A stretch of DNA of 64,000 nt, the filler included, from Dimargaris cristalligena (Eukaryota), in the NCBI GenBank assembly GCA_003614675.1. It is 8 parts of 8 records of this genome, joined end to end, with 100 filler letters (N's around TTAATTAATTAA, not from the genome) between each part and the next. Parts side by side here need not be neighbours in the genome. Positions count along the whole stretch, not along the records: positions 8,256 to 16,398 come from ML003352.1; 7 more parts are not named here. One strand, given 5' to 3'. Each line of letters starts with the position of its first letter. The first letter of the stretch is position 1. The translations under genes were made by a program, and so were the position numbers. The notes below the pieces were generated by a model. The model was not told where the DNA came from. It ran no database searches and worked only from the letters and a program-made list of their open reading frames with translations. Below are positions 1 to 64,000 of the stretch, piece after piece.

Positions 1-36
1 GCCAACATGGTTAGGCCCATGAGGTCATGTGCTTAC

Positions 37-274
37 CTACAGGGAGTCGACTCCGTGATGACACGGAGCGCTGACCGAATGTGTTACGAGGACCATGCGC
101 AGTGGGGTTGCCAGAGATCAATGGGGAAGTGTAGCGACTTGAAAGCCGGGCAATTGTGGTAAGGAAGGTCCGACTGGGTGACCATGGTTGACGCAAGCTA
201 CCGGCGAATGCTCGTTGGGATAGGGCCCCGCGGATGGAGAGGGGAACGGCCATGCTTAGCTTAGGCGGTGACAT
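37..274 (-). CDS. First exon of a gene running off the window start; probable mitochondrial-targeted protein
   Basis: ATG at 274. The reading frame is Arg/Ser-rich with no acidic residues, like a presequence, and is followed by a GTAAGC donor at 36. Product not identifiable. Confidence 0.5.
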
Positions 275-1470
275 GGTTCAATTGGGGGAAGTGAATAGGT
301 AGACGTACTGAAGTAGGGTCTTGAAGAAATGCAAAAGGGAAACCTATTTAATGGAAGCCCGGAAGGACGTAAGGAAGGTGGAGGGATAACATTGGGGTGG
401 GCGGGTCTCAAACTATAGTAGTCAGAAAGCAGTTAGTTTTATAGCTTAATATGGGACCCTCGGCCCCAGTGGCTAAGGCGCAGAGGTCCAACTGAGCGAC
501 TCGGTGTACCAAAAACTTAGAAACCCAAGGTCAATGGGGAAGGGGAATAAGCAACAGTATCCGTATCAACTCGAAGCTGTGCCCAATTATCTTTGGTTGG
601 CGCGGCATCATCTTCCTTTAGAAAACCATCTACCGAATACTGCAGCGGCAATTACGTGTGGACTCCAGAACAGGGCCTTTAGTAAGCCATAAGTGTATTA
701 GGGAAATGTGTTTCATTGAGCACACAATGGATGTGGAATACGCTCCTATATTCCTATTCAGGGACTACAATTTGCTATTTACTATGGCGTGCACCATTCC
801 GTTTGCTCGCGGGCCGGAATAGTAGCTGGCTTCAAGCCCCACACTGGCACCACCATTCGAGCATTCATCCATAGCAGATACACAGTGGGCTGTGCTCTTC
901 ACAACAAAGCCTTCTTAGATTGGCCACCATCCCTAGACCTGCCAGAAGCCCCTGCCCAAGAACCCTTCTCCGACACCTATCTGAACTCCTCTGTCACACC
1001 ACCGCTCCGCTGGGTCGGGTGACGGGGCCCACCTCCTTAGAACTGTCCCCGGACGGTAGATGATCGGATATTAAGTTGATTTTTATTAATAGTGATATAG
1101 AGAGTACCATTGGCTATTCGAGTATACACCCGACTGATACCAATGGTATGGCGAATAGATGCAATCGGGATGATAAGTGCCCATAATCGAGCTAAAAAAC
1201 GACAAAAGTGTCGAATATCGAGAGTGCACACATAAATGCACCCAAAATATCCGAGCACTTAGTGTACATTTGGATAAAAGCAATGCTTCCAAATCAAAGG
1301 ACGACGGATACAAAGTTTAAAATGGTAAAGGAAGGGGTTGATATGATAATGTAAAAAAAGAAACCATACTGGTCTTGGTCCCGCTTCGGGTTACAAATAC
1401 TATAGCCGCACGTCGATCTAATGGGGTATATAGTTCGTTGTTACTAGCGACCACACTTCCCAAAATTTCC

Positions 1471-4400
1471 TCAGAAATAGTTGTAGTTTTGGGTCAGGGG
1501 CAGTTCGGCCACGGGGTCGCAGACACAGGGCACGCCGTCGGCGGTGACCCGGTACGTTTCGGGGTCCACGATCACATGGGGCAGGGCGCTGTTGAACTTC
1601 AAGTCGGACTTGCTGATATTGCGACAGTTGCGGACCGGTTCGAATTTCTTGCTGACGTTGTATCGGGTGGTGATGTTATTCGGTACCTTGGGATCCACCG
1701 ACACCTGGCTGACAAACATTACCGAGTTGAAGGCCGCGGCTTTGGGAAGGGCGCCGAACATGGGGCGAAGGTTGACCGGCTGGGTCGTGGGGATGGAGGC
1801 ATTGGCGTCGCCCATGACCGACCACGCGATGGTACCCCCCTTGATCACCATGTAGGGCCGGGTGCCGAAGAACCGCGGTTCGTACATGACCAAGTCGGCC
1901 AGTTTGCCCACTTCAACAGAACCGATAATATGGCTGATTCCGTGCGTGATGGCGGGGTTAATGGTGTACTTGGACACGTATCGCTTAATACGGAAATTGT
2001 CATGGGGTTCGGAGTGGAAAATGGGATGGTCGTGCTCATGCGCTGGGTGCGTGTCGGCGGGGCTTTTGGTTTCACTCTGTTTCGGGGGCTTAGCAGCGGC
2101 AGTATTCTTCTTCGCCTTATTACTGCTATTCGAAGATTTAGTCGCGGGAGCCTTGCTTCCATTCGAAGATTTAGCCGCGGGAGTTGCGGGAGCCTTGACT
2201 GGGGTGGGCTCATCCGGAGCCAGGTAGCCGCGCTGGACCTTCATTTTGTGGGCCGTCCGCCAAGTACGGGAAATCACCTCCCCGACCCGCCCCATGGCCT
2301 GACTATCCGACGAGAGCATACTAATGGCCCCTTGGTCGTGCAGTACGTCCTCGGCCGCGATGGTTTCGGCGCGGATGCGGGATTCCGCAAAGGCCACGTC
2401 CTCAGGGATGTTCTTACTCAAGTGGTGGCACACCATTAACATGTCAATGTGTTCGTCTAGGGTGTTCAGGGTATAGGGCCGGGTGGGGCTCGTCGACGAC
2501 GGAAGCACGTGGGGCACCCCGACCACCTTAATAATATCGGGCGCGTGCCCTCCCCCCGCCCCTTCAGTGTGGTACGTGTGGATCGCGCGACCTTTGAAAG
2601 CGGCCACCGTGGCTTCCACAAACCCCGCCTCGTTGAGGGTGTCCGTATGAATGGCCGCTTGCACGTCGTAAGTTTCGCACACGGAAAGACAGGCATCGAT
2701 GGCCGCGGGAGTGGCCCCGCAGTCCTCGTGGAGCTTCAACCCGAGGGCCCCCGCTTCGATTTGCTCAATCAGGCCCTCGGGCGCCGAAGTATTGCCCTTC
2801 CCCGTGAACCCAAAGTTAAGCGGGAGCGTGTCGGTCGCTTCAATCATGAATTGTATATAGAAACTACCCGGAGTACAGGTAACCGCGTTAGTGCAGGTCG
2901 ACGGTCCCACGCCGCCCCCGATCATGGTGGTTAAGCCGCTGGCAATAGCCTGGTGGACACAATCAAGAGATATCCATATAGCGCGCCGTCAAAACAAACG
3001 CAATGGAGTAGGGTTAGCGAGGGTGTGAATTAGTAGGTGGATAAAGGTTCAAAAATATAGAGAAATCGCAGTCGGTGTAATGGAATATACCAAGTGTACT
3101 ACTTACCTCATCGCATTGGCCGAGTCCGATGAAGTGAACGTGCGTATCAATCCCCCCCGCGGTAATAATTTTGCCCTCTCCGCCGATAACGTCGGTGGTT
3201 ACTCCGACAATCATACCATCGGTCACGCCTTCCATTACATCGGGGTTGCCGGCCTTGCCGATTCCGACGATTTTACCCTTAATGATACCAATGTCGGCCT
3301 AGAGGAGGGGGAGTGTGTGGAAATAATAAAGTAATACCGAAGTTAGCCTAACCTAAATCAATGTCATTCGAATCGTCCCGCTGGCTGGGATTAGAGCCAG
3401 TCGCACCTATGCAGGCCTACCCCCCACTTAAAAAAAAACACCAAAACCACATTTACCTTGTAAATGCCGGTGTAGTCCACGATAAGGGCGTTAGTAATGA
3501 CCAAGTCGAGGGCCACGCCGTCCTTGACCCCGACGTTCGAGCCCATGCCCTCCCGAAGCACCTTGCCGCCCCCGAATTTACACTCATCGCCGTACTTGGT
3601 GCAGTCTCGTTCCACTTCCAAGATTAGGGCCGTGTCCCCCAGGCGGACTCGGTCACCCGTGGTGGGGCCGAACATATCGGCGTACGTGTGCCGATCCATA
3701 ATGTGGGGCTGGATGGTGGCATTGGAGTCGTTCTTCGTTTTCGGCTGGAAGAAGTGCTTGAACCCTTGGGCGGCAATGCGGTCCTTAAGCGCGGCCAAGT
3801 TCTTGGCGGACCGGTTGACCGGGCCGGTAGCTAGGTGGTTGCCACCCCGGATGACCCGGTGTCCGGCAATATCTATCGTGGTGACAGTCTTCGATTCGCC
3901 CGGCTCGAAACGGACCGCTGTCCCAGCAGGAATATCCAGTCGTTTGCCATAGGCCAGAATACGGTCAAACTGAAGGAACGCATTGGCCTCAACCAGATGG
4001 AAGTGTGAGCCCACCTAAATAAACCGACGTGTAATTGGAATTGGAGTTGGAAAAGGGTGTAATAGCAAAGCATGTTAGACCAGTCGGAATAAAAGCTGGT
4101 TGAGTGGCGCGCGAGGGGGGATACTTCAATAATAGGGGTCCTACTCACCACCACCCCCTCTCCCCGCACACCTTGAGTTAACTATGGGCCATATAGACTG
4201 AGATGCATCCAATAGTCTGTGGAATGATGGTATTAGCAGTCACGCCATCTCGACCACAGTCCCGCGGATACTGCGTTGGATACTGCAAAGAAAGGGACAA
4301 TAGTCAAGGCAGGCCTTACCTGGATCGGTCGGTCCCCAGTATTAGTCACCAGTAGGCGGCAGCGTTCCCGTCCGGGGTTCAAAGGGATGGTGGAACCGCG

Positions 4401-4838
4401 CAAGAACACGGCGCCGGGCTGCAAGTCCGGGTGGTACAGCTTCTCGATATCGGCATTCCAAGGGAACGCGGTATCATTGTCGGGTATCGGTAGGAAGGAG
4501 CCGAGCAGAGCCATGTGGATATTGCCATTCTGCGAGGCGATGGGCTTGGTGACGGTGACCAGAAACGTGCCACTCGGAACGGTTCCCTCTACTTGGACGT
4601 CTTCGAGTCCCGAAGGAACGGAGGGCATGACATGGCGGTAGCCCAGAAACTGGCGGCCCAGTTGCATGAGCTCGGCCACGCTATGCTTGCCATCCCGCAT
4701 GAGCTCCAGGATTTGGGTAGCAATGAGGGCCGTGGCCTCGGCCTGGTTCAGACGAATACCTCGGGCCAGGCGGTGCTGGGCCAAGCGGCCGGCCTGAATG
4801 AGCGGGAGCTTGTCGAGTTCGCGCGGTAGGAGATGCAT
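1471..4838 (-). CDS. URE1: Urease, eukaryotic single-chain gamma-beta-alpha fusion; 4 exons (4838-4320, 4014-3457, 3298-3107, 2949-1471), about 915 aa
   Basis: Motifs [66 protein letters not shown] and SSDSQAMGR. All three GT-AG introns keep the frame. Confidence 0.97.
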
Positions 4839-6839
4839 GGTAAGTTACGAGAACCAACGGTGAAAGGGAATATGTAGGGCGAAAGTGGTCAAAGGAGTGA
4901 AGAGAGTAGGCGGGGTGGGGAGGGTATTTGGCCAGTCCAAATGTACCAGCGGAAGTTCAACTCTATGGCGGCTATTGAAAAAAAGAGGGGGGTAGTTGTC
5001 CGTATACAAGGGGGAAATAGCAGTTGGGAGGATATTCGATGGCACGCTTCAACCAGGGCAGCTGGGGCTAGGGGGTGAGGTGAGTACACTGGTCGAGGTT
5101 AAGGGAAGCAGGAGGTCGGCTGGACAGGGCTATCAACATTAATCCTGTTTATTGGGCCCTGATCTACTATGGCAATTCCCAAGTAGTCGTTTGGCACAGA
5201 TTATCGTGCAAAGCAGCGACGGGCCCGCATTACTGTCTTCTAAACCTCGTCTGGGCCGGTATTCAATGGGAATCTCCAGCGAGCATTTCAATTCACCCAC
5301 GTCAAGACAAGGGTAGCTGATGCGAATTACAGCCCTTCCAAATGGTTATGCAGGTGTCGTCGATTTATCTGTGGTATTGCAGATGCAAGATTTAGGGGGG
5401 TCGACAGTATGGGTAGACACCCCATCTGGCCTTCACTTACAACAGTTGCAATCAATGGTGTTTGTGGTTGGGGATTCTACCGTACAGTACTGGATAAATC
5501 AGTGTCGGTAATACTACAGGTGGACCCACTATAAATCTATATCGCTCAAAAGGCATGTCTAGTAGGCAACCCCTGAATTGGATGGTGAATTCAAGAAGAT
5601 AACTGTAGTTTACAACGGTAGCTTTTCGACCGTGCGCCCCCGGAAAGCTAATAACAAAATATATAAGCCAAACGCGCTAAGGGCTGTCGCTCTAGAGTTG
5701 CGAAGTACATCGCGCGGCCACGTAATCGGATGGCCACTGCACTTAGAACTATTCCTTTATAAGAATAAATGGCGGCCAACCACCCTCCTTTAGTGGCGGA
5801 CATGGCGAATGGTTGTATATACGAGCCTAGCCCAATATAGGAGGGACTACCAGGCTCAATCGTAAGGCTGAAGGGTGGCAGGCAAGTATGTCTCATTTGA
5901 AAAATGGCCATCGGCATTTATACAATAGTTAGAAACACTGGTCTTTGCCGTAGCCAATAACTGAACATAAATAAAACGGAAAAACGATAACATAAATAGT
6001 GATCGCCATTCAATGTGGGGCCAACCAGAGCCTTCTCATCTAGATCACTATTTGTTAGGCAGAGGTGCCGCCGCTTGGCTGGATACAGCTCAGTCAGATA
6101 ATTTAAATAGGGTCATTGTAGCTTAGTTAATCTATAGCTAACTGTAGGCCACCAAAATAAATATAAAACACGCCTTTACAGGGCCCCAGCGGGCTGTCAC
6201 AGTCCTGTCGCACCAATACCATTGATCTGTAATAGAAAAAAATGCTAAGATGCAGTAGTAATTATCATAAATAAACAAATAGAAAACCGATGCCCCGTTC
6301 GATTGCATACAGTAGAAAGTATCGCTAATCGTATCTAATCATGTTATAGTAGTCGAGAAGTCAGATCACCTCTTATAAAAGAATTAAGTTTTAGGATATT
6401 TATCATAAAAATGGGGGGATGATGCTATATTAATATCCCCATTAGACATAATTATATTATGTAACTAATACTGTGCTCCATAGAGCTCATTCGAGAAATA
6501 TGATACTTATTGAGGCTAATTCAAAAACTAGGAACATAAGTGATTAGTAACAGTTGTGATAAACAACAACTTAAAATCCTCACAAGGGAGCATCGAATAG
6601 GTACTAACTAGGGTAGATCCCTTATCAACTGGTATATAATATTGATAGGTATAACACATATAAAAAAGGCATCATTGTATGTAGTGCTGATAAGACCAGG
6701 AGCCTGGGTTTGCCAGTGGAGTCATTACATTTAATACTAGAATAGACAGTTGTCAGGTGTGCTGCCATGGGCAGCTGGGCCGAGGCCACGTAAGCACCAG
6801 CACTAGTTACCAAGCCAGAAAGTAGTAATACTTTGGATG

Positions 6840-8155
6840 GATTTGAGGTTTTAGGACAACTGATGAGCTGATTCCATGGGAACAGTCCAGGGCCAGACTT
6901 TTTATTTTTGTTTCTTTATGCTAGCTGATTCTCCTTTCCTTCAGCCTTCCAACTTATACTTCTATTTGCTTTTCCGTTTATTATTAACAAAGTTATAGGT
7001 CATCAACATCAATGGTAACTTTAACCCATGAGGATTAACCACTTCATATCAATATTTTTATTATTTGATGATCTATTTATGAGTGAGGCTTGGGAATAAC
7101 CAGTCTCTGGCAGGTTCCTTCTTGGAATTACAACATATAACTATGTAGCATGTATTCCTTTGATTGGTTTTATCAATATCCGACATGAAGGAGGACTAGG
7201 AAGACTGTGTCCTCCAACCTTCCAATTTCTATAATTTACTTCCATTTAACATATTCATGACCATAGTTTAGCCAGTAGGTCAATTTTTTCCCTATAGCAG
7301 GTTTTTTTATGACCTATAATTATCACAGTTATTATTATTATCTATAGTTATTTAGTTTGGTTGTTTTCTTATAAATACCTTAGCAGCATCCCCTCAGTTG
7401 AAGGGACAAGTTAAATTTGAGACATGTGTTTTTGTGATATGTTATTTTCGATATAAGCCTCTATTACTCAGAATAAATATTTGTATTAACTTTACCAGAT
7501 GATTACTCTTTATCCAGTTTTATTTGATTATTATTTACCACTACTCCTATTTGTATTACTTTATTATCTTTTAGTTTGAAGTTTTGGTATCTCTAAATAC
7601 TGAATTGTTTATAAAGTTTTTATTTTATTTTATTTCTCTTAACAACTGACAATGTAAGACAACAACATGTGACAATGGATGACAGAGAACTCAGTGGTGA
7701 CTTCCCCAAAGCTACCTCAGTCTTGACCCCCTCAAAACTGATCAAGCCCAACCCTCTGCACCACTCAACTAAGAAAGGTGAACTGTCTGGGGAAAGTAAA
7801 TGGGAGATTCCTCCCTCTGCTAACCCTCCCAAGGATGACCCCGCAGAGCCCCTCAAAAGGTTGGCATTACATCAGGTACCTAAATGGGTACTAGGTGACT
7901 ACAGATATAACTATTGGTGAGGCCCAGTTTAATATGTAATATCATATCTCATAAAATTGGTGCAGTATATTTATCACACAACTTAAATGCCCACATAGTT
8001 AATATTCAGATAAAATTATGTTAGGTATGTATCATTATTATGAGTAGTAAGTACATTACCCTCCAAAGATTTTAAAGGCTTGTGACTGTTCTCTCTTTCA
8101 ATGCCTTGGCTCACAATACTCCAGAATATCGATTTTTGGAGTATTGATGACCATC
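6840..8155. other. AT-rich, CpG-depleted tract; probable decayed repeat or transposon remnant
   Basis: About 5 CpG in about 1.3 kb by manual count. No identifiable ORF. Lies at a contig end. Confidence 0.4.
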
Positions 8156-8255
8156 NNNNNNNNNNNNNNNNNNNNNNNNNNNNNNNNNNNNNNNNNNNNT
8201 TAATTAATTAANNNNNNNNNNNNNNNNNNNNNNNNNNNNNNNNNNNNNNNNNNNN
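8156..8255. other. Artificial contig-joining spacer
   Basis: N run around TTAATTAATTAA (stops in all six frames), 100 nt. Confidence 0.99.
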
Positions 8256-8550
8256 CACATTCCCCCCCTACCTTTGGTTAGTTGTATTATGAGATAACTC
8301 AGAAAGCAGTAGTCACGTGATTATATTATCTTAGTTTATTTAGTAGTAATTTCTGTTGTGAGCGTTAAATGTACACCGTAAGCCTAGTTTTTTTTTCTTT
8401 GATTAAAATTTGGACTTACTTCAAGGGAATTCAACAAATTCCAAATGGGAGGGATAGAGACTTAGGAACTATTCAACTCATGCTTAGGACCATACACTCA
8501 GTGGCTCATCCCATTTTCTCATTTTATCACTTCTAGTCTACATTGCTACT

Positions 8551-11500
8551 ATGGTTAAGCGATCCAATAAGCGGAAGCGCGGTAAGCAGAGTCGACGACT
8601 TTATTTTGCCCCACGTAGTCCCAGGCTCACGTCACCCTAGCTTCGTTTCCGGCCCCAGAGCGACCTAGCGCAAGTTCAGAGCATTATCGACGGAAGTGGG
8701 GTACGGTTAAGGCTCTGAACTGGTGTGAGTGTCTCCCATGGGCCACCAAGGCGACCTTCTGACCCGTCCATAATTGCTACATAGCATAACCCGTTTCGCT
8801 ACTTTTCACTAATCGCATTACTCCCACGTCGTATTAAATATAATTTTCCTCCTACTACGGGACCCCGTTGAAATTAATATAGATGGAGAATCGGCCGAGG
8901 CTAAGCGCCTCTATGTGGGTGGCCTCGCCGAGGCCATCTCTGACGGCGACCTCGGAAACAAATTCAAAACATATGGTGAAGTTACTGGCGTCGAAATTAA
9001 GCGCGATAATTTAACTGGTAAGTAAACCTCCCATTGGCAATGAAGTCGGCTATTATAATGTAATATGTGCCCCGAACCACCATTTTAAATCAGAACAACC
9101 CGTCTCCTTGATTCTGACATACTAACCATTATAATTATACATCGTTTCGGGGCAATGGTTTATTAGGTCTACACCGTGGTTTCGGGTTTGTTGATATTAA
9201 AATCACACCTAGTCAATTGGCACATTGTAAGCATCATTTTTTCCATTTCGAGTCTCGGGTCGCAATTGATGACCCATCCTGTAAAGTGGGCGGTGGTTTG
9301 AATTGCATCGCATATCTGGCCTCAGTCGGAATATCAAACCTATTTCGGGTAGACTAAACTATATTACTCCCGCCCCCCTTTCTCTCCCTTTATATATATA
9401 TATATCTGACTAGGCGTCCGAACCCTTCATAATGCCCGGTGGCTTAAAAAGGACTTGATCGTCCAGGTGTCCAAACAAAGCGTGTTGTCGAAGTAAGTTA
9501 ACCGACTATTCTTGCGAACTATTTACGATTACCGAATTACCGTTTCTGAATACATAGGTTTTTGCCCATATATTATTTCTCGACTCATATTCACTTTTTT
9601 TTAGCCTACCCTTTCCTTCACTCAACCACTCTTTGCTAACGGGGTTCCCAAATCTAATGTGTCGCTATTATCACTATTTCCGCTCACCAGGGTTACGCTT
9701 GAACGGGACGCTTCAACACTACCGGAGAAACCCGTTAAACGCAATAAGGCTAAGCTCACTAACCCTTCCCAGCCGGTAATTGAAGAGGCTGCGGATATGA
9801 GTCTAGTGACCGATGATAATGCGCAGGATCGCAAGGGCTGGGAACAGAGTCGCTATGGCCGGGCGGTGGCCCGGATGCGCATGGAAAAGCCCGACGGAAC
9901 CTATATCACCTATGATCCCACCAAATACAAGAGCAACCTGGTCAAACTTTCGGGTCGGGACGTCGACAGTGCGCTACCCATTGGCTCGCTGCCCTGGAGT
10001 ATTGATGACCAGCTTGAAACCCCCGCCCACCGAGCTAGTTCTGAGTTGACTGCTACTAAAAATCCGGATGTACCGTCGGCAGTTCCTTCCATGTCGTCGA
10101 CGGAGTCCCAAGCCCATCCACGGACCGATTCGAAGAAATTGACCCAGGAGGAGCGAATCAAGGCGGCGGAGCTGAAACGGGTAGAGAGTCTGGCCCGGCG
10201 CTCGGAGTCGAAGTTTAGCCAGCGGCAGGTGATCCAGCAAGCCCTGCGGACAGCGGATGGAGGTCCCCAATCTGGTCCGTCGAAAAACAAAGTAGTATTC
10301 GAAAAGGACAGTAGTGACGACGACGATAGCGATGTTGTGACTGAGACTGGTCATGCTAAAGTCCCTACCAGAGTCGACACTGAAGATGATTATGACTCTT
10401 CGGATGACGACAGTCCCCGCCCAGATCAGCCAGGATTTGATGCGGCCGCTGCCGCCAAGGACCCCCGGTTCCAATTGGACCAGCCCCTTTTCGGTGGCAA
10501 ACGCAAGGCTTCCCCGGAATCCCAGGAGGAAAGCAAGCGTCGGGCTGGCGATGTAAGCGACGCGAATAGCGATACCGAGGGCAACTTCAACCTAGCCGCC
10601 GATCGGGCCCAAGCCCAAGACGTTTTACGGGCCATGTTCAGCGAATCGAAGGATGGCAAAGAGTCTTCCCGTGCTAGTTGGGGAGTGGGGGATGACCCAG
10701 CGACGATGGCGGCGGAGGCCGACGGCCCAACCCAGGAAGCGGTGGAATCCCACTACCTCTATTGGAAACCCATGGTCCGGTTCGACCCCGACGCCCCGGA
10801 CTGTACCGATCTGCTGTTACCCGGAGCGATGGAGGAAGAGGAGGAGGAGAAGGAAGAGGCTGAACTCATGGCAAAGAGTAGTGCCGCCAATGCCGTGGAT
10901 CCTTCGTTGCCTCCGCCCAAATTCGAAAATAAGCCGCTCCCTGCGGTGGACACGGCCCGGAAATTTGCTATCCAATCCGATTTGCGGTCCCTCTTTGGCC
11001 GCTCGGAAACCCGAGGCGATGAAGGGGAAAGTGAGGACGCCGGGGGTCTTGGGTTTTCCTTGTTAGCGGGAGTGGATGATGACGACTTTACGGATTTACC
11101 CGTGGAAGTGGTCGAAAAAACAGAGACTCAAGAACCTGGATGGCAGGGAACCAAGGTAAGTCTATCAGAAAGTGAAAAAACAAATCAAAATGTAGCTGCA
11201 AGATCTCAGTTTATGGTTTCTAGCAATCAGTACATGTTTATGCAATAATTGTCACTACTGAAACTGATCATTTGCTGAACTTATTGTTTTTACAACTCCA
11301 ATTCTTGTTATCCGTTTTTTGTAGGGTCGTACGGACAAGACTGCCGCCAACGACATTGAAACGCAGCGAATCCTGCCGAACTTCATGTTCTTCTTCCATC
11401 ATAACAACACCAATCTCGCTGACCGGTAAGTTCCCCACCTCCTTCGATTCCCGTCAAGGGGGACGATTGCTCAACCCTTCCCCACCGAGTATTCAGTGGA

Positions 11501-12060
11501 TAGTATAACATGGTTTGTCTACGTAGCAAGGATCCGCTGGTTGCATTTAGGCATCTACTTACTTTATAGCATTACTTAACCTAAACAATTTCCGTGATTG
11601 TCTTGTACTACTGACCTTGCCTTTGTATAGATCCTATTACCAAGAAAATGAAACCAAATCAATTTTCCCTGTTCCCGAGGACATGTAAGTATTCGGCACG
11701 GGTTTTAATATTATTTTGGCTGATTGGATGAGTATTAACCGGCTAATGTCACGTATTGTTCTTAGCATAGATCCATTTGTTTGAAAACCTGCCCCTATTG
11801 CGCTATAGGGGTCCAATGTAAACGTGAACTACACCCTAGAATATATATTATAATATTATGATTTTGCTAATCGATTATTCGTTACATTTTCAATCCACTT
11901 GACCATGCCTGGGGCGAAATGCACACTTTTAATATTTAGGTTCTCTTTGAAACAAGCGTTGAACCGACAGAACAAAACCGCCGTCCGCCGCACGTTTATG
12001 CGGAAATTGCGTTTGGCTGCCAATAGCCGTCGGAAGAATCTCGCTAGCATTAAGGCATAG
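8551..12060 (+). CDS. NOL8: Nucleolar protein 8-like (N-terminal RRM, acidic middle, basic C-terminus); about 8 exons
   Basis: Exons 8551-8581, 8883-9017, 9167-9226, 9414-9492, 9691-11155 and three short 3' exons splice in frame. They give KRLYVGGL...KFKTYGEV...RGFGFVDI...LHNARW (NOL8-type RRM), then FMFFFH and a basic helix ending at TAG 12060. Confidence 0.8.
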
Positions 12061-12509
12061 GGAGAGGTAGTCCATGGGTCAAGATATGCCTGTCCGAGTA
12101 GCTGGTTTAATTAGTCGTTGGCCAGACATATCCCTTGGGTCCACTGCCGAATGAATAACGATTGGACGTGGGAGGAGAATTGTAGCAAGTGGATGACATT
12201 ATAAATGATATTTTTTTATGTTTGGAATGGCTTATTGAAGCAATAAAATACTCGGGCTTTCTACTTTGATGCTCTTGCTTTAATTTTTAGCGCCATATTA
12301 TAGAATTCCTTCAGTTACACTATGAGCCTTACATGCCATCTCACAGTATTGTAGTATCGAAATACAAATGGGGGCGTCTAAGCGCAAGTGTCAAATTGGG
12401 GACGGGTATATAAGGGGTTTTTAGTAAAAAATATATTGATAGTAGCTGAGAAACACCAAGGGGATGTTTGCGGGGGTACTTATATGCGGGGATGCCCCGG
12501 GCAAGTCAC

Positions 12510-13153
12510 TCAGGAGTAGTAAAGATGGCACCAACCTGTACCAGTAGGTACTCGGAATACTCTAATGGTAGTGGGTGAAGATTTCGGATCAACAGTAAGA
12601 GTATAGTAGAGGTGTCCTTCGAGCGGTGGTTGAGGTCGGAGGTAATGTTTATCATGGTACCCGGTTTTACCATAGAAAACATAGTCTGACACAATAATGC
12701 TTAGTATTAGCGAATGACTTGGTCACAGTCGTATAGATTATCTTGCATGGTAGACTGAAATCTAATGCAACTAACCCAAGTTGGGCTTGGTAGGGGTGGA
12801 TAACTTAATTTTACTAGAGTAAATGTTGCTGTTAATAAGAGCTGAATGTGGATAAAATCTAAATGTTAAGAGGCATTGCGTATAAGGAACTGAATGGCCC
12901 CTCAATTAAAGGCAATAGACTGTGGAATTACGTCTGGCTAAGGGTGATCTGTGGTGATGGAAAGCCTCTGCGACGTTTAGTTACGTGCAGCTGATCTAAC
13001 AGCACGTTATTACCCGGCCAGAGATATTCGTCCACTTCAAGGTGGTTTGCTTCGAGGAGTTTCATGGCTGCTGAGCGACGGACGCGAATAGCCAATTTGG
13101 GGGTTTTGCTAGAGGCCCTGTGCGGGTACACAAATCCACCGGCTGCCATATCA
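12510..13153 (-). CDS. Possible additional 3' exons, perhaps belonging to the upstream F-box gene
   Basis: Short ORFs 13149-12928 and 12692-12510 are each preceded by a YAG acceptor and a branch-like CTAA motif. The join to upstream exons was not resolved. Confidence 0.25.
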
Positions 13154-13351
13154 CTAAGGATATATTAGTCCATATACCTATTCCCATTATGTGTTGGAAA
13201 TATAAGTTTGATGGTAAACGCAAGTGCCTTCAGATACAACTAAAACAATTCAAAGAAGAGAGAAAGAACCGCAAGGGGCAAAGCTAGATGCCCACGGTTG
13301 GTTTTATTGAATTGAATAATAGCAGTAATAACGATTAGGACGAAGTTCCAG

Positions 13352-14769
13352 TTATAGGATGATATAGTAACGGCTATAGTAAAGTCCCAAGTATAGGACG
13401 AGCCAATCACAGAGATGGAATCCGTGGGACGGGGGAAATGAATTTCCAACATTATGCACCATACATTTTTTCTGGGCATTTTTAAAGCCCAGCGCACCTG
13501 CGTAGCGGCAGTCATAATAAATGTGGCGGGCTATTTCGGCATCTTGTTCGGGGCCGGAATCATCAAACTCCAAAAGCAACAGAGCCGTATAGGCGTACAA
13601 GTCAGGTACGATCAGTGGCCCACTATCTTTCAGGCTCCATAGTTCCATTAATTTGGCGAATTGACCAGCGGTGGCTAGGACGGCACTGACGCTGGCTACA
13701 AGTTGATTGATATGGGCCTCGATAATATCATTACTCCACATGCCGTGGAAGTCTTCGTTAAATATCGCGAGGATTAGGTCGCCTCTATATAGGTCTTGAA
13801 CCTCCTCAGCCGGTACATTGGCGATAAAGAAGTGGACAGCTAGTAATAATTGCGCGATTTCAGTCGCCGCTAAGGTCGGTAAAAGGTATAGCAAGGGAAA
13901 AATGACCCGCTTGTGCGTGGCACTTAGTGCAGTGTAATCCAGATACGCCCACTCCTCTACAATGGCTGCTTTTTTTGAATAGTCAGACATACCGACCCAG
14001 TCCGCCCGGTCAGCCCCAAAGGCCTCGTTATTCGGTGACTCTAATCTTCCTGTAATATGGCCACCGAATTCCTGCCAAGCGAAGGTCATGATCGTATCCA
14101 TCGGTTGCATTGGAAAGAGCGCTTGAAATTGGCTCAGGCTGATCGGGTCACGTTTTCGCAAAAGCTCATTAAAATGGCGCATAAGCTTCCGGACACGAAA
14201 AGATATAGCAATGGTTATGGTCCAATGAATAATGGCCGTGGCCAAGACGAGTTAGCCATTGATTTCGAAAAGGGGGATATTGAACACTATCAGTGCACTG
14301 AGGTGCCGGTCACTTGCGAACAATCCTCTAGTGTAGCAATGCGGTAGGATACATACTATGCAAAATGGCCAGTCGAGCAACACTCTATACGGGACCTTAT
14401 TTTGACTGGAGCCAGTGAACTTGCCTCGAAATAGGCCTGGCTGTCACGGTGACTCTTGACAACTCTGCTCCAATATCGGTTAACCGCGGTCATTGGTACC
14501 CGGTCGCTATATGGTAAATAATCCAGGGTACTGTGGATAAGTTCAGGGGGAGGGGGCATCAATGAGGCCAGTTTGCTGGAAGGAGACTTGCCTTTAGCAC
14601 CGCCGCTTGATGCGCTGCCATTTGGTTTGTCACTGGGCTGACTATCCCCCGCGCCATTGGAGACCTCACTCCCAGAGTTGTTACTATCGTTAATGGGCTG
14701 AGGCCAACTGGCTGCGCGGTGGACCACGGTTAGGCCAAGTAGGGTCACGGATACAACATACAGCTTCAT
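13352..14769 (-). CDS. Putative secreted F-box protein (signal peptide, Ser/Gly linker, F-box, helical domain); multi-exon model uncertain
   Basis: MKLYVVSVTLLGLTVVHRAAS resembles a signal peptide. LMPPPPELIHSTLDYLPYSDRVPMTAVNRYWSRVV fits the F-box consensus. A 297-codon same-strand ORF follows about 110 nt later and is probably joined by short introns. Confidence 0.65.
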
Positions 14770-16398
14770 GGTCTACATGCGACAGTAAGCAAGGGAGAGT
14801 GGGTGGGAAGTAGGGCGGGGAAGAGCTGAATAGTATATGACCAGCGGATATACAAGGTAGAATATGGCTGTAAAAAGCATTGACATGGACGCGTAGGTAA
14901 ATATCGGCCAGGGTTTAGAGGATAAAATGGAACAATGATTGAACCGAGTAGAGGGAAAGGCGGCAAGGTTATGTATTCAGAAAGGTAGCTAAAAAAACTG
15001 CTGACTGGTGGGGACATGTCCGGTGAGGGCTACAATTGAGCGACTCGTCTGTATCAACAGAGAGAGGTACGGATGTATTTCACAACCACACCCGAACTGG
15101 CGAATTTATATTACAATAGGATATAGGAGCTATTCCCATATTCCTTGTAACAGGGGGGAAGGGAGGGTGCTCCAAATCTGGATCAGGTACTCCCTAGCCA
15201 TGCCACATAGGTGGGTGTACAAATGTCCCCACTTTTAGATTAGTCCGCCTAAAGCAAGGGCCACCGAATAGGCGATGCTATGGTTAAACAGCTCGGCAAC
15301 TACGTAACCAGTTGCTTCACTGAGGTCTATCACCTGTTCACCCATTAGAGAAGACCGCCTGACTAACAGGGACCCCCATCCCTTTAGGAATAATCTCATG
15401 AAGGCCTCAGGTGGTCCCACTGTATTCATCAGTTAAAAGGGGATCCACAAGAAAAGATGGAGCCAGACGGATTAGGATGGGGTTATTAACCAACGCGTTG
15501 GTAAAGCATGTCCCTCAACAGCTATGCATTGTCATACTTGGCCATTATTCCATTCCCGAATTGATGGGGACATCAGACAAAGAATCCACTCATGATATTT
15601 TGGTGAAACCAGATCTTGATTTCCCGTTTGACTCCCCCGAGCCCTCTCGTCTCCAGTCATAATGGAAGGCGCTCGGGGTTGTCAACCAATTTCAATTCAC
15701 CATTATTTCCAATAACGGCCTGGTGGATAGCCAGCATCGCCCCTTTCCCACCCTTCTTGAACCTGTTGACAATTCAAACACGACTCATCAGGTCTTCCGT
15801 ACGGGCGTGTGACCCATACTACCCCAACCAACGGCATTTGAAGAATCTGGTCAATTGTCATTAAAAACATACTGGCCCTAGTTGGGATGGCGCAACTAGG
15901 AAACGCATGCTACTTTTGCGATACATAATTTACCCGAACCCCCCATGAGATAATGTGGCAAGGACCCAATAGTTGCTAGTGGGCCTGTCCGTATGGGAAC
16001 AGCCGTACATGTTTAATCGTACATGGCCATCACCACAATTGTTACCTGAGATATTCCCGTTGATAATAGTATGGTCCTGGGCGGATCAGTGAGACTGAAG
16101 TCCATGGGATACCCTGTATAATAGGAGCGGTCGTAGAACAAGGTATGGCTAATTATAGAGGAGGGTTGGAATAATAAAAAATTTAGGACAGAACTGGACT
16201 ATTGAGGATAGCTAAGATATTCGCGAATTGACCAGCTTATGTAAAGGGGGACGGCAGTGCCACTAACTGTAGTGGCCTGCTTCCATAGTTTGGACAGGGA
16301 GGGGGTTAGAGCGCGAATCGACCTAGGTTATCGATGGCTATAGTGTAACCAAGTGGGCCGAGTAGGGCCAAGAACTATAGATAAGAATAACAAAGATG

Positions 16399-16498
16399 NN
16401 NNNNNNNNNNNNNNNNNNNNNNNNNNNNNNNNNNNNNNNNNNTTAATTAATTAANNNNNNNNNNNNNNNNNNNNNNNNNNNNNNNNNNNNNNNNNNNN
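16399..16498. other. Artificial contig-joining spacer
   Basis: N44-TTAATTAATTAA-N44. Confidence 0.99.
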
Positions 16499-19400
16499 AC
16501 GTGATAATGCAGATGCTGCTCCAGTACCGATGGTGGACCCAGTCAGAGTTCGCCGATCGGGCACCTTTTCACCAGCCTGGGCGCTGTCTAAAAGCATGTG
16601 TGTTTTCGGGGTCACCGTCAGTTGAACCTTTACTAGACTGACCGTAAAGGGGGGACTTTGGGTTTGCGGCCGAGTTGTCACCTTGAGAACCAGGCGGTAC
16701 CGGTGGTCGGAAAACCCGTAGTCCCGGAATACAACGGGGTGGTCGGGGGTTGCCAAGGTAAAGTCAACGGGGGGCGGTGTGATTTCAAATGGATCCGGGT
16801 CAGACTCGGCTCTTAGCCTGGGGTCGATAGGGACCGGGGCCGCTGGTTGCCGAGAAGGTGGTCCTAAGGGGGTTGGAGAGGACTGTGCTGCTTCTAGCCT
16901 ACGGCGGGTCAGAGTCACCTGATCCGTGGAAATGACGGGTGGGTCAAGCAGGGTTGAGGTCGGCTCAGTCTCAGCCACGGCGTCTAATGTCGGGTCCGAG
17001 GGCTGACAGGCGAACCCTGGTGGGTTGAGCTGGATTTTAGGGGAGTTGAAAGTTGACCAGTCAATTTCATCGGTATCCAAGCGTTGGGAAAAGGAGCGGA
17101 GGGGTGTGCGTAGAATGGGGACATCGCCACCGTTCAGGGTGGCGCGGGGCAATGTCGGGGGAGGCGGCGGGAATATAGAGAAGCGCCGATCTGGGGCTAA
17201 ACCCGACCCGGGCGCCGCCACGGCCAGAGCCCGGGGCCCAAGACTGACCCGGCGAACATGTTCCAATTGTCGGAACATTGTCCGCCGACGCTGGATATCG
17301 ATATGCCCCCCAAAGTCCCACTTGGACCGTTCGGGGGGTTTTACTGGGTGCGGGGGCGAGCCTGGGATCGAGGCGAGGGCCGGGGTTGTTCGATCGAAGG
17401 GATTGTTGGCAATATCAGAGGATGCTGCTAGGGGTGGAGAGCGCATGCCCGTTGATTCGTCTGATTCGCTATCGGTCGAGCTCCAGTCGTCGGAGGACCC
17501 GGACGATCCTCCACCAAAATCATCCTTGTTTAGATAGAACAGGCCCGATTTGGAGAATTCTTCAATAACCAGGATGGGGGACTCTGCGGATACCGCCAAA
17601 CAGCCAAGCTGGCTCTGCGCATCGACAAGAGTAAGTCGGGGGGCTAGAAATTCACCAGGAATCGGCTCTGTTACAGCGGCAGCAGGGTGGGTGGCTGATA
17701 CGGTTGGGGATCGGAAAAAGGGATCCGTATGCGTAAGGGGAGTGGACTTGGTTGCTCCCGTACGCGTAGAGGAGTCGTGGTGGTGGGTCACCCCCGCTGG
17801 TGGATTAGAAAGGGGTTGGAGGAAGCCTGTCCGGAACGGGGCCTCAAAAACGAAGAGAAAGGATATTTGGCCCAAGGCGGACAGCAACTTTGCCGTAGTA
17901 TCCTCGGTGGCGTGGGCCGCAGCCGACTCCGCCAGTGGCCCGTGAGGGTTCTCGACCCAGACGGAGAGTTGGGCATGCTGAAGGCCGTGGGTTTCGGGGA
18001 GTACCGCCACGGTGGTGCTCCCCGAGGTTCCCGAGCCCGAGCCCGGGCGCCGGTTAGCGGGATTGCTAAACAGCTGGTCTGCAACGGATGGACGAGGGGG
18101 CAGCGCGACCGGGGCCGGAGGAGGTAGTATCAGCTGCCAGTGTACTGCTCCGTGTTGGGCCATGGCCTGGACCAACTGAACCTGGGGAAGATCCGAGTTT
18201 GGGGCCTGTAATAAAAAGTCGACGCGGTAGAACCGGGGGCTTGGGTGGGCAGTTGGCCTAGGGGTAGCCTTGGCCTGGCCCTCTGAATACCCCTCATCGC
18301 CAAGGTTATCACCAGCCAATTCTGACTCCACCGACGGACTCGGGGTGGGTCGCAGTTGGAAGTCCAGGAATACCATCGCCGTGCATTTCCAGCCTCGAGG
18401 CGATATGGTAATGTTCGAACTAAATTCAGCGTTCAAGTCATAGCAGTCGCTATTGAGAACCGAGACCCCCGATAGACGGTGAATATCGTCTAGTGACGTG
18501 GAATAAAATACCCGAGCATCCGGGGGAGGGGTAGGCACCGCCATATAATCATCAGCAGCTCGGTGATTTGTAGGGTCGTTCCGTGAATGATGAGCACCAC
18601 GAGTCGCGGCGGAGTCACATTCTAGCCCGGAGGTTCGAGTGAATGCCGCAGGTGGTTGGGTGGATGCCTCGTTAGCTGAGGTGAATTCTTGGTGGAGCGC
18701 CAGGCAACGATCCAAGAAGACCGATGGTGCCCATCCAAAACTCACGGTATCGGTGGGGCGGAAGTCGATTTTGAATGTAGTACTTGTCCGAGAAAGGGCG
18801 GAAGGATCAGTTGAGCCGCGCAGGTCAGTGGATGGGGCTCGGTGGGGGGTCACTAGAACCTGGCTAAGGGGTGGGGGGGAAAACCACATCCCCAACGGCT
18901 CAGCCGTTGGTTCGGTGGGCGGGTGATTGATGGTCAGGGTCAGAGAGTTGTGTAGGGCGGGGGGTAGATTGGCCAAAGTCAGGGACGCGAGATCCAAAGG
19001 GCTCCCGAAGGGCGGAGGGGTGTAGCGCCAAACAGGAATGGTCGTGACGATGGAAACGGCGTAGGCGCCGCTCTGAATGGCAAAAAAGCATACCGTTTTC
19101 TTATCCGGGCTGGAGGTGATATAAGAGGTCTCGGACGGATCGATAAAATGACGCCCCGCGGGCGGTGACTCGTTGGTCAGGCTGGTCACCGGAAGATCCC
19201 ACTGAAGCTCCGGATCAATGTCCTTCAGTGGACAATGCTCACCGTGGACGGGCCGGTCACCCTTACGCCGGGGCATGGTCTGGCTAAAACTTGCGCTACT
19301 GCTACTACTGTTTTCGCTTTCTGGACGGGATCCGGGCGGTTGGATCACGGGAGGCTTATTCTGACTTCGGAAGGTGGTGGGGATAGGTCGCCGCCGATGG

Positions 19401-20059
19401 GTTTCGGAACATTTACAAGCCCGGCGGGTCTGGGCGGTGGCTGAGAAGGGCATGGCCGCTAGTTGGGCGGTTTCCTCGTCTAGTTCGGCACTGCTTTCAG
19501 TGCGGGTTCGCCTGGGTGGATCAGGCGGACGGACATCACTCTGGACGGATGCGGAGGCGGCACCCAGGGGAACCTTGTCGCATACGTAGAGGGATTTGGG
19601 GGCTAGCGTGTCGGCAATGGACGGAGTGGGTTTTCGGAGGGTGGGGGAAGTGGAGAGCGGACGGAACGGTGATACGGACGGGTGGGGGGGCTGCAGTAAA
19701 CTTTTGAAGTGTTTGGCCTGGAGCCCCTGTGGGGTGACGGGAAGGGTGGACTGGGAGCGGGCCCGGGAGGAGTGGTCCTCCGGTGCAGCCCCCGCCCCTA
19801 ATAACAGGGTCGCGGAGGTTGTTGAGCGACTGATGGAACTATGGGGGCGGGAGAGGGCCCGGTCTTCAGGAGCCGGCGGCAGGGGCTCGATATGCTGGGA
19901 CACAATATCGCCAATGGCAGAGTAGGGAATGAGAGGAATAGTGGTCTCGGGCCGGGTAGCCTCAAGCTTCACTCTGATTTCCAAAAGCAATTGTCCGTTG
20001 TCCAGGGTTTCACCGTCTAAAGTGACTTGGTCAAACCGATACGGAGGGATCTCATCCAT
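16499..20059 (-). CDS. Large Pro/Ser/Thr-rich hypothetical protein, 3'-truncated at the contig end
   Basis: Uninterrupted ORF of more than 1180 codons. Likely start MDEIPPYRF at 20059, with an upstream ATG at 20284. No family recognised. Confidence 0.75.
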
Positions 20060-21302
20060 GGCGGCGTGCGTACGGCTAGGGGCCGGGTGGGGGTGCAAAA
20101 ATACGGCAATGAAATAGGGGCTGCAAAAGACGGAAGGGCGGGTATTAAGAAGAAGAGGGGAATGCAACCCGGAAGTATTTGAGCAAGGAAAGCAGAATGA
20201 ACCAGGTGCGGGAAGGGGAAGTTGAGAAAAGGAGTGGTACACTGAACTGGCCAGCGGGGTTTGAATTATAGGGAGGGCATGCATATCGTTAAGAAGGGAA
20301 GCACACTACCAACAGTCGGAAGCGCAGTGGGTTGCGGGGACAATCAACGACCATCACGCTTCTTGGGCCACTGGTCGCTGGGGGCCAATGCCTCGCTGGC
20401 CAAAGTACAGCATGGCCAAACGTCGCACGAACATGTTCCCAGCCTGATTGGACAATACCATCGTAATTATGTTTTGAGTTGGTCGTTTTCAAAGGCTACC
20501 ACGGCTCAGCCGGACTTGCAAAACCGTTCACACCCAACCCCACTAATTACCACCAATCAGTACTGTCCTAGGGTTCGACTTGGCTCTTGTTCACCCGAAC
20601 CAATTTGGTGGCATTGTCGTTGTCTTTGCACCGTTGTCCCCCCCTGCAGGGTGAATATAATGGGTTGAGACTGTTTCGAAGGCCGTCAAATCGCTTTAAC
20701 AGACAGGAAAAAAACGCCCCATTGATAGGAAATCGGTGAGTGAGTGCAACCAGCCCAGGCCTAGTAACAAAAAATAAAAGAAAAGAGAGTCACAAATTAA
20801 AGGAGCCCTAGGTATCATCTGGAATACAATATATATAAAAAAAGAGCGTGGATAATCATCAGAGCCTAAATTAAATGCAGTGGTCAGTGTGCAGATGGGA
20901 TGCATACCCAGCTATTGGCGGGGCCCTAGGCATGATACTACACCAGCGTCACCAAGAAATGGTGAGTGATATACAGCATATTGGAATAACAAACCCCGGA
21001 TTTTAATGCCCTGCCCGTGAGATCCCTTGGGCTCAAAGGACCAAGGTCTCGTTTTATTCATCTTGAAAACCGGGTAACGCCAATGGCACTCTGCCGGCCG
21101 ACTTTATTTCCGTGAATCAATAAGATATTACATACTTATGTACAAGAAGGATGGCCTGATCGCGCACCATAAGTGATAAATACAGGTTAGTTGGGACCAG
21201 CTACTTCGCTTATCAAACGGAGCAGGTTTCGGGGTTCAACAGTACCCTCCTAGTGGTAATCCGTTGAATTCGCAATTTCGAACCAGCCGTCGCGTAAAAA
21301 CC

Positions 21303-22187
21303 TCACGTCCCTTTGATCGACTCGAGGGTTTGGAGGGATCGATACAGAAGTAGGCTGATGGTCTGAAAATGTTCGAGACGCCTGAGGTTCTGTACCGTAC
21401 GGACAGTGTCTTCTAGGTTTGAATTGGCGATATTGACTTTGCTACTGGTGGCTAGGAGAGACCGCTGGAAATGGGGGAAAGGCAATGGGAGTAGTAATAT
21501 AAGGGAGCGGAACTGGGCTGCATTAGTGAGGGCAAAAGATAGGTTAGGGTCAGAGGGGCCCAAATGAGGGGTCTATAAAACAAAAATAATGTAAACTAAA
21601 TCTATATATTTATATATGGGCTCATCTACCTTGTCTGCCACGATTTTAGGAACCCGCTTCTGGATAGCTTTGTGAACCACCTCCTGGGTCGAAGTGTATT
21701 CATGGGGAATGGCCGCTAAAAGCCGAGGCAGCGAAGCATACAGGCGATGGGATTTCCGTTTAAGCACACCGTCCTGGGCCAGGGATGTACCGCTGGATGT
21801 GGACTGGGGAAGAATATTGAAGAGGGAACTCCGACGGGAAGGAGCAATGAGAGCTTCCAAGGGAGTGGACCAGGTGGTCGGGGACAAGGCCGCGGTGGAA
21901 CGAGGGAGAGATAAGTTGGTCAGGGAGTGGTTGAGAGCCGCTAGAGAGGACGAAAAAAGGTGAGGCGAGGTTGGGCTAGTGGCAAGGGTCGGGGAGCGGG
22001 GCCGGGGACGGGTGGACGACGCGCGCAGGGGCACTTGGGGTGTGGGGCCGTCAAAAAGGCGTGGGGACGTCAGCGTAGGTCGCCCTGACGATCTGGGAAA
22101 CAGGGGGGAGCGAGGGGGCGCTATAACGGGCGTGGCATGGTGGAAAGAAGCGGAGGACAAGGTCGGTGGTGGTTTGGAGACGCCCAT
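21303..22187 (-). CDS. BORCS8: BORC subunit 8 (MEF2BNB)-like protein with a Pro/Ser-rich N-terminal extension; 2 exons (22187-21630, 21464-21303), 239 aa
   Basis: The spliced C-terminus IPHEYT...AIQKRVPKIVADK|RSL...LEDTVRTVQNL...HFQTISLLLYRSL parallels BORCS8 as recalled (LANEPS...HVRRSLPELAQHK...VEYACSAVKNL...YFRSVEGLLKQAI). Confidence 0.6.
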
Positions 22188-22870
22188 GGGTATTGACCAA
22201 GCAAAGCGGGGAACAGGCCGAGTCTACAAGGGTGAACGGGAATCCAAAGAACTACTTAACGAAAGGGAAAACAAAGTCAATGGGGTCGGAGTTGTTTGGC
22301 CGGGCGAGGGCGTGATTCCGGGAGATGACCACAATAAATACGGGCGCATGGACCAAAAAGAATAAACAGAAAGGTGAGAAGTTCAGCTCCAAGAAGCCTT
22401 TAGGCTGGTTAATCGGCAGCAACCTAGGGTTAGGGTGAAGCTGGGAATGGCTGAGGGAATGTGCAGGCAGGATTTAAGGGTGTACAGTAAGTTGCTGGAG
22501 GAGGGGGGGGGCTGCCAAGTGTTTATATAGGCCGTGGAGAAAGTGCGCATACACCCAGCATACCTTCCTTTATCTCTTTATATATAACATATTATATATG
22601 CGCATATATAAGCCCATGGCCCCACTCTATCGCCGGCCCGTGAACCCCGCCCTCGTTCTTCTAGGCTCCGTTTGATTTTCTCATTTACCGATACCTTGTT
22701 CTAACATAAGCGCTCACTTGGGCCTCTCTCTCCTTGCATCAGCCAGCCTGCTTTTGGTCCCTTGTGCCCCCTTGGTGAATGACTTTGGTCTTCCTCGGCT
22801 GTTGCTAAATACTGTGCCACATCCCGTCAACCCAAAGTCCAGTTTCCCTTACTTAACCTTTCCTCTACCC

Positions 22871-24622
22871 ATGGGTTCCCTCACCGACCTCGACAATACC
22901 GTATATGACTGCATTGTCCTAGGAACGGGGCTTCCCGAGTCCATCCTGGCCGCGTAAGTGTCTACTAATGTTGAGGTAACGCCTGGTCATGGTTTCAACC
23001 GCTTTTACAGATGGACCCTGCCCGTTCAGGTTCAACTGCCGTCGTCTCTCGTAATCGGCCATGGGGCCCTTGTTTCGCCCACCACCTGTATGCCGAAAAG
23101 GTAGCTAACACCTGGATTGTGTACCACTTTTGCCTATCCTCCAATTCACACTATATTTGCTGGCCAGAGCGTTGGCTCGGAATGACCAGTCCGTACTTCA
23201 TATCGATACCAATGACTATTATGGGGCCAACTGGACCTGCTTCAATCTAGCCGAGTTTCTACGCTGGGGCCTCCAGCTGCCAGCCGACCACACCGGTAAG
23301 TGTTTTTATTGGGCAGCCATGTCTCGGTATAGAGTAGCATTACCCTCGTCTTATTTGTACTCGCTATGCGCGCAATTAATTAACCCGTGCCCGAGCGCCC
23401 GCTGTCCGGAGTAGATAGGCCGCGGGGCCCAAGCCGGCGTAAAGACCGTATTCCCACATATCCCCGAATATACGCCATTCATATGTTCTACACCATTACA
23501 AGTCCATGGTTACTGAATACTGAGGGTCCGTGGTGCTGTGGCCCCCATTTATTACTACCATTCAACTGGCCCCAGCTACTCAGTTAGTTTCTCGTACGAA
23601 CCCCTCTCTGTACCCCATGCCAAATCAATTTATCTCAACTAGGGCATACATTGGCCGCGTATGCCACACCACGTATTGAACTTAACCCGCTCTTCTCCGC
23701 GGATCAGGTTTCCCGCGCCTTTGGCGATTCGTTAGCAAGCCCAATCGAGACGCTTCGTCGGGAAACTGAACCCTTTGTGGGTACTGCCCCATCTCCAGTT
23801 TATACACACTATCATTCCTTCTTCCACCAGGTCCACCAAATCATCCAATCTCTCCAGTTTGATCCCGAACCACTCGTTGGGGGGGAGGGCCTCCTTATGC
23901 CCCAGCCAAACTCGACAGTGTGGATGGAAGCAGCGGAGCTATTGTCCCACTACCTCGGCAGCCCCTTCGGTGCCTCTGCCCATTCGCTTAGTACGAACCA
24001 TACCAACTCAGCCGTGCATACACTGGTTTCGCGTTTTCTTACACTAGCTCAGCTGCTAGCACGCAACCGCGACTTCAACATTGACCTTGCCCCCAAGGTG
24101 ACCCACTGTCGGGGACCCCTTGTAGACTTGTTGGTCTCGTCGGGTGTTGGAAAATACATGGAATTCCGGGGGCTGGATCAGGTATATTTGACCCATGGCT
24201 CCAATCGCCAAATTACCAAAGCCCCCAATTCCAAGGCGGACATCTTCACCAGTAAGAGCCTCACCCTAGTCGAGAAGCGCCGCCTAATGCAATGCCTGAC
24301 TAAGTTTTCGGATCCAGGGGAGGCCGACCCGCTTCTACAAGGTATTCTTATACGCTCAATAATACCGGGATGACCTAGGCATATAATGGGAATGATACCT
24401 TATAATACAACCCCCTTGGCCGCCGCTAACTATCTGATACCCCCTAAATACACGTCTACACTCCCCCATCAGATGCAGGCAACGTAAATTTTGCCCAATT
24501 CCTGGACGAACGCTTTCAAATTAAGGACCGACTACAGGACGCCATTATATACACCGTCGCTATAAGTGACCCGGTCAAGGAGCCCCAATCGGCTGAGCAA
24601 GGAATAGGGCGCATCCGCTCTT
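22871..24622 (+). CDS. MRS6: Rab escort protein (GDI/CHM family, Rab geranylgeranyltransferase component A), 3'-truncated
   Basis: YDCIVLGTGLPESILAA|ALAR...VLHIDTNDYYG, RDFNIDLAPK, LLVSSGVGKYMEF and PNSKADIFTSKSLTLVEKRRLM. The long insert after the first conserved region is typical of REP rather than GDI. Confidence 0.88.
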
Positions 24623-24722
24623 NNNNNNNNNNNNNNNNNNNNNNNNNNNNNNNNNNNNNNNNNNNNTTAATTAATTAANNNNNNNNNNNNNNNNNNNNNN
24701 NNNNNNNNNNNNNNNNNNNNNN
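24623..24722. other. Artificial contig-joining spacer
   Basis: N44-TTAATTAATTAA-N44. Confidence 0.99.
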
Positions 24723-25755
24723 TGGTGAGCACATTGATGAGTACCTTTAAATGGCGCTGGCCCGAAAGCTGGAGACTATGTAGGTCGGCTGCCTGGAATG
24801 GGGCATCGGGGCCGATAGAGGGATCGTCTAGACTAGGTAGTAGCGAGTCCAGGTAGAAGAAATGGGTAAAGCGCCGGAAGAGGGACTTTTGGGCTAGGGC
24901 CTGGTTCCGGAGGGCCTGTTCGAATGGATTTACACTTAACAGGAGCTCGGCCAAATACTGGTACATTACAATCACCCGCAGTAGGTAATGGATGGCCGAT
25001 TGAATAGTATCGGGTGCGGCTGTGGGCCTGCTTTGCGAAACGGCGGTCGCCGGGGTCTCGGTGCCTGCGGGTGATTCGATCATGAAAGACATCGTCCCGT
25101 GGGCCCACGTGGCTAAGAGTCGGGTATGCCATTCACCCACCAGGGTATTCGGGATTTCCGCGGGCAAGGCGGTTAAAAAGTAGACAATATTGGCCAACAG
25201 AGCATCGAGACTTCGGAAGGATCGGATGGAGGGGCCGATACGCTCAGCGGTCCGGGTTAGGGCACTCCCCAGGCGGAAATCATATTCGCCTAGAGTACGG
25301 CCCGTCGCGAGGGCGCAGACGGTCAGTAGGGCGTTGGTGGTGAGGACGTCGTCCAGTGCGGCGGGGGCATCCAACCAGGCTAGGCAATGGTCGAGTACCG
25401 CGGGGAGGACGTAAATGCGCTGTTCTCGAACGAGGTGGGGAATGCGGCGTAGCCAGCCTATCCAGAGGTGGGCACATGCCGACTGAAGGGCGCCGGGGGC
25501 CGTGGGGGAAGGGGGTTCCCGCAACTGGGCCTGAAGGACGGGATCGTCGAGAGACTGGGCCAATTGGAGTAAGGCCTGCAGGAAAGGCAGGGTATACCAC
25601 GAAGCTGGGAGACGCTGGGCATAGGGCTCCAGCACAAGCAGGGCCCGGACGGTGGGTAGGAACTCGGCCTGGGACTTGAACCGCACCAGCTGGCCATGGG
25701 CGTCTAGAAGGGTACGGGCGAGGGCCTGGGTTGTGCCCTTTGTCGGCGGGGACAT
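24723..25755 (-). CDS. Leu/Ala-rich helical (ARM/HEAT-like) hypothetical protein, 3'-truncated
   Basis: ATG at 25755, open to the contig end, with amphipathic-helix composition. Family not recognised. Confidence 0.7.
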
Positions 25756-28296
25756 GGTTCAAAGAACAAATGAACGAACGAAATAGAAGTGGTATGGGAA
25801 CGGTTCAGAAGGTGGGGGGGCTGTATATACGTAAATGGAAACCAACTGAGGCTCGTTTGCGGAATACGGCTGGCTGGACAATTAGACCCTAGAAAAGTGA
25901 AACCAAGTCTAGGGCTCCGGAACGAGATAAGAACGGTAAGCTAAGGGCAAGGGCAGCAATTGGTTCGAAACGCATGGACTACAGGGAATCTCTAAGCCTG
26001 GAGCCGAAATGGGAAGGCCCATTAAGCTCAACCAGGAAAGGCGTGTGGTAGTCCCAGTGTAAAGCAGTCAAACAAAAAATGGCTTACTGAGTGAGTAAAG
26101 CAACATAGGCTTGTGAAATTGAATGAATAAAACACTATAGGCTATATCGGTTGGCAGATGATATCTTTAACGCTCCCCCCATTAAATCAATAAGTAGAAT
26201 TGGTTACGAGGGGTGTAAAACCACGCCATTTACTATGAGAAGGTTCAATTGCCCAGCACCAGGCTATACGCATTATTACCTTATTCGATGCTTCATCTCT
26301 TAAGACTATTTCTTAGTTGATATAGGCACCGAGCATAGCTGAAGGGGGCAAGTGGCGGCATCAACTTGCCGATAATTGACCCGCGAACTTATCTCTCGCG
26401 CAGTATTTATTAAGCTGATAAAAGGATAACCGCACTACTACAAGTCACCATTTCACTCGATCTATAGGTTTCCCATAGAAGGATATTAACATTGCTCTCT
26501 TCCCTAATGGTGGCCACAGAAACAATGTTGGGACCATGTGTAAAGGGGATACTGCCTTCCGTTACATTCACCCGCCACTTTCCAACTTGTCAAACCCGCT
26601 CTCCCCTCACAATGGATGGAAGTTGGGGCTATACCTCTACTGCCCCGTCCACTCTCAACGCGGGGCCGGGGCTCTTTCTACCACCATCCAGAACCTTATA
26701 AGTTTCCCCTTGATTTGGCCCAGCTGAATATATCTTAGTATACTACGCACAGGTAGGGGTGGTCAGTTTGGAAGGCACTAGGCAAGATGTATCCTAATAT
26801 ATATGTTACAAATGCTGTCAGTTTAATGGGCCACTCTTACAAACCCAACAATAAACGGTACTCCGCAATGAATGGTGGTAGTATTAGGGAATTGTAAGAA
26901 ACTAATGAGGCTGACCAAACCCCTAAACGACCCATCCTTTCGTACGATATTGCATAGGGCCTAACAGATACCTGACTAACCAACACCTGGTCTATCAATA
27001 AAGACAATTCGATGTATATCTGTAATCATATACCTGTTGGGGAGGGGGTGCCGTAAAAATTCACCGAGAATTTACTCCCTTTTTCAGCCCAGTGTGCTGT
27101 CCAACATAGGCGCACTAGTGGAATCCTCCAAACATACAGTATTGGTACACAGCTAATACTATCGATATTCTTGTTTAAGCCCACCATTAACTATATCCCT
27201 GCAGCTTCTCAGTCCTAAAATCACGCCACTATGAATTCCACTTAAATCTCTTACTACCTGCCCTAAATTTAGAGGATGCTTACCGGTATTTATTATCGCA
27301 AGTCTGTCCCCTGCACATCCCGACTGGCCCCATCATGGGCAGCAAATGTGGTATTTCATGGAACTATTCCGAATAACTCTCGCCTTCAAATGTTTCCTAA
27401 AAATAACCACCTAACTACTCGTCTCTTGGAAATCCTTCCTGTCGCATGATCTAATATGCAGTCCCACCCACACATATGTCCTCTCTCATTCAAACCAGTC
27501 TCAACCCCAACCGTCAACAATAACGAGCCTAATTCCATTAGTAAAAGCACGGCTGCGTAACACAGTTGGTATTTTTCCCTTACACAGCATTTTACATCAT
27601 GACAGTATACAGCGAGGTCGTTGTTGGTAGTCGAACAAATGGCTGGTGTGAAATAGACTAACTCACCAAACACGCGTTTACTTTTAACAAAATACTATTA
27701 CCTGTAAGCAGGCATTATCCATAGCTATGGACTACATATGATGAGAGGGGAAAGACATTCGACTTTTGTACATCCTCATGATTGATCGACCACCTGGAAT
27801 GGCCTATCTAACATGGGTAGATGCGTGGAAAGGACCTAAAACGGAAGGAAGGTGCGCATGGCGCTGCAAGTGGTGTTTCAGGCCTAATATTGGGCATCAT
27901 ACGAAATTTCACTTTTATAGTTATGCCCTTTCAGTTGGGGGGTGTTAATCAATCGTTTACTCATACGGCTAAAATTCATTATTATAATATTAAATTTTGA
28001 GCACGGTGTGAGCGAGTAAAATTTTGTATAATCATTTCTCACTAGTAGAGTATATTTCTTCAAACCGGGTTTTATTGTATAGAGCTGGATTGAACCACAC
28101 CTATATATATAAGGAACCCGCCTCCGGCCACTTCACAATGTACCCATGCTCATGCTCACCCGAGACCCCTCTATCCCCGCAACTATTTCTCGATCAAAGG
28201 CCCTCTCCGGTTAGAAATACGCTTACCAATTTGCTTAACCTAGTGTTGTTCATTGAACCCCAAACTTTTACTATACTAACCAATACCACGGCAAAG

Positions 28297-28701
28297 ATGC
28301 GCTGGTATGTCCTCACCTTTCTCGTTTCCCTCACCCTCACCCGAGCCCAGGCCAAACCTGCCTGCCAACAATTTAACCTGAGCGCCCACTATCAACAACT
28401 TCAGGAATTGACCCAAAAGCACGGCTGCTCGGCCGTTCGTCAAGTTGCATGTCAGTACTCCCAGACCCTGTCGGATCAACAGCGCCGAGGAGGCGACCCC
28501 GATATTATTCTCCAAAACCTGGCTAGGTTCGCAGAAAGAGCGTTAGATACGCGTAGTCCTATTGGGGGCCCCCGTTTGTCAAAGAGAGATGCCGATGACT
28601 GTACAGACTGCTGCACAGAGCACTGTTGTACCGGAGGTCTTTTAGGTGCTCTTTTCTGTTGCGTAATGTTCGCTAACTGCTGTGAACCTTGCGGATATTG
28701 A
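28297..28701 (+). CDS. Small secreted prepro-protein (134 aa) with a Kex2 site and a Cys-rich C-terminal peptide
   Basis: Signal peptide MRWYVLTFLVSLTLTRAQA. SKR is followed by DADDCTDCCTEHCCTGGLLGALFCCVMFANCCEPCGY. There is a TATA-like element at about 28102 and a probable 5'-UTR intron (GTTAGA at 28210, TACTAAC, then AAG directly before the ATG). Confidence 0.75.
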   Translation: MRWYVLTFLVSLTLTRAQAKPACQQFNLSAHYQQLQELTQKHGCSAVRQVACQYSQTLSDQQRRGGDPDIILQNLARFAERALDTRSPIGGPRLSKRDADDCTDCCTEHCCTGGLLGALFCCVMFANCCEPCGY

Positions 28702-28991
28702 CATCCTTGCTTATTTAGAAGCGATTCTATAAGCCTGGAAAGTGCGACCACTCCAATATAAACTCTGTCAACTAAACATATTGGGCATTCTATAGTATAC
28801 ATTGTCAATTTAATAAAAAGGAATATATAAGTTTTGAGACAGTAAAGAACCTCTGCATGTCAAACTACGGAATGCATCGACTTCACTGGGATAATGTAAT
28901 CTAGGAAAAACGATTATTTATACAATGACTAGTGATTTTGTAGGCATTAAGCCAGAATCTAGACCATTTATTAGGTCGGGGGTATGTTTTT

Positions 28992-30197
28992 TTACCACCC
29001 GAAAATAACCCGATCATGACCGGCTAGGTCTTGCCAAACACCCACCTGGCTGAATCCAGCTTGAAGTAAATACTCCACGATTGGACGAGTCTGGTGATTC
29101 CCACCTGTTTCCATCACCAATTTGGGGATAGCGGGTAAATTTGAATCCGGCGTTAGCTTCAGCAACTTAGTATTTGTAGCAGTTTGGCCGGCTGGCCGGA
29201 CAATTCCCTGGCGAACTAGTTGGGGAATTAACTGAGCGTAAAAGGACAGACCGTCGTTGTCGCCATGGGGAGCTCCGGGGTTGGGGTGAAGGGTTTGGGG
29301 GACAAGGGCGCGCCGGTCTTCCCAGAGACCCACTTCGGGTAAGAGGGTAGTATGCTCCATTGCCGAAACGTACGGTGGGTTAACTACAACCATATCAGCT
29401 GGTATATCCAAGCCCGAACCCGCAGAGTCGTTGATCGGCCAATGGGGCTTTAGTAATAGGTGTAGATCGGACGACAAGACATCCGCCAGGAGAAACGAGA
29501 CCGAGTTGCACAAACATGTCCGATTGTGGGCCAAATTATCCAAGGCGAGCTGATAAGCAGTAGGTGCGATATCCACCCCAATAATTTGAGCCGACCGGGT
29601 CTTTAGTCCAGCTGCGAGTTGGAGGGCTATACAACCAGACCCGGTACATAAATCCAGGATACGCAGCGGAGAGGATGCCGAATTACTTGACTGCTCGTCG
29701 GAAGTTTTGGACAGCTGATTTAGCCACCGGATCAATTGCATGACCCACTCCTCAGTCTCCCAGCGAGGGATGAGAGTGGGCGAGCGGACTAAGACATCGA
29801 TGAGGTCGCCAAACGGCTGAGTTCCTAGGATGTACTGTAGAGGCTTGCGGTGGTGCACCCGCTCGAAGACTGCCCGCCGTAACCAGCGATACTGGTGCGG
29901 CCGAAGGTCCAATATATCAGGCATAGATAGTGGTTGGTGCGAGTGGTTCATTTTCGCAGGGTGGCAGCTAGTTTCGGTATTTCGTCGACGAATCCGATGT
30001 AGGTACGATCGGGGTGAGTTCGCGGGACATGCCGAATTGTGGCCAGAGGTTCGGGTCGGGATTTGGGCGGCATGGTCTTGAAGCCAACGCAATTCCTGTC
30101 GGGCGTTACTCAGGCCTCCCTCTGTGGGCAATTTGGCTAGGCGATCGTGAAGACCCCTTAGAGCTTGGGCAAGCGTGCGAGCATGACCCCGGGGCAT
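28992..30197 (-). CDS. MTQ1: HemK/PrmC-family release-factor glutamine N5-methyltransferase, mitochondrial type
   Basis: KPLQYILGTQPF, LIPRWETEEWV, ILDLCTGSGCIAL, NPPY, DGLSFY and WQDLAGHDR. Confidence 0.92.
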   Translation of the reverse strand: MPRGHARTLAQALRGLHDRLAKLPTEGGLSNARQELRWLQDHAAQIPTRTSGHNSACPANSPRSYLHRIRRRNTETSCHPAKMNHSHQPLSMPDILDLRPHQYRWLRRAVFERVHHRKPLQYILGTQPFGDLIDVLVRSPTLIPRWETEEWVMQLIRWLNQLSKTSDEQSSNSASSPLRILDLCTGSGCIALQLAAGLKTRSAQIIGVDIAPTAYQLALDNLAHNRTCLCNSVSFLLADVLSSDLHLLLKPHWPINDSAGSGLDIPADMVVVNPPYVSAMEHTTLLPEVGLWEDRRALVPQTLHPNPGAPHGDNDGLSFYAQLIPQLVRQGIVRPAGQTATNTKLLKLTPDSNLPAIPKLVMETGGNHQTRPIVEYLLQAGFSQVGVWQDLAGHDRVIFGW

Positions 30198-31065
30198 TGA
30201 AGAAACGGATCCCTCAAGCGAATTCCGCGTACCTCCGGAAAGAATAGCTTGGGAAGTTCAATGGAGAGAGGGGGGAGTAAAAAACGAATGAGACTCGCTA
30301 TATCTGTTTCGGTATTTTAGCCCTTATCGCTAAAATGGCTGTGCCGTTGGACCAAGCTATTACAGGCTATTTCTAATCATTTAATTTGGTTAAAATTGCT
30401 GAAAAGCACAACTGGGTACAGCAGTCGTAAATACCGGATTTAAAGTGGACTTATTCAATCCGGGAGTGGCGATTCCTGGCCTATATATCGAACCAAGAGT
30501 GGCTCGGATGCTGAATATTAACCATTAAATTGCTTTCTAACCCTAACAGCACCTTTAAAACCGACTACTGCATATAATCCCCAGGCATTGTTAAGGGCCC
30601 CCAATACCTTTCGGTACATTTTTAATCCATCATCGGTGTATTTCAAGGCTATACAGTGGCCTCCTCAGAATACAGAAATAGATAATGCATCTAGCTTGTC
30701 TGTTTTCTGCATCAGATGGACGAATACAATACGCTAGACAAGTTCTAGCAGCAAGCTCAGCCTCTAGTTTATTCCCTCAAGCCGAGAGATGAAACCCTTT
30801 AACTATGAACTAGCAAAGATAAACCACAATAAATTTTACGAGGGCTATCAATCTCCTGTCCACCTGGAAGTCACCTGACCCACTTTTATCCAACTGGGAT
30901 GAAAAAGAGGGAAAACACGATAGTGCTGTCCACCACCACCATCATTCAAACGCGTATTGGTGTATAAGAGATTCCTTGGAAACCGCTGTGCCTCGATTCT
31001 ACCCTTTTACTTCATTTGTCGTTTCTTCATTGTCGAACTCGGAGGTATCCCAGCACATCATCAAA

Positions 31066-32495
31066 ATGGTATGTAACGACTCCGTCTATAACCCTTGCCG
31101 TCATCCGCCGCTGCTATCGCTCACTCGCTGGTTCACCCAACCACCCGCCTATCCATCCATCCAGATGTTGGTTACATCGACTACTGTGACATCCGTAACA
31201 GACTAACGAGTCGATTGACTATCGAATGGATGGATGGATGGAAAACTGGGAGAATGGTAGTACGGATTACTCAATCGGTCCTATGGAACACCATCCTTTC
31301 TCGTCCACCCGCTAACCTCTCCATCTATTCTAACTATTGTCTTTCCGTCGTTTTCCCCATACCAACAGTCGAAGAAAGCTAAGAAGGTCCAACCCGAACA
31401 GAACATCTCTCTCGGCCCCCAGGTCCGTGAGGGTGAGCTCGTCTTCGGCGTTGCTCGCATTTTCGCCTCCTTCAACGACACCTTCGTCCACGTTACTGAT
31501 CTCTCCGGTCGCGAAACCATCACTCGTGTGACCGGTAAGTAGCACTACGATTAGTCTACATAGCTTGTCCTAATCCCTCCCCTCCCCGCATTTCTATTGA
31601 CCGCCTTGACATACATACATGGCCCAATATGTCGCATCTCCCACAAAGAGGGGAGGGGGAGTATGTCCATAAAGTCCTGTTTCCTATTGTTTGTGAATTT
31701 GTAACCACACGAATGCGCATAACTAACCAGGGCTCCCCAACTGACCTCGTTAATCACGCGTCAACATCCTATACCAAACCACCACCTGGGTTCTGTTCGG
31801 TCTTCTCTCTCAATCTGATATTGCGGCAACGGTTGTTGTGCTGGGAATGCACATTGATCAGCTGGCTAACTATTAACCTTTGAGTCGTTGTCGTGCAACA
31901 TGGAAATGTTTTACGATCAACTTAGACGTCCTGGAAGGGGTGTCACTCACGGCTGATAGGGTCATTCTGAGTTGAACCTTTGGGTTTTTTCTTTTATGCC
32001 GATAGCTATTCCTTACCGGGGGAGCATTATCAGATTCCTGAGCTGAGTTGGGTGCTGACGAACTTTGGCTGTTGTGGGGGATTGACACAATCAATGGGAA
32101 TAGTGGTGACTTACGTTGACTCCTAATTGATTACCCCCTGACCGGTTCGCTAATGTGGTTGGACTTTTGATCTTGGTTTTACATTTTTCCCTCTGGTTTT
32201 ACATTTTAAAGGTGGTATGAAGGTGAAGGCCGATCGTGACGAATCGTCTCCCTACGCCGCCATGTTGGCCGCCCAGGACGCTGCCGTCCGGTGCAAGGAG
32301 CTCGGTATCACCGCTCTGCACGTCAAGATCCGTGCCACCGGTGGTACTGGTACCAAGACCCCCGGTCCTGGTGCCCAGAGCGCTCTCCGTGCCCTGGCCC
32401 GTGCCGGTATGAAGATTGGCCGTATTGAAGACACCACCCCCATCCCCACCGACGGTACCCGTCGCAAGGGTGGTCGCCGTGGTCGTCGTCTGTAG
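31066..32495 (+). CDS. RPS14: 40S ribosomal protein S14 (uS11); 3 exons (31066-31068, 31369-31534, 32212-32495), 150 aa
   Basis: Spliced product MSKKAKK...[54 protein letters not shown]...[11 protein letters not shown]. Confidence 0.98.
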
Positions 32496-32839
32496 TTTTG
32501 TGCGAGTCAAATTAATATCTCTCTCATCTCTCCAGATTTTGCCTCGCTCCCATTATTCTCGCGTGCAGTTCTTGGAATCATACTTTCCTCATCTTACCTT
32601 TTGGAGGTTTCTTCAAGAGCACCGCTTGAGCGCATATTCCAACTATGCTTTCCAGTTCTGGGTTAATTCGTCAATAAAACTAACCAGCTGTATCTAGTTC
32701 ACATGATGTTATAAGCTCGGGGGCTATTGATTTGTTTCACCGATACTTTGGGGGATATGGCTGTATGGATTGGTTTATTGAGATTTATAAGTGGGATGTG
32801 TGGGGGGGGGGGTAGGAAGGATATCAGCCAGATAGAAGC

Positions 32840-32939
32840 NNNNNNNNNNNNNNNNNNNNNNNNNNNNNNNNNNNNNNNNNNNNTTAATTAATTAANNNNN
32901 NNNNNNNNNNNNNNNNNNNNNNNNNNNNNNNNNNNNNNN
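32840..32939. other. Artificial contig-joining spacer
   Basis: N44-TTAATTAATTAA-N44. Confidence 0.99.
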
Positions 32940-32994
32940 TGCATTTGAGCCTGAAACTATATACCCAACTATCCCTATCGGATGCCGAACAGAT
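32940..32994 (+). repeat. 55-bp contig-terminal inverted repeat, left copy
   Basis: Exact reverse complement of 40993-41047. Confidence 0.95.
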
Positions 32995-33552
32995 AATAGA
33001 ATGGTTGCGATGTAAAAAGGGTTGGCGGGCTGCCCCGGCCTGGGAAATCGCGAAAGTGACTGGGTAGGGTGGATTAACTTCCTTGTTCACCACCCATCCT
33101 GAAGTATGGGACGGGACGGCGGTGGCCATTGGAACAAAGTACGACTGCGCCAAAAACGGTGACTGTGAGAAGAAAAGAGTGGGAGGGAGGTGTGTATGGT
33201 ATAAACTGATTACGTATGAGATAGATAAGCATAACCCTATTTACACTCAAGGGAAATGGTATTGCGCCAAATGGCAGTGGACCTGATGTCTAGGCACAGT
33301 AGGGGGAGAGATTCGGGCCTTTAGATAGAGGAGACCCAGAAATTACTAGAACCCAATTAAGATGCCATCCCATCATCTAGATTGGGTTTTCTGGGGGAGG
33401 AGATGCGTGTGTGTGTGTGGTTGGTTGGCGGTTGATGACGAGCGAATTCAACAGCAAGAACCCCCAATCAAAGGATGGTAATTGGGCGAGGATATCCATT
33501 GCTCCTCATCCTCTAACCTTATGGTGGTTATTAGCCGAGAAGCAATTAATTA

Positions 33553-33696
33553 ATATGGGAGAAGTTCATTCAGGCTGTATAATGAAAAATCCATTGGATG
33601 AGGCCAAGATTACTGGTTAAAAGCTATTCTCACATATATTCGCCCATACACGTATTATGTAAAACCTTATACAGCTGGTTTGAATTTTACCCATAT
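33553..33696 (+). mobile_element. 144-bp MITE-like element, copy 1
   Basis: Imperfect TIRs of about 30 bp (ATATGGGAGAAGTTCATTCAGGCTGTATAA ... TTATACAGCTGGTTTGAATTTTACCCATAT). Colinear with 37737-37880 and 46910-47053. Confidence 0.8.
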
Positions 33697-35171
33697 CTAA
33701 AGGTCCAGCTTCTTTCATTACGATGAAAATGAGAATGTGTTAGTAGTATCTACGTCCCCCATAGTATGATAGCGTAAATAACCTGTGGTCGGCACGGTGA
33801 AGTAACGGCGACGAAAAATAGCATAGATAACGCCAATATCTGGCGGCCAAAATGCGTGAATAAACAATATAAACCCTGTAATGATCAAAGATTATCAAGA
33901 AATCAGGATTAAAATAGATCTTGTTTTTAAGGAAAATACACATGAAAAATATATAAAAACAACAATCTAGTAATGGCACAGCCCTATTTAAAACCCTTAT
34001 ATTCCGCGACCCCTTTGCTCGTTTACCAGAAGCACCCACCGAGCATTAATTTCAAAGGCTAAATTGGAAGATGAAACACCCCGTGGGTAAGATGAGAGGG
34101 TTGGGGGGGTGGGTAATACTTACCGGGTTTTGACTCCCACAATAGTGAAATTAGCTTGGCGGAATACAAGCATTGATAATATGCCAAAAAAAATTAATAA
34201 TGTATCATGAAGGGAAGAAGAGAGCGGTGAAGCCTTCGGAAGGGGAATAGTGAGCATTGTTGTCCCATTCGGGTCTGGCCAGAATTGTTTTATTTCACAC
34301 ACACGGTATACCGCCAAAAGAGCTCAATGATAGAGAGAGAGAGAGATACAGCATTGCTCATTCTTATTTCTAAATTAAGCCCCTGGCGTGTATTCGAAAT
34401 AGAATTTACCACGAAATGGCATTGTCCAGCTATTTTTAAATCCACATAGAGGGTGGTGCCGCTATTCTGAGCCATGCTGGTGGTCTGGATAAACACCCCC
34501 CTATTTTAAACCAGCTATACACCACATCCAACCCACCTCACGCTAACGCCATTATTCCCATGGGTTTAGATTGGCCACGGCATTAGCTTCAGTGACATTC
34601 TATTTCGAGTAATAGACACAGGTTGACCCATGTGGATAACACAAATAATTAGTTTATTGATCAATTAAGCCAAATAACGAACAACCACAACAGTAGCTCC
34701 ACACCAACCTACAATGCAGTTTCACGGAGGTCATGGTGCAGAAAAACGGGGGGTGTAATGAAATATACAGCTAAAGTCAAGCCAGCTAGTATAGAAGATT
34801 AGACTAAAAAGTACTAGAATGCCCAAAGCCATATTTGGCCAGCGCAATGATGTGCAGTGAGAATGGGAAGGCGGAAATGGCTACCAAAATAGAAAACCGA
34901 CCGGGCTATTGAGCGTTAAATGCCAGTCGCACATGCCCCGTTCATTAAGACCAAACAGTAGTCATAAAAAGAGAATGTACGCGCACAGTTGATAAGCCAT
35001 CTGTATATATATGCGTTAATAGAGGTATGGTATGCCCAATGTTGGGGGTTCGATGAGAAGCGTGATAACCTCTTCCATTTTCAAAACGAATTGGCTAGAG
35101 TGGGCAAAAGGAATATGATTAGAGAGAGAAGCGCCGAAGCAGAGCGTATGCAGAAACAGACTACTACCCGT

Positions 35172-35798
35172 TTACATGAGCTGGTTGGTCAGGGCCAGGA
35201 CAGCGGCGAGGGCCACACCCTGGGACAAGAGGGGGATGGTCAGAGTACCGGCAGCACTGTCATCGGCATCGTTGGTGTCGGTAGCGGTGTTAGTACGGGT
35301 GCTAGTGGCGGGCTTGGCGGGGGCCTTGGTGCTGGTGATGATCACGGTGGAACCCTTGGAGTCCTTGCTGGTGATAAGGGTGACCTCCTCGGATTCGGAA
35401 GCCTGGGTCCGGGTGGCGGAAGAGCCAGCGGAAGTGCGGGTGTTGTTGCTAGAGTTGCTGGCAGTGTTGGTGGGCTCGGCCGAGTCGGAGCCGGTTTCGC
35501 TGGGCTGCTCGGACTCGGAGGCAGAGGCGGCCGGGCTGGAGGTGGGCTCGGAGGACTCGCTGGAAGAGGGGTTGTTGGCCTCTTCAGTGGCGGAGCTGCT
35601 GCTAGAGTCGACGGGGACGCTTACGGAAGACTCGACGATGACATCCGAGCTGGAGTTATCGGGGTTGGCGCCGGAGCTGGAGTCGCCGGTGCTAGGGCTT
35701 TCATTGTCAGGGTTGTCAACTTCGACCTGGGCGTGGACGGAAGCGAGCTGGGCGACAGCCAGGAAGGCGAGGATCAGAGCGGCGGTCTTGGCGTTCAT
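35172..35798 (-). CDS. Ser/Thr-rich GPI-anchored cell-surface protein (208 aa)
   Basis: N-terminal signal peptide, S/T/E-rich stalk, omega-like DSAAG followed by a hydrophobic tail. Strong C/G-ending codon bias. Confidence 0.85.
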   Translation of the reverse strand: MNAKTAALILAFLAVAQLASVHAQVEVDNPDNESPSTGDSSSGANPDNSSSDVIVESSVSVPVDSSSSSATEEANNPSSSESSEPTSSPAASASESEQPSETGSDSAEPTNTASNSSNNTRTSAGSSATRTQASESEEVTLITSKDSKGSTVIITSTKAPAKPATSTRTNTATDTNDADDSAAGTLTIPLLSQGVALAAVLALTNQLM

Positions 35799-36007
35799 GT
35801 TGGAAAGATGAGGTGGAAGTGGGGGGGAGGGAGAGTAGTAGAGTACAGATGAGGGGAATTAGGTGTATTATGCAGAGGCGCAAAGTAAAGAGTAGGAGAG
35901 GCTAGTGGTAGTAGTAGAAGAGCAGCTCGAGAAATAGGCAAATTAACGGCCGTTATTAGAAGGGAACAAGTAGAGAGAGGGATAGGGATAGTGCAGTGGG
36001 ATAGGTT

Positions 36008-36033
36008 TATATATATATATATATATATATATA
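36008..36033. repeat. (TA)13 microsatellite upstream of the GPI-protein gene
   Basis: Read directly from the sequence. Confidence 0.9.
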
Positions 36034-37736
36034 AATATCATTTATCTACATCAGTCCAAACAGCAGCATATATTTTATGAACATGGGGGCACTGTTGCTG
36101 CTGGGGCGGGATTCGCATGTATGCGCATACACACTGATGGGATACGGCAAGGGGAGGGAAAAGGGGGAAGTAGTAGGATAATAATTTTTTAGGCGCATCA
36201 TCATTTCAAAAGGGGGGAACAATGGACCATTCGGAACGATAGGCCAACGGTGACCCACTCATCACCACCAACGGATAAGGGATCCACCCACCCAACTCAT
36301 ACACCATCACTGCTGGCCACTGGTCTTGTATGAGTGGGCCTGGGCCGCATGGAAAAATGACGTGGAGGATTGGTCCGGCCTACTCTGGCAGGGGGGAGGA
36401 GGCATCAGCAGAACAGCCCAGAGAGAGAAGGGAGCAAACACCCCCAAGTGAAGTATAGTGTGCGGGTTGGCTACGACAACGAAAAAAAGACTGGCCAACA
36501 GGAGCATATGGCGTAAAAAGCCGATCGGCTGACTGGGGACACGGACCAATTATTGGCATTGCCGCTTTCCACTAATAATACTCAATGGTTCCGTGGTCGG
36601 CTATTTGGTGAATTGGACTTGCAGAGCCGGCCTCCGGTTTTTTACAGAAGCCAAGGGGCGGAGGATTCTACTTCAGTTGCGGGCTATTGGAAGACGGAGA
36701 GAAAGAGAGAGAGATTGGGGAGAATGAATAAAATAGTCCACAGGAGGAGAAAAGGAGGGGGGATTGAGCAATACCATCGTCGACCGCTCCTCTCCATCGA
36801 AAGACCCAGGAATTTATTATAATCAGTTATCGGCTCTACTCGATCCCCGCTGAATAATCGGTACTGGGCAATATCGTCTCTATTATTACACTTGCCCAAT
36901 AAAGGCCCCCGGCTAATGCTTGGCGTTGAAGCCCCATGTTGGCCCCGGGCCACACCGCGCCGCGTACACCATGGTTTAATTCGCTCGCCTTAGTAAAGTC
37001 TCTCGCTGTATTTTCGGAATCAACGAGAGAGTGCGAGAGGGAGGGATACTATAGCCTCCCCCATATGAATACACCCTACAATAGCCTAGCTTTGGTGCAT
37101 TTACTTCAACCAAAGGTATCGCCAATGTCTCTCTATTAACAACATAATACATACACCAGGTATATCACATACTGAATGAGGTAAGTTTTCGGTGCAAGGC
37201 AATGCAGGCGGACATGCTTCTCTCTGTCAGGGCGATGTGCATTCCCAGCCTCCGTAGTCAATGGAAGCGTAGCTATTATATTCTATTATCTTCGATTAGC
37301 CAAACAATACCCCTTTCGCGCGCCAAGAAAACGGAACAAATGTCCATGGATTCTTGGCCATTTCTACTGCTGTATGACTACTGGTCAACCAGGGCCGGCT
37401 ATAGGGGGCCAATCAGTGGCGGGGGCCCCTGCCGCGCAACCATATTCCCGTTTGTCTATTCCGACTATCTCCACTACTGCCGTGCTAAGAATCGGCGGCT
37501 CCCGTCGCTCAGCTGAGCATCATTCACCACTCTGTTCGAACATTCTCTGTAGCACACACTAGCCACCCACTCAATCTACCTACGACATCTCTCTCTCATC
37601 AACTCCTGTTTTTCTTTATCTTCTTCCATTCCATCTGTTCACCTATTATCTTCATTTTCTGAATCCTGCCAAAGCAAATGTGCCCACAGCTACACTAACC
37701 TATGACCAACTAACTACATAGAGCAACAATAACTCT

Positions 37737-37880
37737 ATATGGGAGAAGTTCATCCAAGCTGTATAACGAAAAATCCATTAGATTCGGCCAATATTACTAG
37801 TTAAAAATACATTTCCCATCTATTTTCCCATACACGCATAATGTAAACCCTTATATAGCTGGGCCGAATTTCACCCATAT
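37737..37880 (+). mobile_element. 144-bp MITE-like element, copy 2
   Basis: Same length and TIRs as 33553-33696, in direct orientation. Confidence 0.8.
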
Positions 37881-39217
37881 CGACGCCATCACACCACCCT
37901 GTCCGAAAGCGGCAGGGGTAGATGCAACGCTCGGGCGCATAAGGGGGATGCCAGATGGCTATAGTATTAGCGGCGGAGGCGGGCAAGTACGCTATCCGCA
38001 CTAAGAGGCTGTGTCTATCACCACGGCTGCTTTAATATTGTATGTTTCCATTAAATTCTTCGCGGGACAATCGAGCGGGGGCTTGGAACCCTTGCGCGCC
38101 GGAAAGAACCACATGTACACCGGTTGCGTAATCTATTTTTAGCCAAAGCAACCCTCTCACCTCTTTTTCTCCAACTCGTTTCTGTTCTTTCATTTGGCGC
38201 GTTCCCATCGGCAGATGGTTATGTTCTCTTTAGTATATATTCGGAGTGGGTACGGATAAGATAGGGGAGAGAAAAGAGAATATAGATTGACCTAACACTC
38301 ATCGATTCCCTAGTTGGTCCAATAATTGGGAAATCCAATTCATCCTGTCAGTCCATCATTGTTGAATCGATTGCCGTCGGGTGGCCTCTCCAGCCTGGAG
38401 GAAATTCTATACCTGCCGGACCGTGTCGGTATGGACAAGGCTCCCAAAAGCGGCTGCCGAGAATTAATGTACCAGGGAGGTCATACCAAGAACGTCACTC
38501 AATACAATTTTCGGGTGACTATGGTCACCCCCCATGTAACTTTACGTGTAAGGGGGGGGTATATACAAAAATTACCACACAGACGCTATTCCCCCCCTAT
38601 TTTCGGCGGTAGTATGTATTGCCAAAATGATACCGCTAGAGGGAAGGCCAGCTGGACCTGCCCAAAACTGGGGGCTTAGATAGCTCATTCCTGCAAAAAA
38701 TGGGACTGCATCTATAGGCACCCCCTTCCTTAGAGTCCCACGCTGACATCTGTCCGTGGACCGTTATTAAAAGTGGTGGGCGATATTACCAAGACCCACT
38801 CTGGTCATAAATAGCTGTCCATGATGATTAATTACCAATTAAATCCATAGGTCGCTTGGGTTCATTTCCATTTTTTCCAATATAGACACGGCTAATGGAG
38901 GGCAATGCGGGTATATCCTGTAACCGGCATCGCTTTCCGCGAAGACCATCCGACGTTAATAAGTATACACTATACCAGCCAACTTGCATACGCGGAAATA
39001 AAATAAAAACAAGCAAAAGTAAGCTGCCTAATATGTGAGAGGGTCCGAGGACGCTATTCGTTCTTTATTTTTCTTTTATTCATTTGCCTGCAGCGAACGC
39101 TCCGACTTCTCTTTCAATGGAGGGACGTCGTCATTTAGGTAGATCCACCGGTGATCCATTAACGGAGTTAGGAGTATCTTATTGAATGGCTAGTGTATGT
39201 TAGTCGTCAGCCAGGGC

Positions 39218-39218
<1 letters not shown>

Positions 39219-39263
<45 letters not shown>
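39219..39263. repeat. (AAT)15 microsatellite
   Basis: Read directly from the sequence. Confidence 0.95.
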
Positions 39264-39264
<1 letters not shown>

Positions 39265-40992
39265 GGTCCTCGGATAACCTGGAATTAGTGCAAGCGGTAT
39301 GCTATGTGTAAAATATATATCCAAGGTCTGGGTCTGGCACTTCACTCATACTATTATAGTCTGCAGGAGTGTTCCCTCCGTTAGTTCTAGAAATTTTAGG
39401 GAAACTGGTTGGAGTAAAAGGGGCAGGGGGGGATAATGCGAAATGATCCACCCACGGCACGCAACAGTCGCCAGGTGGTAAATTAGACCACCAACCCAAT
39501 CGGCTAATATGTCTGGTATAATGAGTCTAGTGCATAATGGTCCATGCTTACCGACATACATACAGTCCCTTAATGAGGTCGGGAGTTGGAATTAGTGGCC
39601 GGATTACTAACAGCCCTCCCACCCTCCCCTCATCCAAATGGGGTAGGGGAAAATCCACCTTGGCGGTGAATTAGATGTGGGGTTCAGTGAACAAGTTACA
39701 CTCGGCAACAGGTTATGGATTCCATTCAAAACAAGTTCGGCAAGTACAGCCAAGCAATCCTAATGAGATGCAGTTGGCTAACCAGATGCGGACCGACATT
39801 GTGATCCAGTTCCGGAATGATGCGACCATAGGCAAACGTCATATGGGCTGTACGCCCCCCTCTATCCACACCCTACTTTATTAAGCTTGACGTCCAGGCT
39901 GTTCAGTCCCAACGAGTCGCCCTGCGTTGTATCGGATACCCCTATGATGATAATTATATCCCGTGATGCCTTCGCTATGACATAGAGGGTTGATAGTAAC
40001 CATTATTGGTTGGGCATGCCAATAATACTGACAAATAGGCAACCACTACGCATTCGTCTTTATTTGAGCAAAACGGAAACAGTCGCCACCCTCTCGGTGG
40101 TGTTATGTAAGGAATGCAGTTAAAGTGGGAAATGTCTTGGCGTATTTCAACGTCTAATCGACTGGGGCGGATATACATAGCAGTTGAACATAGTAATGGT
40201 TTAATCGAACCGTAAAATCTGATATTAGGTTCATGCGGTGGGTTAGATAAAGAGGACAACGCCCCGCTTACGTTGTTGAGTATATTTCTTTCCAAATAGT
40301 ATATCGGCAAGTATAATTACGCCTATTTATATCCCTTCTCTTAAACGAATACAGTCTGATACACTTCGAACAGTATATAGTGACGAAGTCCCAACTACTT
40401 AAATCATAGCAATTTAGATTACTCGTCAGATATGCATAGTGGCAACTAGAGTAGTCTATAATCCCGATTACCTGGATATATCTACCGGCGTTTTGCCACA
40501 CTTCCCCCCTTTTCTACGGCCATATTGGTATAGGCGAAAGTTGATGAAAACGGTTAGGATTATAATTGAATTATAGTGGTCAAAATAGGCGATAGGGTTA
40601 GTTATATCCAACAAAACCTATCCTGTATCCGATGCTGTGTTGAATGACTGACCCACTCTTCTCCTATGCGCATCATTTCTATTTCCAATGTAAAAGCCCG
40701 GGGCCTTTGGTCGGGGACTAAGGCAGAGGGTTTGATTGAAGAATCCCATCATCAAGCGGAAAGGGAATGGTTATACTATTCCTACAGGATAGAGCAGACG
40801 GGGCGGGTATATATTGTGCCGTAATGCACCCCCATACGGGAACTTTGTCTAACCCAAACTCCTTCCGCGAGGGCCCTTAGTTGCTAATAAAGGTGGGACC
40901 CAGCACTGGTTGAATTCTAATTACCTCCTCTTCCGTAGAAGAGGCTTAACTTAATACCTATCCAATTCGTTCGTTCTGCTGCCTTTCATTGA

Positions 40993-41047
40993 ATCTGTTC
41001 GGCATCCGATAGGGATAGTTGGGTATATAGTTTCAGGCTCAAATGCA
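40993..41047 (-). repeat. 55-bp contig-terminal inverted repeat, right copy
   Basis: Exact reverse complement of 32940-32994. Confidence 0.95.
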
Positions 41048-41147
41048 NNNNNNNNNNNNNNNNNNNNNNNNNNNNNNNNNNNNNNNNNNNNTTAATTAAT
41101 TAANNNNNNNNNNNNNNNNNNNNNNNNNNNNNNNNNNNNNNNNNNNN
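41048..41147. other. Artificial contig-joining spacer
   Basis: N44-TTAATTAATTAA-N44. Confidence 0.99.
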
Positions 41148-41347
41148 TTGCTTTATTCGGTTAGTCTTGTCGCCATCCCTAACACTAGTAGCCCGCTTGG
41201 CCATGTCCAACGCCCCGCCTACTGTTAGAAGCCTACCCCCGAGACTCTTGATGGACTAAGAGTGGTTAACTCGGGCGACACTATAAAGACACTGTTGGAT
41301 AAAGTGGTATGCGAATTAGTAGAAGAAGATATTTTGCATATCACGAC

Positions 41348-44346
41348 CTACACAGTCGGTTTCGGGGTCACCGAGGTTCTGAATCCCTTGGAAATGCTCA
41401 TTTGAGAGTCCCACATTCCCTTGAAGATACCGTCGGGTAAGGCAGTTAACTCGGCAAAAGTGCCCCATTCGGCGATCCCTCCATCCTGGACGACCAAAAT
41501 CTGGTCTGCATGAATAATGGTCGACAGGCGATGGGCAATGACCACGCATGTTTTACCCTGATTGTCGCCTTTGAGCGCCCCCTGGACCTTCCGCTCGGTA
41601 ATCATGTCCAGGGCCGATGTGGCCTCGTCTAGAAGTAGGACTTTGTGGGGCCGTACCAAACCTCGCGCGATATTGATACGCTGCACTTCTCCACCACTAA
41701 GCTTAATATTCGATGTATGCAATGACGTTTCATAACCATGGGGAAGGGACATGATTTTTCGATGTATTCTGGCTTTGCGAGCTGCCTCATGGACGTCTTT
41801 CAGCGTGGCACTCATGTTGGTGGAAGCTGAGCCGTACTGAATGTTATGCCGGATGGTTGTAGGCAGAATTTCAGCTTTCTTTCAATCCGAATTTATAGGT
41901 CAGACGGAAAGATCGAAGGTGGATGGAGCACAGTGAGGGAAAGTACATATCAATCATAGAAAATACAGTTAGGCCAGCCGGGGTTGGTAAAATTTAAACT
42001 AAAATAATCGAAAAGACAGGGAAATATTGACGAATATATATACTCCAATTCTATAGCTATTATTTTACCTGCGGTACTATCGACATGGACTTGCGGAGGT
42101 CTTTTTGCTTTACGTGGCGTACATCGACCCCGTCAATAGTGACACTCCCCCGGTTAACGTCGTAAAAACGCGCGATTAATTGGGTGATTGTAGTTTTACC
42201 ACCCCCGGTCTTGCCGACAATCGCCGTGGTGGTACCACCCTGGACCTTAAAGCTGACACCGTTTAGCACCGGGTGCTTCGAGTTGTAACTGAAATACACG
42301 TCTTTAAACTCAATGGTACCTTCAGAAATATCCCAGTTGGCAGGCGCGTCGTCGGGGTCGCATACCTCATTGTCAATATCGATGAATCGCAGAAGTGCCT
42401 GGCAGTTACGATAGACGTGGTTAACATTGCCGACAAGGTCGGCCAAATAAGTAAAAGGACGGTAGGTAGCATGGAAATGGGTCACAAAGAACATAACGTC
42501 GGTGGCTTTCATTTCGCCCCGTGCCAGACACCGCAGACACATAATGGCGCCAATTAGTTGGAATAACTTATTGACTATCCTGGGCGTGTCAGTGAACGTC
42601 AAAGGGTTAAGGGTGTCGGCATCCTCCTTAGATTCATACCCGCTTTTGGTGATTAAGTCCAGGTGCCAATCAATGTGGAACTGTTCCCCTGCGTACTGCT
42701 TCACCAGGTCACAATTGGCAATGGTCGGGGTGCGCTCCCAAAAAACCGACCCCGATGCATGCCTTCTGGCGCCATAACTCCTGGTATAAATTGGCTTGAT
42801 TACAGTGATTGTGATCAGATCCCATATACCCATGGCTAACGAAAGGGGCATGAAGTACGAGTTATAAAACCAATGGGCCCGATATATATACATCGCAATC
42901 CCAAATAATGTGGGTCCTAACTTAACGAAAAGGAGCTCCATCACTCCATGCAGGCCATTGGAGGCGCTTTGGCGCATTATTTGCTTAACACGGGAGGATC
43001 TTTCCTTGTGAAAACGCATTGGCTTGGCATACATGACCGAGTTGGCGAACACGTCGCACTTCGATCTGATAAATGATCGGAGGGTGGAAAGGCGTTTGAC
43101 TTTTCGATTCATGTGCGCAATGACCATTTCGTTGACGATACTGGCCACACCGTATTTGGCTAAAGTGGGGAAGGCCAATTCGCGACTGGCCAACGAGTCG
43201 AGCAGGTCCTTGTAGTAACCTGGTTCAAAGGTCCGAGTCCATTGGGTAAAGAACTCAATCGCCCAGTTCGATGCTAGTCGATAAGCCATGGAAGCGTCTA
43301 AAGGGAACACCAGGTCATAAATGATGCGGAATGTTCGGGTACATAACACTCGCGCCGAGTAATGGGTATAGGGAATACTGTCGGAAACTCTAAGCTTTGC
43401 AGAAGCTACCCGTTTCTTCTTGACCTCTAGCGCCAACGGGACCGGGGGTAGTTTGATTGTTGAAAAAATACCAGCGGCATGGTACCACATGATAAAATGA
43501 GGAATGGCCACACAGGTGATTATCAAGAGTAGCTTGGTGACCACGATACCTAGTGTAATATAGCGTGTGAACAAACCGGCACTAAAGGGACTATTGTTCG
43601 GATAGGAGTTAGTCAGGAGAAGTTGGCCAAGCTCCCAGGCGTGATAAACCGCCGCCACGACCCAGAATTGTAGCCAGCGGGGAATCCGACGGGGCTTCTT
43701 TTTGATAATAGACTGAAAGTCAGACTCAAAATACAGTAAATGGTAGACCGCAGCGGTGAAGGCAATGGTGACCTGTTGAATTATTGCAGAGGTGAGCCAG
43801 GAATGCCAGTCCGTCGGCGTGGCAGGGTCAGCATAAACGGCGAAAAGGACTGCGGCGGCCTCAATGTACATGCATATGAACACTATCCACATCAATGCAA
43901 GAGTGGTGCTTAGCCACGACTTGCCGGAGCCAACAGGTATCATAAAAGTCTGTAAATGGGAGTGCCAGGTCTCTACAGTACAAAAAATATACAATTTAAA
44001 TATGTTGACCAATACAAAATGGGTTACTATTCAAAAATAATCTTGAATTGGGAAATGGTGTATAAGGGGTATTAGTTACCATTACTTGACTGGATTTGGC
44101 CTCACCCTCTCTTTGATACGGTTTGATCCAGTGGTGGCCCAGGCGGTAGCGACGCATGATTAAAAAGGCTGCGATAGTGAGGTAAGCCAAGGTCATCCCG
44201 GTCGGATGCATACGGAAACCGTCGGGAGGGGAAACTTGGAACAGTAGGGCCAAGCCGACCGCCAAAAGAGCGCCTTCCCACCAAAATCCGGCCAGCTTAA
44301 ATGTGACTACCATGGTAGGTGTCACATCAGAAAAAAGTTTCTCCAT
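41348..44346 (-). CDS. ABCB half transporter, HMT1/ABCB6-like with an extra N-terminal membrane domain; 3 exons (44346-44106, 43972-42069, 41878-41348), about 891 aa
   Basis: Walker A GKTGGGKTT, RFYDV, Q-loop IVPQ, signature LSGGEVQR, Walker B LLLDEATSALD and H-loop IAHRLSTI. Long hydrophobic N-terminus. Confidence 0.85.
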
Positions 44347-46909
44347 GGAGTGTAAACGGCCTGACAAGTATGAAATGGTGAAAGAAAGAGGGTAGGAATA
44401 GAGGAAGAAGTGGTATTGTATATGATTTAAGCCGAGTCAAAGGCCACGGACAAACATTTTAAAATAATACTAGGTTCAAAGGGCGTGTGCTACGAATCAA
44501 ATAATAAAGCTAGGTGGATGGTCTGTAGGTTAAAGAGACAGTGGCCGATAGACAACAGTACACGTAGACAAAAGTGGATAATAACAGGTGAAAAGACTGG
44601 CGAACTAGCGATTTAATGCTGATTTAAGAACCTGGTGGCCGCATTGGATGGTATTATATGGCCAATTCCTGGTGGATAATAGGAATAAGATATCAAGAAC
44701 GGCCAGTATCTATTACCTGCGGATCTATGAGCACCACGGTGTAGAGATTGGCATATGTCTATTGTTTAGTCACACGTCTTCTCAAACGAGTGTGTGAAAA
44801 TCGCAATACTTTCCGGACTTTATGTTCTGGGTGAATATGATCGTGCTCAATTCCAAATGCCCTTGGTTCTCTTATTTGCCGTAAAGCAGTCTAATACCTC
44901 ACCCATTATTGGCGTCACTTTAGAAGTTATTTCCTAGCTGATTGTGCGATCGGCTTCACAATGGGAGGGAATCTAAGTATTTTCCCTATAATTTACAAAC
45001 CAGTTAACTTGAGTGGAATTTCGTTGTAGGGGAAATACTGGCTTCGCAAATCAAGCCGAATGGCCAACTATATTCCGAAGGACCTTCGAATAGACCTAGT
45101 TACGGTAGCCTAAATTAATTATGGTGTTTGGGAATCGGTTACCCAAAGAGTGAGCGTTGTATTGTTAAACGGGACACTGCGTGATTTGGATTTATTATTT
45201 TAGTTCGCAGTAGACTCCCTCCTTTGGGCTCAATGACCAAGTCCTATGAATAGCTGCTGCACGGCAGTTTAGATTTGGAAGAAAACATGGGTGAGAACGA
45301 ACAAGGCGGGAAAGGGACCTTCGTGATTGGAAAATATCAACTGCCCCATCATTTGTGTAATGGATGGGGATGAAACTATCAGAGAAAACTGTTGCTGGGG
45401 TGTAGCCTAGTGAAACATAATGCCTGTGTGTAGGTGGGGCGGAGTATTAAATATAATATATAAGCTACAGCTTAATTTGCCGTTGGGTTGGAAATGGGCT
45501 AATGATATATTATATATTAATAAGTTTCAGTGGAACAACCCTTGGGTATAGCGATTGTGAATTCCCATGGCCCGTATGCCCAATACCTCGAGGGGAGATA
45601 GTACATGTTGATAGTGGGAAACTATTAATAGCCAAGAGTATTGGCTGTTCCCAATACTAAATCATATATAGTAGGTGGCCCAGACTATTAGAACGTGTCA
45701 GAAGTGTGACATAGAAGGTCGAATATTACTATAATGGGGTTACCACGAGGCATAGGGGGATTCTTCCCTCCTGAAAATAAACATATAATGGTAATAGTAT
45801 AGTTAATGGCTTAGGCTTGATAGTGTGGACATAATATAAAGCCATTAATTACCAATACGTTCTTTCTGTTTATAATGAAGGGGGGGGGGTTATGACGGTT
45901 ACTCCTAGTCTACTAAAGAAGACGTATGTATCCCAAAACTTAGTCGACCTGGAACCAGCCCCAGCAGTCTTATCGGGATGTCATTTATGAACATCAGGGT
46001 TATAAGTTTGGAGTGAGGCCGTACAATGGATTACTTTACTTTCATCAATGTAATTTTCATTGCAATTTGAGAAATATATTGCAATTACGACCAGCCGTTA
46101 AACCTTGTAGGGTTCATTATAATGGCATGATTATGTTTATCACAGCTCAAAAGACTGGACTTAATGCCATGGTAGTTCATTACTTAACCAAACCAGTACC
46201 AATCGACTCTACCCCAATGCTTTACCATTGAACTGGACTGCCTTCCAGTTCCCACCAATGTTTTCCAGATGCTAGCAGGGATTGCCCGACAGTACCACTA
46301 TCATCCCTAGATAGCCTTCCAATATTGTCCCCGCACATACTTATTACTACAAGTTACAGCCAGTTTATTATTAAGTTTATACTAATCTAGTCTTACACAA
46401 TAAGCCCTTGTATGTTTACCCCTAGTTAGTGCAACCGCTGGCTGGAGTCAATCACTGGGAGTTTGGCGAATCACATGGCCACTCGGTGGAACAGACATTA
46501 GCAAATGGTCAGCGAGTGGTGACTAGGCCTCCTGGCCCACCAAATGAAACCAGATAATAGAAAGGAAAAACACACTCGTCATCATCTCGTCATCTCGGGT
46601 TCTATGTTTCAACGAAAAACACGAATTGTAAAAATATGATTATTTCCAGTATATTTGGAATTCCTCCTCGAACAGAATATCCTACGGTAAATTTAGGTAC
46701 ACCTTGGCCTAGCACCACTATACTAGTATCTACACACTGCTTGTCCATTTATTATTATTCCCCTTAGAATAAATCGTATTGGGGAATGTCGGTCAAGAAG
46801 ACTTCTGTGACTGTATTCCTAACAGGCTTACCCACATGGTCCCTGGTTTGGTATTCTAGTGGTTGACTACTGTGCTAAAAATGGCCAATTTTTTACTGGT
46901 GCTGAAAGA

Positions 46910-47053
46910 ATATGGGTAAAATTGGACCTAATAATATAGGTTTTTAAATGATATAGGTATGGGAATATAGGTGGGGGATTCATATTTAACCTGTCATTTT
47001 GGCCTCATCCAGCAGATTTTTTAGTATACAACCTGAGTGAACCCCTTCCATTT
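46910..47053 (-). mobile_element. 144-bp MITE-like element, copy 3 (more diverged, opposite orientation)
   Basis: Aligns end to end with the reverse complement of 33553-33696, e.g. ATATGGGTAAAATT, TTGGCCTCATCCA and TATACAACCTGAGTGAAC. Confidence 0.75.
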
Positions 47054-47495
47054 CCTAGAATTTGAAGATGCCTATCAGCCCGGTGGATTTCAGTAATTAG
47101 CCAGACCCTACAATATAGACTAGAGATACTTATCAAATTATTCATGACAAAGAGCCTGGTACAGACACTGGCACCGGTGGAATTACACAAAGCCCCGGAA
47201 CCTTTCCAGCATGATTGAGTGTGATAAGGAAAACGGCTGGAATGTATCCCAACTGCAAGTATGGCTGAGTGGTCCCTCATCAAAGTGATTAAACCGGCAC
47301 TGACCACTTGTGAAGTACTGGATTACCATCAAACGCACATGTGATGTTTATGAAGTTTACGGAAATGTGACTGCACTCTGTGCCAGTACTTTGATCTTTG
47401 ATTCCATAGGCAAAGCGACCTTGTATCGCCTGCATGGGCCTCATCAGCAGCGGGTCGCCCATTTCTAGACTTTGAAAGAAGTGGCTTGACAAGCA

Positions 47496-47504
47496 TATAA
47501 AAAG
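47496..47504 (+). promoter_or_regulatory. TATA box of the NmrA-like gene
   Basis: TATAAAAAG about 160 nt upstream of an ATG in CCACCATGG context. Confidence 0.55.
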
Positions 47505-47659
47505 CAGCCCTCGCCTCCCCCAATGGACTCTTCAGTCCGACTTGAATCATTCCATCATCACTACAGTCCACCCTATTCCCTCTAAGCCGCTTCAATTCCC
47601 AATCCTATTACTTTTACTACACTTTTTTCATTTCACTCCCTACCCATCCCACCACCACC

Positions 47660-48685
47660 ATGGCCTGCCTCCGCTCTAACAAAATCACCCTCTGCGTCAC
47701 CTCCTGCGACCAGTGGATCGGCTTCAGCTTCTGCTATGGGATGCTGCATGGTAAGGCCCGCGACTGTATCGAGAGAATCTACTGTGGTGTGACCGATGAG
47801 AACCGCGAGTGGGCCAAGATGCTCCGCAAGGAGGACCGTGTGCACCTGTTCAAGTACAGCGAGGACCACATGCAGGATATCGGCAAGTACTTCAAGGAAG
47901 CTGATGCCGTGATCCTGGTGCCCGTCCACCAGCACCTCTCCCAGTCCGGCGAACAGCATGTTCCCAAACTGTGGAAGTGTTTCCTGGAGTGCGCCATGGA
48001 AGTCCAGGTGCGGTGCCTGACCATGCTGTCGGTGCTTAATCTCGACAAGGCCGAGGGCCAGCACCTGAAGATGCTCCACCACATGGAGAAAATGTTCAAG
48101 GAGTGCATCGAGGGAGGCGGCCACGGCCAGCACCGCGGTCACCAGATGCACGGCCTGGTCCTCCGGATGGCCCTGCCCATGGAACACCTGTACTTCTTCC
48201 AGGACCGTATCCAGGATGAGAGCCAGATTCCCCTACCCCTCAAGGACCATAAGTTTGCCCCCATGGCCATGTTCGACTTGGCCACCGGGTACCTGCGTCT
48301 GGTGGGTAAGCACATGAAGCAACATGAGGTAATCTGCGGTGTTGATGAGCAGGATATCTGGCTGTCCAAGGGCAAGATGCACCTAATCTGTGCCACGGGC
48401 CCTGAGAAGGTGACCGGCAAATGTATTGCCGAGGAGGCCAGCAGTGCCCTGGACACCAAGTTCGAGTTCAAGCGCATTTCCATGGACGAGCTCAAGCACT
48501 GCCTCAAGGAACACGGCTACCTGCGTGAGGAGGAGATTTCATGTATGGTGGAGATTTTTGAGCACATCAACAAGGGCCACATGGATGAAGTGACCAAGGA
48601 CCTCGAGAAGATGCTGGGCCACAAGCCCACCACAGTCAAGCAGTTCTTCCAGCACTACGAGAAGGACTTTACGCCCAAGTATTAG
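47660..48685 (+). CDS. NmrA-like (atypical SDR, Rossmann-fold) protein, unusually rich in His, Cys and Met
   Basis: LCVTSCDQWIGF at the beta1-loop position, ADAVILVP, FAPMAMFDLA, TGPEKVTG..IAE.AS.AL and VTKDLEKMLGHKPTTVKQFF, a typical NmrA/TMR C-terminus. Intronless with strong codon bias. Confidence 0.8.
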   Translation: MACLRSNKITLCVTSCDQWIGFSFCYGMLHGKARDCIERIYCGVTDENREWAKMLRKEDRVHLFKYSEDHMQDIGKYFKEADAVILVPVHQHLSQSGEQHVPKLWKCFLECAMEVQVRCLTMLSVLNLDKAEGQHLKMLHHMEKMFKECIEGGGHGQHRGHQMHGLVLRMALPMEHLYFFQDRIQDESQIPLPLKDHKFAPMAMFDLATGYLRLVGKHMKQHEVICGVDEQDIWLSKGKMHLICATGPEKVTGKCIAEEASSALDTKFEFKRISMDELKHCLKEHGYLREEEISCMVEIFEHINKGHMDEVTKDLEKMLGHKPTTVKQFFQHYEKDFTPKY

Positions 48686-49255
48686 GCAGATGTAGTGTGA
48701 TGATCTTATTGACTTGGGTATACCGGGTGACGGCCATATCATGTTGCGTCCCAAAACTACTCATTACTTTGCTATCTAGCTCATTTTACACGATTACCTG
48801 GGGCATTTATCCTACGGTTTGTTGCATGTAGCCTTGCTTAATCATTCATGACCTTTTGTAGGTATGTTTTCGACAATAAATTTCACATGATTCTAATGAG
48901 TATATCTGTGTATTAGCCTGTGTTTTACATTGGGAGCAGATTAATCCTGTGAAACTGTTCTACTATTACTTGAAGTGCTCCAGATGATATCTGATAATAA
49001 TAGTGGTTTATGAGTTCTTGTTATTCTTTACCGACTTTGGAAAGTCTAGTTGCTGCCAAACACCCACATGTAGTGGACTGTGCATACTAATAAAATGTCG
49101 TTTTGCAGCTGTCGCCCCTCCTAATCCGTCCTAACCCAACTGATATGACCGCCGTCATATCAGGCCGTATAGCGCCATAGTATACCCCCCGGCCCTAACC
49201 AGGCCGAACATCATTGATAGCCCCTTAACCGGCCAGGCCTCCCAGACCTTCCAAG

Positions 49256-49355
49256 NNNNNNNNNNNNNNNNNNNNNNNNNNNNNNNNNNNNNNNNNNNNT
49301 TAATTAATTAANNNNNNNNNNNNNNNNNNNNNNNNNNNNNNNNNNNNNNNNNNNN
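49256..49355. other. Artificial contig-joining spacer
   Basis: N44-TTAATTAATTAA-N44. Confidence 0.99.
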
Positions 49356-51688
49356 GCATATACCCCTTTAGTATTTTCACATGCATTGAATTTCACCCAT
49401 AGGTATCTGATAAACTATTTTGGAGTTCAAGTGGAGTCTAGAAACTATATAGTATGTCTCAATCGCTTTCTGATAAAACGCCAATCAAACTACATGCTAA
49501 ATTGGGAATGGGCATGGACTGAGCGCAATATTTTGGTGAGTATCAAATGCATCTATTTGATACTCATAAGATATGGTTTCAAAAGGAAGTTCAGTATAAA
49601 TGTATACTCCTTCAGCTCCGTAAAAAAACGCCTACAACAGACTCCAATTGACCAGTCCAGTGTACTGCCAAAATTTCGAGGTATTTATATAATTCATTGG
49701 GCCGTCCCTATACTTCTGTGGGTTTTTTATTATTATCTGTATGTTGGTTTTTAATCGTATAATATTCAAGGTCAATTTCGACCATTTCAACTGCTATGGT
49801 GTATTTTTGGCTGATGCATGTAGCCGTAGAGGACCTTGGTTAACTAGTTCGCCATCTACCACACATTTACTTATGTACCAGTTGCCGAGGTCGATCGAGT
49901 TGGCCTGTCTAATAATATACCTTCGTTTTTTATGACGCTGTAGCTGGTGTACCTTCGTCCTGACTAAAATTCTCTACTTCTTCTTTCCGAATGTTTGGTA
50001 GACCGATACGAACGGGTGGATGATAAATGCCGCTGGTGGGATATTAGACTTAAACCACTTTAGCGGTTTGTCGGTAACGCGCCATCTGCCTCTATTCCTG
50101 TATTAGGAGGGATAGATTCACTGTTGGTAAAGTCTCTGCTTGAAGTTCTGCCTGACCCTCAGTGTGCTGCCCCTGGTAAATACGAGTGTGATTTTCCAAC
50201 GAACACTCCACCCAGTGCACTCTAGAAATGCCACACCCGTATTGCTGATACCTTGATTGAGCAAGTGCGCCTCTCTGAAATCGTGATAATCTGGCAATCT
50301 ACTCGATCTATCTATATTTATAATACTTTTTTTTGTCAAAAATGTGGTAATCTATCCTATTCCGAGCCATTGTCGCCCCTAAACACGGGACCTGTAGTTC
50401 TAGTATTTCTACCCTAATCCCTGCCTTAATGGGAGGCATTTTTACAACAACATCTTACTTTCTTACCGCTATACCAACAATTACTAAAACGGGCCATCGA
50501 AAATCCAAGGGCACGCCAGTGCTCACCCGTCTTGCTTACGAATCACTAATACTTTGGTTATTCTACACGGTCGCTTCGATTCCTGGATCGGCTTACATGG
50601 ATGCCAAATGTACTAATGTAAGTTATTTCAGAGCCTCAAGCAGACATTGCCTCTCATCTCCGCTCACTGTAGGCATTATGGCGAATTTATGATTACGTAT
50701 TCTACTATTGGGCTGTTCTAAACAAGCACAGGCTTCGATTGTAGGCCGTATACTAGTATTGGCATTCGATATGGTGGTACCCAGCGGTGGTCTCCTCAAT
50801 TGATCAGTAGACTGACGCATGCCACTGTCTGATATATACCCTAATATCTATTTCGTAAGATTAGTAAGAGACAGGGTATAATAGGAGAAAAGCTTTAGCT
50901 GAGCCAATTATTCAGGCCAAGTTATTACATTGAACATCATGCATGGGGCAGGGTCACCGTTAACGATAATTGAACAGGTTGTCCCATATTGGCCTTAGAC
51001 CTCGACTTTGCTGTATAATTGGGGCTAATTGGTTGTGTGTTTTCAAATGCGCGGTTCTGAAAGGGAACTAGTTGGCGCTGGCTGGTCCTATTATATTGGT
51101 CTCTAGTTTGCTTTATGCTATAAACACCTATAGATTTATATAACCACACAATGCTACGAAATGTAGATTAACGGAGTGTACTACAAGCACTTCTGCCAGA
51201 AGATGGAGGTGTCGAGTCCATCGCCTGAAGGGTAGTCGGGGACTCTTGGCTGGATCTCCCGCCTGTTACACGGTGCAGCAGGTCTGCATCTGTAGTGTTG
51301 CATCGAGGCCATGGTATGCATAGGTAGCGTGGTGCTGCCCTACACACTGTGGGCCTAAACCACCTGACTGCCATTAATGCGAATGTCCTGTTTCATTTAT
51401 TCTTTTTATAAACCGGAATATTGTCACATTCGCCCTCCCTCTTTTTCCAAACGGAGCCTTCCGAGTCCGCCTTCAGGCGATATAAATCAGAGCGAATACC
51501 GTCTTTTATGCCAGTATTCCGGGCTTTTCTTGTGCAACACCCAATGCCAGAGAACTTGCGTGACTAAGCTACTTATACCTTCTCTACGAGTCCATTTATT
51601 AAATTATTAATCCCGGCCCCATCCTTGTCACAGAGTCTTTCCGTACGTAGTTTTCAGTGGTTCTATTTCGACCTACAATAGCGTGTCC

Positions 51689-52576
51689 ATGGCCACTCCT
51701 AACCCTCTCGAACGCGGCGGCGACCGTCCACGTAGCCTGTTCAACTTCAGCAGTCTTGCCCCATCTTTGCCCACTCCTTCCCCAACTGCCTCGGTGGCAC
51801 TCTATAAACCCACTCCGGTCGGTCCCACCGATAAAATGGCTGCGCCCCACACCCCCGCACCCACTCCACCCCACTGCCGAAGCCCTTCGGTTCGCTCCAC
51901 TGCCCCCCGAAAGAGTCCGGCGCTGGGTCCGCGGGAGTGTCAGCCGCCCATTTTCGTTTACCTGCCGGTTTCGCTAACGGACCGGGCCGACCTGGTGGAT
52001 GAGCATGTTCGCGTGGCCCTGGATTTGACCCTGGCGGAGGCGGTGCCCAGCGAAGCAGTAGCCCAGTACCATTGGAAAAAGGACCGACTGGGGATCTCCC
52101 TCTACAGCCCCGAAATGGTCTTCAATGTCGTGACCTGCCCCTTCCTAGTGGGTGGGAAACGGTACTCTTGGTTCTCGAGCGGAGTGGAAATCCGACCCAT
52201 CGCCATTTGCGACGTTCCTAGTAGCTTTCCCCTCACCCAACTCCAGGAGGCCCTCCGTCGCTGGGGGCATTTCAACGACGCCCACCGGCAATTAGACTAC
52301 AAAGGTCGCTGGTGGGGGAAATGGGTCGGGCTACTTTACCTGAAGGAAGGGAAGGTGCTGCCCAACTCGATTTATGTGTTCGGCTTTGCGGCCATGCCTG
52401 TCCAGCCCTTGGACGAGGCGGTCTCTTGCACCCAATGCCATGTTATTGGTAAGCACAGCTGTGTGTGCCCACCGCCTGCCGCCCCTGTCCCTGCGATTGT
52501 GTTCAAAAATGAAAAAATCACCGCCGCTCCCTCTCCAGCAGGTCCGTCAGCCAGTTCCCGACCCCATCCATCCTAA
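51689..52576 (+). mobile_element. Non-LTR retrotransposon ORF1 (gag-like) protein with no ORF2
   Basis: IAICDVPSSFPLTQLQEALRRWG (ORF1 RRM-like), LPNSIYV and a degenerate zinc knuckle CTQCHVIGKHSCVCP, with Pro-rich flanks. Confidence 0.6.
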
Positions 52577-53230
52577 AACCCAACTGCGCAACTAATAGGT
52601 ACTAACTAGGAAGCCAGGGTTCAGTTTTCCTGTCGTTCCAAATGTTGACTGGCAGCCACATCTTAGCGTGGCCTACTATGTCTTCGGTGATCATTTTGAC
52701 CAAGGGAATCCCTGTTTGTATTGCTTTAGTTTAAAGCCATTCTCTCTAATAAATCATTGCTCCAAAACGAGCATTATTAAAATATCTAGTATATAGACTA
52801 AGGTATAGGTAAGATTAAAAAATTATACTATATGGCTTTAGGAATTGTTATTATAAAGCTCATCTCTCGATTAGCCCAACAGTACCCATTATCAAGCATC
52901 TCATTTTTCTTATTTTCGTTGAATGGGTCGCATCCGCTGTCACTATCTTATAGACATATCTGTTCTTTTTTTCGACAAATATAGGGTCTGGGATATAATT
53001 AACTCTGCTTTATAACAAAAATTACATTTACGGAAAAGGTTCGGGCAGGCCAAGGGTAACGCCATCACTTACTTCTCATCTACATTTCACTTGGTGCCTG
53101 ATACAGCCGACGATAGGTTACTTCCACCAAGATTTAACATCCGATTTTAAGCAGCGACTAGTGTCTATAAGTAAAATTTAATATACATGTTTGTCGTTGT
53201 TTGGTAGCAGGAGAAATGGGTGCATCATAG

Positions 53231-55600
53231 TTACCTGTCGCCTAATGACCGGAGTAGCTCCCAGTTTCGTTGTTTGGTCGCATTTTGGTTGACCAATCGG
53301 GTCCATTGGGAAGACCGCCTATCTAAATTTCGCCCACTCTGGCAGGCCTGTTGGTTGACACAATCAATCATGGTATTGGCAATGTGGTTATAAACAAAAG
53401 ATTTAGACCATTTTTCCGACTGCCTACCCGACGAAACCAGATGATTGGGTAGTAGCTGTGGTTCCGGCGTATTTCGGCGACTAGACTGTCCGGTTAGACG
53501 GCCCACTTGAGTATTGGTGGAGGATACCCTTGAAAGAGCCAGATACTGATCTAGAATGGTGGGCATTCTCGTTAAGGAATCTGGGAAATGCCTTAGAGCG
53601 ATTATGACAGCCGTATAGATTCGGGAAATGGGATAGTAAAAAGTTATATGATCCGCCAGAGTCGTCTCTACTGGTGCAGAAAGTGTAGGGAAACCAGTTC
53701 GACCTTCCATTGAGAGGGATTGGAGCTGAGCCAGCCGCGGCTCCAGGCGACGGAAAATGGTCAAGATCCGCTGGAAATCACGCACACGGTACGCCATGTC
53801 TAATTGGATACTGTAGAATATCCACCGGAGAGTGGGACTTTCTGGGGCTAGGTGGGGTTCATAGGCAAACCATTGGCAGGCAACCCGGTAGACGGGGTGG
53901 GCAGGAGAACGACCCGAATTGGCCGATTTTAGCATACCACGGAATCGTTCGAGCATAAACACGCAGATTTGGGTGGCTTGAAGATCAGATATACGCGCTA
54001 GATAACGGCCAAATAGATCATGAGCGTTAGTCAGTCGGCCCAGCTGAATATTTACGTCGAGGAATACGGCCAGGGTTTCGGCACTCATGAGGTGGGGCTG
54101 TGAGTGTACCTCCCTCCATAGATCAGCGATAGCCTCGCCTTGCTGGGTACGCTGGTAATGGTGGATTAGGTGGCGGACCCGAGCGGGAGTCTTGGCGATG
54201 TAGCACTCGTCCTGCAACCATAGTTCCAATTCGTGAATAAGGGGATACAGCTGGCGCTGGGCCAGTATATTGGCCATCTGGTCCCACACCTGAGGATCGT
54301 GGGGTTCGGTCAGGGGAATATCCTTAGCCGCGCGGATCATTGTCCAAAAAGATGTAGAATCGGCTCGTTCAGCGATCTGCATAAGTAGGCTATCGAGCTC
54401 GGCCCGGGAAAACTCGTGTCGAAGAGCAACGAGTTGTTGGAGGTGGCCAGACGCGTGGTGTAAATGGCCGCTTTTAAGCGTTTGTCGGAGGGCCACAAGG
54501 TACAGGGCTACCAAGGTTTGCTGGTGTGAATCGTCCAAGCTGGGTGACAGCCAATCGAACGCCTTGAGTAGCAGCGGTCTCTGACGAAAGTACGCATAGG
54601 GTTGCTGAGAGGCTCGCGTATATTTGATGTGAGAGGTCGTAGAGGACGCCGCGGTCGGCCCATCGGACTGACTGGTCGCTAAATAAGCCACCAGACGGGT
54701 GATTGCCAAGTGTAATAGGCCCACCGAGACGATCAGAGGTTCAAATAATTCCGGCGAATACGATCGCAGCAGCACGGCCAAGGGCTGACTGGCCATATAA
54801 ACGCCCAGGATGGCCACCGTCCAACGGGCCAAATACCCGGAGCTCCGCTGGTGCTGAAGAAGGCGGTCTACTTCTTGCACCACCGCTGGGATGACTTCGT
54901 AACGGTGGTCGGTACAGGCCGTGCGAACCAGCTTGGCGGCGGTAACCAAGTCCACCTGCTGGTCCTGTCGGTGAATGGTTGCGAGAAGATGGATAGCCTG
55001 CTGATAGTCCCCCGTAGCCATATAAACATTAAGAAGGGCGAGCCATAAGTTCCGTAAGGCCGCCGGGTGCACCGTCTGGGCACGTACAAACACTTCTTCC
55101 GCTAAGCCGACAACACTGGTCTGGGGCTGCAGGCGGTCAGAATCAACCAGGTTAGAGTTTGGTGGAGTTGCCGGCTCTTTCGGAACGGCTAGCCGATCAC
55201 AGGCATCAAGGGCGGCCTCAAAGAGCTGGACCGGTGCAGGGTGCGGGCTGCGGATGAGCCGCTGGACTGCATTGGCCAGGTCTTGAGTATTATCGCATGA
55301 CCAAAAGACCCGGTCCAGTAGAGTCAGTTCAGAAAGGGTGCGACGCTGGCAGTCGCCGCAGTGGGGTATCCGAAGAAGAGGTTGAGAACCCCATAAAACT
55401 CTCAACGGATAGCGAGGCCAAGTTAAAAGGGGCCTTGAAATGGAAGCGGAACGACTTTGGTAGTACCCAAGGCGCGATGGTGGTGGGCTAATGGGGTGAA
55501 TGAAATGTTGACCCGAAGGAGCTCGGCGGGCCAAGGCAACACCCCATGGGATAGACCTGCTTAAAGCTATCCTATGCAGCTGGACGACAAGTGTCACCAT
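53231..55600 (-). CDS. PPR-like helical-repeat protein, probably mitochondrial
   Basis: ORF of about 790 codons with an Arg-rich presequence-like N-terminus. PPR-like units include LWLALLNVYMATGDYQQAIHLL, AVFLDVNIQLGRLTNAHDLF and IYTAVIIAL. Confidence 0.65.
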   Translation of the reverse strand: MVTLVVQLHRIALSRSIPWGVALARRAPSGQHFIHPISPPPSRLGYYQSRSASISRPLLTWPRYPLRVLWGSQPLLRIPHCGDCQRRTLSELTLLDRVFWSCDNTQDLANAVQRLIRSPHPAPVQLFEAALDACDRLAVPKEPATPPNSNLVDSDRLQPQTSVVGLAEEVFVRAQTVHPAALRNLWLALLNVYMATGDYQQAIHLLATIHRQDQQVDLVTAAKLVRTACTDHRYEVIPAVVQEVDRLLQHQRSSGYLARWTVAILGVYMASQPLAVLLRSYSPELFEPLIVSVGLLHLAITRLVAYLATSQSDGPTAASSTTSHIKYTRASQQPYAYFRQRPLLLKAFDWLSPSLDDSHQQTLVALYLVALRQTLKSGHLHHASGHLQQLVALRHEFSRAELDSLLMQIAERADSTSFWTMIRAAKDIPLTEPHDPQVWDQMANILAQRQLYPLIHELELWLQDECYIAKTPARVRHLIHHYQRTQQGEAIADLWREVHSQPHLMSAETLAVFLDVNIQLGRLTNAHDLFGRYLARISDLQATQICVFMLERFRGMLKSANSGRSPAHPVYRVACQWFAYEPHLAPESPTLRWIFYSIQLDMAYRVRDFQRILTIFRRLEPRLAQLQSLSMEGRTGFPTLSAPVETTLADHITFYYPISRIYTAVIIALRHFPDSLTRMPTILDQYLALSRVSSTNTQVGRLTGQSSRRNTPEPQLLPNHLVSSGRQSEKWSKSFVYNHIANTMIDCVNQQACQSGRNLDRRSSQWTRLVNQNATKQRNWELLRSLGDR

Positions 55601-56036
55601 AAGAGAGGAAAGGGTAACAGTGATAAGGAGCGAAATATAAAGGTGAAGAACGTTGGGAGCGTATAATACCACCGCAAAAGGGCTCGAATAATAAAAGGAA
55701 AATAGCAGAATCAAAGAGAAATCGGAGAACCGAGGTAATCAGGGCATACTAGGCTGGCCATCATGAAACCGTTTCCTCACTTAGGGAATCCCTTTTGGTG
55801 ACGTCGGGCACATTGAATGCCCCTGGTGCTGGTTCTTAAAGTATTACTTCCTCTCTTCTATTCTTTTATAGTTTCCAAATGTTTTGTGCCTCGGCGGCTT
55901 CCTTCCTGTCTACCCCTCATTTGCCACACTAATTCATTATACTTCGGCCGCCGTCTTCAGCTGTTTTGCCTCGGTCAAATACTCTTGCCTCTGGGGAATG
56001 TGACATACCGCACCACTCGCAGCCTCGCTATTGCCA

Positions 56037-56971
56037 ATGACCCTAGTGCCCACTTTTTCTTCTATAGCCCAGCGGTGGATCCGAGCGAGGTCACTAAGCA
56101 GCACCGTTCGCCCTCTGGTTAGTCGTTTAGAGACCACGGCCCTCGGAGCCCAACCAAATGCACTCAGTAAACGGCATTCCGCTTTTAGGAGCCGTCGTAG
56201 TAACAGTCCAAGTTCACCACTAGCGTCTTTGGCAGTACTGGTGCGATCTTTTTCTTCTAGTGCGGTACACCACAATACCACAGAGACTCCCCCCCACACA
56301 GACACCGGTGGGCCAAGTCGACCCGAGGAATTAATTACACCGCGACAGCCGATAAAAATTGTGTTGAATGATAATGACCTGGAGGAGAAGTTCGTCAAGG
56401 GGAGCGGTAACGGCGGGCAGAAGATCAATAAAACCAACAACCGGGTACAACTGAGACACCTTCCTAGCGGGATTATTATCGAGGTAATGTAAATGTTGGT
56501 ATCCTATGCACTGAATACCAACCTGGACTATTTGTGGTGTAGCTACCGATTATGGTTGCAGTGGGGTGCTCCTTAAACCAGCACCTGGGCAGTCCTTATT
56601 ATTATACCTGGCTTGATGAATTGGTGGTAATCCACCTAATACACTCTATTACCAATGTATATTGGAAAAAGGGAAATCGTCAAGCCTACTAATCTCATTA
56701 ATTTCTTTCTCCGCCACTGTCAATTCACCAGTGCCAAGAAACCCGGTCACTCGAACAGAATCGGAAAATAGCACGGAAGCGTCTGATTGCCAAGCTCGAT
56801 GAGCTACACAATGGAGACCAATCCAAAATAGCGAAGAAACTTGATAAAGTCCGAAAACGTAAAAGTCGGAAGCGTCAAAAAACTAAGAAGAAATACACCG
56901 ATGACGTTCAAAACTGCGATTCTCCAGTAGACAATACTCAGACATTAGATATGGATGCCAAAGTAGAATAA
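56037..56971 (+). CDS. MTRFR: Mitochondrial ribosome-rescue peptidyl-tRNA hydrolase (mtRF-R / C12orf65 family); 2 exons (56037-56483, 56732-56971)
   Basis: DLEEKFVKGSGNGGQKINKT..VQLRHLPSGIIIE|CQETRSLEQNRKIAR with a Lys/Arg-rich tail and no codon-recognition domain. Confidence 0.9.
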
Positions 56972-57351
56972 ATATAATTGTATTCCAAACAGTGGATTGT
57001 TCACCCAAGAAGGAATGGGTTTACATTGACGTAGCTTGGGTTATTCCTTCTGAGCAGATTCTATATATATATTAGTATCATAAAATTTCCAAGAGCCAGG
57101 CTGGACAAAATAACTTGGCCTGGGGATTTCTAAGTCTGGTATTTACCTCGGCAGCACTGGCATATAAAAAAATGACATTAATAATATACGTGATAAATTA
57201 AACCAAATTATCTATACATATATTTGTCTGTAATATTAGACACTATATACTAAACATACATGGCCCACGTATACATCTGGAACCATGGCACTTAAAATAA
57301 TATCCAAGTATATGCAGTTCCTAGCATTTCCTTGTAATCAACGGAACATGA

Positions 57352-57451
57352 NNNNNNNNNNNNNNNNNNNNNNNNNNNNNNNNNNNNNNNNNNNNTTAAT
57401 TAATTAANNNNNNNNNNNNNNNNNNNNNNNNNNNNNNNNNNNNNNNNNNNN
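57352..57451. other. Artificial contig-joining spacer
   Basis: N44-TTAATTAATTAA-N44. Confidence 0.99.
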
Positions 57452-57475
57452 GTCCACTTGTAGCTTCGCGCGTAA

Positions 57476-58858
57476 ACATCGCCCGGCCAGATTCTGGGTA
57501 AAAAGGAGACCTTACCCTTTGACGACGCCAATGCCAACTTCCTGCGCTCCATTACGTTCCGCAGTACGGACGTGACGCGTTTTGATCACATTCTACTCCA
57601 GATTCAGGAAATGAAGAAGGAGCAAGCCAAGAAGGAGGCCGAACGTAAGGAAATGGCTGATATCGTGGTCCAGGATAAGCTCGTCGAAGCCCGCGGGAAG
57701 CGGCCCATTCGTCTGCCCGACGTATTCGCCCGGCCTGATTTAGGGGGACGCCGTGTTCCCGGTGAACTGGCTATCCATAGCAACGGTGTGCGGTTCCAGC
57801 ACCCGGTACAAAGTGAGCAGCGTATTGATGTACTCTTCTCCAATATCCAACACATGTTCTTCCACCCCTGTGACGGTGAACTCGTGGTCCTCGTCCACTT
57901 CCACCTTAAGAACCCCATCATCATCGGCAAAAAGAAGACCCGGGATGTCCAGTTCTACCGCGAAGCTTCGGATGCGCAATTCGACGAAACCGGTAATCGG
58001 CGCCGGCGCTTCCGCTATGGTGATGAAGACGAACTGGAGGCCGAGCAGGAAGAACGTCGTCACCGCCAGCAACTGAACCAGGAATTCCGCAAGTTCGCCG
58101 AACAAATTACGGAGCAGAGCGGCAATATGGTCCAAGTGGATATCCCTTACCGTGACCTCGGTTTCAACGGTGTCCCATTCCGGTCCAACGCACTTTTGCA
58201 ACCCACCACCGAGTGCCTGATCCAACTGACCGACATGCCCTTTTTGGTGGTCACCATGGCCGAAGTGGAAATCGCCAGTTTAGAACGCGTCCAATTCGGG
58301 CTCAAGAATTTCGATTTAGTGTTCATTTTCCGCGACTTCACCAAACCGCCGGTCCACGTCAATACTATCCCCATGAGCCAGTTGGACCATGTGAAGGAAT
58401 GGCTCGATTCGATGGACGTGGTGTTTTCCGAAAACACCATCAATTTGAACTGGTCGGCTATTATGAAAACGGTCCGCGATGACCCGGCCCAATTTTTCCA
58501 GGATGGCGGTTGGGGGTTCCTGCTGGAGGATGCGGGAGCCGATGGCGATGACGACGACCAGTCGTCAGATGGCAGTGAATTTGCCTTGACCGACGATGAT
58601 GTGGATGTGGCGTCGTCATCGGATGACGATAGTGACGAATATTCGTCGGCAGTGGCGACGGAGTCGGACGAATCCGGAAGCGGCAGTGACGAAGGGGAAG
58701 AATCCGGGGAGGATTGGGACGCGCTGGAAGAAAAGGCGCGGCGGTACGATGAGCGTAAACGGGCCTTGAACGGCGAAGGCGAGGAAGAGGAGGACCCTCG
58801 CAGGGGCAGCAAAGGCCGGAGTCGAGATGCTCCGCAGAAGAAGCGCTCTCGTCATTAA
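57476..58858 (+). CDS. SPT16: FACT complex subunit Spt16, C-terminal part (5'-truncated)
   Basis: [51 protein letters not shown] and an acidic tail with GEDWDALE. Confidence 0.97.
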
Positions 58859-60083
58859 CCGATCTGTTCTCTGTATGCCCCTTATCTGGACACTCTTGAT
58901 TGATCAACCTCCCCCACTCACCCTTATTAACTCGGTTTATCCAGTTAGCTACTTTTTCCGCGTAGCCTTATTTCCCCCTTCGTACTTGATCGATCCGATT
59001 ACGGCACATTCTATGGGGTGCGGGTAGATCTTTTCGTATTCGACCACGGTGGCCCATCGCAGGTTGCTGCGTAGCCTCCATTGCGAAACGAACATTCATT
59101 CTATCATAATCACTTCACGATTTTACGATACTATTAGCGACCGTTTATTCCAATGCCACTTACTATTCCTACAATAATTGTTATTACCAAACCGAGTTAA
59201 TGGAGGTGATGTTACCCTGCGATGTTTACGCGCGAAGCTACAAGTGGACTTACCACTATGGAATTTATATATGTAACCATTTTTTTAAAAAAATACGGGC
59301 AATTTCACCCCCTACCCTTTTTCTTCTGCGAGCGTTTAATGCGAATAAATATGGCCATTTTTTTTGTGATAAGAATGAATTGCATCAAGTTGCCGCGGGT
59401 ACTCTTCAAGAATGGCGTTGGATTTAAACATGCGGATATGACACCCTGCTCATTTCTACAACTGTCCAATGTGACATTCCTATTAAATCGAGTCAGTATT
59501 ATTGATTGCGACGCAGCATTTATTTACGTGGAAATGGTATATTACACATGGTATCGTTTTAGTGCCTATTCTAGGAGGGTGGGGTGACCTAATTTCCACC
59601 GCTGGATCGTCGTATACTAAGATCTGCTTACCAGTACGTACACCCAAGTGCTAATATAGAGCGCAACGCCGCTACCTCCGCCAACTGACACGGTGTTGCT
59701 AATAGGTTTATTCATATTGATACTACCTACCCCTGTTTGTATGACCATCAATCGGCTATGGGATTTTTCAATTAAACCCGGCCTTTGCTAGGCCATTTCC
59801 TTTTAATCGTTGATGCCCCCATTCGCCTACCTTGTTTGATGTTACAGAAGCTATGGGGGAAACATAGCAAACTGCGGCTAATGCTAGATAAACACGGACG
59901 CCCAACGTCGACCAAACAGTGCAGAGGGCTAGGCCTTAGACCGGGGCAGAGCTCTCCGCAGTTGAACCGCCATCGCCGAAGGAGGGTCCAACAATGCTAC
60001 CAGTGCCAACCTTGGCATAACTGCGCCAATCCTGTTGCCCAGGGCCAATTCCCTGGACCAACATAACAAAGTGCATGACTACA

Positions 60084-60202
60084 TCTCTAGACCGAAGTGC
60101 GGCGAAGTAGCTCCGTCTCTAGGCCGAAGTGCGGCGAAGTAGCTCCGTCTCTAGGCCGAAGTGCGGCGAAGTAACCCCACCTCTAGACCGGGCTGCGGTG
60201 AA
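60084..60202 (+). repeat. 32-bp tandem repeat (minisatellite), about 3.7 copies
   Basis: Unit TCTCTAG(A/G)CCGAAGTGCGGCGAAGTAGCTCCG at 60084, 60116 and 60148, with a degenerate copy at 60180. Confidence 0.9.
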
Positions 60203-60801
60203 TGCCTTCAATATAGACTATAGGAGCGGACACTCGCAGTCCTACTCTGCTTGAACCTACAATCTTCCAATATAAACGGAAGAGTTGGCCGGGCACGATA
60301 TGAATCGTTAAATGACTATGCCCCTCATTCGCTTAGTATTAACCGCTACGCCCACGCTATTCTTTATTATACATCTCAATATAATCGGCGCACTTGATAT
60401 TCCTATTAGTTTATACACTCACCGACCTGCTCATTACACTGCCACTCTTATGTCCCAGCCTAGCACCATTTTTGCGTTTCCGATTCAAAAAGCGTTGCCT
60501 ATTGGCCAATCAAACCTAATGTATGTTTTGATGAATATCCCCGCTGATGTTTAGAGCTTTTTCGCTGGGCTTTGGCATACCCGTTAACAGAGTGTTTTCT
60601 CATGTTGTTTCATTCGGAGCGGCTCATTCACAAACGAAAAGACTTCGGGGATTCCTTTACTTCTTATTTACTACCAGCCCATCAACACCCTATTTATTTC
60701 CCCCCCGGTTATTTCACCGCTATTCTTTTCTATTCATTCAGCGGGGCCGCTGCCCCTTCCCCACTAGTGTTTCCTGCCCATTGCTGCCAACTGACCTTAA
60801 C

Positions 60802-63800
60802 ATGCTGAATCATGCCTCCCCCCCTCAGGGAAATCCGGCCAATGCCCGCCGTTCACCCCCGCATGTATTGTTTATTGTCGATACCGCTGCCCTGCACCGC
60901 GCCACGAACTACCCGACCCAAACCCCAACCGCGTCCCCCACCCCATTGGCAACTGCTCTCGTTGATACCGTCTCGCGCGTTCTACTTCACTTGCACGCCC
61001 AGGTGGACGATCGCTTGACTTGGGCCACCCGTTGGGTCGACCTCACCACGGGTCAGGGCATTCGCACCAACTCCCGTTATGAATTTCAGCCCTTGACGGC
61101 GGCGAGTATCGCGGAGTTTGAGCAGTATTGCCGACAGGGTTACCGCAGCCCCGAAACGGTGGACACGGGCTCGGCTTCCGGTCCAGGGGGTTCTTCGCTT
61201 CGGCATTTGCGCAATTTGCTCACCCACGTCGAAACCGACTACGCCTGGTCGTCCCTGACATTTTCGGTGTTCTCGCCTACTAAATTCAATTCCGCTCCCG
61301 CTTCCGATGCCCAGCCCGACATTCCCATTCCCGTCAAGAACTACATTTATATCATTTCCGAGGCCCCACGGAGTCTAGCTGACTTGCGGTGGTGGGTAAA
61401 CGGCACCCATGGCGCGGGTCAACCTAGCTCAGATAACCCCGACTCTAAATACTATGCCGCCTTTCGCAACAACCTCATGGGGTGCGGGATCTGGCAGAAC
61501 TATTTAAAGAAGCGGATTGCAGTCGGGTGGCTGGACACGCGGCCTACTCCGTCCATGGGCTCCCTGCCAGTCCAGCGGTTCTTTGAGCAAATCTGGGAGT
61601 GTTTTTCCGGGCAGGTCGTCGGTGTACCCCAATTCCAGCTACTGGCGAACGTCAACCCGTGCGAGGGCTGGCTCCAACCCTGGATCCCCAATTTCATCTA
61701 TCGACGCGTGGGGGCCAATTTTCTAACACAGCCCCTACCAGTACCCCCCGATTCGCCCCACGACCAGTCCGCCGCCTCGTCTCCAGTTCAGTTTCGGTTG
61801 GATCAGCAATGTATACCCCAGCCGGGCAAGTCGGGCACTTTAAAAACTGCCCAAGCCTTTCCCAGCGACTCACCCCTCGACTCGCTCTACGGCTGGCTCA
61901 CCCCCTTGGCGGACCAAATATCGTCCGACCATCCTCCCATCACGTCCTCTCCTTCCGATTGGCGAGTCCATAATCTCAATGTATTTTACTACGCGGACCC
62001 TCGTAAGGGCATGGCCCAGCACCTCTTTCTCAAATTGCAGACCTGCTTTTCGATTTCAGGACCCGTTGCCACGACAACTCCCTCGGGCTACAACTGCTCT
62101 CCCCTCCTTGCGTGGTGGTTTCATCAATTACACGCTGACAAATCTTTTGCGCTGGTGAGTATGCCACCTCCAAGTACTGACTCACCATCGGAGGCTGACC
62201 CTGCCGATACCAGTCCTGCACCTCCCGAACCCCGAACTGCCATACTGCTGCCAATCGCACCCGAGGTCCTTGCCCTATGTCTATTTGATCCTGATGTACG
62301 GCCGCACCGTTTACACCAGTGGATAAGTGCGACATACGCCCCACCTGTTTCTCCAACCAACCTCATATTCAAAGGGCCTGAACCCTGCCCATCTCGCCCC
62401 ACAAACTTCAGTTGGAACTTACTGAATCAGAATCAACTCGCTCACCCAGTACTGGTACGGCCATTCTCGTCGCCTGAACTACCCTCCGAAGCCGGCCCCA
62501 CGCCGCGGCTTGACGTCGATCTAAATCCCTCCTGGTGCCATTTGATCTATGGGTAAGTTTCACCATTTAGTCTGATTATCAATCGCCGGCCCCTTTAATC
62601 GCGCCAATATCATCCGTGGACCACCCTTAGTTGTTAATTGGCTATGTATTGCAACACGAGTCCACTGGGATTCGTCTTTACTCAAACTTGGCTCTGCCCG
62701 GTCGCCTTAAAGATGGCAGTTACTTACTCAACTTATTTTCTCACCCCGCATACAGCATTATCCCATCATTCAGGTCGAAATGCTCTGATTCGACCGAAGT
62801 TTCAACTTCCCACTACCTTGACTCGGTATTCTCCCGGGATACTTCACCTACAGACCCCGCTTTATTGAGCCCATTCGAAGCGGACACGCCGAATACAGTG
62901 GCCGAATCTAATGATGCAGGCATAGTACCAGCCGTCGAAAGCTGTTCCCCACCGACCATTTCCCCGACCGACCCAACCGAAAGCGCCACACTTATTCGGA
63001 AACAGTACTGGCAAAGTCTATTCGATTTCGGCACTCCTTTATCCGGACTAATTGATATGTTCTCCGCCTTCTTCGCCATACCTAATGCTGAACGACCTTT
63101 GGCTGTACATCGGGTGGCCTTGGACGAACTTCTGATTCTGAGCCGCACACTCAATCAACTCGAATCCAAATACCAACAGGTATCCCAGGTTCTCGCGAAC
63201 CACCGCCACCCCACGCAGCGAGTTGATTCAGAGCAAGTGTCCGTGCGCTTATCTGCCTCTGACTTGATTGACGGGACTGAGTTGGCCAAGTGGATAGAGC
63301 TATCTCAAACGCATACTACTTCGCTGGCTGATAATCGCCCATCGCTTGTCAACCCCGGACCAGGTTTAACTACCGATGATCAATCAGGGGCGCCCCAGAT
63401 TGGATCTGGACCAGTGCTAGAGGATACCCAATTCGTCAACGCCGATCCAACTCCAACCCATCACACCACTTCGTTTGATAAATTACTTGAGCGCTTCAAA
63501 CTGCGGGAGTGCCAGATTCAGGCCGTCATCCACTTGCTCTACCTTCGCATCTATCGGTGTCGACCCCGACCACCTTCAGAATCCCCCGCTCTCACTACTG
63601 TGGAAGCACCTCTGAGCCCCCGCGGACCCCACAGTGGCACACCCGAAGATTGTACTGCTATTCGTGAACTACCCGCCCTAACGCGACCCCCATCGGACCC
63701 GGCCACTCCCAGTGCTGACCGGGAGCAGGCCCGCATACTCTCCCAACAACTGACGACCTATGTCGATAAGCTGTGTATCTGGTCTATGGTAGGCCACCAC

Positions 63801-64000
63801 TCCGATCTACTCATGTATCCATCGGGAACCCCGGGGGAGCGGTGGAGGGAGATGGTTCATTAGACCCACCCCCCAGGTCCATGGGCTGGGAGACCCGTCG
63901 GCTAATAGCGGGGGGCCGCGGTGATGTCGTTTCAACGGTCTCTACCGCCTGGGAGGTGGCCGCTAAAGAGGTACTAAGCGAACGGCTAGATCGCTTTTCG
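60802..64000 (+). CDS. Treslin/TICRR-Sld3 replication origin firing factor; exons 60802-62552, 62774 to about 63814, and about 63878 to the window end
   Basis: The N-terminus HVLFIVDT...SRVLLHL...TWATRWVD...EFQPL...EFEQ, DYAW...SPTK, NYIYIISEAPRSLADL, RIAVGWLDT matches the Treslin N-terminal pattern as recalled. KLRECQIQAVIHL and YVDKLCIW match the Sld3/Treslin core. Confidence 0.78.

Follow-up and report, generated by a model that had tools for sequence, protein, structure and literature searches.

A candidate secreted F-box protein in the mycoparasitic fungus Dimargaris cristalligena and the divergent family to which it belongs

The window, by which we mean the whole stretch of DNA analysed here, comprises 64,000 nucleotides (filler included) of the Dimargaris cristalligena assembly GCA_003614675.1, joined from 8 parts of 8 records, and the gene of interest lies in the part that comes from ML003352.1 (positions 8,256 to 16,398). 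In a tblastn search with the nearest paralogue of the gene, P0002, three collinear blocks were aligned: P0002 residues 1-119 with window positions 14769-14413 (54% identity), residues 118-369 with 14188-13436 (47%), and residues 363-448 with 13191-12934 (62%). The resulting gene model has three exons and two introns (Table 1), and the predicted protein has 441 amino acids in one splice model (model B) and 426 in the other (model A). The start ATG (14769-14767) directly follows an in-frame TAG, which makes an upstream extension of the open reading frame impossible; it has an A at -3, and the next in-frame ATG, at residue 71, has a T. The stop codon occupies 12928-12930. No second copy of the gene was found in the window by tblastn with P0002, the only match besides the locus being 21 residues of noise (E 0.37), no repeats or transposons were seen near the gene at 11000-17000 except an artificial spacer, and a motif scan revealed no Skp1 gene in the window.

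Table 1. Position, strand and supporting basis of the features at the locus, numbered along the window
Feature	Position	Strand	Basis or remark
Whole gene, ATG to stop, 3 exons and 2 introns	12928..14769	minus	tblastn with paralogue P0002: three collinear blocks
Minimal ATG-TAG start-stop upstream ORF	14773..14778	minus	sequence; 3 nt upstream of the start ATG
Exon 1, 115 codons: signal peptide, linker and F-box	14425..14769	minus	ORF 14356-14772
Predicted cleavable signal peptide, residues 1-21	14707..14769	minus	n/h/c and -3/-1 rule
Ser/Gly/Asn/Asp/Pro low-complexity linker, residues 22-66	14572..14706	minus	sequence
F-box-like segment, residues 70-108	14446..14562	minus	Pfam match residues 74-108 = 14446-14550
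Intron 1, 239 nt, most likely GC-AG, donor GAG/GCAAGT	14186..14424	minus	enumeration of in-frame introns
Exon 2: helix following the F-box and the greater part of the helical C-terminal domain	13431..14185	minus	P0002 homology
Intron 2, model B, 277 nt	13154..13430	minus	weak donor GTCCCA; CTAAT 11 nt before TTAG acceptor
Intron 2, model A, 322 nt	13143..13464	minus	donor GTATGG, acceptor GCAG; used by public protein P0001
Exon 3: conserved beta-hairpin block GGFVYPHR...KLAIRVRRS, last helices, Pro-rich tail	12931..13153	minus	P0002/P0001 homology

An earlier note on this DNA had placed the end of the feature at 13352. This had to be revised, as the alignment with P0002 carries the three-exon gene on to 12928, and the last 26-37 codons of the second of the two open reading frames, which has 299 codons, are intron read-through (from 13430 or 13464 to 13352). 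When the in-frame introns were enumerated, no candidate for a single canonical GT-AG intron joining the two reading frames had a good donor, and this solution was rejected. The best candidate for intron 1 is a GC-AG intron with a CTAAC branch-like site 66 nt from its 3' end and with the first AG downstream as its acceptor, and P0002 has nothing corresponding to the 239 nt concerned. For intron 2 the choice of donor between model A and model B is uncertain: model A, in which exon 2 ends at 13465, has the donor that the public model uses, whereas model B retains the second conserved cysteine of the family and a larger share of the homologous spacing.

With no strong canonical intron between exons 1 and 2, an uncertain donor for intron 2 and a public model that differs from ours, it could be argued that the locus reflects faulty annotation or is a pseudogene in decay, that is, two unrelated pieces or a broken gene. 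We regard this as highly improbable, since the three blocks span P0002 1-448 without frameshift or stop, each of the two splice models is open, in frame and without an internal stop, and intron 1 is coherent in its GCAAGT donor, its CTAAC site and its use of the first AG. Moreover, the full-length architecture is also annotated in P0002, P0010, P0012, P0019 and P0020. Exon 1 carries signal and F-box together without a break, and their co-occurrence on one protein is thus independent of splice prediction. The public model of the locus is the D. cristalligena protein P0001, with which exons of the window are identical or nearly so; it matches exon 3 with its residues 168-238 at 98.6% identity (tblastn) and is without signal and F-box; the comparison shows that this model conceals the predicted architecture of the gene.

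A hydrophobic N-terminal signal and a Ser/Gly/Asn linker had been read from the sequence in the earlier note, and our analysis bears out both, the linker at residues 22-66. Residues 1-21 fit the pattern of a cleavable signal peptide as judged by our own crude n/h/c and -3/-1 rule, which is not a trained predictor: Lys2, the sole lysine of the signal, is followed by a 15-residue uncharged hydrophobic core (residues 3-17), and the putative cut falls after Ala-Ala-Ser and before Trp-Pro-Gln-Pro (residue 21/22). By eye, the same layout is present in the alignment in all 12 of the family models that reach the N-terminus, and by the same rule the hydrophobic cores of the family are short (12-21 residues, the classical h-region having about 7-15), preceded by Lys/Arg, with small residues at -3 and -1. 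The rule places the site at residue 21 in 8 of these 12 models, and elsewhere or nowhere in the other 4. A proline at +2 of the predicted mature N-terminus is invariant, the sequence across the family being mostly R-P-Q-P. The signal is also the best conserved region of the family, with a mean pairwise identity of 48% (66 pairs) against 15% in the linker, 24% in the F-box and 24-26% in the C-terminal domain, as would be expected if it were translated and used.

The linker contains three N-x-S/T sequons, and the equivalent part of P0002 (residues 26-68) is disordered in the AlphaFold2 model, with pLDDT <50. As for further membrane segments, there is no conserved 19-residue hydrophobic peak downstream of the signal; the one hydropathy peak of the window copy (1.65) includes a Glu and has no counterpart in the paralogues. 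The C-termini are Pro-rich tails ending in, for example, ...Q-E or ...Q-T, with no K/HDEL-type end for retention in the ER. The protein is thus predicted to be soluble once the signal has been cleaved, and it has no GPI-type C-terminus.

These observations bear directly on the possibility that the gene encodes an endogenous F-box protein serving the SCF ligases of the parasite itself, with the F-box in the cytosol and the N-terminal hydrophobic stretch either unused, owing to a start of translation or transcription near Met71, or acting as a membrane anchor. Skp1, the partner of the F-box, is cytosolic or nuclear, and an intracellular role is therefore the default for any F-box protein. The in-frame Met71 directly precedes the F-box in the window copy, where it could yield a cytosolic isoform, and P0002 has a Met there too. 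Large lineage-specific families of F-box proteins do exist in fungi, an example being the 31-member orphan PF12937 family reported from Choanephora (PMC5238444). However, the high conservation of the signal at the amino-acid level is hard to explain if the stretch is not translated, and the Met before the F-box is missing in several paralogues (P0012, P0013 and P0019). In addition, the short core, the Lys/Arg before it and the small residues at -3 and -1 form the pattern of a cleaved signal and not of an anchor that would leave the F-box facing the cytosol, an argument that we draw from the positive-inside rule. Taken together, these points make an endogenous SCF subunit an unlikely explanation.

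The full HMMER scan recovered one family, with 25 cluster representatives at E<=0.001, 18 of them at <=1e-10. The three named proteins retrieved by the family profile are all from Dimargaris cristalligena, and the family has so far been seen as proteins of this species or as relatives without a name, consistent with restriction to the lineage. Its layout of signal, linker and F-box is found again in paralogues with no more than 23-55% identity, which argues that the combination is more than chance. Models with both signal and F-box are found in both major clades of the tree, across its deepest split, and each clade has 100/100 support. Not all models reach the family N-terminus: among 26 sequences (the 25 representatives and window exon 1), 14 fall short of it, 11 of which begin at a downstream Met and 3 without a Met start, and none of the 14 shows a signal. 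Of these signal-less models, at least P0001 is a demonstrable mis-model. A pair of cysteines is conserved in 13 of 13 rows of clade II and would fit a disulfide made in the secretory pathway; since the pair maps to one branch of the tree only, it amounts to one event.

The F-box itself, which the earlier note had described as an F-box-like motif at about 14450-14575, was recovered with a qualification. PF00646 and PF12937 match the same 35 residues, but the window copy scores below the cut-offs of both models (18.2 bits against 20.5, E 0.0023, and 17.1 bits against 24.3, E 0.0049). The homologous segment of P0002, to which the window copy is 53% identical in the F-box region, exceeds the cut-off of PF00646 with 25.0 bits (E 1.7e-5), and taken individually, only 2 of 27 family rows match an F-box model at E<=0.01. 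The F-box has the core motif L-P-x-E, with a canonical C-K-R-W downstream. Where the paralogues have L-P-x-E the window copy reads P-P-P-P-E-L, the hallmark Leu being replaced by Pro, and it keeps the Trp of the downstream motif, in N-R-Y-W; all nine aligned family segments share the Pro and the Glu of the P-x-E core. A profile built from these nine segments retrieved 8 PDB chains at E<=1, all of them weak matches, and 5 of the 8 are named F-box/SKP2 proteins aligned on their F-box: FBXW7 (E 0.048, the best of all), FBXL5 (0.13), FBXL3 (0.52), an SKP2-like protein (0.92) and FBXW21 (0.96). The whole-family profile, run against the PDB sequences, matched Dia2 at the F-box segment (E 0.34), and its only other matches were two uteroglobin chimeras (E 0.11 and 0.12).

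In the full-length model of P0002 the F-box is made up of short helices at residues 75-84, 87-94 and 98-106 with pLDDT of about 80. When the F-box fragment of the window copy was folded alone, two helices merged into one long helix (fragment residues 26-45). This fragment gave a single Foldseek match, at E 7.1 and to no F-box structure, and in VIA-align the best Z was 4.1, with no F-box chain among the best 50 rows.

Beyond the F-box, the C-terminal part of about 330 residues in P0002 gives a confident helical model, solenoid-like, with a small beta-sheet (strands at 383-387 and 393-400) and a Pro-rich tail at its end. The description of this part in the earlier note as unrecognised helical sequence holds: in the window ORFs, P0002 and the 27 family rows the C-terminal part has no Pfam match, and in the same set no LRR or ankyrin match and no enzyme-like or wall-binding domain was found with Pfam. 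Foldseek of the whole P0002 model against the PDB returned 0 matches at E<=0.001 (best 0.14), and VIA-align against 48,161 chains returned none at Z>=8, the best being Pex8 (Z 5.8, rmsd 8.1, 176 aligned), a resemblance of generic helical repeats. In this confident model the C-terminal domain of the paralogue thus has a novel predicted fold without a relative among solved structures, and it may be a new substrate-recognition module.

Taking the F-box and the C-terminal domain together, one may ask whether this is a protein of the secretory pathway whose F-box-like helices no longer bind Skp1 and serve as a structural or other binding module, acting in the wall, the haustorial matrix or the endomembranes. 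The faint F-box signal, the Pro in place of the motif's Leu, the searches with Foldseek and VIA-align that matched no F-box domain, the N-glycosylation sequons in the linker and the cysteine pair of clade II would all agree with such a protein. On the other hand, the invariance of the core Pro and Glu and the preference of the profile for true F-box proteins, aligned on their F-box, would be unexpected under it, and SCF substrate receptors show the same layout, with an F-box and then a large, variable binding domain. Nor was any enzyme-like or wall-binding domain found in the set searched. We consider a secretory protein that has lost Skp1 binding distinctly unlikely.

The most coherent reading of the predicted features is, in our view, that of a candidate secreted F-box protein that would redirect the ubiquitin machinery of the host fungus, and we assign it a rough probability of 0.45. 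The effector idea put forward in the earlier note is kept insofar as signal and F-box are joined in one exon and conserved throughout the family, but the F-box of the window copy is below cut-off and the gene boundaries were wrong. Its premise of a haustorial parasite is correct, since Dimargaritales are reported to parasitise fungi by means of appressoria and haustoria (PMC9866270). According to our reading the protein would enter the ER, have its signal cleaved and leave the parasite by secretion, the haustorium being the most plausible site. The mature protein would then consist of an N-terminus with the invariant Pro at +2, a disordered and glycosylatable linker of about 45 residues, the F-box and a C-terminal domain of about 330 residues. 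It would subsequently reach the cytoplasm of the host fungus, where the F-box would dock on the Skp1-Cul1 of the host, while its proteins would be selected for ubiquitination by the variable C-terminal domain. Host and parasite are both fungi, and their Skp1-Cul1 machinery is very similar. What we infer only are the cleavage and secretion of the protein, its uptake by the host, its binding to Skp1 and any substrate.

More tentatively, and with greater doubt, we suggest that Dimargaritales deploy diversified, conventionally secreted mimics of SCF receptors against other fungi. In such a system the conserved signal and the x-Pro mature N-terminus would mark a dedicated route of export, processing or uptake at the haustorium, the fast-evolving novel helical domain would pick the host targets, and the F-box would plug into host Skp1-Cul1. 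If true, this would be the first fungus-to-fungus E3-ligase mimic known to us, as well as a new substrate-receptor fold. Some properties of the protein count against an effector: it is large and Cys-poor, unlike classic secreted effectors, which are small, and we know of no route by which such a protein would cross the host membrane.

To our knowledge, almost nothing has been established about how biotrophic mycoparasites control their fungal hosts at the molecular level, and a family that combines an export signal with an F-box offers a concrete hypothesis, namely a hijack of host ubiquitination as carried out against plants by bacteria and a gall midge. The Dimargaris papers that we consulted deal with proteases, secondary metabolites and phylogeny (PMC6784888, PMC9866270). 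Effectors are not mentioned in the former, according to a term search, and in the searched text of the latter the word "effector" is confined to plant pathogens and the reference list. Literature searches for Dimargaris with F-box found no paper; those for secreted proteins of D. cristalligena found none on this subject by title or abstract, and for mycoparasites with F-box and signal peptide no paper on secreted F-box proteins stood out, by title or abstract, among the matches listed.

Compared with known systems, the family resembles cytosolic SCF receptors of the FBXO type, such as yeast Dia2 and human FBXW7, in its succession of F-box, linker helix and large substrate-binding domain, and the family profile aligns to the F-boxes of these two proteins. 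FBXO-type receptors are not known to carry an N-terminal secretion signal, and their substrate domains are WD40, LRR, TPR and similar, which differ from the fold of the Dimargaris domain.

Among bacterial pathogens, Legionella AnkB and Agrobacterium VirF are F-box effectors that recruit host SKP1. Ralstonia RipG7/GALA7 is reported to bind Arabidopsis SKP1-like proteins, and its F-box to be needed for virulence (PMC4617103). What the Dimargaris proteins would share with RipG/GALA, AnkB and VirF is an F-box of the pathogen through which host SKP1 is recruited for the ubiquitination of host targets. The bacterial proteins are injected by type III or type IV systems and have LRR or ankyrin domains, whereas those of Dimargaris have a predicted ER signal peptide. 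The SSGP-71 effectors of a gall midge, the Hessian fly, form a very large family and have secretion signals. According to PMC4617103, these effectors of Mayetiola destructor have an N-terminal F-box, associate with Skp proteins of the host and are regarded as mimics of host F-box proteins. Both families belong to eukaryotic parasites and place an F-box, or in Dimargaris an F-box-like segment, near the N-terminus, ahead of a domain for target binding that is putative in Dimargaris. However, the binding domain of SSGP-71 consists of leucine-rich repeats, to which the helical domain of the Dimargaris proteins is unrelated. The Hessian fly lives on a plant and Dimargaris presumably on a fungus, and the two families have no sequence relationship beyond the F-box. 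Since no LRR or ankyrin match was found, the Dimargaris family is, to judge by its predicted layout, an analogue of the F-box-LRR and F-box-ankyrin mimics (SSGP-71, GALA/RipG, AnkB) and not a member of these families.

In fungi, an account of the Piriformospora indica secretome lists F-box proteins as candidate effectors (PMC3708536), and NLS_30765 of Rhizophagus clarus is an F-box effector candidate (PMC4746824). These have in common with the Dimargaris proteins a fungal origin, an F-box or F-box-like segment and a proposed site of action inside host cells. They are single candidates from bioinformatic surveys of plant symbionts, and no such family is described for them in the text consulted, whereas Dimargaris has a diversified family throughout which signal and F-box are conserved, and its presumed host is a fungus. 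By analogy with SSGP-71 and with the Piriformospora and Rhizophagus candidates, the idea of a secreted F-box effector has eukaryotic precedent.

Exon 1 of the window gene encodes a hydrophobic N-terminus, then a stretch rich in Ser/Gly/Asn/Asp/Pro that contains three N-x-S/T sequons, and then an F-box-matching segment. The earlier note described this layout correctly. Signal and F-box lie in one uninterrupted exon, and their linkage is therefore independent of the splice model. The start ATG is the earliest possible start of its ORF, since an in-frame TAG directly precedes that ORF. Upstream of the start codon, at a distance of 3 nt, is a minimal ATG-TAG ORF; the -3 position is A at the start ATG and T at the ATG of Met71, an in-frame internal Met just before the F-box.

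The gene extends beyond 13352, where the earlier note had set its boundary. P0002 (449 aa, H4R33_000909, 47% identical, with a precomputed PF00646 match) is a paralogue or divergent orthologue of the window gene, and its three collinear blocks in tblastn indicate three exons and a more distal stop. Intron 1 (239 nt) is most likely of the GC-AG type, with donor GAG/GCAAGT, a CTAAC site 66 nt from the 3' end and the first AG after this site as acceptor; among GT donors, none with a reasonable consensus leaves the frame open. For intron 2 two in-frame solutions are predicted, models A and B. Model B preserves more of the spacing seen in the family, along with its second conserved Cys, and A is the solution of the public model. 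That public model, P0001 (locus tag BJ085DRAFT_40415, 238 aa), represents the same gene differently modelled. It begins at an internal Met without exon 1 and splices away the block that is best conserved in the family (W-A-Y-L-D-Y ... F-P-L-L-Y-L-L-P), so that the architecture is hidden in the public record. The downstream 299-codon ORF matched two database proteins, P0001 and P0002, both named Dimargaris cristalligena, and had no credible Pfam match (sole match DUF1281, E 0.11). An artefact or a pseudogene is very improbable, given a structure that is collinear, open and conserved.

Seven artificial spacers mark the window as a series of separate contigs, ~8.1-8.2 kb each. The order of genes on either side of a spacer does not reflect the genome, and one listed ORF starts inside a spacer. 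Ordinary genes are present on other contigs of the window. The neighbourhood is meaningful only within the gene's own piece, where the only other large ORF is acidic, Ser/Asp/Glu-rich and of low complexity, with no Pfam match.

Positions of the gene, its parts and other features in the window
Feature	Position	Strand	Details
Amidohydrolase ORF	1474-2988	minus	
Spacer	8156-8255		44 N, TTAATTAATTAA, 44 N
Piece carrying the gene	8256-16398		8143 bp
Other large ORF on this piece	9605-11248	plus	
Stop codon	12928-12930	minus	
C-terminus of window copy	12931-12970		
P0001 model	12931-14089		
P0002 residues 363-448 (tblastn)	13191-12934	minus	
Intron 2, model B	13430-13154		donor GTCCCA, weak; acceptor TTAG, 11 nt after CTAAT; protein 441 aa
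Intron 2, model A	13464-13143		donor GTATGG; acceptor GCAG; protein 426 aa
Cys-pair block, exon 2	about 13460-13515		
P0002 residues 118-369 (tblastn)	14188-13436	minus	
Intron 1, most likely	14424-14186		
P0002 residues 1-119 (tblastn)	14769-14413	minus	
Residues 22-25 of window copy	14695-14706		
Start ATG	14769-14767	minus	
Upstream ORF	14773-14778	minus	
Spacer	16399-16498		44 N, TTAATTAATTAA, 44 N
ORF starting inside spacer	16451-20305		
Spacer	24623-24722		44 N, TTAATTAATTAA, 44 N
Methyltransferase-like ORF	28995-30257	minus	
Spacer	32840-32939		44 N, TTAATTAATTAA, 44 N
Spacer	41048-41147		44 N, TTAATTAATTAA, 44 N
ABC-transporter ATPase fragment	42063-44030	minus	
Spacer	49256-49355		44 N, TTAATTAATTAA, 44 N
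Spacer	57352-57451		44 N, TTAATTAATTAA, 44 N
FACT subunit SPT16	57476-58855	plus	

By sequence homology, we judge the segment in exon 1 to be a divergent F-box. Residues 74-108 of the window copy match two Pfam F-box models and fall under the cut-offs of both, PF00646 (E 0.0023, 18.2 bits, cut-off 20.5) and PF12937 (E 0.0049, 17.1 bits, cut-off 24.3); P0002 passes that of PF00646 with 25.0 bits. The core Pro and Glu are invariant in 9/9 aligned family segments, and the Leu of the paralogues' L-P-x-E is Pro in the window copy. When a profile of these nine segments was run against all PDB sequences, eight chains were found at E<=1, with weak E-values; five are named F-box or SKP2 proteins, with the alignment falling exactly on the F-box of each, and a sixth, C85627, shares its entry with an F-box protein. 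A whole-family profile matched Dia2, an F-box protein, over the F-box segment with a weak E-value. The AlphaFold2 model of P0002 (mean pLDDT 78.5, pTM 0.74, 27-row alignment) places three short helices at 75-84, 87-94 and 98-106, after which comes a long linker helix. Only 2/27 family rows have a Pfam F-box match on their own sequence, two helices merged when the window fragment was folded alone, and structure searches with this fragment model recovered no F-box structure. That the protein is secreted with F-box-like helices that no longer bind Skp1 is unlikely in our view.

A full HMMER scan with P0002 against 1.84 billion cluster representatives gave a family of 25 proteins at E<=0.001 (18 at <=1e-10, 7 at <=1e-30), all sharing the C-terminal domain; the members with an organism name (P0001, P0002, P0003, P0020) are all D. 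cristalligena. With the window's exon 1 added (n=26), 12 sequences reach the N-terminus, and all 12 share a signal-like layout: Met, Lys/Arg among residues 1-4, a hydrophobic core free of charged residues, small residues at -3/-1, and x-Pro. A simple rule of our own, not a trained predictor, puts cleavage after residue 21 in 8/12; in P0002, P0012, P0018 and P0019 it gives no site or another one because its h-region ran too long, and by eye these four carry Ser/Gly/Cys at position 21 and then x-Pro, as in the others. The remaining 14 comprise 11 with a downstream Met start and three without a Met start; P0001, at least, is demonstrably truncated. P23 is invariant (12/12) in the family alignment A1, where the predicted cleavage site is mostly followed by R-P-Q-P (W-P-Q-P in the window copy); to see in the two x-Pro dipeptides at the mature N-terminus a processing, protection or uptake motif is pure speculation.

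Mean pairwise identity among the 12 N-terminus-bearing sequences is 48% for residues 1-25, 15% for the linker, 24% for the F-box, 24-26% for the C-terminal domain and 35% for the last 70 residues. No other part of this fast-diverging protein is as well conserved as the signal, an argument for its being translated and used. The same pattern is familiar from families of secreted effectors and toxins. Both this conservation and the cleaved-signal geometry oppose an endogenous SCF receptor with a signal that is unused or acts as an anchor, an alternative that we find rather doubtful. In a maximum-likelihood tree built from 21 rows, the family separates into two clades with 100/100 support each. 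The tree excludes the unrelated P0026, P0001, model A and the four shortest fragments (P0018, P0021, P0024 and P0025). Signal plus F-box models occur in one clade in the window, P0002, P0006, P0010 and P0013, and in the other in P0012, P0019 and P0020; the architecture is consequently older than the family's diversification. Since the combination is a family trait, the observation is more robust than the earlier note could know.

The family has no conserved hydrophobic segment downstream of the signal and no ER-retention-like C-terminal end, so that by default it would be expected to be secreted. For the last ~330 residues of P0002 the model is of high confidence, with pLDDT >90 in many 10-residue blocks, and shows a run of helices that ends in a small sheet (383-387, 393-400), with a Pro-rich tail. 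With the whole model as query, Foldseek gave no match at E<=0.001, and a structural search against representatives reached a best Z of 5.8, noise level for helical proteins; at most generic helical repeats were found. The domain is without recognisable relative by these searches, and may still have a known fold, the query having been the whole model of >400 residues. A Cys pair (P0002 C345 and C360) occurs in 13/13 rows of one clade and is absent in every other-clade row with letters at those columns. In the window copy it lies in the Y-D-C-R-Y-A-G ... K-K-C block, with a spacing fixed among those 13 rows; it would be compatible with a disulfide and counts on the tree as one event. In many members the C-terminus is a basic, Pro-rich tail that is conserved, e.g. 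...F-P-P-P-R-x-x-x-x-Q-E, and the window copy ends in ...F-P-S-P-Q-I-T-L-S-Q-T.

The haustorial parasitism invoked by the earlier note is borne out for the order by PMC9866270, which describes appressoria and haustoria of Dimargaritales on Mucoromycota and Ascomycota hosts. A literature search judged partly by title or abstract turned up no work that connects Dimargaris, or mycoparasites as a whole, with secreted F-box proteins; 'F-box', 'secreted', 'effector' and 'ubiquitin' are absent from the main text of PMC6784888. The effector interpretation is plausible, and the most coherent reading would be a secreted F-box effector that acts on the host fungus's ubiquitin machinery. The protein would enter the ER, be cleaved and be exported, and we infer every step past ER translocation: it could pass the haustorial interface to reach the host fungus, where the F-box might engage host Skp1-Cul1 and the variable helical domain might target host proteins.

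Legionella AnkB and Agrobacterium VirF are bacterial F-box effectors. According to PMC4617103, Hessian fly SSGP-71 effectors combine an N-terminal F-box with LRRs and interact with host Skp proteins, and Ralstonia RipG7/GALA7 binds Arabidopsis SKP1-like proteins, the F-box being required. Effector candidates in the Piriformospora indica secretome include F-box proteins (PMC3708536), and one Rhizophagus clarus candidate has an F-box-like domain (PMC4746824). The window protein resembles all of these in layout. With a target domain of neither LRR nor ankyrin type, it stands outside these effector families. The proposed effector strategy is a variant of a known one, not a new category.
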